Assembly: GCA_964016885.1 (NCBI GenBank)
Contig: OZ024746.1
Location: 13,516,001-13,580,000 of the forward strand
DNA: 64,000 nt
Reading direction: 5' to 3'
Source of the DNA: Eledone cirrhosa
Taxonomy: Eukaryota
Part shown: piece after piece, positions 1 through 64,000 of the stretch
Position numbering within the stretch: position 1 is the stretch's first letter
Layout: each line of letters opens with the position of its first letter
Made by a program: the position numbers and the translations under genes
Notes under the pieces: model-generated
Database searches by the model: none
Told to the model about the DNA's origin: nothing
What the model saw: only the letters and a program-made list of their open reading frames with translations

Positions 1-12575: not shown

Positions 12576-13720
12576 TTAGAGGATCCAAGATTAATATGAG
12601 GAAGTTGTATTTAGACTGGACTACTTGCCGAAATACTTTTAATGTACTCTACTTGGTACATTGAGAGGTTAAGTAGTGGTGTAAAGTCAAATAAAAGACT
12701 GTCTACATAGGTTCCTGGGATACAATTCCATACATTTTCCATCTACCATAGTTCACTCAGGGCTTTGGTTGATTTGAGGTATCATAAGGCACTTTCCCAA
12801 GATACTGTTCAGTGTGATTAAACCCAATATATATATATATATTGACTTGGAGAAACCCTATGACAGTCCCCTGCTCCATTATCTGGTTGGCTCTTAGAAA
12901 ACTAGGAGTAGATGAGTGGCTTGTGAAAGCTATACAAGCCATGTATAGAATAATCAGCAAGGTTAGAAGGTATCATAAGGCACTTTCTCAAGATACTGCT
13001 CAGTGAGATTAAACCCAAAGCATGCACATGTAATTTCAACTTCCACACAGCCATTTCTGCGTCAGACAGGCTTGTTTTCCTGCGAATCTCTTTCATTATA
13101 CTAATTTAGAGGATATTAATAATCATCTGTTTTCAATAATGTGATTGAATTGATTGGGAACTCATTATCATTCATCTTTTAAATATCTTCAATTGTTTTA
13201 TTTATTTTTTCCCCCAGGCATCTTTTAAAAAAAAATTCAATTTTTAGTATTACAATAACATGGTATTAGCTTGCCGTGTATCAGTGATTGCACTCAGTAA
13301 ATGAATATTGATTTTGAAACAAAACAAAAAAAAAACATGACTTTTTAATCCTGTCTTCCATTAAAAAAAATGAAGTGTTCCATTTATGAGATTTAATTTT
13401 AATTCTTCAGTTAGTTTTCACCTCAGATTATTGAACATAATCTATGATATCAATATCAGATGTGGGATTCCTTTGATCTCTACATTTTCACTTTCATGAA
13501 AATGTGTGTTATTTATAATATGCTTTAATTAAATCGAATTTCATTGCTATTTAATAATTTATTAAATAGTATTTGTCAATTCATTGGAATTTATTATACT
13601 AATTAATAAATGATGTTATTGCCACTAGAGTCCATTCCTACATACAAACCAATATATGAGATTTACAGGACGTGTGGGGGCATGTAAATACAGTTATATT
13701 AAATCAAGTGGAGGGGCAAG

Positions 13721-13754
<34 letters not shown>

Positions 13755-13887
13755 ATGTGTGTCTGTTTATATATGTGTTTTTATATATATATATATATAT
13801 ATATATGTGGCTGGGAAGAGTACAACATATATATATATGTGGCTGGGAAGAGTACAACATATATATATATGTGCCTACAAGAATACA

Positions 13888-15151
13888 ATTTGGTGAGACA
13901 ATTACAAGAGAGGTTCTTAGAGAAAAATAAGCCACTATACTTAGCCTTTCTTGACCTAGAGAAGGCCTTTGATAGGGTACCCCGATCTGTCATCTGGTGG
14001 TCCCTAAGGAAACTAGGTGTTGAGGAATGGCTTGTGAGGACAATGCAAACTTTGTACAGAGGTACTGTCAGTAAAGTCAGGGTAGGAATGGAGTTTAGTA
14101 AGGAATTCTAGATACAAGTAGGAGTACATCAAGGTTCGGTCCTCAGCCCGCTCTTGTTCATTATAGTCCTCCAAGCCATAACAGAGGAATTTAAGACTGG
14201 CTGTCCATGGGAACTTCTGTGCTGACGATCTGGTTCTTATAGCAGAATCAGTAGAGGAGCTAGAGAATAAATTCTGGCTATGGAAACAGCAGTTGGAAGC
14301 AAGAGGACTGAGAGTGAACCTAGCTAAGACAAAAATGTTGAGTAATAACCATGTTCGATATGCAGAAAAGGAACTGGCATAAATTCTATAAAATGCACAC
14401 AATGCAGATCCTGGGTACACAAGAGATGTAGTGGGATAGCAGGCAAACTAACAGGTAGGGAGAAATATGTATGCGGTAGGTGTACAGGGAAATTAGACAG
14501 TAGAAGTCGCATTGATGACACATTTTTCAAATGCAGGCGGGTGCTATAGAAGTGGTGGATAGCTTTCAGTACCTAGGAGATCAGATTAGCATGGAAGGGG
14601 GATGTTCCGAGGTCATAGTATCTAGAATAAGGACGGGTTGGAAGAAGTTTAGGGAGCTGCTTCCTCTCCCTGGGTAGGAAAGGCTGGTTATATGATGCCT
14701 GTGTGAGGAGCGCGATGCTGCATGGTAGTGAGACATGGGCAGCAACTGCAGAGGATAGGCAACGGCTGGAGAGAAATGAGGCAAGCATGCTCCGTTGGAT
14801 GTGCAATGCCAATGTGCGTGAACGACCCAGCAGAAATGTGTTGAGAGAGAAACTGTGTCTGAGAGGGATAGCATGTGTGCGAGAGAGGAGACTGAGGTGG
14901 TACGGACATGTGATGCGCATGGAGGATGACCGATGGGTGAAGAAGTGCCAGGAAATGCCAGTTGAGGGAAGACGTGGTAGAGGTAGACCACGAAAAACAT
15001 GGGCGGAGGTGGTGAGAACAGACCTCAGATGGCTGAAGCTCACGGTGGAGATGACGAAGGACCGTGACGAGTGGAGAGATGCTGTGCTGAATAAGACCCG
15101 TCCCACCCTTGCAAGCATGGAAAAGCAGACGTAAAATGATGATGATGATGA
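13888..15151 (+). mobile_element. 5'-truncated RTE-clade LINE (PHD-in-RT family)
   Basis: LVRQLQERFLEKNKPLYLAFLDLEKAFDRVPR, GVHQGSVLSP, (Y)ADDLVL, C4HC3 insert at 14352-14483, LRWYGHVMRM and GRGRPRKTW, ending in GCAAGCATGGAAAAGCAGACGTAAA(ATG)n. It has a few stops and frameshifts. Confidence 0.95.
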
Positions 15152-15254
15152 TACATATACACACATATATACAGCTTGGTGCCACGGTTGATATATATAT
15201 ATATATCGACCGTGGCACCAAGCTGTATATATTTGTGTGTATATGTATATATGG

Positions 15255-18100
15255 AGGCTATGGGTTTGGTACTAGAAATGAGGAAGGCTCCAGAATCCTG
15301 GAATTCTGTGACGCAAATAACCTAACTCTGTAACACTAACTTCAAAAAACGAAACAATCACTTGATCACCTATAGATCAGGGGAACATGCCAGTCAGATA
15401 GATTATATCCTTACCAGAAGACGTGATAGAGTGTCTGTTGTAAACACTAAATCCCTTCCCACCCATGAAGAATGCACCTCCCAACATAGACTCATAGTCA
15501 GCGACCTCATAGTCAGGACAAGACGTACTTGACAACAGAGGAGGACTATCCTCAGGAGAAAAATATGGAAGCTAAAGGACCCCACAGCCAGTAATAAATT
15601 TAAAAGCATATTACTTGATGCTTTTGACAGTAAGGAAGGGCAATTAGAGTCGTACAATATAGAGGAACAGTGGGAATTCCTGAAAGCTAACCTGCTGAAG
15701 GCGGCAGATGAAGTCTGTGGCTGGAGCAGACCTATAGGCAGGAGGAGAGTAACATGGTGGTGGAACAGTAAGGTGGAGGAGTCAATTAAGGCCAAAAAGC
15801 AGGCTTGGAAAGTATGGGGGAAGTAGAGAAGACTATCAAGTGGCCAGGAGGGAAGCTAGGAGACAAGTGTACTTCGTAAGAAGAGAAGCAGAGGAAAGAA
15901 AGTTCAAGCATGTTCTACAACGCGAGGACCAAAAACGTGAGGTGTTCAGGATTGCTAGGCAATGTGTCAAGGAAAACCCTGATATTGTCGGGGAGAAGTG
16001 TGTCCTTAATGATGATGGTGTACTTGCCATCACTGACGCTGATAAGAAGGTAGCTTGGAAGTGTCACTACGGAAGGCTACTGAATGAGGAGAATAAATGG
16101 GAGAAAGACAGTCTCCCCCACATCGATCCAATAGAGGGACCAGCAGTGCTAGTTGATGGTAGTATAATAAGGCAATCAAAGATATGAAGACAGGTAAGGC
16201 GGCTGGGCCTTCGGAAATAGCTGCTGAAATGCTGAAAGCATCTGGAATGGTGGGACACACTATGGTCACCCGGATAGTAAACCAAGTCATACAGAATGGG
16301 GTCGTTCCGAAGGACTGGCGTAGCAGCATCATCATTAACTGCTACAATGGTAAAGGAGATGCCCTAGATAGGGGTAACTATAGAGGCATTAAATTAATCG
16401 ACCAGGTCATGAAGGTCACAGAAAAAGTAATAGCGCAACTAATCAGAGAGCGAATTGATCTAGATGAAATGCAGTTTGGGTTTGTGTCAGGTAAAAGTAC
16501 CACAGACGCTCTTTTCATTGTACGGCAACTACAGGAGTAGTACCTAGCTAAAAGTAAACCCCTATACTTAGCTTTTGTCGACTTGGAGAAAGCATTTGAC
16601 AGTCCCCCGCTCCATTATCTGGTGAGCTCTTAGAAAACTAGGTGTTGATGAATGGCTTGTGAAAGCTATACAAGCCATGTATAAAGAAACACTCAGCAAG
16701 GTTAGAATTAACAACGAATATAGTGAAGAGTTTAGCATAAAAGTTGTTCATCAGGGCTCCGTTCTTAGCCCCCTACTATTTATTATTGCCCTTCAGGCTA
16801 TAACAGGATTTCAAGACCGGCTCCCCATGAGAACTCCTATACGCAGATGATCTAACGCTCATTACTGAATCAATGGCTGAACTAGAGAAGACATTTCAAA
16901 CATGGAAGCATAGCCTAGAATCAAAAGGCCTTAAAATTAACCTGTCTAAGACTAAAGTTCTAGTTTGTAGGAAGGAAAATAGGGCACCAGTCCTATCTGG
17001 GAAATGGTCATGCTCAGTGTGTAGGAAAGGAGTAGGCAGAAACTCCATTTTATGTCTCAAATGCAAAGTATGGGTGCATAAAAGATGTAGTGGGATCACA
17101 GGTAAGCTAACTAAGAATATAGATTTTATATGTGGCCGGTGCTCTGGTGCAATAAGTAGCAGCAAGTGCCCACAGAATACTAGCTCATTCCATTGCACAG
17201 ATGGTTCTATAGAAATAGTGGACACCTTCCATTACCTGGGTGACAAAATTAGCAGTGGTGGAGGGTGCTCTGAAAGTACAGTAGTCAGAACGGGATGGAA
17301 AAAGTTCAGAGAGCTTATACCACTATTAGCCGCTAACGGGTTCTCTCAAAAAATGAAAGGCAGGCTGTATGATGCCTGCATACGAACAGCAATGCTACAT
17401 GGCAGTGAGACTTGAGCATTGTGTGCAGAGGATATACGCAGACTGGAGAGAAACGAAGCTTGCATGCTCCACTGGATGTGTAATAGTAATATACGTGAAC
17501 GGCAAAGCATAAACGAACTAAGGGAGAAATTAGGAATAAGAGGGATCAGATGTTGTTTACTCGAGAGAAGACTACGTTGGTACGGTCACGTGATGCCCAT
17601 GAAAGACCCAGAAAAACCTGGGACGACTTGATAAATTCCGACCTCACACACTTACACAAGACAATGTCACTGGATCGAGATCTTTGGCGCTACACAGTAA
17701 TACAGAAGACCCGCCTTGCCTAAGTACAAAGCGAAACCTACAGTCAGTAGGCACCTCTAACAAAAACACACCCCCGTCCCACTACCACCACCCCATCCAC
17801 ACCACCCCTTTCAATGTAAAGTTATGTTGGTACCACAACATCCAGTCCGGAACATGAGGTCGTGTAGGTGTCACGACAAAAAAACACAGTCCACGCTGTA
17901 ATGTGGCTGTGTAGGTAACACGGTAAAAACCTCCCAGTCCACACTGTAAACGTGGTTGGTGTTAGGAAAGGCATCCAGCCGTAGAAAACCCGCCAGACAG
18001 TCCTATACGAGCAAGACAACCAATCTAGCTTCAAGTGGGAAAATTCCCGTCCAAACCCATGTAAGCGTGGAAGATGGACGTTAAATGATGATGATGATGA
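15255..18100 (+). mobile_element. RTE-clade LINE, 5'-truncated within the APE endonuclease (PHD-in-RT family)
   Basis: Endonuclease C-terminus GGYGFGTRNEEGSRILEFC...SQIDYIL, RT motifs (GKAAGPSEIAAEML, NYRGIKL, QFGF, YADDL), C4HC3 insert at 17011-17142 and LRWYGHV. The 3' region ends in an (ATG)n tail at 18100. Multiple disablements are present. Confidence 0.95.
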
Positions 18101-18344
18101 TATATGTGTGTGTCATCATCATGATCGTTTAACGTCTATCTTCCATGCTAGCATGGGTTTAGACGGTGTGTGTGTGTATGTATGTATGTGTGTATATGTG
18201 TGTATTTGTATATATGAGTATATATATATGTATGTAATTGTGTGTGTATGTATATATGTGTATATATATGAGTATATATATGTATATATATATATATATG
18301 AGTATATATATGTGTATGTATGTAATTATGTGTGTATATATACA

Positions 18345-19255
18345 TGTTGGCATGAGGGTTTGTGGAAGGTAATGAAGGATTATAACTTTATCAACGTCAT
18401 TCAATTAATTAAAGCACTGTATGACAACTCACAGTACAGTTCTGAATAACAACACTGGAGAATTCTTCAGGTCAACTGGGAGTTTGACAAGGGAGTCTCC
18501 TTTCTCCAATGCTTTTCAACATCTTCCTGGAAAACATACAAGAAACTCTCCAAGACATCCACACCTCAGTTTCCATTGGAGGACGACCCATTGCCAACCT
18601 GCGATATTGACTTGTTAGGAAGCAGTGAAGTAGAATCCCTGGAGCTCACTACCTGACTGGGAAAAGTATCAGAAGCAAGTGGAATGGAGATCAGCTCAGA
18701 AAAGAGCAAGATTCTGGTTATTCATCAGAATGCAGCAAACAAAATTATGCTGAACAGAGGAAGACTTGAAGAAATTGTGACTTTCAAGTACCTAGGATCC
18801 ACTCTGACCAAAGATGGCAGATCTCAAAAGGGAGTACTAACAAGTTTGTCTGTTCACTTTTGCCATCGTAAAGTTGAACGTCATATGGAGAAGCAACTCC
18901 ATCAGTTTTCGAACGAGGCTCTAACTATATAACTATATGTTATTGGTGACTTTGTTCCTTTTGTATTGATGTGAGAGTTGAACTCTCACAGCTGACATGG
19001 AATGAAGAATCCAGTCATTTTAGCACACGTGCTTCAGAAGGATGCTACACATCCTGTACATGGAGCACAACACAAACAGCTTTGTCAGGCAGCAAGTTTA
19101 CAAACATCCTGACAGACAGCAACCACTCCTTCTGATAATGAAAAGATGGACACTTGTTTGGTTTGGTCATATATCCTGCCACAACTCCTAGTACAAAATC
19201 ATCCTTCAGGGCACAATCGAGGGAGGGCGAAGGAGAGGAAGACAGAAAATGTTGG
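18345..19255 (+). mobile_element. Degenerate RTE-type LINE fragment, second family without the Cys insert
   Basis: WHEGLWKVM...LIKALYDN, GMEISSEKSKILV...LEEIVTFKYLGSTLTKDG, WFGH and ILQGTIEGGRRRGRQ. Confidence 0.85.
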
Positions 19256-19429
19256 TTTTGTTTCCACATCCATGTCAGGACAGTTCCGGAATGGCTCTGT
19301 GATTTTCAGACACTTAAGGACTTTGTCCATACTGGCATCTTTCCGTATCAATATCAGGACAGTTTTGGAATGGTTCTGTGGTTTTTAGGACTTAGTCCAT
19401 ACAGGCATCTTCTGACCACACATCATTTT

Positions 19430-20192
19430 TAGATTATACTATCCAATGAACTTGAGACCTTGCTGGGCACCCTGATGCCTGCCAACCAGAATAAATTATC
19501 TTTTAAAAAATACATGCCCTGATTAGGGACAGAAACAACGTTGTTCACTATCTGAAACGCAATATAGGCCCTCATTTCTGAAGCAGTTGTTTTGCCATTT
19601 TTGATCAGGGCCTTCCGTTTCACCATATTTGTTGTTTCGATCGCCAGCAAACCGAACAAATATTTGTAAGAAAAAAAAATCTTGCTTTTTCTTCTCAGCA
19701 TCCAAAATATTTACTGCGCCAGAATTTCCTCTGAATATATCAACTTCAGAAAATTGATCACTCCATCTCAATGTGGGTTCGCTATTATCTTCATTTTCAC
19801 TTGAATTCATTGATATATCATCATCAGAGTCGGATTCTGACATTAAATCAATGTCTGGTAAATTCTGTTCATTTTCAATAAAAGAATCATATTTCTTTTG
19901 TGCTACAACTAAATCAGTGTCAGTAAAACCTTGGAAAAATGTTCTGCTTTGACTTCTGTTGCCATATTTGTTGATATAAATTATCAAACTGTGTTGCTGT
20001 CTTTATAAAACACTCCACGATTGGTTTAAACTAAAAATAGCTTAATTCATCCAATCACTGAGTAGTTTACATCAGGAATGAGTACCCCTCAGACCACGGC
20101 TATGTATGTAAAACACAAAGAAGTTTTCTCATGCTTCGACTTTCATTGACATTTTAATGTCTTTAGTACAGTCGCAGTTAGGGGGCAAGGGG
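19430..20192 (-). mobile_element. piggyBac-like transposon 5' remnant
   Basis: The minus-strand end reads TTAA|CCCCTTGCCCCC (TTAA at 20193-96). The acidic N-terminus SESDSDDDISMNSSENED...W...F.G..G...DFF and LLAIETTN...TTASEMRAYIAFQI resemble the PGBD transposase N-terminal region. It is frameshifted. Confidence 0.75.
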
Positions 20193-20746
20193 TTAAACAA
20201 TTTGAAACGTTTATATGGACACCATATCATCCACTAGATGTCTCAAATCATAAGGGTAAATTTTAGAGTTACAATGTACATGTAGGAAGATATCCCACTC
20301 CCACTCAGTTTGTGACACTAATGGCACATATTAAACAACTTGAAACATTTAAATGGACATCATATCATCCACTGGATATCTCAAGTCATAAGGGTAAATT
20401 TGACAATAGAAGAGATCCATGAGATCGGTTAACCCCGCTTGGAGAGACAGTTGCTTCCGTCCGACAGGACCCACTGGAAGGCGTGCTTGAAGACTCTGCC
20501 CCCATGACCCTCTCAGGAAATTGTGGGTAGACACATCAAACTGGACCAACATGTCTTGAGTGATTTCAATGTCCCCAATATCATCAACATTTTAAGGAAT
20601 GTTGTAACTTGAATAAAGATGAGCAAAATCCCTTCTAGACTTTTCCATCTTTATCCATTGTGACATTTACTCACTACTTGGTGTTATATATAAAGTACCA
20701 GTAATGTACTGGGTAATTTCTGGCCTTGTGCCAATAGTAGAAACAG

Positions 20747-20789
<43 letters not shown>

Positions 20790-21074
20790 CATAATCATCA
20801 TCATTTAATGTCTATTTTCCATGCTAGCATGAATTAGATGGGTTTGTCCCATTAGATGCAAGTTGGGTCAGGTGACCATCTTGCTCATATAGGACTGTTT
20901 CTGGCTTGGTTTCTACAGCTGGATGCCCTTCCTAATGCCACCCTCAGTGTGTGCTGGGTGCTTTTTGTTGTCTCCTACATGACCACTTTACAGTGTGGGT
21001 TGGATGTTTTTGTGATACTAGCATAACTTTTCAGTGTAAGGGTGGTGTGGGCAGAAGTGGGAGGTGGTGTGGGG

Positions 21075-21275
21075 GTATATATTTATATATATATATATAT
21101 GTGTGTGTGTATGTGAATGTATATGTGTGTGTGTGTATGTGAATGTGTATATATATATATATGTGTGTATGTGAATGTGTGTGTATGTGAATGTATATAT
21201 GTGTGTATGTGAATGTATATATATGTGTGTGTGAATGTATATATATATGTGTGTGTGTGTGTGTGTATGTGAATG

Positions 21276-21310
<35 letters not shown>

Positions 21311-21319
21311 ATGTGAATG

Positions 21320-21352
<33 letters not shown>

Positions 21353-21898
21353 ATGTGAATGTATATATATATATATATGTGTGTGTATGTGAATGTATAT
21401 ATATATATATGTGTGTGTGTATGTGAATGTATATATATATATATGTGTGTGTGTATGTGAATGTATATATATATATATATGTGTGTGTATGTGAATGTAT
21501 ATATATATATATGTGTGTGTGTGTATGTGAATGTATATATATATGTGTGTGTGTATGTGAATGTATATATATATATATATGTGTGTGTATGTGAATGTAT
21601 ATATATATATATATATGTGTGTGTGTATGTGAATGTATATATATATATATATGTGTGTGTGTATGTGAATGTATATATATATATATATATATATGTGTGT
21701 ATGTGAATGTATATATATATATATGTGTGTGTGTATGTGAATGTATATATATATGTGTGTGTGTATGTGAATGTATATATATATGTGTGTGTGTATGTGA
21801 ATGTATATATATATATGTGTGTGTGTATGTGAATGTATATATATATATATGTGTGTGTATGTGAATGTATATATATATATATGTGTGTGTGTATGTGA

Positions 21899-21944
<46 letters not shown>

Positions 21945-21953
21945 ATGTGAATG

Positions 21954-21984
<31 letters not shown>

Positions 21985-22275
21985 ATGTGAATGTATATAT
22001 ATGTGTGTGTATGTGAATGTATATATATATGTGTGTATGTGAATGTATATATATATATATATATATGTGTGTGTATGTGAATGTATATATATATATGTGT
22101 GTGTGTGTGTATATGTGAATGTTTATGTATATATATATATGTGTGTGTGTGTGTATATGTTTATGTATATATATATATATGTGTGTGTGTGTGTATATGT
22201 GAATGTATATGTATATATATATATATATGTGTGTATATGTGAATGTATATGTATATATATGTGTGTGTGTGTGAA

Positions 22276-22315
<40 letters not shown>
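21075..22315. repeat. Compound micro/minisatellite [(TA)n(TG)n GTATGTGAAT]n
   Basis: Dozens of GTATGTGAATG anchors are separated by variable TA/TG tracts. Confidence 0.97.
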
Positions 22316-22316
<1 letters not shown>

Positions 22317-23097
22317 CTATTTGGTTGCTACTCATATCAAATAAAGTGACTACATAGATAAACCCTTTCAATTTGCTAGTGGTAATGAGTTTTTGGAAAA
22401 GAATTGTAAATACCTGAAACTGTCTGGCATAGTTGCCAGACTTTTAAGTTCAGATCTTGTTCAACAAAATACCATCCATAATAGGGTGGTGGGGGATTCA
22501 GTGAATTTGTGATATTGGCTTGTGTGTGTAGTTACAAGAAATCAATACTTTTAGTATAGTCTAACAGCTTTTTTGACATCTGTCAATAACTCAACAAATG
22601 AATTCTGATAGCTGTTATATGAAAATTGATTTATTGCTATCACCTACAAATAGAATAGTCTTGGTTTTTTTCTGTATTAATACACCAACTCCAAACATTT
22701 AAGGCTATTATTCTGCTAATGAAGCCTTAGCTGCATGACAAGTTTAATTATATTGTGGAGTCTTTTCTGGGGCAATGTTTTATGATTGGATGTCCCTCCT
22801 GGCATTAACTCTTTCATCGCTTCTTACAAGACAAACTTCCATTTTCTAAAAATAACTCATTATTGTTTTGGGCGAGCTCCTTATTCTTTGTTCTGTTTCA
22901 ACATTCAGCCTCCACACTTATATAAAATGGAATCTAGGAAGTGGAGTATATTTGTGAATATTTCTACTCTTACATTCTCCTGTTCTCTGTCTAGTGCCAT
23001 TTCATCCTTGATGCATCAGTGTTTGTTCCACATATATTACATTTTATGGTTTGACATTTCAGAAGAGAAATTATTTTATTAGTGATGTCAGTGTGTA

Positions 23098-23319
23098 GGG
23101 TGGTAGATTGGTAGTATCGGTAGAGTGTTGGACAACATGCTTTGTGGCATATAGTTGCCGCCCTTTACGTTCTGAGTTCAAATTCAGTCGAGGTTAGTTT
23201 TGCCTTTCATCCTTATCAGGTCAATAAAATAAAGTACCAGTAATGTACTAGGATCAATTTTAATCAATTTTCCTCTTCCTTCAAATTGCTTGTCTTTTGC
23301 TAAAAGTAGAAACAATTAT
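23098..23319 (+). mobile_element. SINE family 1 copy
   Basis: Head, B-box GAGTTCAAATTC, core GCCTTTCATCCTTA...AATAAAGTACCAG and tail AAAAGTAGAAACAATTA. Confidence 0.85.
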
Positions 23320-23934
23320 TACTGATGTCTGTCTATAGGTGTGGTGGTCATTGATATTTTAAAATATATATTTACTATACTTGTGTTGGCAGCATTCACC
23401 CAGGATAGGTAGACAGCTGCAACTAGTGTATCCACAGTATCGTGAACAGAGCCTCCTTCCCAATACTCAATGATATTGTCAGTCACTCATGATTCCAATG
23501 GTGGACACTATATGAGTTCAGATATTATTTCAAAATCCGATTTGATCATGCCAATCCCTATTTTCAGTTATCCACCTTTAGTCCATTCCAGGAAGGACTA
23601 GGTTGTAATGGCATTTAGAATGTGTTCATTTTGTGGACAATGGAGTGTGACCAAATCAATGTAAATGTTAAAGAGTTCAACTTGTAGCAAAGTTTATTAA
23701 GCATTCCCCATTGATGCAATGATCACTGGCTTACAACTTAGCAAGGGTCCATTTATTGCTTGTATCATCTTTTCCTGTGTGAGTGTAGCATTTATCTGCA
23801 GCATTGAGCAGATACAGAAATTTTTAGGCGAGCATTTTGTAGTGTTTTAGCATCATACTCATATTTAGTGGTGTTAGTGCTGCAACAAGGATGCATGGGA
23901 GGTGATCATGCCATATGGAGCATCATTTTTGGGC

Positions 23935-24248
23935 AGTTGTAGTTTAACTCCAACTGACCTCAGCTGTCCAGCACTGGTAGTACAGTTGTAGCTTAACCCC
24001 AGCTGTCCAGCACTGACAGTACAGTTGCAGCTGTCCAGCATTGGCAATACTGTTGTAGCTTTACCCCAGCTGTCCAGCACTGGCTGTACAATTGTAGCTT
24101 AATCCCAGCTGTCCAGCACTGGCAATACAGTTGTAGCTTAACCCCAGCTGTCCAGCACTGGCAATACAGTTGTAGCTTAACCCCAACTGTCCAGCACTGG
24201 TGATGATACAGTTGTAGCTTAACCCCAGCTGTCCAGAACTGGCAATAT
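23935..24248. repeat. About 39-bp minisatellite
   Basis: CAGCTGTCCAGCACTGGCAATACAGTTGTAGCTTAACCC repeated about 8 times with variants. Confidence 0.95.
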
Positions 24249-24874
24249 CAAACCTAGATACACCCAAATGTTTCATTTCTTTAAGAGAATGTATGTAACT
24301 GAAAGACGTAATTTATTTTTCACGTTTTTCATTTTGATATAGACTGGAGGGTTATGCACATGTCTACAGGTTCATAAATGGTTAAAAGCAGTATTTTTAC
24401 AGTTTAATTTAAATATCAACTATTGCATCATTTAAACTTGATTTTTTTCCCCCTTTTTTTAATTATTACATTGTTACTTAAAAAATTAACAAAAATCTAA
24501 AAAGTATGCTTTAGATTCCTTTTCTTCACATTTTAATATTTTTGTTTTTTATTTATATTTCTTTCTTGTTTGTTAAATCAGTGATTTCTTTACATCACTG
24601 AAATTTTTAGTTTCTAAGAAAGATAAAAATGTTATTTTTATTTAATAAAAAAAAAAAATTTTTGAAAAAAAAAAAAAATTTGCTTTTTAAAATTTGAAAG
24701 AATGCTCTCCTTTTGGTTTGCTTTGTATTAACACAGAAACAAAACAATTGCATTTTCTATTTTCTACATTAACTTATTAACTCTAACTGTAAGTTCTTAG
24801 CTAATTCACTCTACCCTCTTGTTTATAATCTGACTATAGTGATCAATAGACATTCAATTTCAGCTAAATCTACT

Positions 24875-25068
24875 TTAACCCTTTTGATACCAACCCTGCC
24901 CAAAACCTCTTCTGTTTCCAAGAAACAAAAGCACCCACCTAAATTAAAACCTCACAGTTTTATAACATTTTATTTTACAAATACCCTAATTTTAGTAAAC
25001 CCTTCCCAAATCTTTCATTAATTAAAATACTGTATTTTTAATGAAATACTTTGTAACGAAAGGGTTAA
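24875..25068. mobile_element. TTAA-flanked MITE (piggyBac-like ends); related ends at about 27708, 28987 and 32095
   Basis: TTAA|CCCTTTTGATAC ... GTAACGAAAGGG|TTAA terminal inverted repeats. Confidence 0.75.
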
Positions 25069-25399
25069 TGTACTGAAGAAAAACATAAAAAAATAATAAA
25101 ATGATGTTCAGCTCCATTTTCATACATTTCAGCTTAACAGTTAATTAAACATACATTAAATGTATTGATATTGTAAATTTTTAGTATTTGTTAAATTAAA
25201 TTGTGGCTGGTGTGTAAAATAAGATATAATTTTGTGTGAAAAAAAAAACAAACAACATATTTCAACCTTTGTTCAAACAGAAATACATATTGTCACCTTG
25301 ATATTTGAAAAGTTAAGTTTGTAGATTCACTAGTTTATTTACAAAGGCGATGTAACCTTATGAATTCCATGAGTGATATTTAAATTCTCTCTACTAGCA

Positions 25400-25590
25400 A
25401 TTAACATATATCTGGTATATTTATCATGTATCTGGTATATTTAACAAGTATCTGGTATATTTAACAAGTATCTGGTATATTTAACAAGTATCTAGTATAT
25501 TTAACATGTATCTAGTATATTTAACATGTATCTAGTATATTTAATATGTATCTAGTATATTTAACATATATCTAGTATAATTAACATATT
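25400..25590. repeat. 20-bp tandem repeat
   Basis: TTAACA(A/T)GTATCT(G/A)GTATAT about 9 times. Confidence 0.95.
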
Positions 25591-25727
25591 ACGACAACAT
25601 TTAATCTAATGATACTCATTGTCAGTTTGTAGACAATATCATTTCAAATCTGTTAGCTGTACTGTTGTAGTGATAATAATGATCAATAAGCTAGGGTAGT
25701 AACTTGAGTTGCATTCATCACTATAAA

Positions 25728-25947
25728 GTGGCTGTGTGGCTTAGTGGTTAGGATGTTTGGCTCAAGATTTTAAGGTTGTGGATTTCAATTCTCTGAAGTG
25801 AGTTGTGTCCTTAAGCAAGATGCTTTATTTCAAGTTGCTCCATTCCACTCAGCTGACAAAAATGGGTTCTACTTATAATTCAAAACCCAACGTAGGCACA
25901 CACCGTGTCATGTCGAATCTCCTGGAGAACTATGTTAAGGGTGCATT
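25728..25947 (+). mobile_element. tRNA-derived SINE family 3 (diverged)
   Basis: TGGCTTAGTGGTTAG A-box head and GTGTCCTTAAGCAAGATGCTTTATTTCA...CTCAGCTG body, shared with 47557-47875. Confidence 0.75.
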
Positions 25948-25949
25948 TG

Positions 25950-26736
25950 ATAGCCTTTTATAACTACCTCAACATTGATGGTGTGGCCCTTTTGAAAATA
26001 GTCAATAACTACAATACCTTTTGTATCCCAAAACAGTGGCCATCACCTTCCCTGTAAATGAAATGACCATGACCTTTGGAGCAGGTGAGGTGGGGAGTTT
26101 CCACTGCGTGGATTGTCTCTTTGTGTCTGGCTCAAAGTGATGAATCCAACACTCATCCTACCTTAGGAAATGTTCAAGGAAACCAGATGGATCTGCCTCA
26201 AACAATGTCATATTTTCCTGTGATGTGATCAGCCTGGTGTTTTTTTGATCAGGTGTCAGAAGATGTGGCACCCATCATGCTAAGTTCAATGTGCACAATA
26301 TTCTCAACTCCCTCATGGGATATACTAATAGCATTGGCTATTTGATTTATAGTCAATCACCTGTCATCTGTCACCATGTGGTGAACACAAATCAATGTTT
26401 TACTCAGTGGTGGCAGTTGCAGGACATTCAGACCTTGGGTCATCTTCAAGACTCTCCCTTCCCCTCCTAAATTCAGCTGCCCAGGCAGCATGAATGTCTT
26501 TGAGGGTTAAACCCCTTTTCTGCAGATACTTGATAACACCACGATACCAAATTTTGTCTATTTTCAAGAGAAATCGACACTAGTAGTTTCTTTTGAAGTC
26601 TTTGAACAGTCAGATGTCACTTTACCTGGAAAGAAACAATGCAGTTATTAAGTGTTGGAATTAATGCATGCAAGATTTCACAACTCTAAAATCACTCCTT
26701 CATAGTCAGCTGATGAACTTTTCAGCCTATCCCCTG
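25950..26736 (-). mobile_element. Mariner transposon remnant (5' TIR plus transposase N-terminal half)
   Basis: Minus-strand translation gives RGVIKYLQKKG, WAAEFRRGRESLEDDPRS, WVPHLLTPDQK, DECWIHHFEPDTKRQSTQW and GKVMATV. The end reads TA|CAGGGGATAGGCTGAAAAGTTC. Confidence 0.9.
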
Positions 26737-29700
26737 TAAATATGCTAATTAATTTTATCTAATCAAAAGGATGAAATATGTGACCTTTTTGATATGAAGA
26801 GTAGGGATATTGTTTCTTTAGACAGGCCTCCTGTAGCCCCTTTTACAGATTAAGCTAGTGAAACACTAGTTTCAGTGGTGAATTGTAATTCTCGAGATTA
26901 GGTGAATTGAAAGAAATGTTTACCAGTGATATTGTTGGTCATATAAACTGCTGACCTCCTCTGTAGATTAGCACCCTGTTGATTCAGCCATCTGCAGCTG
27001 CAATATTTATATTACCCCACACTAGGTGTAAATACTAAGTTGGTGAGACTGATCAAGAAATGCGATATATTTACAACTCCATACATTCTCATTACAAAGT
27101 TGCAAATTATCATTCTTATCTTTCTGACAAAACATGGTCGGTTATTCAATTGTAAAACAGTTTTGAAATTTAATCATGAATGAGAAATTGTGGAATCATC
27201 CGTTAGAATCAGGAAAATGTAGAAAAATATCAAAGGGAAAAATTCTTCATACAATTATTTATAGGTTTCATTATAATTTCTTTCAAGAAAATTGATCTAT
27301 TCACTGCAGACTTGCTGACTTGTGTAGATTTTGTCCAAATCCTTAACCACCTGCCTTTTTCTATTGAACTGTTTCTTTTATTATTGATTCTACACCAATA
27401 AGATGCACATGTTAATTATTTGGACAGTTTGTAATATAATCTAAGAAGGTTGTTGCAATTAACTTTATTTTTTATGTTTTAATCTTCTCTATTATTGTCC
27501 AAATTATGTATATGCAGTAGCTAACTTTTATTTCATTATCCAGTAGGTTTGAAATACATGTATATTAACAAACATAGCACCTGATAACAAGGGTTGTGTG
27601 TACTTGATGAGGGTCTCTGTTAGATTAAGTTATTTTACTCATACTATTAACTCAAATGTTTATATACAATGTTTACTACTTTGTCTTTAAGGTGTCAGAA
27701 CAGAAAATTAACCCTTTTGTGACCATATTTCTAACAAGCATATACTGAGTTTGTGTTTTAATTATTAAAATGATCAAGAATTTTGAGAGTGAACTAACTA
27801 ACTAAAGATGAATACTTAATTACTGAAATTTAATATCATCTGTCATGTAATAAATGAAATTTTAGTAAGTTTTAAATTTAAATTCAAATACCTTAATAGG
27901 GATGGTTTCCAGTGGGTTAGATTAATGTAAAAGTTAAGGAAAGATTTTTTATATTAGGTGGGGGTATTATTTCAGTTTTAAAATATCTTTTTTCTTTATT
28001 GACTAAATGAATTTTTAAAGATAGATTTTACTCTATTGATTATATATAGTTTTTAGAAAACTGAAACCCAAACAGTAATTTTTAAATATGCATGACATCC
28101 TTTTACATGAGCTGAGGAAGCATATAAATAGCAGCTCAACCTGCTAGGAATGACTGCTAAATTTTCCTCAAATTGCTCTCATCTTAAATAAGGAAAGGAC
28201 TCGTTTGGATAAGGTAGTCCTTGACAGTCCTAAAGTCACAACTTTCATCATAGGTTTTCTTGATCAGTGTTGACTTGAACAATACACAGAACTGTATGTA
28301 TTTTTCATAAAATGTCATCTGACACTTGAGAAAAACATTTGTTCCAGCATAACAAAAGAAAATAAAATCTGAATTTTCTGGAGCTGTTAACCTAGGGTTG
28401 AAAATGATTTGTTTTGTACAGGCAAAACTAAGGGTTATGAATACAGTATAATTATTTCAGTAAAGTGTTGATCTGAACCCAGCAAACATTAAATATTTTG
28501 GTTGTAGGCACAGCACAAGTTTAGAGCCATTGATTAGCAAGAATCAGAGTAAACCAATGAAGCAATTAAAAAGAGTAAGAAATTCTACTGGAAAACAAAA
28601 TGGTTTCACTTTTTTAGTGACCTGAATGTATTTCTTTCTAAAAATATCTGGATGTTTCCCAAAGTAATCTCTAAGCAACGTTATTATGATAGTTTATTTT
28701 TATACAAGATTGAAATTTGTGCTATATACTTCAGATACACACACTCACACATGTTTATGTGAGAGAGTACGATAAAGATAACCACTTTTAGAATTCTATT
28801 CCAGACCAAGAGCTTCAAGCAACATATTTGGATCAATCAAATGTTTTTTCTTCTTTGCTTTAGATATTTCTCAGTGAAACTTCTACGTGGATACATCAAA
28901 TGAATTCTTCTAACATTTTAAGGTGGCATGCATATGAAAATTGATCACCTATTTTAATTTCTATCCAAACTAATATTTATTACTCTTAACCCTTTTGATA
29001 CCAAAACCACCTGAAACTGTCCATGGTTTCATTATGCAAAATTATTTGTTTTAAAGAGTTTATATTTATCTGAAACATTCAGTCATAACTTTTTTGGTTC
29101 CAAACACAATCTTAATAATGAGTTATATTAATTACTAAATACCTTCAAATTTTTGATTATTTTCAAAATTATATGTCTGTCAACAAACCCAAATGAATGT
29201 TAGCATAAGCATATTAAATATATAAAAAGTAACTAACTAATATATACATGGAGGAAAAAATATTAATGGCTAATATTTATATTATTCTTAGCAGGTTTTA
29301 GTTTCATTTTGACCTCTTGCCAAAGTAGTAATGAAATAATGAGCAAAATATATACAAGGCTGTACATTGGCTGGCATAGGTAAAAATAGAATTGTTTAGA
29401 AATTGAATATTTCAGTTGTACCATCTACATGAAAAACAACTGTTAAATTACTGTTATCATATTTATTGCATGGGGACATGCAATCAATGTGTAGTCAGGC
29501 AAAATAATATCAGTGAATGATTAATAGTGCTTCATTGTCAGAATTGTAAAACTAACAGTATTCTGTGTTCATACTGTGTGGTTTGAATATACATCCTACA
29601 CTGCTTAATTTTATCCCTGATCCTCTAGTTACTGACCACATGTTTTTAATCCTAAATGTTTAGTCAGTATTCCCACAATAAAGATCTCTGGCTTCAACAT

Positions 29701-30240
29701 AGTCTGGTTAAATGAAAGTTTTACTAAATCTGACATAACATTTTAAATCTGCTGAAGGTGGTGGAATTGTAGAAATAATAGAACCAAACTTAATCCATTA
29801 CTGTATTTAGCTTCATTTTTCTATTCAAACCTTGACAGATTCAATTTGTCTTTTATTCCTCAGAGGCGAATGAAAAATGCACCAAGAATTGATTTAACTA
29901 TAAATTGTTGACCTTGATTTCTCTATTATTTCAAAGCTATGCAGTCTTTTATATTAAAGCAAGAAATTAATCTGAGAGAAAGATTAGTTCTATTGCTATA
30001 TTCACAAGTATTTGCATAGAAGTGCATTTTGTTTAGTCAGCCAAACGAGTTAGTTATAATGTAAAAATTAGATAAAATATAGCGTGCACAAAATCTCTGA
30101 AATGCTTGTCACATGAATTCTTATTGATTGCATGCATAAACGGATGAACAAAATATTTAAAAATCAGAATATTATCATGAAAAAAGATTGAAACATTTTT
30201 ATTGTCCAACCCATGCAAACGTGAGAAAGTGGACATAAAA

Positions 30241-30390
30241 TAATTGTTTCTACTTTTGGCACAATGCCAGCAATTATCCCAGTACATTACTGGTACTTTA
30301 TTTTATCGACCCCGTAAGGATGAATGAAAGGAAAAGTTAACCTTGGCGGGATTTGAACTCATACCATAAAGGGCCGTAACTCTATGCTGT
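30241..30390 (-). mobile_element. SINE family 1 copy
   Basis: Reverse complement of the core, tail and B-box. Confidence 0.9.
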
Positions 30391-30454
30391 ATTTATTGAA
30401 CTCATGTTCTCAGATAAGTCAAAGCACTCAATCAAATATTGTAAATGGTTAGCT

Positions 30455-30652
30455 TTAACCCTTTAGCCATGTCTGGTCAGAATTCTCACCTCTTTCTGTT
30501 AAAACCAGTGGTAACTGGATGCTCATACCAACGTTAAGGTATTGTTCTCAAAAGAAATATCAAAATTTTGTAGATTGATATTATGTGAGATAAATTCTTT
30601 TCTGTGAAAATACAATAGAAAATATAGAGCAATGTGAATGGTAATGGGTTAA
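30455..30652 (+). mobile_element. TTAA-MITE, second family (copies at 31774-31975 inverted and 39374-39553 same orientation)
   Basis: TTAACCCTTTAGC ... AATGGGTTAA ends. Internal CAGAATTCTC, AGATT(C)GATATTATGTGA and AATATAGAG.AATGTGAAT are shared between copies. Confidence 0.8.
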
Positions 30653-30847
30653 ACAAGATATTCACAAATCACTGGCAGAAATGGATTGAATACTTTTCAA
30701 TATTTAGTTTTGTGCTACATTCTATTTGCCATGTTTAACTTGTCATGCCTTCTCACTCAATTGTTAAACTAAAGAACCACATACTAGAACTAGATTTAAT
30801 TGTTCTATTGCTCTGACATATTTGTGACCTGTGAAATTCTGTAATAA

Positions 30848-31033
30848 TTTACCAGAAAATATCTAAAAACAGGTGTGTTAATTCAGATGTCTATAGTATC
30901 TTTGTTAGTAGACAGATTATGTAAATTTTCAGTTTTGGAGTAAAGTCTTCAAATTTTAATGTGATGCAGTTTTGAACTCTTCAAGAATGTCTTGCTAATG
31001 CGGTTTGATGTGATACAGGACATTAAGAGTTAA
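30848..31033 (+). repeat. Dispersed repeat end terminating in GAG|TTAA (also 9945-10034; split copy at 45823-45924 + 47003-47085)
   Basis: TTTTAATGTGATGCAG...TTCAAGAAT.T.TTGCT.ATG.GG...ACAGGACATT..GAGTTAA occurs at three loci. Confidence 0.7.
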
Positions 31034-33716
31034 GGATGAACCTCTTGCCTTTTCAATAAAAGGTCCATGTATCACCTGTAAAATGATTTGGTACATAGGA
31101 TATGCAAAAAGAAATGTTTTTGTAAATGAAATGAAATTTACAACAATCACCTAAGCAGGTTTAGCTGGCCTCTGAGGAATTTGCATAAGATATAGAGAAA
31201 CTGAAAGCTAAAAATTTGCTAATCCCCTGACAAGGATTAGAGGCTCGAGGTGTACACATTGCAAAGTTATGTCAGAGTGAATCACAATATTAGGGGGAAA
31301 AGTGTATTTGGTATGACACTACTACACTTAGCCTCAGAAATTTTGAGGAAAATGTGTATTTGGTATGATACTGGTACACTTAGCCTCAACAATGTTTAAA
31401 AGAAAGAGTCTTAGAAATGTTACTGAGAGAGGTTGCTGAATGTGGAAAATAAGTGGAAGGAAGTAGACCTAACAGGGACCAGCTATTGAAGATGACATAT
31501 GTTGAAAGAAGCTCCCAGGAATATGGAAAAGGGGAAATTTGGTGGACCATCGGAGATAGTTGCTGTGATGCTGAAAACAACTATAATTTTGTATTAACTT
31601 CTAAAAACTATTAATTTTATATCAGTTGTTACATTTTTTTATGGTCATCATAAATTCTTAAAATATAAAGATGTAATATCACATTTTATATTTCAAACTA
31701 CTTTTGATATAAAACTATTTTTAAAATGTTTATATTTTTCTAAAAACATTTCATAATTTTATGTAAGAACCTTTAACCCTTTAGCATTCACATTACTCTA
31801 TATATACTATTATATTTTCATGGTAAAGGCTTTACCTCGCATAATTATCTCACATAATATCGAATCTATGAGATTTTGAAAGTATTTATTCAGTTTGAGT
31901 GACCAGTTACAGCCAGTTTCAACAGAAAAAGGTAGAGAATTCTGGCTGGTTTTGGCCGGTTTGAACATTAAAGGGACTGCGCTTCAAACACCAACTTAAA
32001 AGTGAAAGTTATTTTACTAAATCCCTCCAAATTCTTCATTATTTTCAAAATTAATTGAAAATTATGGGCAGTATCTTCTGAGAAATATGGTAACAAAACG
32101 GTTAAAGAAAACCTTTTAATTCTCATTCACTATAGAGGAAAACATTCCTTGAAAAAGAACCAATACTATTTCTAAAGTTCTATTTCAGATCAATTTTATT
32201 TTTTCTTATTATAAATCAATTCCAGGATAATCATGTTTTATATTTGGATGTGGCAAGCCAAATATAAAGATAATTTATTGGGTTCTTTCCTTTTGGTTTG
32301 GGAACGTCAGAATTTGTGCTGAATTCTTTTGATACCAATCCATCTGAAACGGTACTAGTTTCATGATAAAACAGTCCATTTTAAGTGTACGAGCCAAAAA
32401 ATATGTGACAACAACAACAAAATGCGATGGTAATTTGTTATTGTGGGGGGGGGGGGGGGCATATTTGGGGTCAATGTTTTGCTGATTTCCACCAACTTCA
32501 ACATCTTATATAAAAAAATGGTCCCCAAATATCTAGTGATTGCTTTACAATGAAACAATGTTTTACTATATTTTTACAGAATATTTATAGTCTTCAGTTT
32601 TCATTTTTGCCTGCATGTTAAAAAAATCATGTAAAAACTTAAAAAACACTTTGGATATCAAAATATTAAAACTATATTAAAATATTCTCCTCTCACGAGA
32701 ATTTACAAAACTGTGCCATCTAAACATGTGTTGATTAGCTGCCTTGACTTATAAATGGGGTTTGGATTTTGGTGGGGTGGTTATATTCAAGTACATCATA
32801 ATTTTATATAAGAACTTTTATGTTCTGAACGACTGTTTAATGAAAAAGTTGTTACTAAAACTCTCTCAAATTCAACATTAACCGAAATACATTCATTGTA
32901 TTTCATGAGATATATTGTTAGGAAAGGGTTAAATAATTGTTAGCAGTAATAATCTGTCCAATAAAATTCAGGTGGTGAAGGGGGTTATATTTTCAAGTCT
33001 TTCTACAGTTGTCCTTTTGAGCAGGATGCCATCTACATAACTAAAGATATAATTTATCATAGTTTATGCAATGCATATGCTTTATTAAGCACAGTTGCCT
33101 AATCTCCCTTAAATCACACCCTTCTGTCTTAACATACCTTGGATAATGTAGCAACTAATGTACAAAAAAGATTGAGTCATCATAACTGGAACACCTGTGG
33201 TAATTCTGCTCAATCAGAGCTGATTTATGGGGTTAACGAGAACAATAATATATTCAAATATGTTAATGATCAAATTGACAAACAACCTTTTCATAAATTA
33301 GAAATAGAATGGAATATTGGTTTTAACGAGTCATTGGACTGTGACCATGCTTGGGCATTGCCTTTAATTATATCGACTGTTCCACTTTGTTACTTGTTAC
33401 ATATTAAATCAACATTGATAGGAAAAATGTAAGCGTCTTGAATGTAAAGGGGGTAATTGAGATGAAACCAAATACCATAAATAATTTTTGTTTAGTGCCT
33501 GATTATACCTCCTACTCTCTGATGTGTGTGTTTGGTGCCGCCCCTCTGATACTATACCTTTAGATATGTGTATGTATATTTCGTGCCCCCGCCCCCCATC
33601 CCCTCCTCTCTGTACAATTGGTACCCCTGATACTGTCATCATCTCGCTGATATGTGGATATGTATGTATGCAAGCATGGAAAAATTTGTGTGTGTGTATG
33701 TCAATGTATATATATA

Positions 33717-34474
33717 CAAGGTGTCAAAAAAGAAACATGACCAGGGTCGCCAAAAAATTATTTCAAATCCAAACTACAAGTTTTCCTTCGAAATAATCCT
33801 CCTCGAGTCTAACGTACTTACCCATCCTTCTCCACCACATTTCCATGCACTTCTGAAAGAATTTTCTGCAGCCATTGTCACAGTCCTCTTAATGGCTCTG
33901 GTGCATGGTCTCTGGGTTATATTCAAAAAGATCCATGACTCATTACTGGTGATGACTCCCCGCTAAGTTTAGTTCAAGGCATTTGAGGACCCTACATAAG
34001 CTGCTTCTGGCCATTGTTCAGTGGCTTCAAGCACCGTCTTCGCGCAGATCTTCCATGTGCCCAAATCTCCAGTGATAATCTTCCCAACTTTGTCATGGTT
34101 CATGCCCAGCTCACCAACTTTGGCCTCAGTTTTGCTTGTTGAAGGCCTTCCACTCCTGGAGTTGTCTTTGAACCTTTTGTGCCACTTGAAAGCCTGTCAG
34201 CACAACATCGCCTCGTCTCCATACACTTGCTGTATTATTCTGAGTGCTTCTGATGGAGTTTTCCCCTGCTAGTTAGTTCATTGCTCTGTCTGTGCCCATC
34301 ACTCGCTGGCCTAAAATTAAGGAGCTGCTAACAACAGCATGTGAAAAAATATACCATGGTTGCAGAGAACCGAGATCGCAGTTATATACTTCCTGGTGAC
34401 GCAATCCTCTAATCCCTACCCCACCTTTAGCTCACTCAGCGCACTAAGTCCTGTTACTTTTCTGACACATCTCG
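33717..34474 (-). mobile_element. Internally deleted mariner element with both TIRs
   Basis: Imperfect TIRs TA|CAAGGTGTCAAAAAGAAACATGAC and GTCCTGTTACTTTTCTGACACATCTCG|TA. Minus-strand remnants GKTPSEALRIIQQVYGDEAM, DNSRSGRPSTS, VITSNESWIF and EDYFEG. Confidence 0.85.
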
Positions 34475-36956
34475 TATGTATATCTGTGCATGAATGTATA
34501 TCTATGTGTATGTATGTATATATATGGCTTCTCAATACACGTCTTTTTTCTCAATTTATTTTTTGCTCTATCTTTCTATTTCATTTTTTATTTCTCATTC
34601 TATCTACTGATGAAGGACTAGTATTAAGACTCTTTCCTATATCAAGCGTTAAACTAATATATTTCTTTATTGTACTGCGTCATCTGCTTTGCATTTTCTG
34701 TTTATCTTTTGCCTCTCTCTCTCTGTAGGTGCGTGTGTATGTGTATGCATCTGTATGTATGCGTGTATACAGGTTTCTTCATATTTTTCATCCACTGAAA
34801 GATCTCACACAAAATATTTTCATCTATCTGAAGATATAGAAAATACTTGCCCAAGATAAGGAGTGGGTTCAAATCTAGGCCTGTACCATCTCTGATTGTC
34901 TGTGGGCTAATTTTTTCCATAATTGTTTAGTAATATTCCTGGCCTTTTATAGGCTAATTTTATGGTGAAGTTAAGGCAGAAGTTGTATTAGAATATCTAT
35001 ACCAGTTTCTCTGGTAATATTGTTTGAAGAACAATTTAATTTGTCTGGAACAAATGGATCTAGAATCTCCATAAAATCAAATGTTTACTATATTATTTAT
35101 CCTTTTTACAGCCGATGTTATTCTAATGGTGACAGCTCTACCAGATGCACTGCAATACTAGTTTTATAAATAAAGTTTGGTTGAAAAAAATATATTGTAT
35201 TCGACTTTTTTCTCTACAATTACCTTCAGATAATCTTTGAAGTGTGACTATCACTTTACTTACATTTCGGAAAATGTTGGCCTGTTGGTGTCGGTTTCAA
35301 TTCTTATCCTTTTGTGGCAAAATTCAAATAATTCATTTATATTGTCACAATTTTCTAGGTTTTGTCATGATGGCATGGGTTGATAATTTACATTGAAGAG
35401 TCAGACAATTATGTAAATTCTTCAAATAGGTTCTTTACACTAGAATATTCTTCCTCAGTAAATATATTTTGGTTGTAGTTTATGCACCAAATCTATATCG
35501 GTCTATGATGAATATCTCAAAATGTTGTTGTTTCTTTATTTGGTATATAGCTTCATATTTTTAGAGTTGTATGTAAAAGGAAATTACTTTAACCAAGAAT
35601 TGAGACTTGATGTCTTCAATTATTTCAGTAGCTGACATATTTCACTGTTGTACATTTTGTCTTTGTAACATTCTATCATTTTACTTCATAAACTGAAAAC
35701 TAGTGTATGTATACATACAATAAATAAATATATATGTAGAGTTGTGTGTGGCACTTTTAGTTAAAACTTAATTTTTAGAAAATGTCATTTCAAAGTAATA
35801 ATCCAGTTACTATATTAAAATAAAATACCCATATTTCTGATACCCTTTTACTGGTTTCAACCTTCAGTTTGCTTCTATTGGAATATACTTTTATAGTGGG
35901 CCCATTTATGAGAAACCAGCTGGTAATAGCAAAATTGTCCGAAAAGATAAGTTAGTGAATGGAATGAGCATAGTCGACCACAAGCTGGAGGTACATCATA
36001 ATCTCATTTTAATCCAGCTGCATTCCTTTGCTCTTCATCTCTTCTAAATAGCTTCATTTGGGACAATTGCCAAAATCTGTTAGTAATAACAGTTGGAAAA
36101 TGAGACTTTTTTTTTTTTTAGCTAAGATAAAATCAAAAATAGATTTAAATTCCCTACTGTGAGTAACTGGATGAGATATTCTATTTTTTTAAAGAATATT
36201 TCAGTCAACAAAGCAAGTTTTTTTTCTTTTTGAGGTTTCCCTGTTAGTTTTTTTTTTTTTTTTTGCAGGATGTTTGGGTGGGTGGTGTTTATAGATTTGC
36301 AATGGATAAAAAAAACAATGTTACCCTCTTTCTATAAATATTAGATTTTAAAGTTATATATTTAGATTGGATTTTAATATTACAAGAAAATATCAACAAC
36401 TTCAAAATTTGAATTCTGCATTCAAGTTATAAATAAAACATTTTCAGTATGTTGACCCTGCCACAGTATTTTTCAGTCTTAACAGCTTTTTCGATGTTGT
36501 AGTATGTAGTTTTGTTCATTTATTAGAAATGCTTTTTTCAGTTTTCTTTTTAGTTTGTTTTGGTATTTGTTCTTCATATCTGCTTTTAAGTTTAGTTTTT
36601 GTAGTAAATTTAGTTCATATTGAATTGTTTCTCATAGTATCTCATTTCCAACCTTAAAATTGATGTTAGCTATATAGTAATTGGACACCAGATTTGGATT
36701 CGTTGAACTGTGAATGCGTGCTATATCACATGTTTTGCTTTGTGTTTTGCTGTAGATTCTTAGTATTTTGATTTTGATCATCTGTTGAGTAGATCAAGGA
36801 GGATTTGTTTAAAATGGTGCTTGGAGTTCTTCGGAATCGTTCTGCTTAATTACTTTATTTGCTTGAGATAGTAGTTGTTGTCGTAAGCAGTTATGTAGAG
36901 GTAGGAATTGTTTCGTGTCCTATTCTCTAATTACTTTTTCAACTGTTTTTATTTAG

Positions 36957-37259
36957 GAAACTCCACAGAAGATCCTAATGTAGTAATTGAAACTGTTGAA
37001 GACAATGCTGACACTGAGAAAAAACCAACTCTTACTACCAAAAACCCAGTTATGTATCTAAATGAATTGTTGCCTGAACCTTTGGTTTATGAACTGATGT
37101 CAGAATCTGGTCCTCCTCATGATAGGAATTTTGTCATGTCTGTAAAGGCTAATGACCAAACGGTGCAGGGGGCTGGTCGCAGCAAGAAACTTGCCAAGGC
37201 AGCAGCTGCCCAAGTAGCTTTGTTTAAGCTTTTCAACATCGTCTACATCTCAGAACCAG
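36957..37259 (+). CDS. ADAR2: Internal exon encoding one complete dsRNA-binding motif; putative extra N-terminal dsRBM exon of cephalopod ADAR2
   Basis: Acceptor tttttatttAG| with CTAAT branch-like site at 36927-31, donor CCAG|GTCAGT. Length is 303 nt (3n, phase 1-1). Translation includes KNPVMYLNELLPEPLVYELMSESGPPHDRNFVMSVKANDQTVQGAGRSKKLAKAAAAQVALFKLF, matching the dsRBM pattern and especially ADAR2 dsRBM2 (KNPVM.LNEL, SESG..H...FVMSV, G.GR.KKLAKA.AAQ.AL). The dsRBM call is firm; the ADAR2 name is an inference. Confidence 0.85.

Positions 37260-64000: not shown

What the first reader, a model, noticed from the sequence alone, without database searches (positions are those of the whole stretch)
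36957..37259. Symmetric cassette exon carrying a whole extra dsRBM: likely octopod counterpart of the squid ADAR2a optional exon
Seen: this is the only recognisable host exon in about 63 kb after exon 1. It is 303 nt, enters and leaves in phase 1 and holds exactly one dsRBM, so skipping it would keep the frame. It follows a 13-residue first exon directly, so the domain is N-terminal. Known: squid ADAR2 has two splice forms differing by an optional exon with an extra N-terminal dsRBM that raises editing activity (Palavicini, O'Connell and Rosenthal 2009). Inference: this is the orthologous switch. The motif looks more like canonical ADAR2 dsRBM2 (KNPVM.LNEL) than dsRBM1 (KNALMQLNE), which suggests the extra domain arose by duplication of dsRBM2 into intron 1.
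Basis: partly seen in the sequence, partly recalled or inferred. Interest (0 to 1): 0.75.

Follow-up and report, generated by a model that had tools for sequence, protein, structure and literature searches.

The report
Octopus ADAR2 optional RNA-binding exon
This stretch is an exon of the octopus RNA-editing enzyme ADAR2 that adds a third RNA-binding domain and is skipped in RNA of related octopods, matching a switch already known from squid that likely tunes how strongly the enzyme edits RNA; snail and clam ADAR2 gene models carry a similar extra domain, so it is probably not a cephalopod invention.

Summary
Confirmed and largely known. Window 36957-37259 is a 303-nt, phase-1/phase-1 exon with one dsRBM in an octopod ADAR2 gene. 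The two canonical dsRBMs and an intact deaminase lie 54-93 kb downstream; the spliced protein is 86.6% identical to squid ADAR2a. Squid ADAR2a and 2b differ by a 99-residue insert with exactly this exon's borders. RNA of related octopods shows skipping (34+6 reads in one run) and inclusion (3 contig sets); skipping in this species itself was not seen. The dsRBM2 likeness is in print. Two things go beyond the papers I could search. An extra N-terminal dsRBM occurs in ADAR2 models of 6 gastropod and 8 bivalve genera, against the published view that it appears cephalopod-unique; single origin is favoured, not proven. The exon also looks far more conserved as DNA among octopods than the next exon.

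The parts
1121..1160 (+). Coding part of first exon 1a (13 codons + 1 nt, phase-1 GT donor)
   Evidence: 34 raw RNA reads of organism D carry window 1129-1158 (30 of 30 letters) before exon 3. Same 13 residues begin O. sinensis/vulgaris models P0130 and P0132.
1630..1672 (+).
   Evidence: 6 raw reads (X24, 27 of 30 letters match 1637-1666) and one X10 contig join it to exon 3. 7 of 14 residues identical to squid ADAR2a/b; 12 of 13 to O. sinensis P0131.
36955..36956 (+). AG splice acceptor after a T-rich tract
36957..37259 (+). Cassette exon 2: 303 nt, phase 1/1, 101 codons (short acidic linker plus extra dsRBM)
   Evidence: 82 of 99 residues identical to the squid optional insert, same borders. 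Its 3' end precedes exon 3 in contigs of X1, X5, X10.
37034..37240 (+). Extra dsRBM core (residues 26-94 of P0001), with its basic KKxAK motif intact
   Evidence: Pfam PF00035, PDB ADAR2 alignments; 70 of 76 identical to squid over the domain and exon end
37260..37261 (+). GT splice donor (GTCAGT); the intron runs 53.8 kb to exon 3 outside the window (G000:C6:13607098)

Best explanation
The stretch is the optional second exon of the octopod ADAR2 gene: it encodes a third, N-terminal dsRNA-binding motif, is both included and skipped in RNA of related octopods, and likely works as in squid, where the long form binds RNA more tightly and edits more sites. Shown: because the exon and both first exons are phase 1, either first exon can join exon 2 or exon 3 in frame, giving four open proteins of 679-781 aa. 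Inferred from squid: inclusion gives a three-dsRBM ADAR2a of higher affinity, skipping gives the canonical two-dsRBM ADAR2b, and the ratio differs by tissue or cell compartment. Inferred origin: a copy of dsRBM2 with its downstream phase-1 donor, placed ahead of dsRBM1, most likely once in an ancestor of cephalopods, gastropods and bivalves.
For: Gene identity: two more dsRBMs 54 kb and a deaminase 91-93 kb downstream on the same strand; 5-exon ORF without stops, 675 of 779 identical to squid ADAR2a; 15 of 16 listed zinc, proton-shuttle and IP6 residues identical to squid, the 16th is Ser as in human ADAR2. Orthology: squid a and b share 14 leading and 673 trailing residues and differ by one 99-aa insert that aligns end to end with this exon. 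Splicing: skip junctions in X24 (34 reads from 1a, 6 from 1b) and X10; inclusion junctions in X1, X5, X10; all four forms in NCBI octopus models. Function in squid: passages of PMC10278661, PMC7192619, PMC4384741, PMC5705066. Origin: all 18 extra domains are closer to dsRBM2 than dsRBM1 (window 0.45 vs 0.37); exon 2 and exon 3 end at nearly the same place behind their last dsRBM, both in phase 1; extra domains form one group at 95/90 in the 62-row tree.
Against: Skipping was not seen in this species: the one non-genomic-sized run with identical sequence (X15, kind not on record) gave a single contig that fits inclusion, and its upstream letters were not shown. Junctions from either first exon into exon 2 were never displayed in reads. 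No octopus biochemistry was found; on perfect duplex RNA squid 2a and 2b converted alike (48% vs 53%) and edited the same four Kv1.1 sites in one assay (PMC10278661). Single origin is not robust: with flanks trimmed and 42 rows the extra domains were one group in only 10% of bootstrap trees; AU tests rejected neither one clade (p 0.45) nor a cephalopod-only duplication of dsRBM2 (p 0.16).
Confidence: 0.9

Rival explanations
1. The exon is constitutive in this species; skipping happens only in relatives.
For: X15 (0 differences from this genome) gave one contig through exon 3 that fits inclusion, with no second contig at the exon 3 start.
Against: Contigs drop minor forms. X11 and X24 are the same organism, yet X11 assembles as inclusion and X24 reads are about 40 of 41 skipping. 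Frame symmetry is intact.
Confidence: 0.05
2. The switch matters mainly for where the enzyme goes (nucleus or soma versus axon), not for catalytic strength.
For: In squid, nerve and axoplasm hold only ADAR2b while ADAR2a is seen in somata; the authors suggest the third dsRBM favours nuclear retention (PMC7192619 passages). Equal activity on perfect duplex.
Against: Several papers report higher affinity and more edited sites for 2a. The two roles are not exclusive, so this confidence is for it being the main role.
Confidence: 0.25
3. The extra dsRBM is a cephalopod innovation and the extra domains of snails and bivalves arose separately.
For: Cephalopod and other molluscan extra domains are only 27-45% identical; trimmed tree unresolved; AU p 0.16; scallops show that further duplications occur.
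Against: Same position ahead of dsRBM1 in 17 of 23 mollusc genera examined and in no named non-mollusc except one bird model with a repeated dsRBM1; grouped at 95/90 in the fuller tree; in neither tree does the cephalopod extra domain join cephalopod dsRBM2.
Confidence: 0.2
4. The exon belongs to another dsRBM gene (ILF3/STRBP, Staufen, TARBP2) or is a stranded pseudo-exon.
For: ILF3's second dsRBM scores 58.6 bits against it, near ADAR2's 62.2.
Against: It is joined to ADAR2 exon 3 in contigs of three organisms and is 93% identical over 69% of its length to an ADAR2 of the squid cluster.
Confidence: 0.01

Closest known systems
Squid ADAR2a/ADAR2b optional exon (Doryteuthis opalescens ACO52474/ACO52475; Palavicini et al. 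2009, 2012, not held, seen only through citing papers)
   Same: Same gene, same insert borders after residue 14, one extra N-terminal dsRBM, 70 of 76 identical over the domain, both splice forms.
   Different: 101 codons here against 99; linker only 12 of 23 identical; the octopod gene has a further first exon (1a) that is not in the two squid entries.
NCBI models of Octopus sinensis / O. vulgaris ADAR2 (XP_029637249-53) and Argonauta hians GAB1608333
   Same: All four 1a/1b x included/skipped forms are already annotated; 95-96% identical to the forms spliced here.
   Different: Their exon is 107 codons; this genome lacks 6 linker residues (18 nt).
Gastropod and bivalve ADAR2 models with three or four dsRBMs (Haliotis, Patella, Pomacea, Crassostrea, Mytilus, scallops and others)
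   Same: Extra dsRBM2-like domain ahead of dsRBM1; two-domain models exist beside it in several species.
   Different: 27-45% identity to the octopod domain; their short forms have a different or later start, so skipping cannot be told from a second promoter; two scallops carry two extra domains.
Vertebrate and Drosophila ADAR2
   Same: Two canonical dsRBMs and a deaminase with conserved catalytic residues.
   Different: No extra N-terminal dsRBM (PMC10278661; for vertebrate rows).

Membership tests
ADAR2 (ADARB1-type) genes | C-terminal adenosine deaminase domain with zinc ligands, catalytic Glu and IP6 contacts | tested here: met
   PF02137 E 9.7e-62 and 5e-39 downstream; 15 of 16 residues equal to squid, the 16th equal to human
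ADAR2 (ADARB1-type) genes | Two canonical dsRBMs of the ADAR2 dsRBM1 and dsRBM2 types ahead of the deaminase | tested here: met
   Exon 3 holds both; they group with dsRBM1 (100/100) and dsRBM2 (86/75) of other ADAR2s
Squid ADAR2a optional exon | One in-frame exon between the first exon and the dsRBM1/2 exon that encodes one extra dsRBM | tested here: met
   Borders coincide with the 99-aa squid insert
Squid ADAR2a optional exon | Both included and skipped transcripts exist (related octopods) | tested here: met
   Skip: X24 34+6 reads, X10 contig; inclusion: X1, X5, X10 contigs
Squid ADAR2a optional exon | Both transcripts exist in this very species | tested here: inconclusive
   Only X15 contigs laid; they fit inclusion and cannot show absence of skipping
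Squid ADAR2a optional exon | The extra domain raises dsRNA affinity and editing | not testable with these tools
   Known for squid from citing papers; the basic KKxAK motif is intact here
Squid ADAR2a optional exon | ADAR2 message is itself edited | not tested
   Both read-laying runs went to exon 3; no reads were laid on exon 2
ILF3/STRBP, Staufen, TARBP2 dsRBM genes | dsRBMs in a gene without a deaminase domain | tested here: not met
   The exon is spliced to ADAR2 exon 3, and exon 3 to the deaminase exon (X1)

The most novel reading that the evidence does not exclude
The optional third dsRBM of ADAR2, presented in print as a feature that appears unique to cephalopods and may help explain their massive RNA recoding, is an old mollusc trait that arose once before cephalopods, snails and bivalves split (chiton models lack it). 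It therefore cannot by itself explain coleoid recoding. What is special to coleoids would be its tight conservation: 92% identical between squid and octopod as protein, and nearly frozen as DNA among octopods while the next exon drifts by 5-11%, which points to an RNA-level control element for splicing or self-editing in the cassette.
Probability: 0.6. Interest if true: 0.55.

Novelty: new member of a known kind. Interest (0 to 1): 0.32.

Why it matters
ADAR2 is a main candidate for the enzyme behind the very high mRNA recoding of octopus and squid. The exon itself is the expected octopod copy of a known squid switch and is already in public gene models, so it adds little alone. The comparison gives a cheap test of an open question. 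If snails and bivalves have the same optional domain yet recode little (recalled knowledge, not tested here), the domain's presence is not the coleoid innovation, and attention should move to its sequence, its inclusion level and the RNA substrates. The wide range of inclusion between samples and the DNA-level conservation make the cassette a concrete target for isoform-specific knockout.

Tried and rejected
Self-editing structure as the cause of conservation: exon folds no better than shuffles (z +1.04; with flanks +0.55); none of the 25 longest of 121 inverted-repeat pairs in 34000-41000 has an arm in the exon; blastn over 154 kb gave two weak minus-strand hits at E 3.5; a duplex scan of 7 tiles over 31000-43000 found 6 within shuffle range and 1 slightly beyond 8 shuffles (-38.4 vs minimum -36.4), not taken as real. 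Metagenome scan for relatives' exon DNA: 14 loci, none used, none with a cephalopod-like exon 2 by identity. The look-up of sequencing runs listed no holder on record as RNA; this is no evidence either way. One search included a repeat at L003:1100-1190 that crowded the loose-end table (138 rows hidden), so one search repeated it on a narrower stretch. X21 gave a contig starting at exon 3 with no upstream letters: no verdict. One search had the exon 4 donor one base off (15 false stops); corrected. No ILF3, STRBP or Staufen rows were in the trees, because no stored sequences were at hand; trees are rooted on dsRBM1 and cannot show a sister relation to dsRBM2. Palavicini 2009 and 2012 and Albertin 2015 were not held. 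Paper search was uninformative. Earlier-findings look-ups were empty.

Full report
Observation. Window 36957-37259 has an AG before it and GTCAGT after it, is 303 nt, enters and leaves in phase 1, and reads open. Pfam finds one dsrm (E 2.7e-12). Against PDB its best match is ADAR2 dsRBM2 (62.2 bits), then ILF3's second dsRBM (58.6) and ADAR2 dsRBM1 (42.3).

The gene. The window is G000:C6:13516001-13580000. Two more dsRBMs lie in one 768-nt phase-1/phase-1 exon at C6:13607098-13607865, and the deaminase lies in two exons at C6:13644214-13644882 and 13645690-13646252. Spliced in a script, all four combinations of first exon and cassette give stop-free proteins of 780, 679, 781 and 680 aa. The long 1b form is 675 of 779 identical to squid ADAR2a. 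Of the 16 catalytic and IP6 residues in Table 1 of PMC10278661, 15 equal squid and one is Ser as in human ADAR2. The gene is ADAR2; the 95-96% identity to Octopus models marks the genome as octopod.

Orthology with the squid switch. Doryteuthis variants a (786 aa) and b (687 aa) were retrieved. They share 14 leading and 673 trailing residues and differ by one 99-residue insert, which aligns end to end with this exon: 82 of 99 identical, 70 of 76 over the domain, 12 of 23 in the linker. The squid first 14 residues match window 1630-1672, not 1121-1160.

Splicing evidence. Seven of the 24 listed runs were laid, all on exon 3. In X24 (raw RNA reads of organism D, about 6% of the run read) 34 reads carry window 1129-1158 directly before exon 3 and 6 carry 1637-1666: both skip the exon. 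Depth arithmetic leaves about 1 read for inclusion, so about 1 of 41 (inferred). Contigs of X1, X5 and X10 carry the last 30 letters before the shared CAG of exon 2, identical to the window, before exon 3; X10 also has a 1b-to-exon 3 contig. Inclusion contigs have depth 30.5 against 172.4 for the main contig in X5 and 7.4 against 96.1 in X10, a rough guide only. X11 (also organism D) and X15 (no difference from this genome) each give one contig that starts aligning at the CAG shared with exon 2 and runs 336 and 363 letters further up; this fits inclusion, but the letters were not shown. X21 showed no upstream letters. So inclusion seems to range from a few percent to dominant between samples. 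Skipping in this species, and reads from a first exon into exon 2, were not seen directly. NCBI models of O. sinensis and O. vulgaris list all four forms, plus further first exons; these are predictions.

Mechanism. Shown: symmetric phases let the cell add or drop one dsRBM without touching the rest. Taken from squid papers: the long form binds dsRNA more tightly and edits more sites, and only the short form is found in axons while the long form is seen in somata. Against a simple activity switch, both squid forms converted perfect duplex alike (48% and 53%) and edited the same four Kv1.1 sites. I put identity and cassette status at about 0.95 and a squid-like function at about 0.8.

Origin. 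PMC10278661 already reports that the squid extra domain groups with dsRBM2. Here all 18 extra domains have higher mean identity to dsRBM2 than to dsRBM1, and exon 2 ends seven residues, exon 3 six residues, after the conserved Phe-Asn of their last dsRBM, both in phase 1. That fits a copy of dsRBM2 with its donor (inference).

Wider distribution. Of 266 fetched proteins over 400 aa, 54 have three or four dsRBMs: 46 named molluscs, 7 unnamed, and 1 bird model with dsRBM1 repeated. By genus, 17 of 23 molluscs have such a form: 3 cephalopod, 6 gastropod, 8 bivalve. The misses are Lottia, Batillaria, Sinanodonta, Mercenaria, Pecten and the chiton Liolophura (3 models); O. bimaculoides RefSeq also lacks it, which shows that a missing model is weak evidence. 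Lingula, Owenia, three hemichordates and Branchiostoma have two. Several gastropods and bivalves have two-domain models beside the long ones, but with different starts. The 62-row tree holds the 18 extra domains together (95/90) with long-branch warnings. The 42-row tree (Littorina, Babylonia, Saccostrea, Mizuhopecten, O. sinensis, Xenopus and Sinanodonta rows left out, flanks trimmed) does not, and AU tests reject neither one origin (p 0.45) nor a cephalopod-only duplication (p 0.16). One origin is the simplest reading, about 0.7.

What is in print. [quoted passage not shown] PMC6651903 classes lophotrochozoan ADAR2 as having two RNA-binding domains; its domain figure in the supplement could not be read and may bear on this. 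Searches found no paper stating a mollusc-wide extra domain; the library lacks most subscription journals and the two Palavicini papers, which may discuss it. Seen: PMC10278661 abstract, introduction, part of methods, passages and whole discussion; passages only of PMC7192619, PMC5705066, PMC6651903, PMC9068888, PMC4384741.

DNA-level conservation. Runs of organisms A-D hold 0.54-0.68 of 28 sampled 31-letter words of exon 2, while their exon 3 differs by 4.7-11% per site, which would leave 0.03-0.22. In organism D, 0 of 317 such words survive in exon 3 positions 1364-1710, and 37 of 40 listed substitutions there are at third codon positions. This suggests constraint on exon 2 beyond the protein. 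Caveats: few words, runs chosen for holding the exon, and no direct alignment. No local RNA structure or complementary arm was found.

Verdict. A real, correctly read exon; the octopod member of a known squid switch, already in public annotation. Interest 0.32, carried by the mollusc-wide distribution and the exon's conservation rather than by the exon itself.

Noticed in passing
window 1630-1672: Second first coding exon (1b), the counterpart of the squid first exon; used by 6 of about 41 junction reads in X24. Whether it has its own promoter or is an extension of exon 1a was not resolved.
   Followed up: partly
L019, about G000:C6:13600208-13600312 (downstream of the window): Match (28 of 36 residues) to a further predicted first exon of O. 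vulgaris/sinensis (P0011). It lies after exon 2, so transcripts from it would bypass the cassette. Donor not located.
   Followed up: partly
window 36957-37259: The exon is 18 nt (6 linker residues) shorter than in O. vulgaris, O. sinensis and Argonauta models; run X15 holds all sampled words, so the short form is not only an assembly feature.
   Followed up: partly
P0013, P0014, P0152 (Argopecten, Mizuhopecten): Scallop ADAR2 models with four dsRBMs, two of them extra.
   Followed up: partly
P0012 (Ficedula model): Three dsRBMs through a repeated dsRBM1 with equal scores; probably an assembly or annotation artefact.
   Followed up: no
L006-L015, L044 (G000:C1:146.44-146.46 Mb, C1:320.73 Mb, C25:17.34-17.36 Mb): Three other deaminase-family loci in the genome, one with a dsRBM just upstream; likely the other ADAR/ADAD/ADAT genes.
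   Followed up: no
window 14631-17412: Open frames that look like LINE reverse-transcriptase fragments in the first intron (resemblance recalled, not searched).
   Followed up: no
window 10338-11142, 21000-22300, 54200-64000, 3592-3791: A tandem repeat array, long dinucleotide-like microsatellite tracts with strong GC skew, and a 200-base run of N in the introns.
   Followed up: no
L003:1476: In X24, 13 of 32 reads show G for A at a third codon position beside a 6-nt deletion and an A-run; allele, editing or misalignment cannot be told apart.
   Followed up: no
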